Source: an uncultured Gammaproteobacteria bacterium
GTDB taxonomy: Bacteria; Pseudomonadota; Gammaproteobacteria; JABCZS01
NCBI GenBank assembly: GCA_963848305.1
Contig: CAWKDC010000001.1
Coordinates: 1-64,000, forward strand
Direction of reading: 5' to 3'
Length of the DNA: 64,000 bases
Under the pieces are notes generated by a model, which had not been told where the DNA came from, ran no database searches, and was given only the letters and a program-made list of their open reading frames with translations. The translations under genes were made by a program, and so were the position numbers. Shown one piece after another: positions 1-64,000 of the stretch (position 1 is the first letter of the stretch; each line of letters begins with the position of its first letter).

Positions 1-1
1 G

Positions 2-388
2 GAGAAAAGCAACAGTATTGCCGGCCTGGTCAATTTCATGCGCAACATCGGAAGCAGCATTGGAACGTCGATGGTCACCACGCTGATTGCGCGGCGGGAG
101 CAGTTCCACCAGGAGTATCTGGCGGCGCACACCACATTGGGAAAACCCGCCTTTATCTTGGCGGCCAAGGCTCTGGCGGCGCGCTTGGCCGCGTCCGGAC
201 TGGACGCCACGCGGGCTTCGAGTCAGGCCTACGGCCGGATTTATGGCGAGCTGATCGGCCAGGCGACGACCCTGGCTTACATTGATACCTTCTGGGTCCT
301 GGCTGTGGGGTCGGCCATTATGTTCATGGTTTCTTTCGCGCTCAGGAAGAATGAGCCGGGTGGGGGTGGAGAGGTGGCGATCGGCTAG
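2..388 (+). CDS. DHA2 (EmrB/QacA) MFS efflux transporter, C-terminal part (5' end outside window)
   Basis: Frame open from the window start: GLVNFMRNIGSSIG..., QATTLAYIDTFW motifs; neighbours are TolC and EmrA genes. Confidence 0.85.
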   Translation, partial: EKSNSIAGLVNFMRNIGSSIGTSMVTTLIARREQFHQEYLAAHTTLGKPAFILAAKALAARLAASGLDATRASSQAYGRIYGELIGQATTLAYIDTFWVLAVGSAIMFMVSFALRKNEPGGGGEVAIG

Positions 389-393
389 GGCCG

Positions 394-596
394 ATCCACA
401 GATTACGCAGATTACACAGATCAAGAAGGAAGAGGGAAAAGATAAAGAGGCAGTCTAGAAAGGAGTCCGATGGGTTCTATCGATCTTATCGTGGCAACTC
501 CACCCGTCATATGGACCGGTTTTGCCCGGTCCTTTCTGTCTGTCTCTTTCGGTCCATTGTTTTGCCTAATCTGTGAAATCTGCGAAATCTGCGGAT
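394..596. repeat. Inverted pair of 9-nt tandem repeats (CAGATTACG/CAGATTTCG type) bracketing a ~150-bp spacer
   Basis: atccacagattacgcagattacacagat (394-421) is nearly the reverse complement of atctgtgaaatctgcgaaatctgcggat (569-596). Confidence 0.75.
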
Positions 597-614
597 TCTT
601 CTGAGGCATTCACG

Positions 615-1241
615 ATGATTCGAGTCATTACCATTGAGCGGGAATACGGTAGTGGAGGAGGCGTGATCGCGGAGACGCTCGCGACGCGCCTCGGCTGGAA
701 GCTCTGGGACCAATTATTGACTCAGGAAATTGCCCGGCGGATGGATTGCGATTGCCGCGCAGTGGAGAAGCACGAAGAGCAAAAAGACCCGGCGTACTAC
801 CGGCTGCTCAAGGCTTTCATGCGCGGCAGTCATGAGGGGAGCCAGAACGCCCAGCGCATGAAAATGGTGGATACCGATTGCGTCCGCGAGGTCGCGCAAA
901 AACTCGTGCCAGAGATCGCCAAGGCGGGCAACTGCGTGATCGTAGGGCGAGGGTCGGCTTATTACCTCTGCAGCCGCCCCGACACCTTTCACGTGTTCGT
1001 TTACGCTCCGTTCCACGAAAGGGTGCGCCGGCTTCAGGCGGAAGGCAAGAGTGAGAAGGAAGCGGAGGAACTGGCGGAGACGGTGGACCGCGACCGAGCC
1101 GACTTTATCAAGCGGTACTTCAAAGTGGATTGGCCTGCAAGGCATTGTTTCCACTTGATGGTTAACTCCGCGGTGGGCGATGAGGTGGCGGTCGAAATCA
1201 TTCTCGATGCGGTGGCGCGGTATGGGAAGCAGCGAGCGTGA
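615..1241 (+). CDS. Cytidylate kinase-like family protein
   Basis: VITIEREYGSGG P-loop-like start, CVIVGRG, DRDRADF and FHLMVNS motifs. Confidence 0.85.
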   Translation: MIRVITIEREYGSGGGVIAETLATRLGWKLWDQLLTQEIARRMDCDCRAVEKHEEQKDPAYYRLLKAFMRGSHEGSQNAQRMKMVDTDCVREVAQKLVPEIAKAGNCVIVGRGSAYYLCSRPDTFHVFVYAPFHERVRRLQAEGKSEKEAEELAETVDRDRADFIKRYFKVDWPARHCFHLMVNSAVGDEVAVEIILDAVARYGKQRA

Positions 1242-1272
1242 CGGCCAGCCTCAACTTCGGCAAGGAGGTGCA

Positions 1273-2692
1273 ATGGGCGGTTATCAACGAACTCGGCATT
1301 TACTGATTTCAATTCTCACCCTCACGGTCCTCCTCATCGCATCACCGGGATCGAGCGCGGGGCAGACGAGCAACCCGTTTGCCGGCAGCGTCCCTTCAGG
1401 CCAGGCAACCGGAACAACGCTCGACCTTTCTCTCCACGATGCCTTCGACCGGGCGCTGAAATACAACCTAGGGGAGATCGAGAGCAGCCAGAACACTCGC
1501 GCCGCGCACGCCATCCGCCTGCGCAGTTTGAACGCCTTGCTGCCCAACCTTTCGGCACGCCTCTGCGGCACAGTTCAACAGCTCGATTTGCCATCCGAAG
1601 GCCTCACCCTGCTGAAGATTCCCGGGATCCACATCCCGGAGACGGTGGGACCCTACGGGATTGCGGATGCGCGCGGCTACCTTTCCCAGGAAATTTTCAA
1701 TTGGTCTGACATTAAGAATTTGAAGTCGGCGTCGGCGAGCGAAAAAGCGTCACAGTATACGTATAAGAGCGATCGCAACCTGGTGGTGTTCACCACGGGT
1801 AGCGCCTACCTCCTGGTGATTTCGGATCAGGCCACGGTGGACTCGGTCCGCGCCCAGGTGAAGACGGCCCAGACGCTTGTCCAAAACGATGTCGATCTCA
1901 ATAAACATGGCTTGATCGCCAGCATCGACCTGCTGCGTTCCAAGGTGGAGTTCCAGACGCAGCAGCAGCGATTGATCGCCGCGGAAAATCAGGTCCAGAT
2001 TGATAAGCTCACGCTGGCGCGGGTGATCGGACTCCCGAAGCGGCCAGGAATTCCGATTAACCGACTCGGTTCCTTACGCGGCGCTCGATGGCATGACCCA
2101 GGAGCAGGCGCTCCAGCAGGCCATGTCAACCAGACCCGACTACCTTAGCGCCAAGGCCCAGGTGCAATCGGCGGAGTTGGCCCGTCAGGCTGTCGCCGCG
2201 GAAAATTATCCCTCGCTGACAACGGACACGAATTACGGGGACATCGGCAGTCCGAACTTTGGCGCGTCGCATGGGACCGTTGATTTCGCGGTCACCTTGA
2301 ACATTCCCATCTTTCAGGGCAGCCGAGTGCGGGCGGATAAGTTGCAGGCGGATTCGGTACTGCAACAGCGTAAGGCCGAACTCGCCGACCTGGAAGGCCA
2401 GATCGACGATCAGGTGCGCACGGCTTTTTTCAATCTTAAATCCTCATCTGAACTCGTGAGCGTGGCTAAGAGTAACATCGACCTTGCCAACCAGACGCAG
2501 TCCCAGGCGCAAGACCGTTTCCGGGCAGGGGTGGCGGATAATCTCGAGGTCGTTCAGGCACAAGAATCTGTAGCCACGGCGAATCAATCCTACATCGGCA
2601 GCCTTTACGCTTTTAACCTGGCGAAAATCTCTCTCGCCCAGGCCATGGGCGTTGCCGAGCAATCAGCGCTGCAATACTTGGGAGCAAAGTAA
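1273..2692 (+). CDS. TolC-family outer membrane efflux protein (frameshift near 2040)
   Basis: ORFs 1180-2148 and 2093-2692 join; signal peptide, LSLHDAFDRAL, LNIPIFQG and GVADNLEVVQAQ motifs; SD aaggagg before ATG 1273. Confidence 0.85.
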
Positions 2693-2694
2693 CC

Positions 2695-3960
2695 ATGGCA
2701 GACACAACCACACCCACCCCCGAATCGGGAACTCCCGGCGAAGCCAGATCGAGTGTCACAACCCTGGGTTCAGGCCGCCCTCCGGCACGACGGCGGAAGC
2801 TGGTGCGAAATATCGTGCTGGCTTTGCTCGGCGTCGCCCTCATCGTGATCGGAGTCCTGCTGTATCACCACTTTGCCCAATGGGAATCCACGGACGATGC
2901 AGAGATTGACGGCTATATCTACCCGGTTAGTTCCCGGGTGACCGGCTATGTGACTCGGGTGACCGTGGATGACAACCAATACGTCAAGGCGGGCACCGTG
3001 CTGGTGCGGCTCGATCCCAAAGATTACGAAGTCGCCCTGGCGACCGCCAATGCGGCGTTGGCCAATGATCAAGCCAGCGCCGCCGCTCTGAAGACCAATG
3101 TGCCTCTCACTTCCGTCAACACGTCGAGCGAGCTTTCCCGTACGGGCGCCGACGTAGAGAACTTCCAAGCCGGACTGGTCGCCGCCCAGCATGAGTTTGA
3201 TGCCGCACAGGCCACGCTGCAGCAAGCGGAAGCCAATGACCTGAAGGCGCAAGATGACGTCAACCGGTATAAGCCGCTGGCGGCGAAGGATGAGATCCCC
3301 CAGTTCCAGTACACGCAAGCCGTGGACTCCCAGCATGCGACCGCGGCGGCTGTGCAGGCAGCCAAGGCATCGGCCGCTGCCGCGGAACAAGCAGTCACCC
3401 AGGCGCGCACCAAGGTGACGCAAGCTCAAGCCCAGTTTCGATACGCCCAAACCCGGCCACAGCAGATTTCCGTCCAGCGCTCCCGTGCCGAAGCCGCCGA
3501 GGCAGAGACTCAACGCGCCACTGCTGCCTACGAGCAAGCTCAGCTCAACCTTCAATACACGACCATTGTCGCGCCGATTGACGGGGTCGTAGGGCAAAGA
3601 TCGGTCCAGCCTGGCCAGAACGTTACTCCGGGCCAGCAGCTCATGACCATCGTCCCACTGGACAGCCAGAATATCTGGGTAACCGCTGACTTCAAGGAAA
3701 CTCAATTGAAATATATGCGGCCCGGCCAGCATGTGGAGATCTCCGTTGACACTTATGGACGTACCTACGACGGGCACATCGATAGCATTGCGGGCGCAAC
3801 CGGCGCGCGTTATAGCTTGCTGCCGCCGGAAAACGCGACGGGGAACTACGTCAAGGTCGTGCAACGAATTCCGGTGAAGATATTTTTCGACAAAGGTCAG
3901 GACCCGGAGCATCTATTACGACTGGGGATGTCCGTGGAACCCGACGTGAAAGTTCAATAG
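2695..3960 (+). CDS. EmrA/HlyD membrane fusion protein
   Basis: STDDAEIDG, TIVAPIDGVV and LLPPENATGNYVKVVQRIPV motifs. Confidence 0.92.
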   Translation: MADTTTPTPESGTPGEARSSVTTLGSGRPPARRRKLVRNIVLALLGVALIVIGVLLYHHFAQWESTDDAEIDGYIYPVSSRVTGYVTRVTVDDNQYVKAGTVLVRLDPKDYEVALATANAALANDQASAAALKTNVPLTSVNTSSELSRTGADVENFQAGLVAAQHEFDAAQATLQQAEANDLKAQDDVNRYKPLAAKDEIPQFQYTQAVDSQHATAAAVQAAKASAAAAEQAVTQARTKVTQAQAQFRYAQTRPQQISVQRSRAEAAEAETQRATAAYEQAQLNLQYTTIVAPIDGVVGQRSVQPGQNVTPGQQLMTIVPLDSQNIWVTADFKETQLKYMRPGQHVEISVDTYGRTYDGHIDSIAGATGARYSLLPPENATGNYVKVVQRIPVKIFFDKGQDPEHLLRLGMSVEPDVKVQ

Positions 3961-3981
3961 TCGAAAGGGGAAGATAACGAT

Positions 3982-5322
3982 ATGAGTGCCACAGCAACAC
4001 AACTGAATAAACGCAACGAGCTTTTGGCGCGCTTGGCGGAATCGCGGTCGGTGACCGATGACCTGTTTTGTAGGGTTCGCACAGACGCCTTGTATGACCG
4101 TCCCATTCCGGAAAGGCACCGAATTGTTTTCTACATTGGCCACCTCGAGGCATTCGACTGGAACTTGATCGCGGGTCAGGCGCTGGGCCGCCGACCTGCT
4201 CACCAAGAATTTGATCGCCTCTTTGCTTTCGGCATCGATCCGGTGGGCGGAGGTCTTCCGACGGACCAACCCGCCGACTGGCCTCCCCTCGCGGAAATCG
4301 CCGATTACAATCATCGCGTTCGGACAGACCTGGATCGTATCCTCTGTGGCGATTCTGAGCCCCCGGCGAGCCGCTGGCAGTATCCGCGCGATGTAATTCT
4401 GAACACCGCGATTGAGCATCGGCTGATGCACGCGGAAACACTGGCGTACATGCTGCACCAATTGCCCCTGGACCGAAAGGTAACACCGCTAGATTATCGC
4501 CCCATGGTTCTCCCTCAAACCGGACCGCCGATCGTTGCCAGGATGGTCGATATTCCGGCGGGAACGGCCACGCTGGGGATACCGCGAGGACGCAATTCGT
4601 TCGGCTGGGACAACGAGTTTGAAGAACAATCGGTCGAAGTGCCGGCCTTTGCGATGGACGTTCACAAAGTCACGAACGGCCAGTTTCTCAAGTTTGTACG
4701 CGAAGGCGGATACGACGGGCCGCGCTTCTGGAGCGACTCCGCCTGGACATGGATCAAGGAACAGAACATCCGCCATCCACGCTTTTGGTACGAGTTCCAG
4801 GGTCGGTGGTTTTATCAAGGCATGTTCGAGGCGGCGCCCTTGCCTCTTGACTGGCCGGTCTATTTGAGCCATGCGGAGGCCGCGGCTTACGCTCGTTTTG
4901 CCGGCAAATCCCTCCCGACCGAAGCGCAGTTTCACCGCGCCGCTTACGGGACTCCGGAAGGCTGGGAGCGGGTATATCCCTGGGGGGAAGCTCCTCCCGA
5001 AGTTGAGCATGGCAACTTCGATTTCCAGCGCTGGGATCCGGTAGCCGTGGGGAGCAATCCCGCCGGCCGTAGCGCCTCCGGTGTAGAGGACGCTCTTGGA
5101 AACGGTTGGGAATGGACCTCCTCCGTTTTCGCGCCTTTCCCTGGCTTTGAGCCTTTTCCCTTTTACTCCGGCTACTCGGCCAACTTCTTTGACGGAAAAC
5201 ATTATGTGATGAAGGGCGCTTCTCCTCGAACTGCGGCGTGCATGCTGCGGCGTTCGTTCCGCAACTGGTTCCAGCCGCACTATCCTTTCGTCTACGCATC
5301 CTTCCGCTGCGTAAGCAACTGA
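3982..5322 (+). CDS. egtB: Sulfoxide synthase (DinB + FGE-sulfatase domains), ergothioneine biosynthesis
   Basis: FYIGH and EHRLMHAETL iron-binding motifs; FGWDNE, LPTEAQ, GNGWEWT, RRSFRNWF; egtD follows directly. Confidence 0.82.
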   Translation: MSATATQLNKRNELLARLAESRSVTDDLFCRVRTDALYDRPIPERHRIVFYIGHLEAFDWNLIAGQALGRRPAHQEFDRLFAFGIDPVGGGLPTDQPADWPPLAEIADYNHRVRTDLDRILCGDSEPPASRWQYPRDVILNTAIEHRLMHAETLAYMLHQLPLDRKVTPLDYRPMVLPQTGPPIVARMVDIPAGTATLGIPRGRNSFGWDNEFEEQSVEVPAFAMDVHKVTNGQFLKFVREGGYDGPRFWSDSAWTWIKEQNIRHPRFWYEFQGRWFYQGMFEAAPLPLDWPVYLSHAEAAAYARFAGKSLPTEAQFHRAAYGTPEGWERVYPWGEAPPEVEHGNFDFQRWDPVAVGSNPAGRSASGVEDALGNGWEWTSSVFAPFPGFEPFPFYSGYSANFFDGKHYVMKGASPRTAACMLRRSFRNWFQPHYPFVYASFRCVSN

Positions 5323-5333
5323 TTGGAGCAACT

Positions 5334-6296
5334 ATGCTGGTCCGTGGTGGCGCAATCCAGATGGTCAGCTCATTCGCGGAAGACGTGCGGGATGGGCTGG
5401 GGCGAGTCGGGCAAAAGGAGTTGCCGTCGAAGTATTTTTATGACGACATCGGCTCTGCCGTGTTTGAAATCATCACCAAGCTCCCTGAATATGGGGTGAC
5501 GAGAGCGGAGGAGCGAATTCTGCTGCGGCACTCGGGGGCCATTGCGGACCGCCTGGCTACGCATAGCATGGTTGTTGAACTCGGCAGCGGCAGTGGCAGA
5601 AAGACCCGCCGGATCCTCGAAGCGCTCGCGCGCCATCGGGCGACTACGTACTGTCCCATTGAGATCTCCTCGGCGGCGCTGGAGAACTGTGAGCGCGAAC
5701 TTGATGATTTGGCCCAAGTGAGCATTGTGGGGTTTGAGACCGAGTACCTGGACGGCTTGAGCAAAGCAGTGGCTTGCCGCCGTCCCGGGGAGGGAGTCGT
5801 AGTGCTCTTCCTGGGTAGCTCGATCGGCAACTTTGATCGGGGGCCGGGCGAGGACTTTCTGCGAAACATTCGCCAAGCGCTCATCCCCGGCGATGCACTG
5901 TTGCTCGGCACAGATCTGGAGAAACCCCTGGCCCAACTCATTGCTGCCTACGACGACGCGCTGGGCGTGACGGCGGTGTTCAATCGTAACCTGCTGGCCC
6001 GCATCAACCGGGAACTCGGGGGTAACTTCGACCTTGCCCGGTTTGAGCACGTCGCGCTCTACAACTCCCGGGAGCGTCGCATCGAGATGCATCTCCGCTC
6101 GACGGAAAGACAGACGGTTTCCATCGAAGGGGCGCATTTCACCTTTGACCGCGATGAGACTATCTGGACCGAGAGCTGCCATAAATACGGCCGGCACGAG
6201 GTACGGGAGATGGCGGAACGCACCGGATTCGAATGTGTGGCGCAATGGGTGGACGATGAATGGGCATTTGCGGAAAACCTGCTTGTGGCGATCTAA
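5334..6296 (+). CDS. egtD: L-histidine N-alpha-trimethyltransferase
   Basis: KELPSKYFYD, LPEY.TRAE, ELGSG, FLGSSIGN, AYDDALGVTA, RIEMHL and TESCHKY motifs. Confidence 0.92.
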   Translation: MLVRGGAIQMVSSFAEDVRDGLGRVGQKELPSKYFYDDIGSAVFEIITKLPEYGVTRAEERILLRHSGAIADRLATHSMVVELGSGSGRKTRRILEALARHRATTYCPIEISSAALENCERELDDLAQVSIVGFETEYLDGLSKAVACRRPGEGVVVLFLGSSIGNFDRGPGEDFLRNIRQALIPGDALLLGTDLEKPLAQLIAAYDDALGVTAVFNRNLLARINRELGGNFDLARFEHVALYNSRERRIEMHLRSTERQTVSIEGAHFTFDRDETIWTESCHKYGRHEVREMAERTGFECVAQWVDDEWAFAENLLVAI

Positions 6297-6354
6297 CACC
6301 GGCGCAGAACAGCCCTGGCGTCGATGCATCAAGCCGCCATTCTCTGCCTCGATT

Positions 6355-8094
6355 TCATTGTGCAGTTGCATAAAAGGCATTATGGCCCGAGCGCAAATCT
6401 TTACCGTAGATGAAGGTGATACCGACACCCAGCACTCGGAATTTCGCCTGCACTCCTGTATCCCAGAGCCACCGCCTTGAGCCCAATCCCGGCAGGGGAT
6501 CAGTGCTCTTTCCTGTGTCGAGAAATGGGCTGAGCTTCACGCTGAAGAAGCCGTTGTGGTAGATGCGCTTGTCAATTTCCCAGTTGGAGAGGAAATAGTC
6601 CCGGCCCAAGGGAGCACTTCCTTTGCGGCCGTCACGCGTGCCCACGTGCGCTCGCATCCAGAGGTCGTTATCGCGTTCCATGCCCAGCATGAACAATTCA
6701 TCAAAGGGAACATCTCCGAACGTTTTCCCCGAGCGGACTTGCCACTGTAGGGCGTAGTCGTCGCCGCTGGCCTGGGGGTACCATTGGGTTAAGACCGAAT
6801 CTTGGAGTTTTTCAAAGGAATGGGAGGGGGCTGACCAGATCCTCCCGGCCTGTGAAGTAATGCTCGCCTTGCTGTCGAATCGTCGTTCCGGCACTCGCAC
6901 CAATTGGTAGTTCAATTGGGCGAGTTGCTTGAGCTGGAATCCGCTCAAGAGCACTTGCGAAGGTAACGAGGGGCCTGCAAAAACATTTCGATAATCTCGA
7001 TAAGAAAGCTCGCCGCCGGCTTGCCAATCCCAGCGCCCGCTGTTTAGAGAGGTTACCTCACCGCTCACGGCGCTGCGTTGGAGGTTGAGTGCGCCCAGCA
7101 CCGGCGCGGGCCCTTCCGATGATTGCCGAAGATCCCAGTTTTCGTTGCGCAGATCGACGCCGACCTGGTAGCGGTACTTCGGATTCTCCGCCAACGGCCC
7201 TGACAAGGAAGCCAGTAGGCGGCGCTTCTGTGCGTCCCAACGCACGAGAGATGTCAGGTTGGTCGCCGAGCCTCCCCAATTGAAGTATTCCGGATAGGCT
7301 GTCTGGTAGAACGCGCCTCGGAAGGTTGAGAGCAGGGCGTCCCACTTGCCATCTCCCCAGCCATTTCGCTCCTGCGCTTGGAAGGCCATATCGAAATTCC
7401 CATTATCAAGCGCCTCCAGGCGCCAGCTCAAGGCAGGGAAGATTCCGAGGTCCGACACTCGCTGCTGGGTCGTCAGAAAATCGGGGAGCCGCAGCGTGCT
7501 GGCGGGCGCAAACGAAAAAGCCCGATCCAGCAACGCCGGGTCGACCCGCAGCCCGGGTTGAACGCGTACCTTTTCAAGGTGAGGCTTGTTGACGCGGTTC
7601 CAATATTTCAGCGCCGCTTCGGTATTGCCTTCGAGGAAATAGATCGTCGCCAGGAAGTCATTGGCGTAAGCATCGTTGGGCGCTAGTCGCAGACCCTCGC
7701 GCAACCATCGCGCTGCTTGCGCATAGCGCTTTTGTTTGAAAGCGACGCCTCCCAATTCGATCGGAAAACGTTCATCGCGTGGACTCAGGCGCCGACCCGC
7801 CAGGAAGGCGGCGCGCGCTTCATTCCAACGCCCCAGGTGAGCGAGTGCGCTGCCGTAGTAGTAATCAATGTCGGCTCCCCGCTGAGGGCCGGACTCCACC
7901 TCTCGCACGAGTTGGTCCCAACGTTCTGTTTCAAATAGCTCTTTGATAAGGGTGACGCGGTCGGTCTGCGGTGGGCGCTCCGGGAGGCCCCGCGAAGAAA
8001 CACAACTCAGCAGAAGGAGTAGGATTACGGACGCGATCCGTGATCCCCTTGCTGAGGCACGGCCAGCAAAGTCCAATTGCCAGCGGCTTTCCAT
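6355..8094 (-). CDS. TPR-repeat protein fused to a POTRA-like domain and an outer-membrane beta-barrel-like domain (true start probably near 8040)
   Basis: Hydrophobic signal, TPR helices (YYYGSALAHLGRWNEA), C-terminal amphipathic strands ending ITFIYGKDL...FYATAQ. Confidence 0.6.
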   Translation of the reverse strand: MESRWQLDFAGRASARGSRIASVILLLLLSCVSSRGLPERPPQTDRVTLIKELFETERWDQLVREVESGPQRGADIDYYYGSALAHLGRWNEARAAFLAGRRLSPRDERFPIELGGVAFKQKRYAQAARWLREGLRLAPNDAYANDFLATIYFLEGNTEAALKYWNRVNKPHLEKVRVQPGLRVDPALLDRAFSFAPASTLRLPDFLTTQQRVSDLGIFPALSWRLEALDNGNFDMAFQAQERNGWGDGKWDALLSTFRGAFYQTAYPEYFNWGGSATNLTSLVRWDAQKRRLLASLSGPLAENPKYRYQVGVDLRNENWDLRQSSEGPAPVLGALNLQRSAVSGEVTSLNSGRWDWQAGGELSYRDYRNVFAGPSLPSQVLLSGFQLKQLAQLNYQLVRVPERRFDSKASITSQAGRIWSAPSHSFEKLQDSVLTQWYPQASGDDYALQWQVRSGKTFGDVPFDELFMLGMERDNDLWMRAHVGTRDGRKGSAPLGRDYFLSNWEIDKRIYHNGFFSVKLSPFLDTGKSTDPLPGLGSRRWLWDTGVQAKFRVLGVGITFIYGKDLRSGHNAFYATAQ

Positions 8095-8579
8095 TCTTTT
8101 TCAAAGTCGGAGCGGTCTTGTTTGAGTAGCTTACGCTCGGCCGGATCGTTTTTCAGCACCACACCCTGCTGCTCGTCCAAGCCCCCCAACACGATGTAGT
8201 GCAGGTCGGCGCTCCCAGGTCTCAAGGCAACGATCAGGGGGCGTCCTTTCTCCAGTTGCTCCTTCAGGTCCTTCCAATCGCCTGCGAAGGCAAACGTCCA
8301 GTATCCATGCTGCTGGAAATAGCGCTCCATGTCAGAAGCATAGATCCCATGCGCCCGCCGCGAGTAGAGCGCCCGCCGGATCTGCTCCGGATCAGCACTC
8401 GGTACCTCCCCTTGCTGGCGCTGCCAATACTGCATCACCATGGCGATACTGGCGGCGCCACAGCCATTTTTCTCCTGTCGCACGAAAGGAACATCCAGCC
8501 ACACACCCGGTTGCTGGGCGGCTAAAGTCATTCCGCCGAGGTACAGGCCTATTACGAGTCGCGCGGCAGAACGGAACAT
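8025..8579 (-). CDS. Secreted C39-like cysteine peptidase
   Basis: LDVPFVRQ..GCGAASIAMVMQYW (catalytic Cys), HYIVL (His), NDP (Asp); signal peptide. Confidence 0.85.
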   Translation of the reverse strand: MFRSAARLVIGLYLGGMTLAAQQPGVWLDVPFVRQEKNGCGAASIAMVMQYWQRQQGEVPSADPEQIRRALYSRRAHGIYASDMERYFQQHGYWTFAFAGDWKDLKEQLEKGRPLIVALRPGSADLHYIVLGGLDEQQGVVLKNDPAERKLLKQDRSDFEKEWKAAGNWTLLAVPQQGDHGSRP

Positions 8580-8587
8580 AGATGGAT

Positions 8588-8992
8588 CTAGCGGACGGCG
8601 ACGATGATCAAGATCAAAACCACAATGCCTATAAGAATGTAGATCAGTTCGCGATCTGATATGTTCCCTGCGGCAAAGTCGGCTTGTGCCTTATCAACGC
8701 GCGAGGCCAACTGTGCAACTTCCTCATCGCTCATGTTCGACACGGCGGTCTTCACTTGGGTTGAACTCAGGTGAGCGGATTGGAGCGCTTGCTTGGCCTG
8801 CGGCGAAGACAAGAATTGAGTGACAGTCTCCACGTTTTCTTGACGCGCATGGGTTGCAGCCACGGCATCTTTCTGAATCTCGGAAGGGCTGACGACGTGA
8901 TTCTGTGCCCCTCGGGCGGGATGTGCTGCAAAGAGTGTGAAAAAAACGCACGCCATGACTGCGAGAGCAGACTGCCGCTTGAATGTCAGCAT
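8588..8992 (-). CDS. PA2779-like membrane-anchored protein
   Basis: Signal peptide, VSNMSDEEVAQLA..., AAG then a C-terminal TM helix; SD aaggag before ATG 8992; upstream of a C39 peptidase as in PA2779-PA2778. Confidence 0.7.
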   Translation of the reverse strand: MLTFKRQSALAVMACVFFTLFAAHPARGAQNHVVSPSEIQKDAVAATHARQENVETVTQFLSSPQAKQALQSAHLSSTQVKTAVSNMSDEEVAQLASRVDKAQADFAAGNISDRELIYILIGIVVLILIIVAVR

Positions 8993-9039
8993 CGTGACTC
9001 TTCTCCTTGTCAGATTTGGAACTCGCTCTGTTTTACTCT

Positions 9040-11031
<1,992 letters not shown>

Positions 11032-11085
11032 CGGCTTTTCGTCATCGCGTATTAATAAGTATGTTGACGTTTTCATGTTAAGAAC

Positions 11086-11125
11086 CGCAGAGGAAGCCAA
11101 ACTGCGGCTACCTCTGCGCTACCCG
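11086..11125 (-). repeat. REP-like hairpin with GGGTAG foot (CGCAGA-stem family)
   Basis: Minus strand cgggtag-cgcagagg-t-agcc-gcagttt-ggct-t-cctctgcg; abuts the stop codon of the upstream gene. Confidence 0.7.
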
Positions 11126-11770
11126 CTACTTCCCTCTCTCGAGCCGTAGCGAGTGTTCCTGCCATTTCTCGGAACACACAAAATCGAATTCCTCTGACCG
11201 GAAGCCATTCGCGCTTACCGAGCCTACGACGCTGTCGCCGCGAGCCGCAATCAGATGTGCCCGACCGTAGCGGTCAGTTTCTAGCTTGCCGACAAGCTTG
11301 ACCGTCCCGGGACGGGGGTTGGACAGCTTGAGAGAAGCGCCCGATAGCCAGTTGCCTTTCGCGTCGGAAACGCGAAACAGGAGTTCGCAGAGGGGCACCG
11401 GGGGTGGAACCTGCTCCCAGATATCGCAGGCTTGTGGATCATAGGTCACCTTGAGCAGATAGGGCCGCTCCCAGGAGACGGGAACGTCGTGAATGGTGAC
11501 TTGGTTACAGGTGCCGGCGTTGCCCACGGTGACCGTGACGGGCAGGATGCCCAGGTCGCAAAACTGCACATCTTCATTTCCTTGCATTTTTTCCTCTTTG
11601 TGACCATTCTCCTCTTTGACCGTGACCCAGAACCTGCCCCGCCGACCGTCCGGTGCGAGCGCCCGCACCGTCAATGAGCATACGTTCTGGGCTGCCACGT
11701 TCACCGTGGTGGAGACCAGACAGAAGAAAAGGATCCCAAATCCGCGTGCTACTTGACGCAGTTGTTCCAT
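11126..11770 (-). CDS. Putative periplasmic immunity protein for the upstream RHS toxin
   Basis: Overlaps the toxin 3' end; signal peptide; two beta-sandwich-like halves with Cys pairs. Confidence 0.6.
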   Translation of the reverse strand: MEQLRQVARGFGILFFCLVSTTVNVAAQNVCSLTVRALAPDGRRGRFWVTVKEENGHKEEKMQGNEDVQFCDLGILPVTVTVGNAGTCNQVTIHDVPVSWERPYLLKVTYDPQACDIWEQVPPPVPLCELLFRVSDAKGNWLSGASLKLSNPRPGTVKLVGKLETDRYGRAHLIAARGDSVVGSVSANGFRSEEFDFVCSEKWQEHSLRLERGK

Positions 11771-14700
11771 AGTCCCGTCTCGTTACTGACCCCGTTGGTC
11801 GTTTTATCAGGGTTGAGATTCCCTGCAAGGTGCTCCAACTCATGGAGAAGTGTAATATCCATATAGTCGGCGGCGCTGACAGTGGGTTGACCGTTCGAGT
11901 AACCAGTTGTAGTCAGAGGGAGGCCAAGCAAGGAAGCTTGGGCATAAAGAGCTTGGTAGGTATAGGGCTGCCCGTTCAGCGACGCACTCGTCAGGTTGGG
12001 GTCCTTCCAGTTAACCGCGGAGTTTAGAGTTATGGACCCCGTAATCGGATTACTCTTGCCGACCCAATTAGCGGATTGGGGAATAATTTGTCCACTCGCA
12101 TTAGTCGTGAGCGCAAGCGGTGCTTGCTTGAACCCGATGTTTTGGAGATCGGCTTTACACACACCGATCGACTTGAAAAGGTTTGCGCAGTTCGGTTTTG
12201 TCAGCTCGGATTCGACTCTTGAAACGGACGCGCTCACGAGCGCTGCGAGGCCCTGGTTCCCGCTGCTACCGAGCGGGTCCGTTCCAGCCGGATCGACAAA
12301 GTTGGTGGGGTGGTTGTAAGCATAAGCATAGAAGTTCATGTCGCCCCCGCCAAGCCGGATCGGGTCCTCGCTGAGGAACCGGCCGCTCATGGGGTCGTAG
12401 TATCTGGCGCGGTAGTAGTAGAGGCCGGTTTCGGAATCGAATTCCCGGCCGGTGTACTGGAAGGGATTCGTGATTGTCCCGGTTGAAGCCGTGAGGTTGC
12501 CGAACGAATCGTAGACGTAGCTATTGGCCAGTTGGCCCGAGCCATTCGTGAGTGAGGTAATCGAACCCAAGCCGTCGGCATGATAGTAGTAGGTTCCGCC
12601 TGATGCCGGTCATGGCCAGCGGCTCGTCGATGCCCGCCCCTTGCGTGTAGTGGGCCAGCAGGTTGCCTCCCGCGCCCAGTTCCTCGGTCACGTTGTCGCC
12701 GTCGTAGGCGTAAACGGTGGTCCCACTCGTTGGCGCAATCTTCTCAATCCTTCTTCCAAACGGGTCGTAGTTGAAGTTGACGGTCCCGCCCGTTCCCGGC
12801 AGGGTCACGCTGGTGAGGCGGTTCTCGAAATCCCAGGTGTAGGAGGTCGTTCCGGTCGTGAGTCGGTTTTCGAGATCGTATTGCCGTTGTTGTCGTACGT
12901 GTACGTGGCGGCGGAGGTGGAGGTGAGTTCGTTCGAAGCGTTGTAGTTGTAGGACGCGGGCCCGGCGGAGGTCAGCCGATTGCCCACCGCGTCGTAGCTG
13001 TAACTTTCCGCCACAGCTGCCGTTCACCACCGCCTGCGTCAGTTCGTAAATGTTGTCATAGCTGTAATTGGGAGAGCACCGAGACGGGATTGGGACTGGC
13101 CTCCTGGACGGCGGTCTTGGTGAGCCGGTTGCCCGCCGCGTCGTAGGTGTAACTGGCGCTTCCCGGCAGTGCCCCTCCGTTGTGCAGCACGCTCAGCAAG
13201 CGCGAGAGAGTGTCGTAGGTGTAAGACGTGTTCACGCCATTGGGCCGCGTCAAGGAAGTCCGCCGCCCCAGCGCGTCATACCCGAAACCAAAACTGCCCG
13301 AATTGGTATTCGTCAGCCCGGTCAGGCGATTCAGCGAGTCATAGCTGTAACTCGACGATGTAGCCTGCGGCATCGGTCAGCGAAGTGCGGTTTGAGGCCG
13401 CGTCGTAAGAGTAACTGTTGTTGAGCGCCGAGCTGAGGAACGAATACTGCGTGCCCGTGCCCAGCAGGCGTCCCAGGTTGTCATAAGTGAAGCGAGTAAG
13501 TCCCCGTGGGGTCGGTGACCTGCGTCAAGCGGCTCAGCGGGTCGTAAGTGTAGTTCACCGCCGTCTGAGTCCGGATAGGTCTTGCTGGTCAGGCGATACA
13601 GCGCGTCATAGCCATAGTTGATCGTCTGCCCCTTGCGGTCCGTCTTGCGTCAGCAGGTTATTCATGGCGTCATAAGTATAACTCTCGCTGAGCGTCGAGG
13701 GGAAGGTGACCTGCGTAACCCGTCCCAGGGCGTCGTAGGTAAAGCCCGTCTCGTGGTTCGCCGCGTCGGTGATGTCCACCATGTTGTTTTCCGTGTCGTA
13801 GCCGTAGACGGTCAGGTTCGACGCGGCGTCCGTGACCGCCACCAGCCGGTCGGCATCGTCGTATTGATAGGCGGTGGTTTTGCCGTTGGCGTCGGTCACG
13901 GAAATGCGCCGCCCGCGGGTAGTCGTAAGCGAATTGCGTGGTCGAGAGGTCCGGCGCGGTGATCTTGGTCAGGCGATTCATCACATCGTAAGTGTAGCCG
14001 GTCGTGTTGTTCAGCGCGTCCACGGAGGTAAGGCGGTTGCCGCGCCCGTCGTAGGTAAACGTGGTCGTGTTGTTCTGCGCGTCGGTTACGGTCGCAACCA
14101 AGCCCGCCGTGGTGTAAGTCAGGGTGGTCGTGTTCCCCTTGGGGTCGGTGACCTGGGTCAGCTCACCCAGGGTGTTGTACTGGAAGTTGGTGGTAAGGCC
14201 GGAGCCCGAGCCGCTAGGCGGCGGCGTGGTGGTGGAAAGCAGGTTGCCGTTCGCGTCATACACATTCGTGGTGACGTTTCCAGCCGGGTCGGTGGCCGTC
14301 AGCACTTCCTGGAACGAGTTGTAAGTGTAGGTCCACGTCAGGGGTGTACTCGAGTTGAGGTACTGGGTTTTGGTGAGGACGTTCCCCATCGAGTCGTAGG
14401 TGTACGTGGTAGTGTTATTCAGAGCGTCGGTGGAGGACAGCAGGTTCCCAAGCGGGTCGTAAGTCAAGGCGGTATTGCCCCGGCCGCCGCAGCTTGCGCA
14501 ACCCGAACCCGCAATCGGAGCTCACAAAATTGCGTCCGTTAATGTTTTGGTAGCCATAGACTGTGGCTCGGCCCATGGAGTCGGAAAGGCCCGTGGCACC
14601 ACTGCTCGGAAGGGCCGCGAAGGTCACTCCATTGCTGGAGACGCCGTTGACGGTGACGATCACGTTCCCGGCGATTGCTCCGGCCGGTACAGGCACCACG

Positions 14701-17700
14701 ATGCTGGTATCATCCCAGCTTGTGGGGGTGGCTGCCACCCCGCTGAAGGTTACGGTGCTGTTTCCCTGAGACGCTCCGAAGGCGGTTCCCGTAACAGTCA
14801 CCACCGTTCCCACCGGCCCAAGCTGAGGAGTCAAGCTGGTAATGTTCGGTGGTGGCACGGTGAAGGGTATGGCGTTACTGGCCAGATTGTCGACCGTGAC
14901 GATCACGTTCCCGGTGGTGGCCCCCACCGGCACCGGAACGATGATGCTCGTATTCACCCAACTGGTGGCGGTGGCGGCCACGCCGTTGAACGTGACCGTG
15001 CTGCTTCCCTGTGCCGCGCCAAAGTTGGCACCGGTGATCGTCACCGGCGTCCCGACCTCACCGAAAGTGGGAGACAAGGCGGTAATAGTTGGCGGTACCA
15101 TCACCGTGAAGAAAATCCCGTTGCTCGCGCTACCATTCACCGTGACGATGACGTTCCCGGTTGTCGCCCCGGCGGGGACCTGCGTAACAATCTGGGTACT
15201 GCTCAACGACGTCACGCTCGCTGGAGCCCCGTCAAACGTGACCGTGGTGCTTCCTTGCGCCGCGCCAAAGTTCGCACCGGTGATCGTTACCGCCACGCCG
15301 ATCACCCCGAAATTCGGCGACAATGTAGTGATGCTTGGTCCGAGCGCGCCTGCGGGGCCCACCGTCAGCGCCGTCAATCCACAAATTGAACCCGTGCAGG
15401 CGCTCACGGTGGCCGTGCCTTGTGCCACGCCATAGGCGTTGCCACGGTCCGTGGCATCGTTGGACAGAATTACAATAGAAGTATCAGATGAGCTCCAGGT
15501 GGCAGAGGCCAAGATTTGCGTGCTGTTATCATTGAATGTGCCGATGGCGGTCAACGGCTGGCCGGAACCCAAGGGGGTGGAGGGATTGGCGGGGGTAACG
15601 GCGATCGAAACCAAACTGGGAGGAGCGAAAGTACCCGGTTGGTACAGTTCCGCGCTGGCGAGAACGTTTCCATTGTTATCCTCGCCGCCCGCAAAAAGAA
15701 CAGCGCCTCCATCGAGCAGCGTTGCCGCAGGCCCACTGCGCGCCGTACTGAGATTGCCGGCGCTTGTAAAGGCTCCCACAGTGGGGTCGTACAACTCAAG
15801 GCTCGCGAGTGCATTGCCGTTGATGTCCCAACCTCCGGCAACCAGCACGGTGCCGTTGTTCAATGGGGTTGCTGTGTGAGACGTTCGGGCCGTGTTCAGG
15901 CCGCCGGTGGTGCTGAAGGTCCCGGAAACAGGGTCATAAACTTCGGCGCTGGCCAGGGCATTCTAGTTCCTGTCGTAACCCCCAGCGATCAGTACTTTGC
16001 CGTTATTCAATAGTGTTGCCGTATGGTAGGTTCTGGCCGTGTTCAGGCTGGCGATGGTGCTGAAAATCCCCGTGACTGGGTTATAAAGCTCAGCGCTTCC
16101 AAGCACGTTATTATTATTGTCGTCTCCGCCCATGATGAGAACCATGCCGTTATTAAGCAGAGTGGCCGTATGATTTTCTCGCCCGGCATTCAGGCTGCCA
16201 GTGGGGTTGAAGCTGCTTGCTGCCGGGTTGTAGATCTCGGCGCCACTGAGCAGGTTATAGTTTGCATCCACTCCGCCTACGATGAGAACCATACCATTGT
16301 TCAGGAGTGTCGCAGTGTGAGCCAAATGTGCCGAAAACATACTGCCGGTTGTCGAGAAGCTTTCTGTCGCGGGGTTATAAAGTTCCGCGCTGGCAAAAGG
16401 GGGATCCACACCGCCCACGAAGCCTTGGCCTCCGGCTACGAGAACCAATCCGTTATTCAGCAACGTCGCCGTCTGGTAGTCACGCACGGTGTTCAAACTG
16501 CCCACGGCCGTGAAAGTCCCCGCATCAGGATCGTAAATCTCGGCGTTGGGTACGGGATTATAGTTGCTATCCATTCCACCCGTGATTAGGACCGTCCCGT
16601 TATCAAGCAGGTTGCCCGTGGCGCCATAACGGGCGGCGTTCAGGCTGCCGGGTGTTGCGTTCCCCGTAGATGCGACCACCATGAATTCCACGCCGTTGCT
16701 TGCCGATCCATTGGCAGTAACGATGATGTTCCCGGTAGTGGCGCCGAGCGGTAGCGCTGCCGTGATGCTCGTGTCGCTCCAGTTCGTAGGGGAGAGCAAG
16801 ACACCGTTAAGCATCACAGTACTGCTCCCCTGTGTGGGTCCGAAATTCGTCCCCGTAAGGGTTACGGAGGTACCCACCGGGCCAGAGTTGGGAGACAAGC
16901 CGGCAATATTCGGTACTACCACAGTGAAGGGCAGCCCATTGCTGGCGGTGCTGTTTACCGTAACGACGACGTTTCCGCTCGTTGCTCCCGAGGGTACCTG
17001 CGCACCGATGCTTCCAGTCCCCCACGAGACGACGCTCGCGGTAGCCCCATTGAACGTGACGGTGCTCGCTCCCTGGGGTATCCCAAAGTTTGTGCCAGCG
17101 ATTGTAACCAGAGTGCCCGCCGGCCCGGAAGCGGGCGACAAGCTCGTGATGCTCGGAACTGGTGCAGTTCCGCTGCCTACGGTTATAGTCAGGGTCGTCG
17201 AACCACAAATTGAGCCTGTGCAGGCACTCACGGTGGCCGCGCCCTGCGCCACTCCCATGGCGTTGCCAAAATTGGTCGCATCGTTAGTCAGACTTGCGAT
17301 TGCGCTATTGGACGAGCTCCAAGTGGCGGATGCCAAGCTTTGGGTGCTGGAATCACCGAAGGTGCCGGTCGCGACAAACTGCTGGCTGGAACCAACGAAT
17401 ATCGATGTATTGGCGGGGCTGATGGTAATTGAAACCAATCCTGATGGCGCGAGCGTATTTGGTTGGTACAGTTCCGCGCTGGCGAGTGCATTTCCATTGT
17501 TGTCCGAGCCACCCGCGAGGAGGACCGTTCCGGTAATCAGCAACGTCTCAGTCGAGCCACCCCGCGCGGTGCTAAGATTTCCAGGGCTTGTAAAAGCTCC
17601 TGCTGTGGGATCGTACAAGTCAAGGCTCGCCAAGACATTGCCATTAATGTCCCAGCCCCCGCCAACCAGCACGGTGCCGTTGTTGAGAAGCGTAGCGGTG

Positions 17701-18806
17701 TGTGAATTCCGGCCTGTCGAGAGACTACCGGTTACGGAGAACGTGCCAGCGATTGGGTCGTAGAGCTCGGCGTCAGCGAGAGCCATGGTGGTATTGTTCG
17801 AGCCCCCTGCAACGAGAACCTTCCCATTGTTTAATAGGGATGCTGTGTGCCATTCACGGGGGGTATTCAGGCTGGCAATGGTGCTGAAGGTGCCGGTTGC
17901 CGGATTGTAAAGTTCGGCGCTCCCGAGGGCGTTGCCGCTACTATCTTGACCGCCCGTGATGAGAACCATGCCGTTATTAAGCAAAGTGGCCGTATGGCCT
18001 TGGCGGGCGGCATTAAGGCTGCCGGTCACCGTGAATGTGCCGCTTACCGGATCGTAGATCTCTGCGGTGGCGATAATGGTATAAGTGGGATCCATTCCTC
18101 CCGCAAGAAGGACCGTGCCATTGCTCAGCAACGTTGCAGTGTGATAGACGCGGGGCGTGTTCAGGTTACCCGTGGAGGTGAAGGTTTGCGTCGCGGGGTT
18201 GTACGTCTCAGCGCTGGCCAAGGGAGTGTAATTGGTATTTACGCCACCTGTAATTAGAACCATCCCGTTGTTCAGGAGTGTAGCAGCGTGTAAGTAGCGT
18301 GCGGTGTTGAGGCCGCCCGTGGATGTGAACCCTCCTGCCGTGGGGTCATAAATCTCGGCGCTTGACAGGGCATTGTAGTTGCTGTCCGCGCCCCCTGTTA
18401 GCAGAACTATGGCATTATTAAGCAGGGTTGCAGTCTGCAAAGTGCGGGCAGTAGACATGACGCCGGGCGTGGGCGTGCAGCACGATGCGACGATGGTAAA
18501 ACTCATGCCATTACTGGCCACGCTGTTTACTGTGACCACAACGTTCCCGCTCGTTGCCCCGACCGGCACCGGAACGGTAATGCCCGTGTCATTCCAATTT
18601 GTAGGTGTGCCTGCCACACCGTTGAAAGTCACGGTGCTGGTCCCTTGCGCTGCCCCAAATCCCGCCCCGGTGACCGTCACAGAGGATCCCACAGAACCAC
18701 CAGTTGGCGTAAGAGCCGTTATCGAAGGAGAAGACTGAGCCAGGACGCCTCTTGCAGATAATGCAACAAACAGAATAAAAGCGAGTCTTTGAAGACGAGG
18801 GCGCAT
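11749..18806 (-). CDS. Giant secreted Kelch/IPT-TIG/Big_2-RHS polymorphic toxin with C-terminal HExxH domain (in-frame TAG at 15963-15965 and several frameshifts in 12600-14540)
   Basis: Signal peptide; 2x7 Kelch repeats (HTATLLNNGxVLxxGG); 6 IPT/TIG; 2 Big_2; YD repeats; core FTGREFDSETGLYYYRARYYDP-like motif, PTNFVDPAG; LLHELEH. Confidence 0.85.
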
Positions 18807-19094
18807 TGTAGACTCCATGCTCATGGCGGTTACTAATGCGATGACAACGAGCACGAGACGTACCCTTTTATGTTAAGTATAAGTTGCAGCAATGCCTGAA
18901 TTGGAACATTTCGTCAGACCGATATTTTGTCGATATTCTCTAATAAATTACTAGGATTGTGTGCTTTCCGCCGCCCCAGCGCCAAGGTCATCCGCTCTCA
19001 AGGTGCTCGACTTGAATGCAGAAGTTTGGGTGTAATTCCGCTTCTTGAGATCGATGGAGTGATTCATTTTCCACAGGGACATAACTGCCATGCC

Positions 19095-19172
19095 CGCGTC
19101 GGAGTCTCATCCGATGTAGTCGCGCACTGCGCGAAGGTCTTCGATGGAGGGATCCGTCCAGATGAGCTTCAT
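19095..19172 (-). pseudogene. Truncated RelE/ParE toxin
   Basis: MKLIWTDPSIEDLRAVRDYIG*DS: typical ParE N-terminus; ATGA overlap with the antitoxin; TGA at 19107-19109. Confidence 0.65.
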
Positions 19173-19348
19173 TCGGAGAGGAGCTGCTTCTTCACTTCGT
19201 CGTGAGGGACGACGCGGCCCTGTTCGGCCGCCTCGATCCCCTTGGCAATTTTCTTCCGCACGTACATCTGATAGATCAGGTCGTCCCAGGAAGTTTCCTC
19301 GGGCAGGGCGTCGATCAACTTCTGGGCTTCTTCTCTTACTCCACCCAT
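19169..19348 (-). CDS. Small antitoxin of a RelE/ParE-type TA pair (59 aa, absent from the ORF track)
   Basis: MGGVREEAQKLIDALPEETSWDDLIYQMYVRKKIAKGIEAAEQGRVVPHDEVKKQLLSE; SD ggagg upstream. Confidence 0.8.
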   Translation of the reverse strand: MGGVREEAQKLIDALPEETSWDDLIYQMYVRKKIAKGIEAAEQGRVVPHDEVKKQLLSE

Positions 19349-19756
19349 GTTCCTTCCTCCTTCACTTCGTCACCAAGTCTCCTTCCGAATGTATCACAAA
19401 ACCCGGCATTCGAGGTAACGCACCCAGATTCGAGGGTGGCGCATCGCCTTTTGTGTGGCGTCACCACGCTGCGACGTTGGCGGTTCTCGAGTGCGCCGTT
19501 CGCACGGCCTTTGCCCCAACTTGAGGGCGTAACCCCAGGGCACATAGGCCTTGACATCTTTAGGCGTTCCTTCCGGGCTCGCCCAAGTACCGGCTGCCAG
19601 CACCAGAATCAGAAAAGCAGGCCTCACGGTCACATCGAGCGGCACGACGTCCTGCGGGGAAAATTGGCGGGCTTTCGGGCTTACTTCGCAGGGCAACGGC
19701 TGCAATCGCTTCAACATCTTTAACAACATGAACTTGGATCAGGGGTACACTCAATC

Positions 19757-21313
19757 ATGACCACTCATCGTGTTGGCTGGCGGTTCGCTCTGGTGGCAAG
19801 CGCAATGATGGTGGTTTGCGCTCCATCTTCCGTAGAACTGCTCGGCCAGGCGAACGCCTCTCAAACCGAGGTCATCACCATCGACGCCCGGGCGGCCTTG
19901 CACCCCTTCCCCCACTCTTGGGAACGAATGTTCGGGTCAGGCCGCGCCATCCTTTCCTTGCGTGACAGCTACCGCCGCGACCTGCGTGAAGTCAAGAAGG
20001 CCACCGGCTTCGAGTACATCCGCTTCCACGCCATCTTCGATGACGAGGTGGGACTTTACAATGAAGACGAGCACGGCAATCCTCTCTACAATTACTCCTA
20101 CGTGGATCAGATTTACGATGGCTTCCTTCAGAACGGCGTGCGACCCTTCGTTGAGCTGAGCTTCATGCCCGAAAAGCTGGCGTCTACCCCGTCTCGCCAG
20201 GCCTTCTTCTACAAGCCCTTCAACTCCCCGCCCAGGGACTGGGACCGCTGGGGCGACTTGGTCGGGCACTTCGCACAACACCTGGTGGATCGATATGGCA
20301 TCGATGAGGTCTCCCAATGGTATTTTGAGGTTTGGAATGAGCCCAACCTTGACTTCTGGGCAGGGAGTCCCAAGGAGCTCGACTACTATCACCTCTACGA
20401 CATTTCGTCGCGCGCCATAAAGTCCGTCAGCCCCCGTTTGCGTGTGGGTGGGCCCGCTACCGCGCAAGCCGCCTGGGTGGATCGATTCATCCAGCACTGC
20501 GTCGATGGCAATGTGCCAGTGGACTTTGTGTCCACTCACGTCTACGCCAATGATACGGCCAAGGACGTCTTCGGGACTGACGAGCAGATTCCGCGCGACC
20601 AGATGGTCTACCGCGCCGTCCGCAAAGTCCACGACCAGGTGAAGGCCTCCGCCAAACCCGACTTGCCCCTTATCTTCAGTGAATACAACGCCAGCTATAA
20701 AAATGAGGTGGATGTGACCGATTCCGCCTTCATGGGCCCGTGGCTCGCCAATACCATCCGCCAATGCGATGGCTTGACCGACATAATGTCTTATTGGGCT
20801 TTCTCCGATGTCTTCGAGGAGCAAGGTGTCGTAAAGCGTCCATTTTACGGCGGTTACGGCTTGATGGCTGCCGGGAATATTCCCAAAGCGGCCTACAACG
20901 ACTTTTTGTTGCTTCACGAACTGGGCGCCCAACGCATCGGCGTCAACTCCGACTCTGCGCTCGCCACCCGCCGCGCGGACGGCTCGCTGGCCATCGCCGT
21001 GTGGAATTACGCGCCCCCTGGAAACGGCGGCGCCCCAAAACGTATCACCCTTTTGCTAAAAGAATTGAGGAGTGGTGGAATAACCCGAATCCAGATCGTC
21101 GATCCCCACCACGGCTCCGCACTATCTGCATGGGAGGCGATGGGCAAACCGGACTTTCCCAGCCGCGAGCAGCAGGAGAGTCTGCGCAAGGCTGCGGAAC
21201 TCGGCCCGCCGGAGATTCGTCCCTTACCTCATGCCGACCCCTCCACGCTCGAACTCACTCTTGAGCCGCAAGGCCTGGCATTGATTGAGGCTTCAGGGGC
21301 GGACTCCAAATAG
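19757..21313 (+). CDS. GH39 beta-xylosidase, secreted
   Basis: YIRFHAIF, RPFVELSFMP, FEVWNEPN, LIFSEYN and SYWAFSDVFEE motifs. Confidence 0.92.
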   Translation: MTTHRVGWRFALVASAMMVVCAPSSVELLGQANASQTEVITIDARAALHPFPHSWERMFGSGRAILSLRDSYRRDLREVKKATGFEYIRFHAIFDDEVGLYNEDEHGNPLYNYSYVDQIYDGFLQNGVRPFVELSFMPEKLASTPSRQAFFYKPFNSPPRDWDRWGDLVGHFAQHLVDRYGIDEVSQWYFEVWNEPNLDFWAGSPKELDYYHLYDISSRAIKSVSPRLRVGGPATAQAAWVDRFIQHCVDGNVPVDFVSTHVYANDTAKDVFGTDEQIPRDQMVYRAVRKVHDQVKASAKPDLPLIFSEYNASYKNEVDVTDSAFMGPWLANTIRQCDGLTDIMSYWAFSDVFEEQGVVKRPFYGGYGLMAAGNIPKAAYNDFLLLHELGAQRIGVNSDSALATRRADGSLAIAVWNYAPPGNGGAPKRITLLLKELRSGGITRIQIVDPHHGSALSAWEAMGKPDFPSREQQESLRKAAELGPPEIRPLPHADPSTLELTLEPQGLALIEASGADSK

Positions 21314-21344
21314 CAATCCATCACAATTAGAAACCTGCCTGGCT

Positions 21345-22803
21345 TCAGGGCGCGGAGGGTGTCGGATGAGTTGCGGCGTCGGAACCAGGCGTAAGTGCTG
21401 TCTCCTGAGTCCCTGACATTTTATAAGGTTTAAATCCAGCACGTTCCATGCCCCGGCGGGCTTCCGGACTCTTCATGAAAGTCTCCCAAACAAATCCGGT
21501 GCGCAAATTCTCCGCCATCAACAGGGTAATTCCTGTGTCGATTCCAATCGCGTCGTGGTCATACCAGCCTTTGAGAGGGTTGAAAGCATTGACGAACCCA
21601 TACTTGCTATAGGCGCCATTCCCGTACCGCGCCCGGATGTTTCGCAGGACGCGCAGAGTTGCGTCCGGGAGAAACGGCAGTGACCCTCCCGGCGCACTGG
21701 GAACAAGGGTTCCGTCAATCGGCCCCATTTCGGGAGGACCGCCCCAGGCCACATAGCCGTATTGCGAATCCGACGCCGTAATGCCCCACAGTTCGTCGCT
21801 GTAATCAGGAAACTGCTTTCCCAGTTCCACGCAGAACCGGCGATGGACTTCCGTAGCGATGACCGAATTTTGAAAATAATCCGCATACCGGTCGCGCACG
21901 CCACGGAAATCAAACCAAGCCTGGGAGTATTGATGCACAAACAATGGCGCAAACGATCCGATGTACCGAAGGCCCTCATAATCGAACGTTGTGCGCTTCC
22001 AGGCGTCCCAGGCTCCCTTCGGTAATGGATGCGATGAAGATCCTAGTCCCAGCAGGTACATCATCATCAATTCGCTGTAATAGTCCCAGCGGTACGGCAG
22101 GAAGCCGTTCTCCGGAACCCATCCGTGGGGAAGCAAGCCGGTGACGGTGTCCATCGATAGCCAAGTCCAATCCACGCGGTTAAAGATGGCGCGCGCCAGA
22201 TCGGTGATTCCGGATTCCGAGAAGTGATGGGCACAGGCAAGAACGCCGCAAAGCAGGATGGCCGTATCTACGGAGGAGACTTCCGATTCCCACAATCTTT
22301 CGCCCGTTTTGATATCGGCGAAGTGATAGAAGAATCCTCGATGCTGAGGCATTTTCTCCCATAGGAAAATCAAAGTGTTCAAGGCTCGCCTTCGGGCCTC
22401 AAAAAAGTGAATGATATTTGCGCTTTTCCCCAATGCAAAGAGCCGTCAGTCCGAAGCCTGTCGCTGCAATACTCGCCACCACACTGTTGTCAGTGGCGGC
22501 GCGAACGTTGCATCGGTCCTTGACCAGTCCGGTCTGCGGATTCCCTTGTTCCCAAAAGTAGGCGACAGTAACTCGCTCCAATTCCTCCAGAAACAGGTCG
22601 TCCTCCGGGGAAAGAGCTATTGGGGGAAGCGGAAGAAGCGGAAGAGGGGAAAGGAGGTGCGGCATTTCCGTCGAGGCGGATAATAGACTTGGCATTCCCA
22701 ACTTTAAAAGCGAACCGCCGATGCATGATTTGGAGATCCGCCTTAACAGCTCCCTTCGTGACAGAGACAGGCAAGGATCTCTCTTTTCGTCCATAAACTC
22801 CAT
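21345..22803 (-). CDS. Tat-exported glucoamylase-family (GH144-like beta-1,2-glucanase) protein (frameshift near 22420)
   Basis: SRRELL Tat motif; GLVKDR, SIAATGFGL, GFFYHF, SSVDTA, PLFVHQYS, WGITASD and IGIDTG motifs. Confidence 0.8.
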
Positions 22804-22829
22804 TTTAGCCCATTTCGGGCAGTTCTACG

Positions 22830-22905
22830 GTTTGATGTAGAGGCGGCTTTACGCTACCATTTGGTCCGTCGGTTGATGGATAAACTCGCCGCTACAACAT
22901 CAAAC
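22830..22905. repeat. Degenerate GTAG-type REP doublet
   Basis: gtttgatgtagaggcggcttt...gccgctacaacatcaaac; same family as 37210-37287 and 39747-39797. Confidence 0.7.
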
Positions 22906-23001
22906 GGGGAGGTCCCGCCGTCAAGCGGTTGCGGCAAATAGGAACGACGTTATCTGGCCCTGAATGCGTTTTGCCCTAAACCGTCGTAAAATGGTAAGAG
23001 A

Positions 23002-23995
23002 ATGAAGCGCAAGACGAAGGTGATCGAATGGATCGCGCTGGTTACCGCCCTCGCGGTGGCAGTGGTTGGGGCTTATCTTATCCATCTCAGGAGGAAGTCG
23101 CCGGCGATGTCCGTCCAGGGTGCGGTGATCCGGCAGGACGCCGACCTGAGGAAACAGATACCTATTGCCGATGTGGAGATCAGCACGGCCAACGTATTCG
23201 GAGCCAGTACTTGCAAGTCTGATGCTTCGGGTTTCTTTTGGCTTGAATTGCCTGCGGGCATCGCACCGGGCCAATCCGTAACGCTGCTCTTTCGTCATCC
23301 GGGATACCATTCATTGGAACTAAATGCCGTCGCCGGCGACAAAATCTATGTGGCTCGGATGATACCCGATTCTCGCGAGGCCAGCGATGCCAAAGATCAT
23401 CCCGATATAGTGGTCGCGAATGTTGACGTAAGGTATTCCATAAAATCGACGGCCGTAGCCAATGTTGGCAGCGTTGTTAAGACCTTCCAGGCGGTAAATA
23501 AGGGTAATGTGCCGTGCAACGACAGGTCGCCATGCTCGCCGGACAGAAAGTGGAAGGCCGCCATCGGCTCCATTTCCCTCGATGCGGGTGAGGGGAACGA
23601 GTTTCGAGATGCCAGGGTCTCTTGCATTGCGGGACCCTGTCCATTTCACCAAAATCCAGTCCCTCAAGCTTTCTCACGATGGCCGAACCCTTAATGTGTC
23701 GGCCTTGGACTGGTCCGATACTGCCACTTTCCTGTTGGAGGCGGAGGTCGATCATCCGATGGTCAGAAACACCGGTCGTGAATCCTATCCGGTGACCTTT
23801 GGCGAAGCCCTGAGCTTTACTTTGCCGGTGGGGGCAGAGGGGGTTGTAATTGAAGCCGAAATGAACGGCGCGCCGATTGTATTCCCCCTGGGTCCGGATC
23901 TCATCTTGAGCTGGGCCGATTGCAATGCCAGGGTGAATAGAGACCAAACCAAGGCTTATCGGTGCACGCTTAAGCCCGGCTATCGGTTTCAATGA
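23002..23995 (+). CDS. Hypothetical membrane-anchored protein, carboxypeptidase-regulatory-like N-domain (frameshift near 23645)
   Basis: N-terminal TM; KSDASGFF..., TLLFRHPGY; continues in ORF 23507-23995. Confidence 0.55.
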
Positions 23996-24015
23996 TCGAA
24001 CTGTTCCTGGGACCC

Positions 24016-25555
24016 TCACTGGTTCAAAACCCGACCATATATCTGGACCATTTCTGTCAGGCGCTCGCCGATTTCAGTCGTTAGTTGACCTGCTGTAAAC
24101 CGCCACTGCCAGTTGCCGCTGGGCCTCGCGGGCAAGTTCATCCGCGCTTCGCTGCCCAAACCCAGGACATCCTGGAGGGGAATGATCGCCATATCGGCTA
24201 CCGAAGCCAGGATCGCCCGAATCATGACCCAGTTCATTTCCCGGCCGTCCGTCCCCAGATATTTGCGCGCGAACTTTTTTTCTGCCCGGATGTCCTCGGC
24301 AGTTCGTGTGCTGTCGCCGGCGCCACTCGAGGTCCACCAGCCGAGGGTCGTATCGTTGTCGTGCGTCCCGGTATAAACCACAAAGTTACGGCGGTAATTG
24401 TGGGGCTTGAAATCCGGTCGCTTGTGGATCGGTGCCAAACGCAAACTGCAGAATCCCCATTCCTGGGAAACCGAAACGGTCTCGAAGCGCAGTGACCTCA
24501 GGCGTGATAACTCCCAGCGTCTCGGCCACGATGGGCAAATCGCCAAGGGTTTTCTGCACGGCTTCGAACAGCTCGGCGCCGGGGCCTTTTACCCATCTGC
24601 CGTTGATCGCAGTCTTCTCGCCCGCGGGGATCTCCCAATAGGCTTCGAATCCTCGGAAATGATCGAGGCGGATGATGTCAACCAGACGCAGCGCTGATCG
24701 AAAGCGTTCAATCCACCAGGAATAACCCGTCTCCGCCATGACGTTCCAAGCGTATAACGGGTTGCCCCACAATTGTCCGGTGGCGCTGAAATAGTCGGGC
24801 GGCACGCCGGCCTGCACGGTGGGGTTGCCATCAGGGTCTAGATGGAACAGTTCGGGGTGGGACCAGACGTCGGCGCTGTCATGGGCGACGAAAATGGGAA
24901 TGTCGCCCATCATTTGAATTCCCCGATGGTGACAATAGGCCTTCAACTCCGACCACTGTCTGAAAAACTGGTACTGCGCGTATTTCTGAACCGCAATTTC
25001 GGCGCTCAAGCGTTTCTGCCAGGTGGCGAGTGCTTCTGGTTGGCGGGTGGCGATTTCACGCTCCCACTTGTTCCACACTCCCCCGCCATGGGCTTCCTTC
25101 AAAGCCATGAACAAAGCGTAAGTGTCGAGCCAGAGAGCGTTCTGCCGGCAGAAACCCTCATAATCCTCACGGCGTTCAGGTGAGGCGCGAACGCGAAAAT
25201 TCTCCGCTGCCCTCTTGAGGAGAGGGAATTTATATTGGATCACCCATCCGTAATCAACGCGGTGCTCCGGAAATGGAGGCAGGGCATTGGCCACGTCAGC
25301 GGACGCGAGATCCCCCGATTCAACCAGTCCCTCAAGGCTGACCAGCAACGGATTCCCCGCAAACGCCGAGAAACATTGGTAAGGCGAGTCCCCGTAACCC
25401 GTTGGACCCAAAGGAAGCACCTGCCAGATCCCCTGTCGGGAAACCGCTAAGAAATCGGCAAAGTGATAGGCCTCAGGACCTAGCTCGCCGAGTCCGAACA
25501 TCCCGGGCAACGAAGTGGGGTGGAGCAGAATACCGCTGCAGCGGTGGAATTTCAT
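24016..25555 (-). CDS. malQ: 4-alpha-glucanotransferase (amylomaltase, GH77; frameshift near 24420)
   Basis: SGILLHPTSLPG, GVPPDYFSATGQLWGNP, RLDHFRGF and YTGTHDNDT motifs. Confidence 0.93.
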
Positions 25556-25950
25556 GAACTGATCCTCTGGTGCCTCATTAAAACCGAAAGCATCGGCGAT
25601 TCCAAATGTAACGGGATCCAGCGCCCTCGCCCTAACCCATTTTGCTGCTAATTGATAGATGGTCTTATCAATCCTACTGTTGCCCATTTGAATGAGCGCA
25701 ACCCGTGTAGGTTTTACACACGAAAAGCTACCTTCAGAAAAGTATTCATGCGGATATTCCCTTCGCCACGTTCTTATGCTTGCCCTGGATTGGGTTGATA
25801 AATAAGCAGGTAGGCTCATCCCGTTGGCTTGTGTCATCTTTGGTAGGGCCTTTGCTCCTATTGGAGAAGTCCTACCGAAGTGGCAACGGGCATCAGGTCG
25901 ATTTGGAAAATAAATCTTCGAAAGGAGCTCTGCAAACATCCAAACACTAT

Positions 25951-27839
25951 ATGAATCTGGCCTTGGGCGCTACGCATCTTGAAGGAAACAACTGCCGATT
26001 TGTTCTTTGGGCCCCTCTGGCAGAACTTGTTCAAGTGCGTATTCTCGACGAACGAGACTCCGTCTCTCTGACTGGAGCCGTCTCACGGGGAAGCCACAAG
26101 GGCGGCCGATTAATTCCGCTGCAGAGAACGGACAGAGGTTATCACGAAGGGATCGTCGAGGGAATCCGGCCCGGAACACGGTACATTTATTGCCTTGACG
26201 GCAATAAGGATCGGCCCGACCCCGCCTCGAGGTTTCAACCAGAAGGCGTCCACGGAGCTTCCCAAGTTGTTGACCCGCGAGCATTTCAATGGAACGATGC
26301 ACGCTGGCGCGGGCTCTCACTCGAAGACTACATCATCTATGAAATCCATGTGGGGACCTACAGTAGCGAGGGAACGTTCGACGCCATTATTCCCTATCTT
26401 GATGAAATAAAAGGATTGGGAGTTACGGCGCTTGAGTTGATGCCTGTGGCCCAGTTCCCAGGCGATCGCAATTGGGGTTACGACGGAGTTTATCCCTTTG
26501 CCGTCCAGAATAGTTATGGTGGCCCTGAGGGGTTGCGGAGGCTGGTTGAAGCCTGCCACGAGCACGAACTGGCTGTCGTGCTCGATGTGGTCTACAACCA
26601 CTTGGGCCCGGAAGGGAATTACCTCGGCGACTTTGGACCCTATTTCACAGACCGATACCGGTCCCTTTGGGGTCAAGCCCTAAACTTCGACGGCCCGGAA
26701 AGTGACGAAGTCGTCCGATTTTTCATTGAGAATGCTCTCTACTGGCTACGGGATTTTCACATCGATGCTCTTCGCTTAGACGCCATTCATGGGATTGTGG
26801 ATTGCAATGCTCAACCGTTCCTCTCGTTTACTGGCCCAGGCAGTGCACGATTTCGCCAAACAATCAGGCCGCAAGATTTATCTGATCGCGGAAAGCGACC
26901 TCAATGACGTGCGCTACATCCAGCCCACTCAATCGGGCGGATACGGGTTAGATGCCCAATGGAGTGATGACTTTCACCATGCTGTACATACCCTGCTCAC
27001 CGGGGAAAAGTCCGGCTACTACCTGGATTTTGGTGGGATCGAGGACCTGGGAAAGGCCTTCGAAGAAGGCTTCGTATATTCCGGCCAGTTCTCCGCTTAT
27101 CGGCACCGGCGCCATGGCAATTCCTCTCGTCACATTCCGGCGCGACAGTTCGTGGTTTTCGCCCAGAATCACGATCAGGTTGGCAATCGGGTATTTGGCG
27201 ACCGGCTAAGCACCTGGTGTCCTTCGAGGCGTCGAAACTGGCGGCGGGGATGGTGATTCTCTCCCCCTACATTCCCCTGCTGTTCATGGGGGAGGAATGG
27301 GGTGAGACGGCCCCCTTTCAGTATTTCACCAGCCACTCGGACAGCGCCCTGATCGAAGCCGTGCGGCGCGGCCGGCGAGACGAATTTGCCGACTTTCGCT
27401 GGGAGGGCGAACCTCCTGACCCTCAAGCCGAGGCAGACCTTCTTGCGATGCAAACTGGATCACACCCTAAAGCAATCTCAACCCCATCGAACGCTCCAGG
27501 AGTTCTATCAGGAACTGATCAAGCTGCGGAAATCGCTGCGGGCTTTTGCCCGGCTCAGCAAGGAGCAGATGGAAGTGCGCGTCTTCGAGAGGGAGAAAGC
27601 CTTACAGATCCGCCGTTGGTGCGAAGACGATGAAGCGCTCATTTTGGCGAATTTCAGTGCCGAGCCCAGGACCATCCTCATGGCTGGTCTCAGCGGCAAT
27701 TGGCACAAGCAGTTGGATTCGGCAGATCGCCGATGGAGGGGGCCAGGGAGCGTCGTTCCTTCGAGCTTCAATTCCACCGGCAGAAGCCTGTTTAAATCTG
27801 TGCCCAAAGTCTTTTATGGTATTTCAAAGGGCGGGGTGA
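25951..27839 (+). CDS. treZ: Malto-oligosyltrehalose trehalohydrolase (frameshifted)
   Basis: [39 protein letters not shown] and LLFMGEEWG motifs. Confidence 0.92.
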
Positions 27840-27849
27840 CCTCAAAATT

Positions 27850-30355
27850 ATGGGATACATTTGCATTCACGGACATTTTTACCAGCCGCCGCGCGAGAAT
27901 CCCTGGCTCGAAGCCGTTGAGCTTCAGGACTCAGCGCGTCCCTATCACGATTGGAATGAACGGGTCGATGCTGAATGTTACACGCCCAACGCCAGCGCTC
28001 GGATTCTGGACGAGGAAAAGCGCATTGTCAGCATTGTGAACAACTACGCCAAGATCAGCTTCAATTTCGGCCCTACTTTGCTTCCTGGATGGAGTCAAAC
28101 GATCCGGCCGTCTATCGCGCCGTTCTGCGACGCCGATGCCCAGAGCGCCAAGAACTTTTCCGGGCACGGTTCCGCCCTTGCCCAGGCGTACAACCACATG
28201 ATCATGCCCCTGGCGAACGAGCGCGACAAATACACGCAAGTATTCTGGGGGATTCGCGACTTTGAACACCGATTTGGACGGCGGCCGGAAGGGATGTGGC
28301 TCCCGGAGACCGCCGTGGACGTCGCCACTCTGGAGGTCCTGGCCGAGCAGGGCATCAAGTTCACCATTCTTGCCCCTAACCAGGCCCGCCGCGGAAGGAA
28401 GATCGGCGGTCGCAATTGGAAGGATCTCAGCAACAGTTCCGTTGACCCGACCATGGTTTACCGTCACCGCCTGCCCTCGGGGAAGAACATTAACCTTTTC
28501 TTCTACGATGGTCCGATCTCCCGCGCCATAGCGTTTGAGGGCGTGCTGGACAACGGCCAGCAGTTTGCGCGAGCGGCTTCTGGGAGCCTTTTCCGAAGAC
28601 ACGCGGCCCTGGCCGGAACTCGTGCATATCGCCACGGATGGGGAGACCTACGGCCACCATCACAAATACGGTGAAATGGCCTTGGCCTATGCCTTGGATT
28701 ACATCGAGTCCAACGGCCTGGCCGAGCTCATCAATTACGGCCTGTATCAGGAACGGCATCCTCCGACCCACGAAGTCGAGATATTTGACAACAGCTCCTG
28801 GAGTTGCGTTCACGGAGTCGAACGCTGGCGCAGCAACTGCGGCTGCAACTCCGGCGGACATGCGGGCTGGAACCAGGAGTGGCGCGCCCCGCTGCGCGCG
28901 GCTCTGGATTGGCTGCGCGACACGCTGGCCCCTCTTTACGAAGAGAAAGCCAAGCAGTTGCTGAAGGATCCGTGGTCGGCGCGCAATGATTACATTGATG
29001 TCGTCCTTGACCGCTCCGCGGAGACCCGGGAGGCGTTTCTCGCCAAGCACGCCCTTCGGCAGCTTGATGACGGCCGAGAAAACGACCGTGTGGAAGCTGC
29101 TGGAGCTTCAGCGGCACGCCATGTTGATGTACACCAGTTGCGGTTGGTTCTTCGATGAATTGTCGGGAATCGAAACCGTCCAGGTGATTCAATACGCCGG
29201 CCGCGCCGCCCAACTGGCGGAGGAGCTTTTCGGCAATCCCCCGCAAAGCCTCTTCATCGAAAAGCTGAGCCAGGCCAAGAGCAATATTCCCGAGCATGGA
29301 GATGGCGGCCGCATCTACAAGAAGTTCGTCCAGCCCGCCTTTGTTGACTTGCGCAAGGTCGCTGCTCACTACGCCATCAGGTCTCTTTTTGAAGCGTACC
29401 AGCCGGACACCCAAATTTACTGTTACAAAGTGGAGCGCCAAGCCGACGCTTAACCTCGAAAAGGAGAACAGCCACGCGCAGAAGCTCGCGGGCGGGCTTG
29501 GCGAGGTTTACCTCGGAGGTCACCCAGGAGTCGGCCGTCCTGGGCTTCGCCGCAATTGAATGTGGCGATTACAACCCCACGGGCGGTGTCCTGAAGGCCA
29601 CGAACCCCGAGGCTTATGAGGCCGTAAGCGCTGCACTGAAGGAGCCCTTTCTGCGGGGAGACCTGAAGGAGGCATGCCGGCTCCTGGAACAAAATCTCGA
29701 TGGCGAGCCTTATGCGCTCGCGGTGATCTTTCGTGACGAGCAAGAAAGAATCCTCAAACGGATCATCGAGACAGAGTGGGCGGACGCCGATGCGGCTTTT
29801 GACAGCCTTTACCCCCACCTGCTGTCCACGATGCGAACGCTCGCGAGGGTGGGAGGATCCTTGATGATTCCCCGAGCTTTCTCTGCCGCTGCCGAATTTG
29901 TTTTGAATACCCGGCTCCGGCGCGCGTTGGGGAGCGACCAGTTGGATTTTGAGGGCATCCGGAGTCTCATCGGCGATGCCGAGGGTGCCAATGTGGCGCT
30001 CGACGTGCCGACCCTGGAATACACGCTCCGGACAAAGCTCGAACGGATGGCGGAGAGCTTACGAGCCGACCCTACCAATGTTGAGCTTCTCCAGGGCTTG
30101 ATTCCGCCGTGGGCATGGCTCGTTCGCTGCCGCTGGAGGTGAACCTCGCGAAGATTCAGAACATTTGTTACGAGTTGCTGCAAACCACCTACAATGACTT
30201 TCAGGTAAAAGGGCGAAGAAGGAGGCAAAAACGCCAGCGCATGGATCGAGCATTTTCGTGCTCTGGCTGAAAAACTCTCCCTGCGTGTCGCGGAGGAGCC
30301 CCGTTCTTTAGAGCCTGACCTGACCGGGGCTAAAGGACAGCAGGTGCAGGGCTGA
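27850..30355 (+). CDS. GH57/DUF3536 family glycoside hydrolase (frameshifted)
   Basis: IHGHFYQPPRENPW, GMWLPETAVD, ATDGETYGHH, WSCVHGVERW and MYTSCGWFFDE motifs. Confidence 0.88.
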
Positions 30356-30382
30356 AGCCCGGCGCGGTCTTGGTAGGAGGCG

Positions 30383-33259
30383 ATGGCCACACTGCGGATT
30401 CCTCTGGCGACGTACCGGCTCCAGTTCAACGCGCAGTTTCGCTTCGAGCACGCGCGGGCGCTGGTGGATTACCTTGCACCAGCTTGGGGTGACGGATATC
30501 TACTCTTCGCCTCTGCTGCAAGCGCGGCGCGGAAGTCTGCACGGCTACGACGTCACCGATCCCTCCCACATCAATAGTGAAATTGGGAGCGAGCAGGACC
30601 TCGAGGCCCTGTCGGCGAAGCTCCAGGAACATCAAATGGGCCTCCTCCTGGACATCGTCCCGAACCACATGGCCGCCGGAAGCGAGAATCCCTGGTGGAT
30701 GGATGTCCTGGAAGACGGCCCCGGCTCTGCCTACGCTTCGTTTTTTGATATCGACTGGCACCCTCCCCGCATGATGCTCCAGAACAAAGTTCTTCTGCCG
30801 ATCCTCCGCCACCCTTACGCCCAAGCGCTTGAGAACCAGGAACTCAAACTGGTTTTCGACCAGGGTGGCTTTTTCATCCAGTGTTTCGATGCCAAGCTGC
30901 CCGTCGCGCCCAAAACCTACCTTCTGGTCTTGCAGCATCGGCTGGGCGAGTTGCAGCACAAGCTGGGCCTCCGACCACCCGGCGTTTCGGGAATTGGGAG
31001 GCATCTTCGCCGCCGCGACAAACCTTCCCGAGCGCGTTGCTCTTTCCACCGAAATGGCGGGGGAAAGACGCATGCAAAGGGAGGCCCTGAAGGAAAGGCT
31101 CTGGAAGCTGTATCAAGACTCGTCCGAAGTGCGGACCTTCGTCGATGAGAACGTGCGCATCTTCAATGGCCGGAAGAGGGACCCGGCCAGCTTTATGTTG
31201 CTTGACCGTTTGCTGGCCGAGCAGGCTTATGTGCTCTCATACTGGCTCTCCGCCAATGACGAAATCAACTACCGGCGATTTTTTACCATCAATAATTTAG
31301 TGGGAGTCCGCGTGGAAGATCCCCTGGTGTTTGAAGCCACGCACGCCGTGATCCTGCGCCTTATCGAAAGAGGATTGGTGACGGGATTGAGGATCGACCA
31401 CGTGGACGGCCTCCGAGACCCTCACGGTTATCTGCGCAGACTCCAGGAGCGCGTCGGAGGCAGTGCCGGAGACGATTCTCATCCGCCGTTTTATGTCCTC
31501 GTGGAAAAGATTCTCGCCTATGGCGAAAAGCTACCTCGCGAATGGCCGATCTGCGGGGCGACCGGCTATGCCTCCCTCAATGCTCTCAATGGGCTTTTCG
31601 TCGACCTCCGACGGGTGCAAGAAACTCCACCAGATCTACGAATCGTTTATCGGCGCCACGATCCGGTATGAGGATCTGGTGTATGAAAAAAAGAAGGAGG
31701 TGATGGAAAGCCTCCTCGCCGTGGAGATGCGTTCACTGGGCCATTACCTGGCAATCCTGGCGGAACAGGACCGGTATGCGCGCGACTCTGCCCGCGGTGA
31801 CCTTGCCAACGCTCTCACCGAGACCACCGCTTGCTTTCCCGTTTACCGGAGCTATATTCGGAGCTTCTCGGTGAGCGCGGAGGAACGCCGATACATTGAG
31901 AAGGCACTCGAGTGCGCTCGACGGCGGAATCCCGCGTCTAGCTTCGCAATGCTTTGATTTTGTCGCGACGTCCTTTTGTTGCGGGAAAGAGGCCATGTAC
32001 AGCCCGAGCAGCGGGAAGCCAGACTGGCTTTTATTATGCGCTGGCAGCAGTTCACCGGTCCGATCATGGCCAAAGGGCTGGAGGATTCTGCCCTTTACGT
32101 TTACTACCCCCTGAGTTCGCTGAACGAGGTCGGCGGAGCTCCCGATTCCTCGGGAGTGCCGGCCGCCGAATTTCATGTATTCTGCCGCAACCGGCAGAAG
32201 CACGGCCACACTCTGAATGCCACCTCCACCCACGACACCAAGCGCGCCGAAGATGTGCGCGCACGAATTAACGTGCTTTCCGAAGTTCCCGAAGAGTGGG
32301 ATACGGCCCTCCAAAGCTGGACACGACGCAACATGGCCGAAGAAGATCCCGGTCGAACGGGCAAAAGGTCCCCGATCCTAACGAGGAAGTACCTCGTTTA
32401 CCAGACCATGCTGGGGGCTTGGCCGCTGGACAAAGGGCGACATTTCCGCCTTCCGAAAACGGCTCCAGGATTACATGGTGAAAGCGGTGCGGGAGGCGAA
32501 TGGTCCACACAGATTGGAGCCGCCCCAACGTCCGCCACGAGCAGGCGCTGATCCACTTCATTAAATCCATCACTCAGCCGTCGGAAGACAACAAGTTTTT
32601 GCCCGACTTCCTTCGCCTGCAGCGGCAAGTTGCCTACTGCGGGGCGCTCAATTCCCTGGCCCAGCTTTTGCTCAAAATCACCGATTCCAGGGGTTCCGGA
32701 TTTTTACCAAGGCTCTGAGCTTTGGGACTTCCGCCTGGTTGATCCTGATAACCGGGGTCCGGTGGACTTCGAAAAGCGGGTGCGCCTGCTGGCCGAGCTC
32801 CAGCGAGCAGGAGGAACAACGCGGCCGTTTGGACCTCATCAGGGACCTCCTTGACCACTGGCAGGACGGGCGCATCAAACTCTTTGTGACCTCGACAGCC
32901 CTCAACTTTCGCCGGGATCACGCCCAAGCTGTTCCTGAAGGGCGATTACCAGCCATTGCACGGCGACGGGGCCCAAAAAAGAGAAGGTCTTTGCGTTTAT
33001 GAGGCGTACCGAGGACGCCTGGGCGGTCACCGCCGTGCCAAGATTCGTCACGAAGCTGGCTTCCCGCCGGGCAGCCTCCCACGGGAGAAGGCGTATGGTC
33101 AGCCGGTACGGTGCTTCTACCTAAGGGGGCGCCGACGGATTGGGTCAATGTGCTGACCAGGCGAAAGCCTGAAGGTTCGCACTTCAAAGCAGGGAGCGCC
33201 CCTTGCCGCTGGCGGAGGTATTTGGTAAGTTTCCTGTGGCACTGCTTACAAGCGGGTAG
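30383..33259 (+). CDS. treY: Malto-oligosyltrehalose synthase (frameshifted)
   Basis: [48 protein letters not shown] and LVDPDNR motifs. Confidence 0.93.
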
Positions 33260-33290
33260 TGCAGCGCGGCATTAGGCCGCAACGCTGAGT

Positions 33291-33345
33291 CGTGGCATGG
33301 CCATCCCGGCCATGGCGTTAACACGGGAAAGATGCCCGTGCCACG
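33291..33345. repeat. GTGG-type REP doublet between treY and treS
   Basis: cgtggcatggccatcccggccatg ... cacgggaaagatgcccgtgccacg: two hairpins in inverted orientation. Confidence 0.65.
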
Positions 33346-33383
33346 TCTGGTGCTCTTGCACCGCTGCGCTGCGTGGCCCAACT

Positions 33384-35050
33384 ATGACCAACCCCGAACC
33401 GAGCACCTACAAGCCTCCGGACGATCCGCTTTGGTACAAGGATGCGGTCTTCTATGAGGTCCATGTGCGCGCCTTTTGCGACAGCGATGGCGACGGGACG
33501 GGAGACTTCCGCGGGTTCGCGCAAAAGCTGGATTATCTGGAGGACTTAGGCGTCAACACCATTTGGCTTCTTCCCTTTTACCCCTCGCCGCTCAAGGACG
33601 ACGGGTACGATATCTCCGACTATACGAACGTTCACCCTTCCTATGGCACCCTGGACGACTTCCAATTGGTTTTGGACCAGGCGCATCGGCGGGGAATGAG
33701 AGTCCTCACTGAACTGGTCATGAATCACACCTCGGACCAGCATCCGTGGTTTCAGGAGGCAAGGCAATCCAAGAACAACCCGCGCCGCGATTGGTACGTG
33801 TGGAGCGACACTCCCGATCCCTACAGGAAGGCCCGTATCATCTTTATCGACACCGAACTCTCCAACTGGGCCTGGGACCCGGTTTCCAAGTCGTATTACT
33901 GGCACCGCTTCTTCAGCCACCAGCCGGATCTTGAATTATGACAATCCCGCCGTCCGGGAAGAGATGTGGAACCTCATGAAGTTCTGGCTGGATAAGGGCG
34001 TCGACGGATTCCGTTTGGACGCCGTTCCCTATCTGGTCGAGCGGGAAAACACCAACTGCGAAAACCTGCCCGAGACCCACCAGGTTCTTAAGGACCTTCG
34101 AAGCCGGCTGGCCCAGAATTACCCCAACCGGTTTCTGCTGGCCGAAGCCAACCAGTGGCCACAGGACGCGATTGCCTATTTCGGCACCGGCGACGAGTGC
34201 CACATGGCCTTTCACTTTCCCCTCATGCCGCGGATGTTCATGGCCATCCGGCTCGAAGACCGCAAGCCGATCATTGATATCATGCAGAGCACCCCGGCCA
34301 TTCCCGAGTCATGCCAGTGGGGCTTGTTTCTACGCAACCACGATGAGCTGACGCTGGAAATGGTGACCGACGACGAGCGGGATTATTTGTATGACGAATA
34401 CGCCAAGGACAAGAGCGCCCGGCTCAACCTCGGAATCCGGCGGCGCCTGGCGCCTTTGCTCGAAAACGACCGCCGACGCATCGAACTGATGAACGGCATG
34501 TTGATGTCGCTGCCGGGAACACCCATCATCTATTACGGAGATGAAATCGGGATGGGAGACAACATTTACCTGGGGGACCGCAACGGTGTCCGCACGCCCA
34601 TGCAATGGAATGCCGGCTGGAATGCCGGGTTTTCCGCTGCCGACCCGGAACAGCTCTATTTCCCGCTGCTGTCAAATCCGCTGTACGGCTATCAAAGCGA
34701 TCAACGTGGACGCCCAGAAAAGGTCCCCCCACTCTCTGCTGTCCTGGATGAAACAGATCATTCGCGTGCGGAAATCCACCCAGGCGTTCGGGCGGGGGAC
34801 GCTGGAATTTCTCGACTCGCCGAATCACCGGGTTCTGGCTTACGTCCGGGAAATGGGAAAGGATAAAATATTGGTCGTCAATAATCTATCGAATTCCGCG
34901 CAGGCGGCAGAACTCGATCTTCGCCGGTTCAAGGGGGCAATCCCCATCGAGATGTTCGGCGGCAATCCCTTTCCTCGGGTGGGCGATCCTCCCTATCTTT
35001 TGACCTTAGGGCCGTATCAATTTTTTTGGTTCCGGCTGCGAAGGTTTTAG
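33384..35050 (+). CDS. treS: Trehalose synthase (maltose alpha-D-glucosyltransferase), no maltokinase fusion (frameshifted)
   Basis: [45 protein letters not shown] and [11 protein letters not shown] motifs. Confidence 0.93.
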
Positions 35051-35053
35051 GAA

Positions 35054-35166
35054 TTTTCGATTGTCGATTGCCGATTGTCGACTGATGATTGCCATCAAGT
35101 CCGCGAAGCGGGCTGATCGCCATCGGCATTCGATAAATCGGCAATCGAAAATCGGCAATCGACAAT
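35054..35166. repeat. Inverted arrays of 7-nt tandem repeats (CGATTGY / RCAATCG)
   Basis: tttcgattgtcgattgccgattgtcga ... aatcggcaatcgaaaatcggcaatcgacaat. Confidence 0.75.
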
Positions 35167-35169
35167 GAT

Positions 35170-36453
35170 ATGGCTGTGACTGACGAATCCCTTCTTACCG
35201 ACGATTTCCTGCGACAGATCACCGCCGCAGGGGAAGTGGACATCCTTGTCGGCGTCCCCACCTTGAATAATCACGACACCATCGCGCGTGTCATCAGCGC
35301 CATTCGCGTGGGTTTCGTCAAGTACTTCCCGAGGGAAAGGGCCGCTCTGGTCAATGTGGATGGAGGGTCCAAGGATGGAACACAGGAGATTGTAAGGAGC
35401 ACAGCCGCCCCCGATTTCCGGGCCTTTCTGGCCTCCAGTCCGCTCCGCACCATGCACACGCTGACCACGTCGTACGGCGCGATGCAGGGAAAAGGGGGCG
35501 CCCTGCATGTGATCCTGGCAACCGCCGAGTTGTTGCGCGCCAAGGTATGCGCCATCGTTTCTCCGGACCTGGAAAGCCTGACGCCGGAGTGGATCGAAGC
35601 CTTGACGCGGCCGATTTACCGGGAGGGATTCGACTTTCTTGCCCCGATTTACCAGCGCCACAGGTTCGATGGGTTGTTGATCAGTCACATCCTTTCTCCC
35701 CTCGTGGCCGCGGCCTACGGCTGCGAAATCGAGGAGCCCCTGGGCGGGGAATTGGCGTTCTCGGGCCGGCTGGCTTCCCATTATTTGAGCCAGGATGCGT
35801 GGCAGTTGGACCTGATGCGCTCCGCGCCCGAAATCTGGATGGTCACCACGGCTCTGGTGGGAGAGTACCGGCTGTGCCAGGCCTTTCTGGGCCCCAAGGT
35901 GCATGCGGCAAATCCGGCGAGTCCGGACCTTGCCGTTACCATCCAACAAGTTGTAGGAGCGCTCTTCAGTTGCCTCGAAGCCCACCAGTCCTACTGGATG
36001 ACTCACGAAGGAATCCGGAGCGTTCCCGCCTTTGGATTCCAGTATGACCTGGACCTTCCACCCATCCGCGTCAACCGCAAGCGGATGCTCAACACGTTTC
36101 TGAACGGAGTAGCGGAACTCGCCTCAATCCTTGAAGCGGCCCTTTCTCCTCAGACCTTGCAGCAGATTCAAGCGATCGCGAAACTCGACGGCGAAGGTTT
36201 CTCGTTTCCCGACGATCTCTGGGTCAAGACCGTCTATGAATTCGCCGGCGCCTTTCACCGCTCGGTGATCAATCGCGATCATTTGCTGCAAGCCTTGACA
36301 CCGCTGTACCTCGGCCGAATCAACTCCTTTCTTTCAGAAAATCACAGGTCGAGCGCCACGGTAGCCGGGCAAAGGATCAAGAAGCTTCGTAGCCAGTTCG
36401 ATAGCTTTGAAGCCCTATTTGGGGGAACACTGGAACGCCCAGAAGTGAGGTGA
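35170..36453 (+). CDS. GT2-like glycosyltransferase (glucosyl/mannosylglycerate synthase-like)
   Basis: DILVGVPTLNN, NVDGGSKDGT, GKGGAL, PIYQRHRFDG, EPLGGE and LTPLYLGR motifs. Confidence 0.72.
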   Translation: MAVTDESLLTDDFLRQITAAGEVDILVGVPTLNNHDTIARVISAIRVGFVKYFPRERAALVNVDGGSKDGTQEIVRSTAAPDFRAFLASSPLRTMHTLTTSYGAMQGKGGALHVILATAELLRAKVCAIVSPDLESLTPEWIEALTRPIYREGFDFLAPIYQRHRFDGLLISHILSPLVAAAYGCEIEEPLGGELAFSGRLASHYLSQDAWQLDLMRSAPEIWMVTTALVGEYRLCQAFLGPKVHAANPASPDLAVTIQQVVGALFSCLEAHQSYWMTHEGIRSVPAFGFQYDLDLPPIRVNRKRMLNTFLNGVAELASILEAALSPQTLQQIQAIAKLDGEGFSFPDDLWVKTVYEFAGAFHRSVINRDHLLQALTPLYLGRINSFLSENHRSSATVAGQRIKKLRSQFDSFEALFGGTLERPEVR

Positions 36454-36456
36454 TCT

Positions 36457-37158
36457 ATGGGAGACTTCATTGCGATCAGCCTGATTCAGACCCTGCACAC
36501 TTTCTCGCAGATGGTCATGCAATTTCTGCCCCGGCTGCTGGCGATGCTCATCATCGTCGTCGTTGGTTGGGTGGTGGCTTGGCTGGCGAAGGCCATTTTG
36601 CCGCGCATCTTAAATCTGGTCAGATTCAACTCGTTGTTTGTTAAGGCCGGGGTCGCGCAAGTTCTTAACAAAGCGGCATTGCCCACTCCCAGCGAAATGC
36701 TTGCTCGCCTGATCTTTTGGGTCCTCTGGATAACCTTCATTCTTTTCGGGCTGGAGGCGCTGCAGATTCCGGCCTTGCAGGAGGAGATTTCGGGATTGTT
36801 CCGGATTCTTCCCCAGATCTTCGTGGCCTTGGTCATCCTTTTCGTCGGGGTCTTGATCGCGAATTTCGCCTCGCGCGCCACTCTGCTCGCCGCCGTTAAT
36901 GCCAACTCTCCCTCGCCCCGGCTCATCAGCACCGTGGTTCGTTTCGTCATCATCGCCCTGGCAGTGACCATGGCCCTCGAAAGGGTGGGACTCGGAAGAG
37001 GGGTCGTGCTGATCGCCTTTTCAACGTTCTTTGGCGCCATGATGTTCGGACTCGCGCTGGCTTTTGGCCTGGGAGGCCGAGACTTGGCCAAGCAAGTCCT
37101 GGAGCGCCGCTTTCTGGAGGAGAAGAAGGAAGAGGACCAGGGGATTTCCCACCTCTGA
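36457..37158 (+). CDS. Mechanosensitive-channel-associated TM helix (MscS TM_helix) protein
   Basis: Repeated LPRLL/LPQIF TM units; LALAFGLGGRDLA. Confidence 0.78.
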   Translation: MGDFIAISLIQTLHTFSQMVMQFLPRLLAMLIIVVVGWVVAWLAKAILPRILNLVRFNSLFVKAGVAQVLNKAALPTPSEMLARLIFWVLWITFILFGLEALQIPALQEEISGLFRILPQIFVALVILFVGVLIANFASRATLLAAVNANSPSPRLISTVVRFVIIALAVTMALERVGLGRGVVLIAFSTFFGAMMFGLALAFGLGGRDLAKQVLERRFLEEKKEEDQGISHL

Positions 37159-37209
37159 CCCTCGTCCCTTGCTACAGAACCAAGCGAAACTGGGGTGGGG
37201 GTGCCGTTT

Positions 37210-37287
37210 GACGTAGAGGCGGCTTTAGGCCGCCATTTGCCGTGGTTTTACGGTCGCGACATGGCGGCGTAAAGCCGCCTCTACGTC
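37210..37287. repeat. GTAG-type REP doublet (REPIN-like)
   Basis: gacgtagaggcggctttaggccgccat ... atggcggcgtaaagccgcctctacgtc. Confidence 0.82.
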
Positions 37288-37302
37288 TTCACCATCACTG
37301 AA

Positions 37303-38709
37303 CTAACAGCGGACAATCTTGTCACGATGGTGCGTCACTCGGGCAGTGGCGTTCCGCGTGTCCACCACAAGCGGGCTCTCGGTGACGACCAAGTCATAAT
37401 CCACATTGCTGTGGTCGGTCACGATCAACGCGCAATCGTGCGTGCGAAGCGCTTCCGCGGTCAGCGGGATGGATTCGCAGACCGAAGTCGTATTTCCGCA
37501 TCTTCCCCAGGCGCGGAACAAAGGGGTCGTGGTAGTCAACGTGAGCTCCCTGCGCGCCGAGCAATTCAATGATCTTCAATGCGGGCGATTCCCGGACGTC
37601 ATCGATATCCTTCTTATACGCCGCTCCCAGCACCAGCACGCGCGAGCCGTGCAAGGTTTTTCCGCGCTCGCCCAGCGCCGCCGCCACATGATTCACGACG
37701 TGATGGGGCATGGCCGTATTGATTTCGCCCGCCAACTCAATAAAGCGCGTGGGAAATTCATACTCGCGCGCTTTCCAGGTCAGATAAAACGGATCGACGG
37801 GAATGCAATGCCCCCCAAGACCCGGCCCCGGATAAAAAGCATTGAACCCGAAAGGCTTGGTTTTCGCCGCGTCGATGACCTCCCAGATATCGATGCCCAT
37901 GCGCATGCACAGAAGCTTGAGCTCATTCACCAGGGCGATGTTCACGGAACGGTAGATGTTCTCCAGAAGCTTCGTCATCTCCGCGGTCCGGGATGAACTG
38001 ACCAGTGGGTGCGTTCGAAGATACTCTGATAGAGCGCCTGCGCGGCCAAAGCGCTGGAGGCGTTCACGCCCCCGACGATCTTGGGAACCTGGCGAGTTTG
38101 GAATTGCTTGTTTCCAGGATCCTCGCGCTCCGGGGAAAAGGCCAGGAAGAAGTCCGGTTCCGCCCCCTCGGACGCCGTCACGGTGACGCCGTCGGTGGTG
38201 TAGGGGGAAACGGGACATTTCAGCCCGCCTTCTCCAGAATGGGAAGCATGTCTTCGTCGGTGGTTCCCGGATAGGTCGTACTCTCCAGCACGATCAATTG
38301 GCCGGGCTGCAAATGCTCGCTCACCAGCTTTGGCGGTATTCAGGACAAAGGAAAGGTCGGGTTCGCGGTGTTTGTCGAGAGGGGTGGGAACGCAGATGAT
38401 GATGGCGTCCATTTCTTTGAGCCGGGTGAAATCGTCGGTGGCCTGAAAACGCTTCTTTTCGACTTCCTCGGCAATGCTGGCAGCAGAGATATGATGAATG
38501 TAGCTCTCTCCCCGCCGGAGCTTTTCAATCTTGCCGGGGTCGATGTCAAACCCCGTGGTCTGCGAACCCGGCGTGGCGCACAAAAGCCCAAGGGGCAGCC
38601 CCACATAACCCAATCCGATCACTCCCACGCGAGCCGTTCGATCCTGAAGCTTCGCAGACAGGCCAGACACTCGCGGTCCCGGAGTAAATGGCCCTTTTCC
38701 AGTTCCCAT
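37303..38709 (-). CDS. UDP-N-acetylhexosamine dehydrogenase (WecC/WbpO-like nucleotide sugar dehydrogenase; frameshifted)
   Basis: [52 protein letters not shown] and [13 protein letters not shown] motifs. Confidence 0.9.
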
Positions 38710-38812
38710 GAATATTCCTCCCTCGTGCCTATATGATTATCGATCAGGCAGCCCAGCAGGCCGCCTGGCGGACAATGGCGCCCAAAGCCGGCCATACTGG
38801 AAATCGCTTTCT

Positions 38813-39596
38813 CTACCAATCACGCGCGAAGCCGGCCGTCCATCCGCCATCCACCACCAGCACGGTGGCGGTGACGTAGCTGGCGTCATCGGATGCCAGA
38901 AAAAGCGCGGCCTTGGCAATTTCTTCCGGCGTTCCCGGCCGGCCCAGCGCTACGTGAGACAACAAGCTGTCGCCAGTTTCTTCCCTTCCGGGCTGTAGAA
39001 CAGCGACTTCGTTCCTTCCACAAGGATCGAGCCGGGGGCGATAGCGTTCACGCGAATCCCATATTGCCCGACCTCCAGGGCGTGGGAGCGGGTAAAGTTT
39101 ATCACCCCGGCTTTGCCGCCGCGAAGGCCGATTGCACGCGAACTGGTACGACGCCAAACGCCGAACTGATGTTGATGATGGTTCCCTTGCGGCGTTTCAC
39201 CATGCGGGCCGAAACAGCCCGCGAACAATAGAAGAGCCCGTCCAGGTCCACGCGGATGATCCGGTGCCAATCGTCATCCAGGAACTCGTGAATAGGGTGG
39301 CGCTCTTTGCCCAGGTTGATTCCTGCATTGTTCACCAGGATATCGATTGGCCCGAGGTCCGCTTCCACGGCCGCGACCATCGCGTTCACCACATCCACGT
39401 CACCGACATCTCCCGGGTAGAATTTTGCCTTCCCGCCGCGCTTTTGAATCTCCGCAACGGTCTGCTCGCCGGTGGGTTTAATGTCATTCACGGCAATCAC
39501 CGCGCCGTTTTCCGAGAAAGCGTAGGCCATGGCCTGCCCAATACCCTGCCCGGAGCCGGTAATCAACGCGACGCGTCCCGCTAAGTCCACTTTCAT
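38813..39596 (-). CDS. Short-chain dehydrogenase/reductase (frameshift near 39110)
   Basis: [29 protein letters not shown] and VVDGGW motifs. Confidence 0.88.
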
Positions 39597-39746
39597 AGAT
39601 CTTCCTCCGAGGATATTAACCGTTGGCCTCGTTTCTGGTAAAGGAGCGGCAAGCGAGAAATGCGCCGTTCCCATCAAGCTTACGGCCGGTAAAAGGAGGT
39701 TCACTCCCCGGCACGAAATCTACTCTGCCTTAAGCCGCAAAGTCAA

Positions 39747-39797
39747 GTACAGGCGAGTTCACCTCGCCATATGGCGGCGTAGAGCCGCCTCTACGTC
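39747..39797. repeat. GTAG-type REP doublet with the MITE inserted at its foot
   Basis: gtacaggcgagttcacctcgccat-atggcggcgtagagccgcctctacgtc. Confidence 0.7.
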
Positions 39798-40003
39798 CAA
39801 CACAGTTCACTTAGCTGTCATCAGGGATTAAACAAATCTAATTACGTGCGAAGCACCTTGGAGTGCGAGTGGCAGCAGCCACCGCCTTCCGCCCGAGATT
39901 CATACGGGACTCGCACGAATGAAAGGCGGTGGCTGCTGCCACTCGCACTCCAAGGTGCTTCGCACGAGCCCATGTCAAAATGCGCGCTAAGTGAACAGTG
40001 TTG
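39798..40003. mobile_element. 206-bp MITE (copy 1) with 18-bp TIRs, 10-bp TSD and an internal 44-bp perfect palindrome
   Basis: TIRs caacacagttcacttagc / gctaagtgaacagtgttg; cctctacgtc at 39788-39797 and 40004-40013; arms at 39845-39888 and 39923-39966. Confidence 0.88.
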
Positions 40004-40116
40004 CCTCTACGTCAGAAGTTAAGCGTAGCTTCACTTCGATTGAGTTTTTGGGCGCTTCAGAGTAAGTTATGGCTGCCTTGGCGAATTGCAGCAGGGGGTC
40101 AGAACAGGGAGGCAGC

Positions 40117-42318
40117 ATGATCCAGCATCCTATTTGCGCAACCAGCACCGCGGACAATTGCATACGTCAAGTCTTGGGGAATTGGCGATGTGAACGCGCC
40201 TGCCTGAGCTTCTTTTCTCGCCTCGCACTAGTGGTCTTCCTGGGGGCCGCCATGATGCCATTTCCGGGCGGAGCGTTCGCGCAGGAAGGAGCTCCGGTGG
40301 CGCGGTGGTCATTCGACAATGCTACCGGCCCGGCGGTGCGCGACACGGCGAGCGGAACGGAGGACAAGGTTGGAGGTTTCTACCAATACGTTGCGGGGGT
40401 TTCTGGAAATGGCTTGCGGTTTGATGGATACACCACCAGTGTCGTCCGCAAGGCGGAAAATGCCCCCAGATTGCACGGTTCATTTTCGGTGGAAGCCTGG
40501 ATCGCCCTTGATACGTACCCATGGAACTGGATTCCCGTGGTTGACCAGGAGAAGGATCAGCAGGCAGGTTACTTTTTCGGCGTGGACGCGCTTGGGCACG
40601 TTGGTCTGCAGGTGGATATTGACGGGATTTGGTATTCCGTGACCTCGACCGACGCAAATTCCGCTGAAGAAGTGGGCTCAGATTACGGGGACCTTCGAGG
40701 AGAACCGTGGACTGACCCTATACCTTGACGGAAGAGAAGTGGGACGTCTAGCTGCGCGCGGTGCGATGCTGCCCGCCGATATGCAGGACTTGGTGATCGG
40801 CAGGGTGCGCGAACCGTTGCCTCCCTTCCCTTCTTTCGCCATTAACCCGTGGCATCCGGTCTGGTACTCGCTCGATGGCATTTTGGATGAGGTGGCGATT
40901 TATGACCGGAGTTTGAGCGGAGAAGAGGTTCAGAGGACCTACGCCTCTGCTCACGCCCCCGCCGGAGAAGTTATCCCGTGGCCGGTGCTTCCCTCCGGCC
41001 CTCCCGGAGCGGGTCCTTTCGGCGCCTACTATTACACCCTCAAGTACGAGGACACCTGGGACCGTCTGCGGCGCATCGGGCCTGATTCCGACGTGGTGGT
41101 CCGCTTCGACGACTCCCCGATTCGCCTGGTCTTCTGGCAGGGGACCGGCTACATCCCCACCTGGGTCACCGAGAACGGCACGTGGTATACGGACGAATTC
41201 CTTGAAGGGTACGCTTCCGAATGCCCGGACCACGGGGATTGCGAGCCCATGTCCGACAAGCAGGACAGGTATTCGCACGTCAACATTGTGGAGAGCAGCG
41301 ACGCGCGCGTGGTGGTTCACTGGCGTTATGCGCTGGCGGAGGTGGAACATTACCTGGGCGCCGAGCCCGATCCCTTGACGGGATGGTTTGATTGGGCCGA
41401 CGAATATTGGACGGTTTACCCGGACGGGGTGGCCATTCGCAAGCAGGTCTTGCATCCCACCGACCAGACCAAGGGGTTCGAATGGCAGGAAACCATTGTC
41501 ATCAACCCGCCCGGCCGCCGCCCGGACGATGATATCAATCTGGACGCCCTTACCATTGGCAATATGAAAGGAGAGACGGCCACTTACACCTGGCTGCCAA
41601 AGGCTTCAGGAGTGTACGGGGATCTGCACCAGCCTAAATCCATTGATAAACCTGAGAATCCAAATATCCAGTTGGTGAATCTGAAATCAGCCTGGAAGCC
41701 TTTTGAAATCGTTTCTCCCACCCATGCCAGATTCAAAGTCTTCAATGTTTCACAGTCCTATTTCTCGTTTGGTTGCTGGAACCATTGGCCGATCACGCAA
41801 ATTGCTTCCAGCGCCAGATATCTGCGTGGCGCCCGACCGGGCGTCGCACACCTCGCTTTCCCACATCTATTGGGACACCTATGCAACCACCGAAAGTTCG
41901 ATCACCAAGCTTCTGATGGATGGCTTGACCACGAAATCGGCCGCGGAACTGCTCCCGCTGGCGAAATCGTGGTTGTCGCCACCCCCGGTTGAACGTCGAA
42001 GGCGAGGTCTTTCAAAGCGAGGGCTACGACCCGGCGCAGCGGGCCTTTGTGGTGGTCCGGAAGAATGGCGGGAAAGCCGGCGGCATTGGCGTTGACTTTG
42101 CAGGCCAGCGATTCCTCACCGGTTTTGAATCCGGCCATCGTGATCAAGAACTGGGGAGATGGCGGCGGCGCAACTGAAGATCAACGGGAAACCGGTAAAC
42201 TGGGGGAAGGATTTCCGCCGCGGGTACGTTCAGGAATCTCGACGGCACTGACTTGGTCGTGTGGATCCGGCGGGAGTCAGTAATGCCTGTCCAGATCGCG
42301 TTGACACCGGCGCGCTAA
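40117..42318 (+). CDS. Secreted LamG/concanavalin-like domain protein (frameshifted)
   Basis: ARWSFD, GLRFDGY, FSVEAWI, GILDEVAIYDRSLS; C-terminal part with VVVHWRYAL and WNHWP. Confidence 0.7.
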
Positions 42319-42450
42319 AAAGGCCGTGCCGCGACCGAACACCTCTCGTAGTGGCAAGCCTCGGGTCCCGAAGCGCTAAGAAAAGCGTGGTCTCGAAGAG
42401 ATTGCCAGCCTGCATCGCGGTCTTTCAGCACTGTACCTTTGGGGGAGTCA

Positions 42451-43785
42451 ATGAACGAAACTAAAGTCGAAAGGCTCGGCAACGGATTGGGCGATAACAA
42501 CGGCCTGTCCTGGTCCTGCAATTACGCGCGGGTGATGGGCGCCCAGGAACCCTCCGTCAGCCCGCGGGAGCGATCGATCATCCGGGAACATGCGAAACGG
42601 GTGGCCGAGATCGCCGCCGACCCGTCGCAGCAGATCAAGAAGCAGCTCTGGCTCAGCCACAACGCCCTGGGAGAGACCCGGCCACTCATCTTCGCTGACC
42701 CGGAGAACGCGTGGTATGAGGTCATCCCCGCGGCCCAATTGCAGTGCGAAGGAAACCTGGCACGATTGTGGGAATTCAAGCTCCTGAAGGAAATCTACTG
42801 GGCCGAGAGAATCCGGGACGACAGAGTCATCGAACCTGCGTTTACGGTGTACCACATCTTTGAAGAAAGTGACTTCGGTATCGATGTGAAGATCATCGGC
42901 GCGGACACCGGGGGGGCCTACCGGTGGGAGTCGGCGCTCACCAACTACGCTGACATGGACAAGCTAAAGTTCAGGACGATCAAAGTAGATCCGGAAAAAA
43001 CCTCAAGGCTCTATGACCTTGCGAATGACGTCCTGGGAGACATCCTTGAGGTAAGACTCGCGGGTGTGTGGTGGTGGTCGCACGGCATGACCTCCGACCT
43101 GATCCTGCTGAGAGGTTTCGAGCAGGCGCTGTACGACATGTCTGACAACCCGGAGGGCCTGCACCAGCTCATGGCCTTTCTGCGGGATGAAAATCTGGCA
43201 AAGCTCGATTTTCTCCAGGAGAACGGGCTCCTCTCCCTCAACAATGGCGGCGACTTTGTCGGTACGGGGGGCTATGGGTGGTCGAGCGAGCTCCCCGCGG
43301 CAGGCTTCGACGGTCGGCGGGTAAGAACCCAAGATATGTGGGGATTCTGTGAGAGCCAGGAAACCGTGGGGGTCTCACCCAAGCAATTTGAGGAGTTGGT
43401 CTTCGCCTATCAGCTACCGATCCTCGAGCGCTTCGCACTGAACATCTACGGCTGTTGCGAGCCGCTCGACGGCCGCTTCGACATCATCAAGCGAATTCCC
43501 AGGCTGAGGAAGGTGACCGTGTCGCCGTGGTCGGATCCGCGCGGGATGGCGGAGAAGATCGGCAGGAACTACGTCTACAGTTGGAAGGTCAAGCCGGCGG
43601 AGATCGCGCCGCCCGTCATCGATGAAGCGCAGATCCGGCAAGGGCTTCGCGACGCATTCGAGGCGACTTCCAGGAACAACTGCCGCGTCGAGGTCCTGAT
43701 GAGAGATGTCATGACGCTGGGAGGAAATCCGGAAAACATCATCCGGTGGACGCAAATCGCCCGCGAGGAATCGGAGCGTTCGTAG
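42451..43785 (+). CDS. Uroporphyrinogen-decarboxylase-like (TIM-barrel) protein of unknown function
   Basis: LRGFEQALYDMSDNPE, SQETVGVSP, YGCCEPLD and VSPWSD motifs. Confidence 0.65.
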   Translation: MNETKVERLGNGLGDNNGLSWSCNYARVMGAQEPSVSPRERSIIREHAKRVAEIAADPSQQIKKQLWLSHNALGETRPLIFADPENAWYEVIPAAQLQCEGNLARLWEFKLLKEIYWAERIRDDRVIEPAFTVYHIFEESDFGIDVKIIGADTGGAYRWESALTNYADMDKLKFRTIKVDPEKTSRLYDLANDVLGDILEVRLAGVWWWSHGMTSDLILLRGFEQALYDMSDNPEGLHQLMAFLRDENLAKLDFLQENGLLSLNNGGDFVGTGGYGWSSELPAAGFDGRRVRTQDMWGFCESQETVGVSPKQFEELVFAYQLPILERFALNIYGCCEPLDGRFDIIKRIPRLRKVTVSPWSDPRGMAEKIGRNYVYSWKVKPAEIAPPVIDEAQIRQGLRDAFEATSRNNCRVEVLMRDVMTLGGNPENIIRWTQIAREESERS

Positions 43786-43955
43786 GGCCGAACGGCGTTC
43801 GGCCCGGGCCAGCGCTACTGGCGACGCTTGAGTTTTGCTCCACGGAGGGCGTGAAGTGCAGGCCAAGGGTTTGAGGCGCGCCGGGGCAGGGGTCGACTCA
43901 CCTGACCCACACCCCGGCGGAACTGGCGCCCAAACCGACTGCCGGCATGCAGCAC

Positions 43956-44465
43956 CTATTGCATATACGACACATAAACGTAGTCAGTGCTCTTCTGCGT
44001 TATGTGGCAGCTAAAACACTCTTTCTTCATGTCCTTCACGGAACCCGCTACTTGATCGTCCTGAAAAACTTCAAAGCCCCACCCTCCTGTGTCCGGATAA
44101 AGCTTGGAGTTTTTCTTCATCAAGTAACGGGCCTTCATTCCCCGAGGCTCGATTGCCCCCTGGGGGGTGCTGATGTTGAAGAGTTCCATGGCGAACATCG
44201 AACCATCGGCATATGCTTTGTGGTCCTTTAACGAGGTCCAGCCGATGTCATTCACATAAATGTTGTGGAGACCTCCAAACATGTCATACAGTTTGTTCTC
44301 TTTACTAAAGATCACCATCGTTCTGGTGTGCCTCCAATGGCGGGGATCGTTGGGATAGGCAGGATAGGCAAGGGCGGGTTTCTTCTGCGCCTGGGCCACT
44401 AAGGTCCCCAGGCCCACCGCCGCGCTCACGAAAACCATTAGTAGAATCTTAGTTCTTGAGGTCAT
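43956..44465 (-). CDS. Cytochrome P460-superfamily (c'-beta-like) protein
   Basis: Signal peptide; HNIYVN, YADGSMFAME, TGGWGFEVF; C-terminal CFSCH heme site; SD gaggagg. Confidence 0.85.
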   Translation of the reverse strand: MTSRTKILLMVFVSAAVGLGTLVAQAQKKPALAYPAYPNDPRHWRHTRTMVIFSKENKLYDMFGGLHNIYVNDIGWTSLKDHKAYADGSMFAMELFNISTPQGAIEPRGMKARYLMKKNSKLYPDTGGWGFEVFQDDQVAGSVKDMKKECFSCHITQKSTDYVYVSYMQ

Positions 44466-44574
44466 GGTGAGATACCTCCTCGTTCTAGGTTGGCGTGACT
44501 TCCGCACTACGTAAGCAAAGAAAAGGCTTTCAGCGGCACCCATTCTAGCGCGGTTATTCCCGATTCTCTATATC

Positions 44575-44623
44575 TTCATGCAATATCTTCTTCACGCGAT
44601 ATCATTTTTCACGCGATATCATT
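44575..44623. promoter_or_regulatory. Three direct repeats TTCAYGCRATATC in a divergent promoter region
   Basis: ttcatgcaatatc (44575), ttcacgcgatatc (44591), ttcacgcgatatc (44608). Confidence 0.45.
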
Positions 44624-44691
44624 GACTGCGAACACCGACTATGCTAAAAACTCTCTGCTTTTTTGCCCCAAGGTGACCATCGATTACGCTC

Positions 44692-46392
44692 ATGCAATGC
44701 CCCGTGCTGTTCCCTCCCAATCCTCTCATCTGGACTACGGCCTTTATGAAAAAGGTACCCTGCTTGTGGCTGGCTTTTCTATTCTCTGGTCTCGTATGGT
44801 TTGCTCTCCCCGAAAGGACAATGACTGGATCGGCGGGATTCGCAGACAATGCCTTTCCGGGTGAAAGCAATCCAGACATGTCATCGCGGGATCCGCACTC
44901 TTCCGCGGCAATCTGCTACGCCTCACCCCATGGGAATGACACGGCGGATGGATTGACCTTCAGGAGCGCCAAGCAGGATGTGATGTCGTGCTATGACGCT
45001 ATTCCTGGTGGAACCATTGTCATGCTGGATGGCGGTCACGGAGTCCCGCTGCGCGCCTGCCCGCGTGTGGATCCCGCAGGCTGCGGAATCTGGATCATGG
45101 GTTCAACAGACCCAAATTATGCACACCCCCCTGCCGGGTGGAGAAAAGAAAAGGCCATTAGTTTTGTAGGAGGCATGCGAACCGGTGACGAAGCGCTCGG
45201 TCATGACTACCAAACCCATATCGCCGCCGGCGGATCTGACTCGAAGCATCCCGGAATTTGGCTGAGTTCCACGTTTCAAATAACCTTTGAAAACATTTTT
45301 ATAACCTCTTGCCTGCCGGCTTTGGTCGGGACAGACTCCAACAGAAATCCGGCAAACGGGCAATCGTGGGACAATGTCTTCGATAACGTCGGGTTCTGGG
45401 CAACAAAATCTGTGGGCTGCGGGCCGGGGATCTTTATCAGTTCATCCTCAAGCCGCAACTTCATTAGGCACTCACAGGTTCAAGGGTCGACGTCAGAACA
45501 TGCCCTCGCCGCAACGATCTCGCGCCAATCGAATATCGTGACCTTCACGGCTAACGCCAAACTGCCGGCATCGTGGAAAACGGGCATGGTGGTCGGCGTG
45601 GAAGGCGTTCGTGACCCTGATTTCGACGGCGGGGATTTCACCATCACGCTCATTGGCGCCAAGACGTTCACCTATCCCCAAATCGGGCCGGAAGCCACAT
45701 CCTCCGGGGGCAGGGCGGCCTCAGATGGCAATCAGGCAATCGTGATGAACCCCCATGGGGCACAGGGAAACTCTCTGTCCGCGGATGATTTACATTTATA
45801 CGATGGAGCCATGAAGGTCTATGCCGGGACTTCGCGCACAAACTTAGATGTCGCTAAAGTAGACCAAGAGGGCGGGTTTGGCCCTGCAATCTGGATTGCT
45901 ACCTGCAATTCTTCAATGGTTGTAAACGCCCAGGACATTCGCACCGCCAAGCGGGACCTAGACGGAATATTTGCTTCGGTCAGATCTGATTGCACCAAAA
46001 GCGCGCAAGATCTTGCCAGCAGACCACACGTCCAATACGCCTCTGTCGAGGGTCCAGCAAGATTTTTTGGGGGCGAGGATCCGTCAAGGACAATCGCAAA
46101 TCCACCCTTAAGGAGCCAGCGCGGGAATCTCAAGAGCGGACTTACCAAACAAACGAAGGCCTTTGCCGTGCAAGTTGGCGCATTTCGCGATCCCGCCAAT
46201 GCAGACCTTGTTAGGGCACGCGTGGGGGCAACCTATGGCCCGGTGGTCATCACCCGTTCCGACCAGAGCAACCATCCCTTCTACCGAGTTTGCGTGGGCC
46301 ACGAAAGTTCCCCGAGTGCGGCGCGGGAATTAGGGGAAAAGCTTCGCAGCGCAAATTTGGCGGCAGGGACTATGGTCGTCAGAGTGAACTAG
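44692..46392 (+). CDS. Beta-helix/pectin-lyase-like protein with C-terminal SPOR domain
   Basis: YASPHGNDTADG start motif; C-terminal FAVQVGAFRDPANA...YRVCVG...AARELGEKL; N-terminal hydrophobic segment. Confidence 0.6.
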   Translation: MQCPVLFPPNPLIWTTAFMKKVPCLWLAFLFSGLVWFALPERTMTGSAGFADNAFPGESNPDMSSRDPHSSAAICYASPHGNDTADGLTFRSAKQDVMSCYDAIPGGTIVMLDGGHGVPLRACPRVDPAGCGIWIMGSTDPNYAHPPAGWRKEKAISFVGGMRTGDEALGHDYQTHIAAGGSDSKHPGIWLSSTFQITFENIFITSCLPALVGTDSNRNPANGQSWDNVFDNVGFWATKSVGCGPGIFISSSSSRNFIRHSQVQGSTSEHALAATISRQSNIVTFTANAKLPASWKTGMVVGVEGVRDPDFDGGDFTITLIGAKTFTYPQIGPEATSSGGRAASDGNQAIVMNPHGAQGNSLSADDLHLYDGAMKVYAGTSRTNLDVAKVDQEGGFGPAIWIATCNSSMVVNAQDIRTAKRDLDGIFASVRSDCTKSAQDLASRPHVQYASVEGPARFFGGEDPSRTIANPPLRSQRGNLKSGLTKQTKAFAVQVGAFRDPANADLVRARVGATYGPVVITRSDQSNHPFYRVCVGHESSPSAARELGEKLRSANLAAGTMVVRVN

Positions 46393-46815
46393 AAAGTTTC
46401 CCAATGTCCGCGCAGCGTCTTCTCCTCTTCGTTCACCATATCACTCAGATTCAGCATCTTTGCCCACAGGACTTGAGATACGTTAACTCGTTGGGCATGT
46501 CAATGTCTCCCAATAATTCCGTGGTGGACTTGTCAAATCTCCCCGCTTAGGTAAAAGTCTTCTGTTATTGCGGAACCACTTTGGGCAAATTGTCCCTGCT
46601 AGGCGACCTTTTCGTCCTCACGCTTTGACGCTTCAGGATATTTTACGGACATCATGACCGAAAACATACAATATCTAGCGTATCTTTAGATTTCCTACGC
46701 AATCTAGAGTATGTCACATAATAATCATGCGATTTAAGGTAGTACCTGAGTACTCTAGACTTCAATATGTGATACCGGTAATTTAGTCGGGCGAGGACTG
46801 AGGAGTAATATTTTT

Positions 46816-48159
46816 ATGAAGACCGGAAATCACAAATTTGACCGCGGGACTGCATTAATACTCGCCACGGCCTGCATTGCCATGGCCATTTTAGCCACGT
46901 CTTGTGGTGGTGGGGCCGGCAGCAGCGCCACCGCTGATACAGCCTCCACAACAGGACTCTCGATAAGTCCCCCTACCGTGACCTTCGGCAGCCAAGCTGT
47001 TGGGACGGCAAGTGCGGCCCAGACCAACACCGTCACGAATGCGGGCAACTCGGCCGTGGGCATTTCCAGCATTGCGCTCGGAGGGACAAATCCCAGCGAC
47101 TTTGCACAATCCACTAACTGCGGCTCCACCGTTGCGGCGGGTGCCAGTTGCACAATCACCGTGACCTTCCAACCGACGGCGACGGGAACTCGCAGCGCCG
47201 AAGTAACTGTCACCGACAATGTCTCCCACAGCCCCCATAAGGTCAGCGTCAGCGGAACGGGTATGGCGTCTACTGTCACCCTATCTCCCACCAGCCTCAC
47301 TTTCGCCAGCCAAACCGTCGGCGCCGCCAGCGCGGCCCAGACCATCACGCTGAGCAACTCGGGCAACGCGGCCTTAAGTGTGACCAGCATCGCGGTCTCC
47401 GGCGCCAACGCCAGTGACTTTACAGAAACCAATAATTGCGGATCAAGCGTGGCGGCTGGAGCCAATTGCACGATCAGCGTTACCTTCAAGCCGGCCGCGG
47501 CAGGAGCTCGCACCGCCGCCATCTCCGTTACGGACAACGCTACCGGCGGCCCGCAGAGCGCGGTCCTTTCGGGCACCGGGGGGAGCACTACCGCCGCGGC
47601 CAGCGTTTCGCCCACCAGCCTGTCTTTTGGGAACGAAGCGGTGGACATGGTCAGCACCTCGCAAGTCGTTACCCTGAGCAACACAGGCAGCGCGGGCTTG
47701 GGCATCTCGAGCATCGCCTTTACGGGTGCTGATGCCGCCGACTTCACGGAGGTTGACACTTGCAGTCCCGCGGTGGCCGCAGGGAGCACTTGCACGATCG
47801 CAATTTTATTTACACCCGCCGCCAGCGGAACGCGCACGGCTACCTTGAGCATCGCCGACAATGCCACCGGCAGCCCGCAGTCCGTGTCGCTTTCGGGCTC
47901 GGGAACGCACGACGTAATGCTGTCTTGGACCGCCAGTTCGACTCCTGGGGTCATGGGCTATAACGTCTACCGGGGGACGACCTCCGGTGGAGAGAGTGCG
48001 GCACCGCTGAATTCCGCGCCGGTTTGCAATACCACATTTGCGGACGCGAATGTCACGGCAGGAGCGACGTACTACTATCACGTGACGGCCATAGCTGCGA
48101 ATGATGTTACGCAGAGCTCGGCCTCGAACGAAACGACTGCAACCGTCCCCACACCTTAA
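46816..48159 (+). CDS. Lipoprotein with three choice-of-anchor D/ASH Ig-like repeats and an Fn3-like C-terminal domain
   Basis: ILATSC lipobox-like; 3x SPxxxxFG...CTIxVxFxP...; VMLSW..GYNVYRG..YYYHVTA. Confidence 0.8.
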   Translation: MKTGNHKFDRGTALILATACIAMAILATSCGGGAGSSATADTASTTGLSISPPTVTFGSQAVGTASAAQTNTVTNAGNSAVGISSIALGGTNPSDFAQSTNCGSTVAAGASCTITVTFQPTATGTRSAEVTVTDNVSHSPHKVSVSGTGMASTVTLSPTSLTFASQTVGAASAAQTITLSNSGNAALSVTSIAVSGANASDFTETNNCGSSVAAGANCTISVTFKPAAAGARTAAISVTDNATGGPQSAVLSGTGGSTTAAASVSPTSLSFGNEAVDMVSTSQVVTLSNTGSAGLGISSIAFTGADAADFTEVDTCSPAVAAGSTCTIAILFTPAASGTRTATLSIADNATGSPQSVSLSGSGTHDVMLSWTASSTPGVMGYNVYRGTTSGGESAAPLNSAPVCNTTFADANVTAGATYYYHVTAIAANDVTQSSASNETTATVPTP

Positions 48160-48370
48160 CATCTGACACCAGTGAGCTTGATGTCGAACGCCAACTCCCC
48201 CGGCTGGTTGCCTGACCGACGTCAAGGGGAATTCACCCCTGCCGTCCTTTGCTTCTCTTAGCGGACCCCCGTCCACGGACCGCCAATTCGTGGTAATTTG
48301 TACAAGCTTCCTTATACTCCGCCCGCACTGATCCGACTTAGATCAGGAGAGTGCCGGCGAGATCCTTACC

Positions 48371-49927
48371 ATGGGGATGAAAGGTATGAGCAAAGGACAG
48401 AAAGTGGCGATCTTTGACACAACGCTGAGGGATGGCGAGCAAGCGGCTGGGTCGAGGCTCAGCAGCCCCGATAAGCTCACGCTGGCGCGGCAGTTAGCCC
48501 GACTGAAAGTCGACGTCATCGAGGCCGGATATCCCGCTTCTTCGCCCGAAGACTTCGAGGCCGTCAAGCGGATCGCGCAGGAGATTGACGGCCCGGTGAT
48601 CTGCGGTTTGTCGCGTGCCGTGCCCGAGGACATTGAGGCCTGCGGCAAGGCGCTGGCGAGGGCCAAAAGGCCCCGCATCCATACCGGCATCGGCGTTTCG
48701 GATATTCACATCATGGGGAAATTCCGCGACGAGAAATACGGCAAGACGCTCGGTGAGAAGAAGGTCAAAATGATGCAGATGGCAGTGGAGGCGGTCAAGC
48801 GGGCTCGCAGCCACGCCGATGACGTGGAGTTCTACGCCGAAGACTCCGGCCGCGCCGAGCCGGCGTACCTCTACGAAATCCTCGAGGCCGCCATTGATGC
48901 CGGCGCCACCGTCGTCAACATTCCCGATACCACCGGCTACGCGGTGCCGGAGCAGTACGGAGCACTGATTCGGGGCATTGCCGAGAACGTCCGCAACATC
49001 CAAAGCGCCACCATCAGCGTCCACTGCCATGACGACCTGGGCATGGCGGTTGCCAACTCGCTCGCGGGCATCCGCAACGGCGCCCGCCAGGTGGAGGGTA
49101 CCATCAATGGAGTCGGAGAACGGGCGGGCAACGCCGCGCTGGAAGAGATCGTCATGGCCCTCCGCACGCGAGCCGACTTCTTTGGGGTGTCTACCGGCAT
49201 CGACACCCGCGAACTGTATCGCACTAGCCGCCTGGTATCCGATCTGCTCGGCACGGTGGTTCCGCCCAATAAAGCCGTGGTGGGCGGAAATGCGTTCTCG
49301 CACAGCTCGGGAATCCACGTGGATGGATTTCTGAAAGACCGGGAGACTTACGAGATCATGCGCCCGGAGGACGTCGGCCTGGCGCAGAGCCACGTGGTTT
49401 TGACGGCGCGCACCGGACGCGCCGGGTTGCGCGCGCGCCTGGAAAAGCTGGGGCACAAGCTTTCCAAAGAGGATCTGGACGTCATCTATCAGCGCTTTCT
49501 GGCCGTGGCGGACAAGAAACTCGAGGTTTTCGACGAGGACCTGGTTGCCATCGTGCGCGACGAATTACACCCGGTGCCCGAAGTCTGGCAGCTCGAATAC
49601 TTGCACGTTTCCAGCGGTACTTCGGCCATCCCCACCGCCACCCTGCGCTTGCGCGTCCATGGGGACGTGCGGGAGGGGGCCGCGATCGGAAACGGTCCCG
49701 TAGACGCCGTCTATAAAGCGATCACGGCACTGGCGGGAGACTCTGTCCGACTGGTGCGCTACGACATTCACGCCGTGACGGGCGGCACGGGAGCCATGGG
49801 CGAAGTAACCGTGCAGCTCGAAAAAGGGGAGCGGCGGGTCGTGGGGCGGGGCGCATCCACTGACGTGATTGAAGCGAGTGCCAAAGCGTACCTGGACGGG
49901 CTCAATCGATTGGCGAGCCTCGGCTAG
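48371..49927 (+). CDS. leuA: 2-isopropylmalate synthase
   Basis: IFDTTLRDGEQ, HCHDDLG, GVGERAGNA, HSSGIH and the C-terminal regulatory domain (GNGPVDA). Confidence 0.9.
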   Translation: MGMKGMSKGQKVAIFDTTLRDGEQAAGSRLSSPDKLTLARQLARLKVDVIEAGYPASSPEDFEAVKRIAQEIDGPVICGLSRAVPEDIEACGKALARAKRPRIHTGIGVSDIHIMGKFRDEKYGKTLGEKKVKMMQMAVEAVKRARSHADDVEFYAEDSGRAEPAYLYEILEAAIDAGATVVNIPDTTGYAVPEQYGALIRGIAENVRNIQSATISVHCHDDLGMAVANSLAGIRNGARQVEGTINGVGERAGNAALEEIVMALRTRADFFGVSTGIDTRELYRTSRLVSDLLGTVVPPNKAVVGGNAFSHSSGIHVDGFLKDRETYEIMRPEDVGLAQSHVVLTARTGRAGLRARLEKLGHKLSKEDLDVIYQRFLAVADKKLEVFDEDLVAIVRDELHPVPEVWQLEYLHVSSGTSAIPTATLRLRVHGDVREGAAIGNGPVDAVYKAITALAGDSVRLVRYDIHAVTGGTGAMGEVTVQLEKGERRVVGRGASTDVIEASAKAYLDGLNRLASLG

Positions 49928-50145
49928 AAGGCCGGACGTCGGGGTTTCCATGGCGCCGTCCTCGGGTCAAGCGAAATCATACGAAAGGGGAAACTTCCGG
50001 AAACGAAGGCTACCCGACAGTTATCGGTGAACGCTGGGCGACTACCGAGGAGTTATTTCCCCGAACCCCGTATCCGCGGAGTTTGCATACTTGCTGGTAG
50101 TAAGGGCGTTTTCCCACGCGGAATCCGCATTTAGGGTAGGTGCTG

Positions 50146-50487
50146 CTATCCGGCGAGCCTGCGGAAGGTAGGGTGTTCGCTCCCCGCTGTGGTCGCCGCT
50201 GGAGTCTTGCGGTAGACGAAAACGATTTTGCCGGACTCGGGGACGGCGTCACGGTCGGGCTGAACGCCGCGGTCGTTCACCAGGTGGGCGAACACGGCTT
50301 GGGCGGCGTCGGTGGTGTAGGCTTCGCGATAGGTTAACTCATCGCCCAGATCGGCCTCCCGGTGCCGCTGGAAGAACGGCCCGCGCGCATCTTTGGCCGT
50401 CCCTACGCACCATTCCTCGCACGCACCCCCGTGTTTCCGAATGTGCCCTTCCATGTCTTCAATAATTTCCTGACGGTTGATAGGCAT
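50146..50487 (-). CDS. Hypothetical protein
   Basis: 113-aa ORF with ATG and a purine-rich leader. Confidence 0.55.
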   Translation of the reverse strand: MPINRQEIIEDMEGHIRKHGGACEEWCVGTAKDARGPFFQRHREADLGDELTYREAYTTDAAQAVFAHLVNDRGVQPDRDAVPESGKIVFVYRKTPAATTAGSEHPTFRRLAG

Positions 50488-50652
50488 AATCGTAGCCTTT
50501 CTCTTCAGTTTTAAATCTTGAATCTGCCCCTCGCCCCTTGTCAGTCGTTACTCGCCACTAGTTCTTGGGCGTTTCACATTTGCAAACATGTGAACGCTCG
50601 TCGTATTGGGAGCCGCGGAGTAGTTCTGAGATAGGCGCAACGCGCTACCCGC

Positions 50653-50809
50653 CTTCTCCGAAAAAAAATTCCGGCAGAAATTGGACTACATGCACAAGAA
50701 CCCGGTGACGCGCGGCCTGGTGATCTCTCCCGGTGATTGGCCGTGGTCAAGCTGGAGGTTCTACTATTCACAGGATGCATCGATTCTCCGCATGGACCGG
50801 ATGCGTTGA
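50653..50809 (+). pseudogene. 3' fragment of the RAYT transposase
   Basis: Near-identical to 53722-53878 (FSEKK..KLDYMH.NPV..WPWSSWRFY..LRMDRMR*). Confidence 0.88.
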
Positions 50810-50825
50810 GTCCAACTTTCGAGAA

Positions 50826-50881
50826 GTCCCTTCGGGAGATCGCAGACTTCAAAGAGCCGGAGTCTGCCAGCCCCCGTGTCT
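50826..50881. repeat. RAYT right-flank REP, copy 2
   Basis: gtcccttcgggagatcgcagacttcaaagagccggagtctgccagcccccgtgtct matches 53895-53951. Confidence 0.85.
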
Positions 50882-50950
50882 TGCAGCATTTCGACATTGA
50901 AGGTTACTAAGCAAGATTATGTTATGATCCCAGGAACCATCGGCTTGGCA

Positions 50951-50986
50951 CGCAGACACACATCAAGAGCAATGCGCCAGCCGGCC
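50951..50986. repeat. Degenerate REP facing the RHS cassette
   Basis: cgcagacac...gcgccagccggcc; the last 13 nt are the exact reverse complement of 53228-53240. Confidence 0.65.
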
Positions 50987-51029
50987 GGAAGCCCTGGAGC
51001 TGCATATTAGTGCCACAGGGCGGGAGAGG

Positions 51030-51563
51030 TCATTTCGTGATCGTCACGTCACTAACGGACTTGAGGATCAGTCGAGTCTGATACAACGTACTGGGCGTGA
51101 ACCCATAGCCTTTCCTGACGACGGTCTTGCCAGTCTTATCCGTCACTGTCAATTTGTCTGGACCGTCGAACCGTCCGACGAGCGTCGCGAATACTCGGCC
51201 TTCTGGAGGCTTAGAGGACGGGCCGATCTGCAGTCCCCACCCGTACTTCGAAAGCGCTTCGTCCAACTTCTTGAGATTCTCATCTTTCAATAGACTGAAT
51301 TCAGGGCGGTCCGAGTCTCGCACGAGGTCCGGGGAATAGAGCGCGACGGCCGCCCCTTTGTGGTCGCACTCCGCCAGGAGGACAGAAATCTCGAATGCCG
51401 CGTAGACTTGCGTGCGAATGCGAACCATTTTCCCGCTAAAGGCCGCCGGGTTCCGAACGAGCTCGCACACCGTGGTGTCAATGGGGTTCATAGCCGCCCT
51501 GTCGGGCAACGCACAAATTCCGAGCGCCACGATCGCCAATAGAATCGTTCTCAATGTGGACAT
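51030..51563 (-). CDS. Putative periplasmic immunity protein (OB-fold-like)
   Basis: 17 nt downstream of the RHS toxin stop; signal peptide; TVCELVRNPAAFSGKMVRIR. Confidence 0.65.
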   Translation of the reverse strand: MSTLRTILLAIVALGICALPDRAAMNPIDTTVCELVRNPAAFSGKMVRIRTQVYAAFEISVLLAECDHKGAAVALYSPDLVRDSDRPEFSLLKDENLKKLDEALSKYGWGLQIGPSSKPPEGRVFATLVGRFDGPDKLTVTDKTGKTVVRKGYGFTPSTLYQTRLILKSVSDVTITK

Positions 51564-51580
51564 GTGATCTCCCTTCCCGC

Positions 51581-53227
51581 CTACTGCTGCTCCCAGGGGT
51601 CATGATAGGGCAATGGGTCAACAAAGATCTTGCCGGGATTCAGACGAGGGTACGTACCCATGATCAGATTCGATGTGCCAGCATCGTTGAAACCTCGGCC
51701 ACTCGTAAAGATAGTGTAGCCGCCAGCCGAAAGACCGGACAGGCCAAGCCCTTGTGCCACCCAAGCGGACGTTTCATACCCGCGATACTCGAACGAGAAG
51801 TCCGGCAGCGGGGCCGTCGAACTCCTTGGATCGAGATTGTCCATCACGTGGGTTCCCTCGTGGCCAGCATTTATCGCCATGATGGTTTCGTTTGGATTCT
51901 TGCTCATGTCGAACGTAACTGCTGAGCCGACCGTTGCAGCAGCACCTAGCCCGCGCAGGTCGCCGGTCGTGACGGTCACTCCGTTATCATCGCCTGCCTT
52001 GCCATAGGTCTTCAGAACTGCATCGAGCCTCGCACGCTCCTCGCTGCCCTTTCCGAAGCTGTTTCTCGCCGCTTTTATGTCGTCCAACGAATCCTTAAAC
52101 TCTTTCTTGAAAGCCTTGAAATCAGCGTTACACTGTTTGTCAGATTTCTCGCAAGGGTTCTTGAAATCGTAGAGCCCGGTGGGATCGACGCGAGTGGTGG
52201 GATTATTCCGGACATAAGCATACATATTCCAGGTCTGGGGGTCGCTGGGGTCGGCAGCGGCCAGGCCTGCCGGGTCGGGGGTGAGCCAGCGGCCGGCCAG
52301 GTCGTCATAGACCCGGTGCGGGGCCAATTTAAAATCGCCATCCCCCTCCTGAAACGCCGCCCACTCCCACTCCCATAAATTACCGGCCGTTTGCCACAAC
52401 TGACCCCAGGGGTACCACAGTAAGTCCTCGGTCCAGTTCCCCAGATGGTTGGTGTCCTGGGTTGCGGAACCGAGAAAGTTGGGGTGCTGAAGATAGGTCT
52501 CGTTGTTGTCACGGGAATATGCTGCGATTTTCCGCCCCCCCGCTCGTACCTGGTCCACCCACAAGCTGCTGCCGTCGGCGTTCCCCAGCCAATCACCATT
52601 GGGAGCGAACAATGCGGACATGTTGGTCCACGGCACGGCATAGTAGACCTCTTGGCCGAAGGCATTATAAACTGCGCTGGAATTGGTTTCCCGCCCCTCG
52701 CCATCCCAGGAGAAGCTATTCGTGCCGTCACTGGTCAGATTCCCCGCGGCGTCGTAGCTGAAGCCGTCAATGCGATTCGGGTAATTGTTGTAAGTCAATA
52801 CCGGGCAAGGGCCGTTCGTAGACCCGTTCATCAAGCAGGTCATGTTGCCGTAGGCGTCATAGCCAAAGGCGAGGTTATACGTGCTGTTGCCGCTCGCCTG
52901 CGCGCAAGCCAGGCGATTCACGCCGTCATAGACATACAAGGCCGAGTGGCTCATCGTGCTGTTCACCGCGTCCGTGAAAGTATAACCAATCACGTCGCCG
53001 TTGTTGCCGCTCCCGGACGCGGACACGGGGCAGCCGGGCGGCGTACTGCCGCCGGGCAAAGAGTAATTATACCCCAGTGTATAGTACGCTCCGGGGTTGC
53101 CGCTGGTGCCCAACTGAATCTGGGTCGGCTGCATCCGGTTATTGTAGGAGTAGGTTTCCTGGCTGTTCGTGCACCCGGAACCCGCGCAGCCGTTGGTGAG
53201 ACCGCTTAGCGCCCCCCAGGGAGTGTA
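51581..53227 (-). CDS. Orphan RHS C-terminal module with HExxH toxin domain (N-terminally truncated at a REP)
   Basis: YDGVNRL and YDAAGNLT repeats; GRWLTPDP..WNMYAYVRNNPTTRVDPTG; AGHEGTH...FEYRGY. Confidence 0.85.
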   Translation of the reverse strand, partial: YTPWGALSGLTNGCAGSGCTNSQETYSYNNRMQPTQIQLGTSGNPGAYYTLGYNYSLPGGSTPPGCPVSASGSGNNGDVIGYTFTDAVNSTMSHSALYVYDGVNRLACAQASGNSTYNLAFGYDAYGNMTCLMNGSTNGPCPVLTYNNYPNRIDGFSYDAAGNLTSDGTNSFSWDGEGRETNSSAVYNAFGQEVYYAVPWTNMSALFAPNGDWLGNADGSSLWVDQVRAGGRKIAAYSRDNNETYLQHPNFLGSATQDTNHLGNWTEDLLWYPWGQLWQTAGNLWEWEWAAFQEGDGDFKLAPHRVYDDLAGRWLTPDPAGLAAADPSDPQTWNMYAYVRNNPTTRVDPTGLYDFKNPCEKSDKQCNADFKAFKKEFKDSLDDIKAARNSFGKGSEERARLDAVLKTYGKAGDDNGVTVTTGDLRGLGAAATVGSAVTFDMSKNPNETIMAINAGHEGTHVMDNLDPRSSTAPLPDFSFEYRGYETSAWVAQGLGLSGLSAGGYTIFTSGRGFNDAGTSNLIMGTYPRLNPGKIFVDPLPYHDPWEQQ

Positions 53228-53281
53228 GGCCGGCTGGCGCTCAGACACCCGTTCTTTGGTGTCTGCGATTCCCGAAGGGAC
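53228..53281. repeat. RAYT left-flank REP
   Basis: ggctggcgctcagacacccgttctttggtgtctgcgattcccgaagggac; imperfect reverse complement of the right flank. Confidence 0.82.
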
Positions 53282-53326
53282 GTTCTCTTCCGGCCCCGCA
53301 CCGTCGAGAGTATACTCTTCTGCGCC

Positions 53327-53878
53327 ATGCCCTTCTACCACCGCGTTTACAGTCCCGGTGAACTGCAATTCATCACCACCAGCACCTATCGCCGCACGCC
53401 CCTTTTCCTCTCGGATCGCTTTCGGCGCTGCTTTGTCCAGAGGCTGGAGGAGGTGCGGCAGGAATTACATTTCCTGCTCGTCGGCTGGGTTCTGATGCCC
53501 GAGCATTTTCATATGCTGATCAAGCCCGAGCCCGCCGAAACCACTCCCCTGATTATGAAGGGGCTCAAGGAGGAATCGGCCAAGCGCATCATCAGAACAC
53601 TTCGGGAAAACCTTCGGTATCCTTGGTGCCGGAAGACGCTCGCCAGGCTGCGGCTGCCCTCCACGGTTCACGATGAATCACACTACCGCCTCTGGCAGCG
53701 CCGCTTTTACCCCTTCAATGTCTTCTCCGAAAAAAAATTCCAGCAGAAATTGGACTACATGCACAACAACCCGGTGACGCGCGGGCTGGTGAGTTCCCCC
53801 GGCGACTGGCCGTGGTCAAGCTGGAGGTTCTACTATTTGCAGGATGCGTCAATTCTCCGCATGGATCGGATGCGCTGA
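53327..53878 (+). CDS. REP-associated tyrosine transposase (RAYT, HUH/Y1)
   Basis: FITTSTY, VLMPEHFH (HUH), LWQRRF, YMHNNPV (catalytic Tyr) and WPWSS; flanked by inverted REPs. Confidence 0.92.
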   Translation: MPFYHRVYSPGELQFITTSTYRRTPLFLSDRFRRCFVQRLEEVRQELHFLLVGWVLMPEHFHMLIKPEPAETTPLIMKGLKEESAKRIIRTLRENLRYPWCRKTLARLRLPSTVHDESHYRLWQRRFYPFNVFSEKKFQQKLDYMHNNPVTRGLVSSPGDWPWSSWRFYYLQDASILRMDRMR

Positions 53879-53894
53879 GCTCAACTTACCAGAA

Positions 53895-53951
53895 GTCCCT
53901 TCGGGAGATCGCAGACTCCAAAGAGCCGAAGTCTGCGCCAGCCCCGTGTCT
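53895..53951. repeat. RAYT right-flank REP
   Basis: gtcccttcgggagatcgcagactccaaagagccgaagtctgcgccagccccgtgtct. Confidence 0.85.
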
Positions 53952-54217
53952 GGAAATGGTTGAGTGATCTTTACAATCGTGCCTGAGAGAGCCGGCGCGG
54001 CGATCTCCGCGGCAATCTTCCCGGCTGCCAGCCTACCCATCAAGTCCTGACCGAGGCTCACGAACAACGAAAATGGAATAAGGAATTTGACCGAGGCGCT
54101 AAGCCAAAGCCAGTAGCGGACTTGGGCGCGATTCTTGCGGAAGGCGAGCGTCAGCAGCCCCACCACAACCGCAAACACCGTTGATTGCCACAAATGGTTC
54201 GTCACCTCAGCGATCAT
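53952..54217 (-). pseudogene. BlaR1/M56 peptidase N-terminal fragment, truncated at the RAYT right end
   Basis: NHLWQSTVFA..RAQVRYWLWLSASVKFLIPFS; no HExxH domain follows. Confidence 0.8.
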
Positions 54218-54614
54218 TTCGATTCATGCTTCCTTTCTGCTTGTGTTCGAGATCAAGCTTCTTGATGGTCTTCTCCAACTCTCGAACGTCATCAAGGGTG
54301 AGCTTCCCCGCTTCGGCCAACTGCGCCATCATGGGTTGAGCCTGCCCTCCGAAGAAACTCAGAATGTCGTCAAGGAGCCGGCGGCGTGCCACGTCCCGGG
54401 GCACCGTCGGTTCGAAAATATGAGCGTTGCCGATCTTCCGGACTCGGCGCACTGCCTTCTTGCCCTCCAGCCGGTACACCGTGGTCTGGATGGTGGTGTA
54501 TGCCGGCCGAGGCTCCGGAAACGACTCCTGGATCTCCCGAATGGCTGCCTTTCCATGGGTCCATAGGACTTCGAGGATTTGGAGTTCGAGCTTGGTCAAT
54601 TTTGGTCGGGCCAT
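54207..54614 (-). CDS. BlaI/MecI/CopY family repressor
   Basis: LTKLELQILEVLW, AYTTIQTTVYRLEGK and FFGGQAQPMMAQL motifs. Confidence 0.9.
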   Translation of the reverse strand: MARPKLTKLELQILEVLWTHGKAAIREIQESFPEPRPAYTTIQTTVYRLEGKKAVRRVRKIGNAHIFEPTVPRDVARRRLLDDILSFFGGQAQPMMAQLAEAGKLTLDDVRELEKTIKKLDLEHKQKGSMNRNDR

Positions 54615-54638
54615 GTGCCTTCTACTATTCTCCATCTA

Positions 54639-54666
54639 AAATTACTACAATATAGTAGTATGTCAA
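54639..54666 (-). promoter_or_regulatory. Sigma70 promoter with a BlaI-type operator TACTAC-N6-GTAGTA in the spacer
   Basis: Minus strand TTGACA (54666-54661), 16 nt, TAATTT; palindrome at 54643-54660. Confidence 0.7.
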
Positions 54667-54961
54667 GAAAAATATTTTGCGACCTTGGAGGGCGATTGGT
54701 CGCCCGCTCGAAGCTGATCGACACTCCCGCTGATTACTCCTGCGTGGTCGCCCAGCGTCTACCGATCCATGGAAATCTGGGCGGATCACGGCCACTCGGA
54801 AGCTATTCCGGTCAAGTCCCCTTCGAGGAGGTTTGTCCTGGCAGAGCACTCGCCGGATTAATCGCGAGTAACGGCGTACGGTAGAGCGGTCGCCCAGTTC
54901 CCGCCTCGCGCAGTCTGCACCTATTATCGGCAATACGCCGCCAGCCGGCTGTAGCGTCATC

Positions 54962-55264
54962 TAAGCCGTTAACCTAGGGATTGGAAGCGCCCCAAAGCCC
55001 GCGATGCGGGCGTGATCATGTCGCCATGGGAAAAACGTAGGGGAACATGTTCTGAGCCCCGGAGGGGGCGACATCGGGCCCCGTTGGTGGGGAATCAAGC
55101 ACGGTCGGCGGCAGGTTTTGGCCAGAAGAATTCACCGATGCCGCCCCTACGGGGCTGACGAGGCCCGCATGGCATCAGCATCCCACGGCTGGCTAGCCGT
55201 GGGCTACAGGATGTCGCCACTGCCGCGGCTTTGGATCAGACCACTTCCCTTGGGTTGACGCTTA
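54962..55264. mobile_element. Non-autonomous palindromic element (nested hairpins with imperfect terminal IRs)
   Basis: taagccgttaacctaggga / tcccttgggttgacgctta; internal agccccggagggggcgacatc / gatgccgcccctacggggct and cccacggct..agccgtggg; no TSD seen. Confidence 0.55.
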
Positions 55265-55477
55265 TTGGCCGGTTGGCCTGGGCATTGTTAGGACGCCCAT
55301 TTGGGGCTGGGAAGTACGAACGTCTATGTCGAATTCACTCCATCAAATTAGGACATCACCGGATGCCCCAATAATTTGACAATCGCGGAAACTGGCTTTA
55401 TCAATAATAGGGCTGGAATTTCAGGCAAGTCCTTCCGATAAAAGAAAATCCAGACTGACAATAGAGCGGAGGTTTTT

Positions 55478-56950
55478 GTGCGGCAACCAGAAAAGGCGAC
55501 GGTGGGAGTATTCGGGATTGGGCTGGCGGCATACTGGCCACAGTTCCACGGGCTCAAGGAGCGGCTGGAAGGCTACCAGCGCAAGGTGGAACAGCGCATC
55601 GGCCAATGGGCCACGGTCGTCAGCGCCGGCCTGGTGGACGACACTCCCAAAGGTCTCCAAGCCGGTGAAGCCTTTCGTCGCGCGAGCGTCGATCTGGTTT
55701 TCTGCTACGTCGGCACCTACGCAACTTCCTCCACCGTATTGCCCGTCATCCAACACGCCAAGGCGCCCGTGGTGGTTCTGAACCTGCAACCACGCGCCGC
55801 GCTCGATTATGCGCACACCGATACGGGCGAGTGGCTGGCCAACTGCTCCGCCTGCTGCGTTCCGGAAATCTCCGGAGCGTTTGCCCGCGCGGCCATTCCC
55901 TTCCGGCAAGTCACCGGCATGCTCGACCCGGAACCCGATGTGCGCGAACCGAGCGAATCCGCGTGGAGCGGAAATCGAGGAATGGTGCGCCGCCGCCAGG
56001 GTGGTTCACAATCAGCGCCGGGCTCGCATCGGATTCCTCGGGCACCCCTACCCCGGAATGCTCGATATGTACAGCGACTTCACCCAGCACCAGGCGCAAC
56101 TGGGGACGCACATCGAAGTTGCTGGAAATGTGCGACCTGGAGGCGCGCGTGAGCGCCGCCACGGATGCCGAGATCGCGCGCAAGGCGGAGGAGACGCGCA
56201 GCATCTTTGACATCAGTGAGGACAGCCCGTCCGACCCGCTGGCGAAAAAGCCCGCCCCGGAGCAGATGGATTGGGCCTGCCGCGTTGCCGTGGGGCTCGA
56301 TCACCTGGTGGAGGATTTTGACCTCGACGGCCTGGCCTACTACTACCGCGGCGTGGGCGGCAACATGTATGAGCGGATCTGGGCGCGGCGTGATCCTGGG
56401 ATGCTCGCTGCTGACCGCGCGCGGAATTCCCTGCTCCGGTGAAGCCGATCTGAAAAATTGCCAGGCGATGAAGATCATGGACCTGCTGGGCGCGGGAGGC
56501 AGCTACACGGAGCTTTACGCCATGGACTTCCGCGAGCGCTTCATCCTGATGGGCCACGACGGCCCCTTCCATCTGGCCATCGCCGAAGGCCGGCCGATCC
56601 TGCGCGGGCTCGGCCTCTACCATGGCAAATCGGGATTCGGCGTCAGCGTGGAAGCCAGCGTGCGCAAAGGCCCCATCACCATCCTCGGCCTCACCCAAAC
56701 CTGCGATGGCCGGCTGAAATTTCTCGCGGCCGAAGGCGAATGCCTCGCCGGCGAGCGGCTGAAGATCGGCAACACCAACAGCCGCCTGCGATTCGCGCTT
56801 GAACCCGCGCCGTTCATCAATGCCTATTGCAGCGAGGGGCCTACCCACCATTGCGCGCTGGGCGTCGGCCACGTCCTGGGCAAGCTTAAGAAGGTGTCAT
56901 GGCTCACGGGGCTGGAACTGAAAGTCATCGGGCCGACGAGCGGGCAATAA
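55478..56950 (+). CDS. L-fucose/L-arabinose isomerase family protein (frameshifted)
   Basis: YWPQFHGL, GMLDMYSD, GEADL, GGSYTE, LMGHDGP and GPTHHCALGVGH motifs. Confidence 0.85.
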
Positions 56951-57266
56951 GCGTTTCGTCAAGTTACCAGGATGCAAGCATAGGAGCCCAGTGCCACGAG
57001 CGAGCGCAATGCTCTCCTCGAGTGGTCGCAGGCGAAAGAATGTGTTGCAGTTTACCACACAGGTGTGCGCAAATTTCCCCACAAATAGTCCTACCCACAC
57101 CGGCATAAGTGTTCAACTTTTAAACAAACCGACCCCTGAATAGACATTTAGTTCCTGTTATGACGCAGACTTTTGGTCATAGTCTTGCGCGGAACCGTGC
57201 AGATCCGCGGCTTGGAGGACTTTATCCACCGCAAATTCGGAAGAGAGTGCTGCTTCGGATTGGGGG

Positions 57267-57731
57267 ATGGCATTGAGTCGCTTTTTCCGAGATTCCGGAC
57301 ACTTGATTCGTCCCGCGCTGGTCCTGCTGGCGGGAGTGGTTATCTTTCTGATTATCCGTGCCGCTGTGGTGCCCAAAGACTTTGGGAAATATGGACACTA
57401 CCGGGCGGGTGCGCTTGACATGATCGCCGCGCTCCCCATTGCCTATGCCGGCGGAAGCCAATGCGCCCTCTGCCACGACCAGGAAGCCAAGGTGCATGAC
57501 GGGGGTAAGCATGCGAGTGTGCATTGCGAGGCCTGCCACGGCCCCCTGGCCAAACACGCTGACGATCCCGTCGCCAATGTGCCCAAGCTGCCCGACGTAG
57601 CCAACCTCTGCCGGCGCTGCCATGAAAAAGACGCCGCCAAGCCGAAAGGCTTTCCCCAAGTGGATACGGTCGCGCACTCCCAGGGCATGCTTTGCAACAC
57701 TTGTCACCAGCCGCACAATCCGCACCTCTGA
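57267..57731 (+). CDS. Membrane-anchored tetraheme cytochrome c
   Basis: N-terminal TM; CALCH, CEACH, CRRCH, CNTCH. Confidence 0.88.
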   Translation: MALSRFFRDSGHLIRPALVLLAGVVIFLIIRAAVVPKDFGKYGHYRAGALDMIAALPIAYAGGSQCALCHDQEAKVHDGGKHASVHCEACHGPLAKHADDPVANVPKLPDVANLCRRCHEKDAAKPKGFPQVDTVAHSQGMLCNTCHQPHNPHL

Positions 57732-57747
57732 GGGAGGAGTTAGAAGC

Positions 57748-58488
57748 ATGGAATTCAGCAGGCGAGACCTCTTCAAGATTGGCGGAAAAATCCTGGTGCT
57801 GGCCTCCACCGGCGCCACGCTCGAACAGATCATGGGCGCTGCCCCTGCGCCTGAAGCCTACCGGAGGGCGGACCACTGGTGGGGCATGATCATCGACATC
57901 GACAAGTGCATTGGCTGCGGAAGCTGTGTGCGCGCCTGCTCGCAGGAGAACCACGTGCCCGCCGGGTACTTCCGGACCTGGGTGGAGCGGTATCAGGTGG
58001 AGGAAGGAAAGCAGCCCATCGTCGACTCGCCCAATGGAGCGATGGAGGGCTTCCCCGTCGCTACGCGCGCGGGCCTCAAGAGCTTCTTCGTTCCCAAACT
58101 TTGCAACCACTGCGCCGATTCCCCATGCGTGCAGGTCTGCCCGGTGGGTGCGACGTTCCTGAGCCCGGATGGCGTCGTCCTGGTGGACACGACCTATTGC
58201 CTTGGCTGCCGGTATTGCATCCAGGCTTGCCCGTATGGCTGCCGTTACCTGCATCCGGAAAAACATGTGGTGGATAAGTGCTCGCTCTGCTATCACCGCA
58301 TTACCAAGGGTCTCACCACCGCCTGCTGCGAGAACTGTCCCACAGGGGCGCGCCAATTGGTGGATTTCAAAAACCCCAACGATCCCGTTCACGAGTTCCT
58401 GCGCAATAACAAAGTCGAGGTGCTGAAGCCGTATATGGCCACGGGAGCGAAGGTCTACTACAAGGATCTGGATGGCGCGGTGCGATAA
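57748..58488 (+). CDS. Tat-exported 4Fe-4S protein (NrfC/DmsB family)
   Basis: SRRDLFK; CIGCGSCVRAC, CNHCADSPCVQVCP, CLGCRYCIQACPY and KCSLCYHR motifs. Confidence 0.9.
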   Translation: MEFSRRDLFKIGGKILVLASTGATLEQIMGAAPAPEAYRRADHWWGMIIDIDKCIGCGSCVRACSQENHVPAGYFRTWVERYQVEEGKQPIVDSPNGAMEGFPVATRAGLKSFFVPKLCNHCADSPCVQVCPVGATFLSPDGVVLVDTTYCLGCRYCIQACPYGCRYLHPEKHVVDKCSLCYHRITKGLTTACCENCPTGARQLVDFKNPNDPVHEFLRNNKVEVLKPYMATGAKVYYKDLDGAVR

Positions 58489-58500
58489 AGGAGCGAAGCA

Positions 58501-59670
58501 ATGATTCCTGGCGTTGAAGGCTTCATGTACCCCAACGAGGTGGAGTTGCAGTGGGGCCTGCTCATTGTGCTCTACCCTTACATCACCGGGCTGGTGGCCG
58601 GCGCCTTCATCCTGGCGTCGCTCGAGCGCGTCTTCAAGGTGAAAGGCCGTGCGGCCCACTTACCGCCTGGCCTTGCTGACGGCGCTCGGCTTCCTGCTGG
58701 TAGCGCCCCTGCCCCTGCAATTGCACCTGGGGCATCCCGAGCGCTCCATGGAGATGTACCTCACGCCCCACGCGATCCTCGGCCATGGCCATGTTCGGTT
58801 TTGTGTACTTGTGGTACCTCATGGTGGTGCTGCTGCTCGAGGTCTGGCTGGAGTACCGCGCGGACATCGTGCACCTGGCGCAAACCACCACTGGCGTTCG
58901 GCGACTCATCTACAAACTGCTCACCCTGGGGTCGATGAATGTCAGCCCCGAGGCGCGGCGAATCGACGAAAAGGTCAGCTACGTGGTTACCGTCATCGGC
59001 ATCCCCTCGGCGTTTCTGCTGCACGGGTACGTGGGATTTATCTTCGGCTCGGTGAAGGCCAATCCCTGGTGGTCCACTCCCCTCATGCCCGTCGTGTTCC
59101 TCTTCTCGGCGATGGTTTCAGGCATTGCGGCGGTCCTGGTGCTGTACATGGCCTTCATGAAGGTGGAGAAGATGTCCATCGACATGCCGTGCCTCGACAC
59201 CATTGCCAAATACCTCTTTTACACCTTCGTCATCGACTTCTCGCTGGAGATGCTGGATCTGGTGCATCGCACCTACGAGGCCGATGAATCCTTCCGCTCC
59301 CTGGATTTCATGGTGCACACACGATTGTGGGGATCGCAAGTGATTCTCCAGATCATCGTGGGTACGCTGGTGCCCCTGACGATCCTTGCGGCCAACCAGC
59401 TTTGGCGGTTCTCGGAAGTTCGCCGCAAGGCGATGTATCTCATTGCCTCTCTGCTGACCCTGATTGGCATCTTCGCCATGCGCTGGAACGTGGTGATCGG
59501 GGGCCAGTTGTTTTCCAAGAGTTTCCTTGGGATACACCTCTTACAAAGTTGAATTCGCAGCCAAGGAAGGCTTGCTGCCGGCCATCGGATTAATGATTCT
59601 GCCCTTCGTAATCGTCGTTGCCCTGGTGAAGCTTCTGCCCCCATGGGAAGGGGAAGCCAGCAAGGTCTAA
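58501..59670 (+). CDS. NrfD/PsrC quinol-interacting membrane protein (frameshifted)
   Basis: WGLLIVLYPYITGLVAG, HLGHPER, LHGYVGFIF, FLFSAMVSG and RWNVVIGGQ motifs. Confidence 0.87.
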
Positions 59671-59680
59671 AGGAGCTGCC

Positions 59681-61401
59681 ATGTTGCAGGCAGATCTGGA
59701 CGAACTGCGCCAGCAGGTTCGCGATCTTACGAACCGTATCTCTCGTCTGGAGGAATCTCTCGCGCCCCGCGAGAGCGTGACGCCCGACCCGGGAAGCAGA
59801 GCCTCCTCGCCCTGCCCGAGGATCCCGGACATCCTCTCGCAAGTTCCCGACACCACTTCCGTTCTCCCGGTTCTCGGAGGCGGGCTTCTCGGCTTGGCAG
59901 GCGCCTACCTGCTGCGGGCCATCGCCGAATCGGGAGCCCTTCCACCGAGGGCGGTCTTCACGCTGGGAACCCTCTACGCCGTGGCCTGGCTGCTCTGGGC
60001 GGCGCGAGTTCCCGTCGAACGCCGGTTCGCGCACCACCTTGTACAGCCTCACGTCCGTGCTGATCCTTTCACCGCTGCTTTGGGAGTCCACGCTGCGCTT
60101 TCACATCATCACCACTGCGGAGGCCAGTGTGATTCTCATGGCCTTACACCCTGATCGGCCTGGCGGTATCCTGGCAGAGGGACTTGCTGATCGTTGCCAC
60201 CATTACTACCCTCGCGGGCCTGACCACGGCCGGCGCGCTGCTGATCGCCACGCACGACGTGCTGCCCTTCACCTTTGTCTTCCTGGCCATCGCTGCGGCG
60301 GTGGAAGTGTGCGCTTGCCTCAACCACTGGCTGGGTGAGCGGTGGCTGGCGGCGGCCGCCGCCAATCTTTCCGTCCTGCTGGCCACCTGGCTGGTCACCA
60401 ATCCCCGCGGCCTTCCGGAGGTCTACGCGCCCATTCCGGTACGCGCCCTGTTCGCCGCGCAAATGGCGCTGGTGGCCATCTACCTCTCCAGCGTTATGGT
60501 GCGGACCCTCCTGCGCGGCCTTGCCTTTACTAATTTCGAAACCGGGCAATGCGCTCTGGCCTTTGTGATTGGCGTCGGAGGCGCACTTCGCTTGTCCGCG
60601 GGCGGTGCGCACATCGCTCCCGCCCTGGGGGCATTCGCGCTGGTGTGCGGCGCGGCATGTTACGCGATCTCGTTCATGGTGCTGGAACGCCACGGCTCGC
60701 ACGGCCGCAACTTTTACACCTACTCGACCTTCGGAATGCTGTTAGTCCTGGTCGGCTGCCGAATCCTGTTGAATGACGGCGCGGCCGCGGTCGTATGGTC
60801 CGCACTGGCCATAGCGTGTATCGGCGCGGGCGGGCTCTGGGCCAGGCTGACGCTGGAAATTCACGGCGGCATTTATCTGGTACTGGCGCTCGCGCTCTCG
60901 GGCGCCTTCCAGCAAGCCGCAGGGTTTCTCTTGGGAGCCGATCTCTGGCCCGGTTCGGCCCCTACGGCGCTCTGGATCGGCGCGGCGGTGGCCGGAGCCA
61001 GTTACCTGCTGGCCGTGCGGTTCACTCCCTCTCTCAGCGGCTGGAATTTCCGCGCCCTCCGCGTGGCCGTTGCAGCCGTCCTGGTTTGGGTGGTGTTGGG
61101 CCTTTCGGCGGGAGGCCTGACCGGTATTTATCACGGACTCTTCGGTTTCGAAGCCGGAAACCCCTATTGCGCAACCCTGCGGACCGGCGCCGTGACAGCC
61201 GCTGCCGTGCTGCTGGCCTTGGCGGGTTCCCGCCCCTACTTCAGCGACCTTGCTCAATTGGTTTATCCTCTCATGCTCCTGGGCGCCTATCGCCTGGTCG
61301 CCGACGATATGCACCAGGATCGCAAGGCCGTCCTGTTCCTCTCGCTGCTGCTTTATGGCGCCGCGCTCATGGCGATACCTCGTCTCCGGCGTTCTGGGTA
61401 G
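59681..61401 (+). CDS. Polytopic membrane protein (DUF2339-like; frameshifted)
   Basis: N-terminal coiled coil (LTNRISRLE) then many TM helices across ORFs 59681, 60039 and 60184. Confidence 0.6.
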
Positions 61402-61499
61402 AGTCCATGAGGGGCGCGGCCGACAGCTATCTGGGTGGAACTTCCAGCCACAAGTCGATCTGCGCCTCTGGGAGGCACCGAGAAAACCGGGCTAGGCGG

Positions 61500-61705
61500 C
61501 AAAACTGTTCACCTAGCTGTCGTCAGGGATTAAACGAATCTAGTTACGTGCGAAGCACCTTGGAGTGCGTGTGGCAGCAGCCACCGCCTTTCATTCGTGC
61601 GAGTTCCGTATGAATCTCGGGCGGAAGGCGGTGGCTGCTGCCACACGCACTCCAAGGTGCTTCGCACGAGCCCATGTCAAAATGCGCGCTAAGTGAAAAG
61701 TGTTG
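61500..61705. mobile_element. 206-bp MITE (copy 2), 11-bp TSD, central loop inverted relative to copy 1
   Basis: TIRs caaaactgttcacctagc / gctaagtgaaaagtgttg; gggctaggcgg (61489-61499) and gggctagccgg (61706-61716). Confidence 0.88.
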
Positions 61706-61708
61706 GGG

Positions 61709-62905
61709 CTAGCCGGGACGGGAAAGAACGTAGGTGAATCGTTCCTTGAGTCTTAGGAACGGCAGCTCCAGGAATTGATATGAGGCTATGGAAAAGGCAA
61801 CCGTAAGCGCGAGACCCAGCAAGGCATACACAGGGTAAAGCCCCGCATGAAGCGTCCCAAGGACTTTGCGCGCCAGGAGCAAAGACAAATAGTGATAGAC
61901 GTAGAGCCCATAAGAGATTTTGCCCAAATACACGAGTCGAAACCAACCGACCATCCGCATGCGTTCCACGGGCAGACCGAGGGCAGAAAGAAACAGCAAA
62001 GTACATGCGGCCGCTACCAAAGGGAAACCTAACATTCCACGCAGCAGGGTGGGGGCAGCGCCAGGTGCCGTGCCACCAAGGAGTTCGGCTGCCCCCATCA
62101 ACCCCCCGAGCCCAACAATAACAAAAATCAAACGCACACCGATGGAAAGTGAGGGGATTTTTCCCCGAAGACCCAGGGAGATGAGAATGCCCACCGCAAT
62201 GCCATCGAGCCTGGTAAAAGTGCTGTACGAAAGCATCTGCATGGTTGTGTGCCCAGCCAGCAGAATAAACCGCGTCCCCGAAGCCAGCACCAGCAGCCCG
62301 ACCGCCACTGCGGCCAGGCGCTTAGGCGAAGACCTCCGTACCACCCGGGGCCAAAGCAAATAGAATTGCTCCTCCACCGAGACGCTCCATAGCGGCAAGG
62401 CAACCGAAGCAGGAAGTCCATGCAGCGCACTGATCCAGTTGCCACTCAGGAGAAGAAAGGCCAGCACGTATTGCCAGGTAAAAATCTGCCCAGCCACAAA
62501 CTCGTGGAGCGTCCAGGCAATCCCGATAAAGAAGAAATAAAGCGGCCAAATTCGCAGGATGCGGCGCACGTAGAAGGCTTTCACATCAAGAAACCCACGC
62601 TTCGCCTTTTCTCTCACCAGCAACTCCGTAATAAGGTAAGAGCTCAGCACAAAAAACAGGTCAACACCGAAGTTCCCGGCCCCCAGAGCATCATTGCCCA
62701 GGCGAATCAAGCTCGATACCAGCGGCATTACCGTGTAACGCAGCAGTTCCGGTGGAATAGAACGGGGCTTGAGATGATAAAAGAAAACGCCAAGAAACGC
62801 GAAGAAGCGAAGCACATCCAGCTCCGGCCGATAAAAGCGCTCTCCGGTTCCAATTTTCGACCCGGCGATCTCATTCGAATTCCGGATCAAGCCCGGTGGG
62901 ATCAT
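61709..62905 (-). CDS. OafA-like acyltransferase 3 family protein
   Basis: LDVLRFFA, GVDLFFVLSSYLI, RRILRIWP, WSVSVEEQFY and GKISYGLYVYH motifs. Confidence 0.9.
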   Translation of the reverse strand: MIPPGLIRNSNEIAGSKIGTGERFYRPELDVLRFFAFLGVFFYHLKPRSIPPELLRYTVMPLVSSLIRLGNDALGAGNFGVDLFFVLSSYLITELLVREKAKRGFLDVKAFYVRRILRIWPLYFFFIGIAWTLHEFVAGQIFTWQYVLAFLLLSGNWISALHGLPASVALPLWSVSVEEQFYLLWPRVVRRSSPKRLAAVAVGLLVLASGTRFILLAGHTTMQMLSYSTFTRLDGIAVGILISLGLRGKIPSLSIGVRLIFVIVGLGGLMGAAELLGGTAPGAAPTLLRGMLGFPLVAAACTLLFLSALGLPVERMRMVGWFRLVYLGKISYGLYVYHYLSLLLARKVLGTLHAGLYPVYALLGLALTVAFSIASYQFLELPFLRLKERFTYVLSRPG

Positions 62906-62917
62906 AGAAGTCCTAAG

Positions 62918-63829
62918 CTAAGAGTGAGGGTTGGTCATGTCTTCAAGCCTTTGGACGACGTCTTTCTTAAGGCTGCCCGGACATACGGCTACGAAATCAT
63001 AACCCGACGGTCTGCTCATTCCCCTTGTGACTCGGTACAATTGCGTGGACCAATACTTCTTCTGGTCATACGCTAAGAACTCGTATCCCATTCCGGCGAG
63101 CAAGGTGACGACGTTCTCTGACCAAAACCCGTCTTTCCCCAAGTGGCACTCGAACAACACGACGCCCGGTTTCTGATCTTGCATCCAGTCCCGCATCGAT
63201 TCGAGAACCACTCCTTCATGACCCTCCACGTCGATTTTGATCAGTGATACCTGCCGGCAATCCAGAGCCCGGACAAACTCTCCCGCATCCTCGACGCGAA
63301 CGTGGATCCTTTCGCCGGGAAGTTGCTGGTCCTCTGAAACCATGCTTGTCCTCCCCAGATTGCCAACCTCAATAACTGCCATCTCCGCCGACCCGCTTCG
63401 ATTGGACAGAGCGCATTCATGGATTACGGCCTGCCGGTAGCCATTGATAAGCATCGATTTTCGAAGACACTGCGCTATCGCGGGTTGGGGCTCGAAAAAG
63501 TGAACTTTCCCTTCCTCTCCCACCTTCTTGCAGGCGAAGAGGCCAACGACACCAAAGTTGGCACCGATGTCCAAGACCGTATCGCCAGGACGCAACACAG
63601 CCTCCAGCACGCAGGTGATCCGAGGGTCGTGCTCCCCCCAGAGATACATCGCACGACCGACATAGTCATTCAGGAAGACGATCGCCCGCGCACCATATCG
63701 GAGCTCGGCGGTGGCGACTCCTTCACCGCACATCCATGCGGCGATTGCCGAGTCGGTGATGCGATGACCAACCTTGACCGTTTTCAACTTGCGGACAACG
63801 CTGGCAAGTGCAGCACGCGCATATTCCAC
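62918..63829 (-). CDS. FkbM family methyltransferase
   Basis: VLDIGANFG, FEPQP and IKIDVEGHE motifs. Confidence 0.9.
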   Translation of the reverse strand: MEYARAALASVVRKLKTVKVGHRITDSAIAAWMCGEGVATAELRYGARAIVFLNDYVGRAMYLWGEHDPRITCVLEAVLRPGDTVLDIGANFGVVGLFACKKVGEEGKVHFFEPQPAIAQCLRKSMLINGYRQAVIHECALSNRSGSAEMAVIEVGNLGRTSMVSEDQQLPGERIHVRVEDAGEFVRALDCRQVSLIKIDVEGHEGVVLESMRDWMQDQKPGVVLFECHLGKDGFWSENVVTLLAGMGYEFLAYDQKKYWSTQLYRVTRGMSRPSGYDFVAVCPGSLKKDVVQRLEDMTNPHS

Positions 63830-63895
63830 TATCTGAAACTCCTTTACCCCAGGAAAGGGGAGCGTGGCTAGGTTCCCGGACGAATGACCTTCAGC

Positions 63896-64000
63896 TCATT
63901 TACGTTTCGACGCCCAAACATGAAGATCCTTAATTCGTGGGTGGGTCTCGATCTGGTTGAATCCCAGAGTGCGCAGTAAACCAATGACGTCGTCTGGCTT
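63896..64000 (-). CDS. C-terminal end of a gene continuing beyond the window
   Basis: Open frame KPDDVIGLLRTLGFNQIETHPRIKDLHVWASKRK* on the same strand as the FkbM gene. Confidence 0.45.
   Translation of the reverse strand, partial: KPDDVIGLLRTLGFNQIETHPRIKDLHVWASKRK

Follow-up and report, generated by a model that had tools for sequence, protein, structure and literature searches.

A multi-copy RAYT element next to a truncated RHS toxin-immunity cassette that is probably host DNA between insertions

What RAYTs do for the cell is unsettled, and these genes are generally portrayed as single-copy and domesticated; the H-repeat (H-rpt) of the E. coli Rhs loci belongs to a DDE-type family (ISAs1). 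An excerpt of PMC5581495 presents classical RAYTs as near single-copy (1.3-1.8 per replicon) and lacking self-copying. In E. coli, rhs genes are accompanied downstream by partial cores and variable tips, among which lies an IS-like repeat (excerpt of PMC3032704). The MIX V effectors of Vibrio form a bicistronic toxin-immunity unit that is found at different genomic sites beside transposase genes; the authors infer that the module moves, by means of other transposase types (excerpt of PMC4549250). Our literature search yielded no paper that connects RAYTs with Rhs cassettes. The two are adjacent in the window analyzed here (the whole stretch of 64,000 nucleotides), where the locus consists of the following features:

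50146..50487, minus strand: p113, a 113-aa ORF of no known family
50642..50652, plus strand: decayed REP foot GCGCTACCCGC, fused to the RAYT 3' fragment (comparison with L091)
50653..50809, plus strand: RAYT 3' fragment, codons ~132-183 and stop, non-functional (91% to 53722-53878)
50822..50884, plus strand: REP_R copy of the RAYT 3' fragment (hairpin 50842-50867)
50940..50986, plus strand: decayed solo REP in right-end orientation (alignment with REP_R of L056 and L079)
51030..51563, minus strand: candidate immunity protein, 177 aa (co-occurrence with the toxin tip)
51581..52171, minus strand: RHS C-terminal toxin tip, 196 aa, starting just past the ..DPTGL core end
52172..53227, minus strand: 5'-truncated RHS core fragment, ~352 aa (TIGR03696; alignment with L083)
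53228..53290, no strand: REP_L, left terminal inverted repeat of the full element, foot 53228-53240 (22 full copies)
53327..53878, plus strand: intact RAYT gene, 183 aa, Y1 HUH transposase (NF047646, Y1_Tnp)
53890..53951, no strand: REP_R, right terminal inverted repeat, hairpin 53911-53936, foot GCGCCAGCC
53952..54217, minus strand: blaR1 N-terminal remnant, 88 codons (M56 homologue in L082)
54207..54635, minus strand: blaI-type repressor, intact (Pfam Penicillinase_R, 86.7 bits)

The intact RAYT matches the curated RAYT model NF047646 with 120.2 bits (cut-off 80) and Pfam Y1_Tnp with 37.3 bits (cut-off 23), and its HUH motif (PEHFHML) and Tyr motif (DYMHNNPV) align with E. coli TnpA_REP (PDB 4ER8). 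As the initial annotation had it, the gene is bracketed by inverted REPs, with 48-nt inverted arms at 53239-53286 and 53891-53938. The complete element of ~716 bp (53228-53944) comprises two ~50-nt REP-type terminal inverted repeats that enclose the Y1 HUH transposase gene in the order foot-REP_L, RAYT, REP_R-foot, and its conserved tips (GGCTGGCGC... and ...GCGCCAGCC) point outward. In 22 full copies from other MAGs, homology is confined to ~53228-53944 (starting at 53227-53232 and ending at 53943-53944) and the flanks are unrelated; the hairpin stems vary among copies with pairing kept (co-variation). No target-site duplication was detected by eye, the 4 nt outside GGCTGGCGC and GCGCCAGCC being G+C-rich and variable.

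The element shares with the RAYT/TnpA_REP systems and their REPs and REPINs the protein features listed above, the inverted REP hairpins that flank the gene and, among its relatives, short REPIN-like doublets with the same ends, feet outward (L027 and L044). Unlike the classical RAYTs in the excerpt of PMC5581495, the whole unit of gene and REPs is multi-copy here and has MITE-like derivatives with internal deletions that retain the outer ends of the full element. One internal deletion joint, 53344|53748, recurs in 6 copies from two genomes, and a further deletion form is present in one metagenome contig. We identified 259 relatives, several per MAG. Comparison of positions 48000-58000 with 9 genomes gave 15-68 matches per genome, and most of the 150 matches listed (293 more exist) are pieces of the RAYT element; matches to NF047646 number 6-34 per genome, and close full copies number several per MAG, as in the genome with the three copies L007, L018 and L030. 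A further possible difference from the RAYT/REP systems is that REPs are found only beside RAYT copies in the window's own genome (G000, ~140 kb of the organism); the genomes of relatives contain dozens of element pieces and some solo REPs. The element is a discrete unit with defined ends that multiplies within genomes, not a single-copy, vertically inherited (domesticated) gene, and this Acidobacteriota RAYT clade behaves as an active IS/MITE family. With IS200/IS605 it has in common the Y1_Tnp domain, terminal hairpins, many copies per genome and non-autonomous derivatives. It differs in that the IS200 equivalog model NF033573 scores 32.6 bits, below the cut-off of 55, and in that its ends are true ~50-nt inverted repeats instead of distinct left and right hairpins.

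The orphan RHS tip and immunity gene reported between the REPs are real, as a core, toxin and immunity cassette at 51030-53227. The TIGR03696 core covers residues 319-399 of the ORF (45.8 bits, cut-off 32.5), a ..RVDPTGL core-end motif precedes the toxin tip, and residues 1-352 of the fragment are 53% identical, over 372 aligned positions, to a full-length RHS protein in L083, where homology begins at the first residue beyond 53227, in agreement with a cut at that position. Matches to residues 1-50 of the 595-aa ORF (L002, L004-L007, L010, L018, L030 and L064) were left out because these residues are the RAYT left end read on the other strand, not RHS. The locus has the make-up of an RHS orphan cassette, with a core end, then a variable tip and a small immunity gene beside it, and with the N-terminal part missing. 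Pfam and NCBIfam profile searches returned no family for the toxin tip, which contains an HEGTH (HExxH) motif and is possibly a zinc metallopeptidase toxin. In the Atlas comparison the leads are M91 (0.87) and Tox-MPTase4 (0.85); unnamed clusters score 0.90-0.91, with metallopeptidase families appearing only below 0.9. The candidate immunity protein has no match in Pfam or NCBIfam, and its N-terminus resembles, by eye, a signal peptide. Its gene lies directly downstream of the toxin tip, and in a search with one genome per species the protein accompanies the tip in L031 (67%) and L088 (69%), where the pair is conserved as a unit; the module homology in L088 spans 51030-52165 exactly. The orphan toxin gene, deprived of an N-terminal delivery part, is probably silent; the immunity gene may still be protective.

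On the other side of the full element, the blaR1 gene is cut at ~53951, as originally noted. Over residues 1-88 (54217 down to 53952) it shares 58% identity with the first 88 residues of a 371-aa Peptidase_M56 protein, encoded after blaI in L082; the remainder of the 122-aa blaR1 ORF is read from the REP, and its residues 93-123 match the REP_R of other loci. The BlaI/BlaR1 pair is broken since the sensor is reduced to these first 88 residues. Among the nine closest MAGs, none is syntenic across the locus, so that an ancestral or empty site was not found in this set. What they have in common with the window is limited to single flanking genes, namely 55366-56933 (81-86%) and, in G021, a blaI/blaR1 homologue (74-76%); L018 matches one flank, arranged differently.

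Relics of earlier element copies are lined up to the left of the cassette. A duplicate RAYT 3' end with its REP had been recognized here, and 50653-50867 is indeed a direct duplicate of 53722-53936 (91%). The fragment starts right after the foot-like GCGCTACCCGC; its L091 counterpart begins at the identical nucleotide (CTTCTCCGAAAA), directly behind a complete REP hairpin and foot ending in GCGCCAGCCCCGT. The window and L091 fragments are 84% alike and each is 90-91% identical to a full copy. The recurrence of the 53721|53722 joint between a foot and RAYT-internal sequence at the same nucleotide in a second genome, together with fragments that are nearer to full copies than to each other, hints that this joint is site-specific and enzyme-made. 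Closer to the cassette, the decayed solo REP at 50940-50986, which lost part of the 3' hairpin arm, aligns with REP_R of L056 and L079 (CGGCTTGG..CGCA.ACA..GCAATG..CGCCA.CC); tblastx of the flanks gave mostly noise and served as a lead for this REP alone.

The exact 13-nt inverted repeat around the cassette, GCGCCAGCCGGCC (50974-50986) and GGCCGGCTGGCGC (53228-53240), was reproduced by a repeat search and by direct reading. By length alone such a pair is weak (~0.16 expected in 4.7 kb); the 12-mer GCGCCAGCCGGC, which is the canonical outer tip of the ends in this element family, has exact matches only at these two sites in the 64 kb. REP feet do face the cassette on both sides, the left one being the last 13 nt of the decayed solo REP. 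Because the feet of the elements themselves face outward, a cassette toward which feet point lies between two elements and not inside one, and the polarity of REP feet distinguishes cargo from bystander DNA. In a composite transposon, the cargo lies inside outward-facing ends and recurs elsewhere with the same boundaries. Here the feet at 50986 and 53228 face the cassette, and neither of the 2 other occurrences of the module found with one genome per species has the same boundaries: in L088 (a 4.9-kb contig) there is no REP or RAYT, and in L031 a RAYT is present at a different breakpoint and on one side only. The proposed shuffling of this cassette is therefore not borne out by its only other copies found. 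The similarity to the orphan T6SS MIX V modules, in the excerpt of PMC4549250, extends to a toxin-immunity pair adjoining transposase genes, whereas the end polarity at this locus speaks against carriage; only L044 has a link to T6SS (IcmF nearby), and the window shows none.

We consider it probable that the locus is a decaying RHS orphan array colonized and eroded by RAYT elements, with the cassette being host DNA between insertions. The anatomy, element polarity, copy number and enrichment near RHS (see below) are direct observations, to which we add an inferred order of events and deletion mechanism. The segment 50146-53227 would be the remnant of a minus-strand RHS orphan toxin-immunity array, which the multi-copy, IS-like RAYT element would have entered more than once. 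Earlier copies would have left the relics to the left of the cassette, namely a foot, RAYT 3' fragment and REP_R followed by the decayed solo REP, and a full copy would now occupy the 5' end of the RHS fragment. The presence of unrelated broken genes, RHS and blaR1, at the two ends of the full copy implies at least one end-anchored deletion or rearrangement after insertion. This event would have cost RHS its 5' part and blaR1 its 3' part. Either the transposase, acting at the element end, or recombination between copies of the element would be responsible; the two routes are indistinguishable at this locus.

The expected co-localization with RHS cores was found in a survey of 22 Acidobacteriota MAGs, for which the RAYT table comprises the best 150 matches (215 further ones exist). 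Among the matches listed, 10 of the 150 RAYT genes are no more than 1.7 kb away from an RHS core (0.53 expected, P ~3e-10), that is, ~19 times chance. The DDE_Tnp_1 and rve transposases, used as a control, give 4/287 (~1.0 expected, P = 0.02), so that the RAYT enrichment is ~5 times theirs (Fisher P = 0.007). Within or at the ends of RHS orphan arrays, a RAYT is found in 9 of the 80 RAYT loci. Such arrays with an embedded element resemble E. coli Rhs with H-rpt, as given in the excerpt of PMC3032704; the differences are that the element is a Y1 HUH RAYT here and that the window keeps an orphan only, with no full-length rhs near the cassette. In L027 the sandwich is repeated: a full RAYT comes first, cassettes follow, and a RAYT 3' fragment with REP_R closes the row. 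The prediction that breakpoints elsewhere would coincide with REP feet holds in part: truncated RHS or toxin sequence meets the feet to the nucleotide in L003, L027, L031 and L091, and within ~50 nt in L043, whereas the copies of the module in L088 and L031 do not have the REP boundaries seen in the window. In the window, L003, L027, L031 and L091, the sequences that flank the element or REP do not combine into one gene.

The initial annotation had proposed that RHS tip-immunity cassettes bounded by REPs are captured and then moved or rearranged by the RAYT, which would thus diversify polymorphic toxins. This would be compatible with the ~19-fold excess among the matches listed, with the contact of RHS or toxin coding sequence and REP feet in the window and four other loci, with a 5' RAYT in 2 of the 3 known copies of this module, and with the similar divergence of RAYT and cassette between the window and L031 (71% and 73% nucleotide identity). 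However, capture appears quite unlikely given that cassette-facing feet are the signature of DNA outside the mobile unit, that the module in L088 is free of REP and RAYT, and that the breakpoints differ, falling at residue 1 of the RHS core fragment in the window, 19 residues later in L003 and inside the toxin tip in L031. Moreover, all RAYT-adjacent RHS pieces examined are truncated relics, none joined in frame to a full-length RHS, and most RAYT copies (140 of the 150 listed) and most RHS arrays (~67 of ~77, grouped by eye, with no RAYT within 2 kb among these 150) are unlinked. Circular or alternative cassette junctions were not found in contigs of four metagenomes, in which rare forms would be invisible. 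A further reading, that the RAYT elements of Acidobacteriota act specifically on RHS arrays through integron-like exchange or enzyme-driven making and deletion of orphans, strikes us as very unlikely. The chemistry of Y1 transposases is symmetrical, so that an enzyme cutting one element at its right foot and the neighbouring element at its left foot could release the intervening DNA as a circle, leaving a foot-to-foot joint behind. The reverse reaction could insert the circle into another such joint, resulting in exchange of toxin-immunity cassettes; at the least, this would be an enzyme-driven route to make and delete orphan cassettes. Such activity would explain why feet face the cassette, why joints fall exactly at feet and why RAYTs are in excess at RHS arrays.

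Another unlikely possibility is that the arrays are only a passive safe haven, in which the enzyme accounts for insertion alone: RAYTs would land at random sites and persist mainly in dispensable DNA, of which decaying RHS arrays are an example, and ordinary homologous recombination between copies would cause all truncations. The mild enrichment of DDE/rve near RHS cores and the varied positions of RAYTs in arrays (core, tip, after the immunity gene, array ends) are consistent with this, as is the divergence of the RAYT copies, which are therefore old enough for survivorship. Nevertheless, the fivefold higher enrichment of RAYTs suggests that a passive haven may be an incomplete explanation, and recombination between copies alone does not make precise joints between a foot and non-homologous sequence; the 53721|53722 joint, moreover, is identical in two genomes. 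Whichever applies, this RAYT clade is significantly concentrated in RHS toxin arrays, where it marks the points at which truncated toxin genes break off. HUH transposases, if the association is causal, help to turn over, and mostly to erode, the polymorphic-toxin repertoires of soil bacteria; if it reflects survivorship only, the locus is a case of ordinary genome decay.

It is extremely unlikely that a mis-join at a repeated element brought RHS, RAYT and blaR1 together. The assembly has at least one suspect join, as indicated by the shift of contig C1 from ~58% to ~46% GC near 140 kb, and no bridging metagenome contig is present for 53227/8 among the matches listed. Against an artefact, the architecture is similar in unrelated MAGs, and three of the four junctions are seen in independent metagenomes, 53227/8 being the exception: error-free contigs of other studies span 50652/3 (X2) and 50986/7 (X1, X6), and a 2.5-kb contig (X1) spans 53951/2. 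The arrangement of the locus is fixed, with identical Logan contigs in soil metagenomes of four studies.

Finally, p113, which has no match in Pfam or NCBIfam, has homologues within 6 kb of the RAYT in 4 of the 80 RAYT loci (L032, L005, L051 and L004). In L084, an RHS orphan array ends with another homologue (54% identity), encoded on the same strand, and p113 may be a leftover gene of the RHS array, such as an orphan immunity gene.

The region around the orphan RHS cassette (positions 48500-55500 of the window) was read directly and its ORFs were listed, with the following order of features:

48371-49927, + strand, leuA-like gene
50146-50487, - strand, 'p113', a 113-aa ORF of no family
50653-50809, + strand, 3' fragment of a RAYT (REP-associated tyrosine transposase) gene
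50822-50884, + strand, REP of the RAYT 3' fragment
50940-50986, + strand, decayed REP with the 13-mer GCGCCAGCCGGCC at its end
51030-51563, - strand, candidate immunity gene (177 aa)
51581-53227, - strand, RHS core fragment with C-terminal tip
53228-53290, no strand assigned, REP_L, left terminal repeat of the RAYT element
53327-53878, + strand, intact RAYT gene
53890-53951, no strand assigned, REP_R, right terminal repeat
53952-54217, - strand, first 88 codons of blaR1
54207-54635, - strand, blaI

We read the locus as what is left of an RHS orphan array after an IS-like family of RAYT elements colonised and eroded it. The intact RAYT (Pfam Y1_Tnp) scores 120.2 bits against NF047646 (cut-off 80), and its HUH and Tyr motifs align with those of E. 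coli TnpA_REP (PDB 4ER8). The RHS ORF matches TIGR03696 at residues 319-399 and contains a HEGTH motif in its tip, for which Atlas offers metallopeptidase toxins as leads only. The blaI product belongs to Penicillinase_R, and the blaR1 remnant matches, at 58%, residues 1-88 of a complete Peptidase_M56 protein adjoining blaI in L082, a locus of another MAG.

In 22 loci, DNA homology to the window begins at 53227-53232 and ends at 53943-53944, with unrelated flanks. The left end of the element has the form (CGCC)GGCTGGCGCAGAC-loop-GTCTGCGAT..CCCGAAGGGAC, the right end is its reverse complement, and the hairpin stems vary from copy to copy with the pairing kept. Given these homology limits and the inverted ends with paired stems, the 'REP feet' are the tips of a 716-bp element, and they point outward. 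With the RAYT protein as query, 259 relatives were recovered from Acidobacteriota/Terriglobia MAGs, and a single genome often contained several. Nine related genomes (including the unpublished G026, on which no claim depends) contain 15-68 matches each to window positions 48000-58000; most of the 150 matches listed (293 more lie beyond these) are pieces of the RAYT element, including internally deleted, MITE-like forms. The joint 53344|53748 occurs six times in two genomes, in non-autonomous derivatives of ~310 nt (G003:C2:901182-901492, G003:C54:30755-31057, two copies in G023:C6, G023:C179:5728-6038 and G023:C27:479-735) that represent a MITE made from a RAYT. Another deletion form, from 53313 to 53787, is present in one metagenome contig, and short doublets with feet outward are found in L027 and L044. 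The element of the window is an IS-like RAYT, in contrast to the RAYTs that Bertels et al. 2017 (PMC5581495) describe as near single-copy. Several NF047646 matches below the cut-off lie inside open frames of 949-1455 aa (G012:C47:28880, G012:C74:89207, G014:C9:440023, G021:C223:2783 and G007:C51:46976), where Y1/HUH domains may be fused into large proteins.

In the window's own assembly, the REP of this RAYT is found beside RAYT copies only, within the ~140 kb that we count as this organism because the G+C content of contig C1 drops from ~58% to ~46% near 140 kb (~136000-146000, outside the window). Within the window, scans place this REP at the sites tabulated above and nowhere else. The lower value persists through the remaining 1.4 Mb of C1 and through contigs C2-C4, and the Acidobacteriota-like 140 kb containing the window is probably mis-joined or mis-binned with the genome of another organism.

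The repeats reported in the initial annotation were recovered: the 13-nt inverted repeat at the cassette bounds is exact, the duplicate RAYT 3' end extends over 215 nt at 91% identity, and the intact RAYT lies between inverted arms of 48 nt. By itself, the 13-nt repeat is unremarkable (0.16 expected in 4.7 kb); its 12-mer has exact matches at these two places only within the 64 kb and is the terminal motif of the RAYT element family. In soil metagenomes from other studies, contigs run across junctions 50652/3 (X2) and 50986/7 (X1 and X6) with no differences, and a 2.5-kb contig (X1) bridges 53951/2; among the soil-metagenome matches listed, no piece bridges 53227/8.

The initial annotation proposed that the RAYT captures and rearranges toxin-immunity cargo as a diversification engine for polymorphic toxins. 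Active shuffling of this kind is not supported and appears unlikely, given the polarity of the feet. The element is laid out as foot-REP_L ... REP_R-foot, so that DNA with a right-end foot at its left and a left-end foot at its right is located between two elements. The foot at 53228 forms the left tip of a full RAYT copy, and the one at 50974-50986 forms the right tip of a solo REP that has decayed: this REP aligns with the REP_R seen in a sister subfamily (L056, L079), but part of its 3' arm is gone. The cassette therefore lies between two elements, and the 'bounding' inverted repeat consists of the outer tips of these neighbours. In L091, from a genome with a 97% identical RAYT, the matching RAYT fragment begins at the identical nucleotide, right behind a REP hairpin and foot that are both complete; GCGCTACCCGC in the window is their decayed counterpart, and the 3' fragment is not a random stump. 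The same locus contains an internal RHS core piece of 615 nt that is faced by feet on either side and is clearly scrap, not a cassette.

Breakpoints at REP feet, as expected from the initial annotation, do recur elsewhere: RHS or toxin coding sequence lies 0-3 nt from a foot in the window, L003, L027, L031 and L091, and begins ~50 nt or less from the foot in L043. In none of these loci were two halves of one gene found on either side of the element, which implies that end-anchored deletion or rearrangement came after insertion or along with it; blaR1 would have been truncated likewise. The joint of a foot to position 53722, which recurs in the window and L091, hints at enzyme specificity: the two fragments concerned are 84% alike, yet each has 90-91% identity to a full copy. 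The deletions may be the work of the enzyme or of recombination between the many element copies, and the sequences do not tell the two apart. Inside an RHS core reading frame of L031, a 14-mer (3293-3306, ..SWLAHADA..) shares 93% identity with the left RAYT-element tip at L031:1515-1528 (TCG.GGCTGGCGCA) and could function within RHS genes as a target or pseudo-end.

The predicted co-localisation of RAYT with RHS cores was borne out in 22 MAGs (149.7 Mb), which contain 125 RHS cores (TIGR03696; ~77 arrays when grouped by eye) and 365 NF047646 matches. Among the best 150 of these matches, 127 of which are above the cut-off, ten RAYT genes have a core no more than 1.7 kb away, where 0.53 at most would be expected (P ~3e-10). 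All ten exceed the cut-off; those in G012:C67 and G012:C8 may represent a single region in two copies.

Genes within 2 kb of an RHS core
RAYT (NF047646): 10/150 listed
DDE_Tnp_1: 2/150 listed (826 matches in all)
rve: 2/137

The difference from the pooled controls (4/287, Fisher P = 0.007) rests on the best 150 matches for RAYT and for DDE_Tnp_1, with many DDE copies young and identical and the tables counted by hand. The controls are also slightly enriched near RHS cores (P = 0.02), so part of the RAYT enrichment is a haven effect, with RAYT ~five-fold above it; the RAYT excess at RHS arrays is real. In the nine RHS-linked RAYT loci (105 ORFs annotated with Pfam), RAYT is found within orphan arrays or at array ends, and no DDE, rve or integrase genes were detected. 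L027 contains a sandwich like that of the window (a full RAYT followed by cassettes and a REP, and finally a RAYT 3' fragment that carries REP_R). The orphan array at L044:5900-12546 includes a RAYT with one in-frame TAG and adjoins a TacA/GNAT toxin-antitoxin pair and a T6SS IcmF/TssM gene, a neighbourhood that links at least this array to type VI secretion.

As far as our literature search reaches, the excess of RAYTs at RHS arrays is unreported: the full-text search found no paper linking RAYTs to Rhs cassettes, and one preprint names both and deals with each apart. Precedents of the general kind are an IS-like element of E. coli, the H-repeat, which is found among the C-terminal tips of Rhs (PMC3032704), and the orphan MIX V effector-immunity units flanked by transposases in Vibrio (PMC4549250).

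Only two other occurrences of the tip were found in one-genome-per-species contigs, and neither has the REP boundaries of the window. In L088, homology covers exactly the tip and immunity gene (51030-52165, 78%), and RHS core, REP and RAYT are all absent from the 4.9-kb contig. In L031, the RAYT element is inside an RHS array, where its right foot abuts the tip at a residue equivalent to position 450 in the ORF of the window, and where the next cassette upstream contributes its immunity gene as the left flank; another core fragment, not a REP, follows the immunity gene of the tip.

Elsewhere in the window, parts of the intergenic region 55023-55361 recur in other MAGs (G024, G001, G021), and a 42-nt piece of it (55267-55308) is present in two copies in L091 and one in L093, which suggests a further family of small repeats. 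The genes flanking 56933-57226 (55366-56933 and 57226-58000) have 81-88% homologues in relatives where both are listed, on separate contigs in G001, G002, G003, G020, G021 and G023, so that the window may contain a lineage-specific join at 56933-57226.
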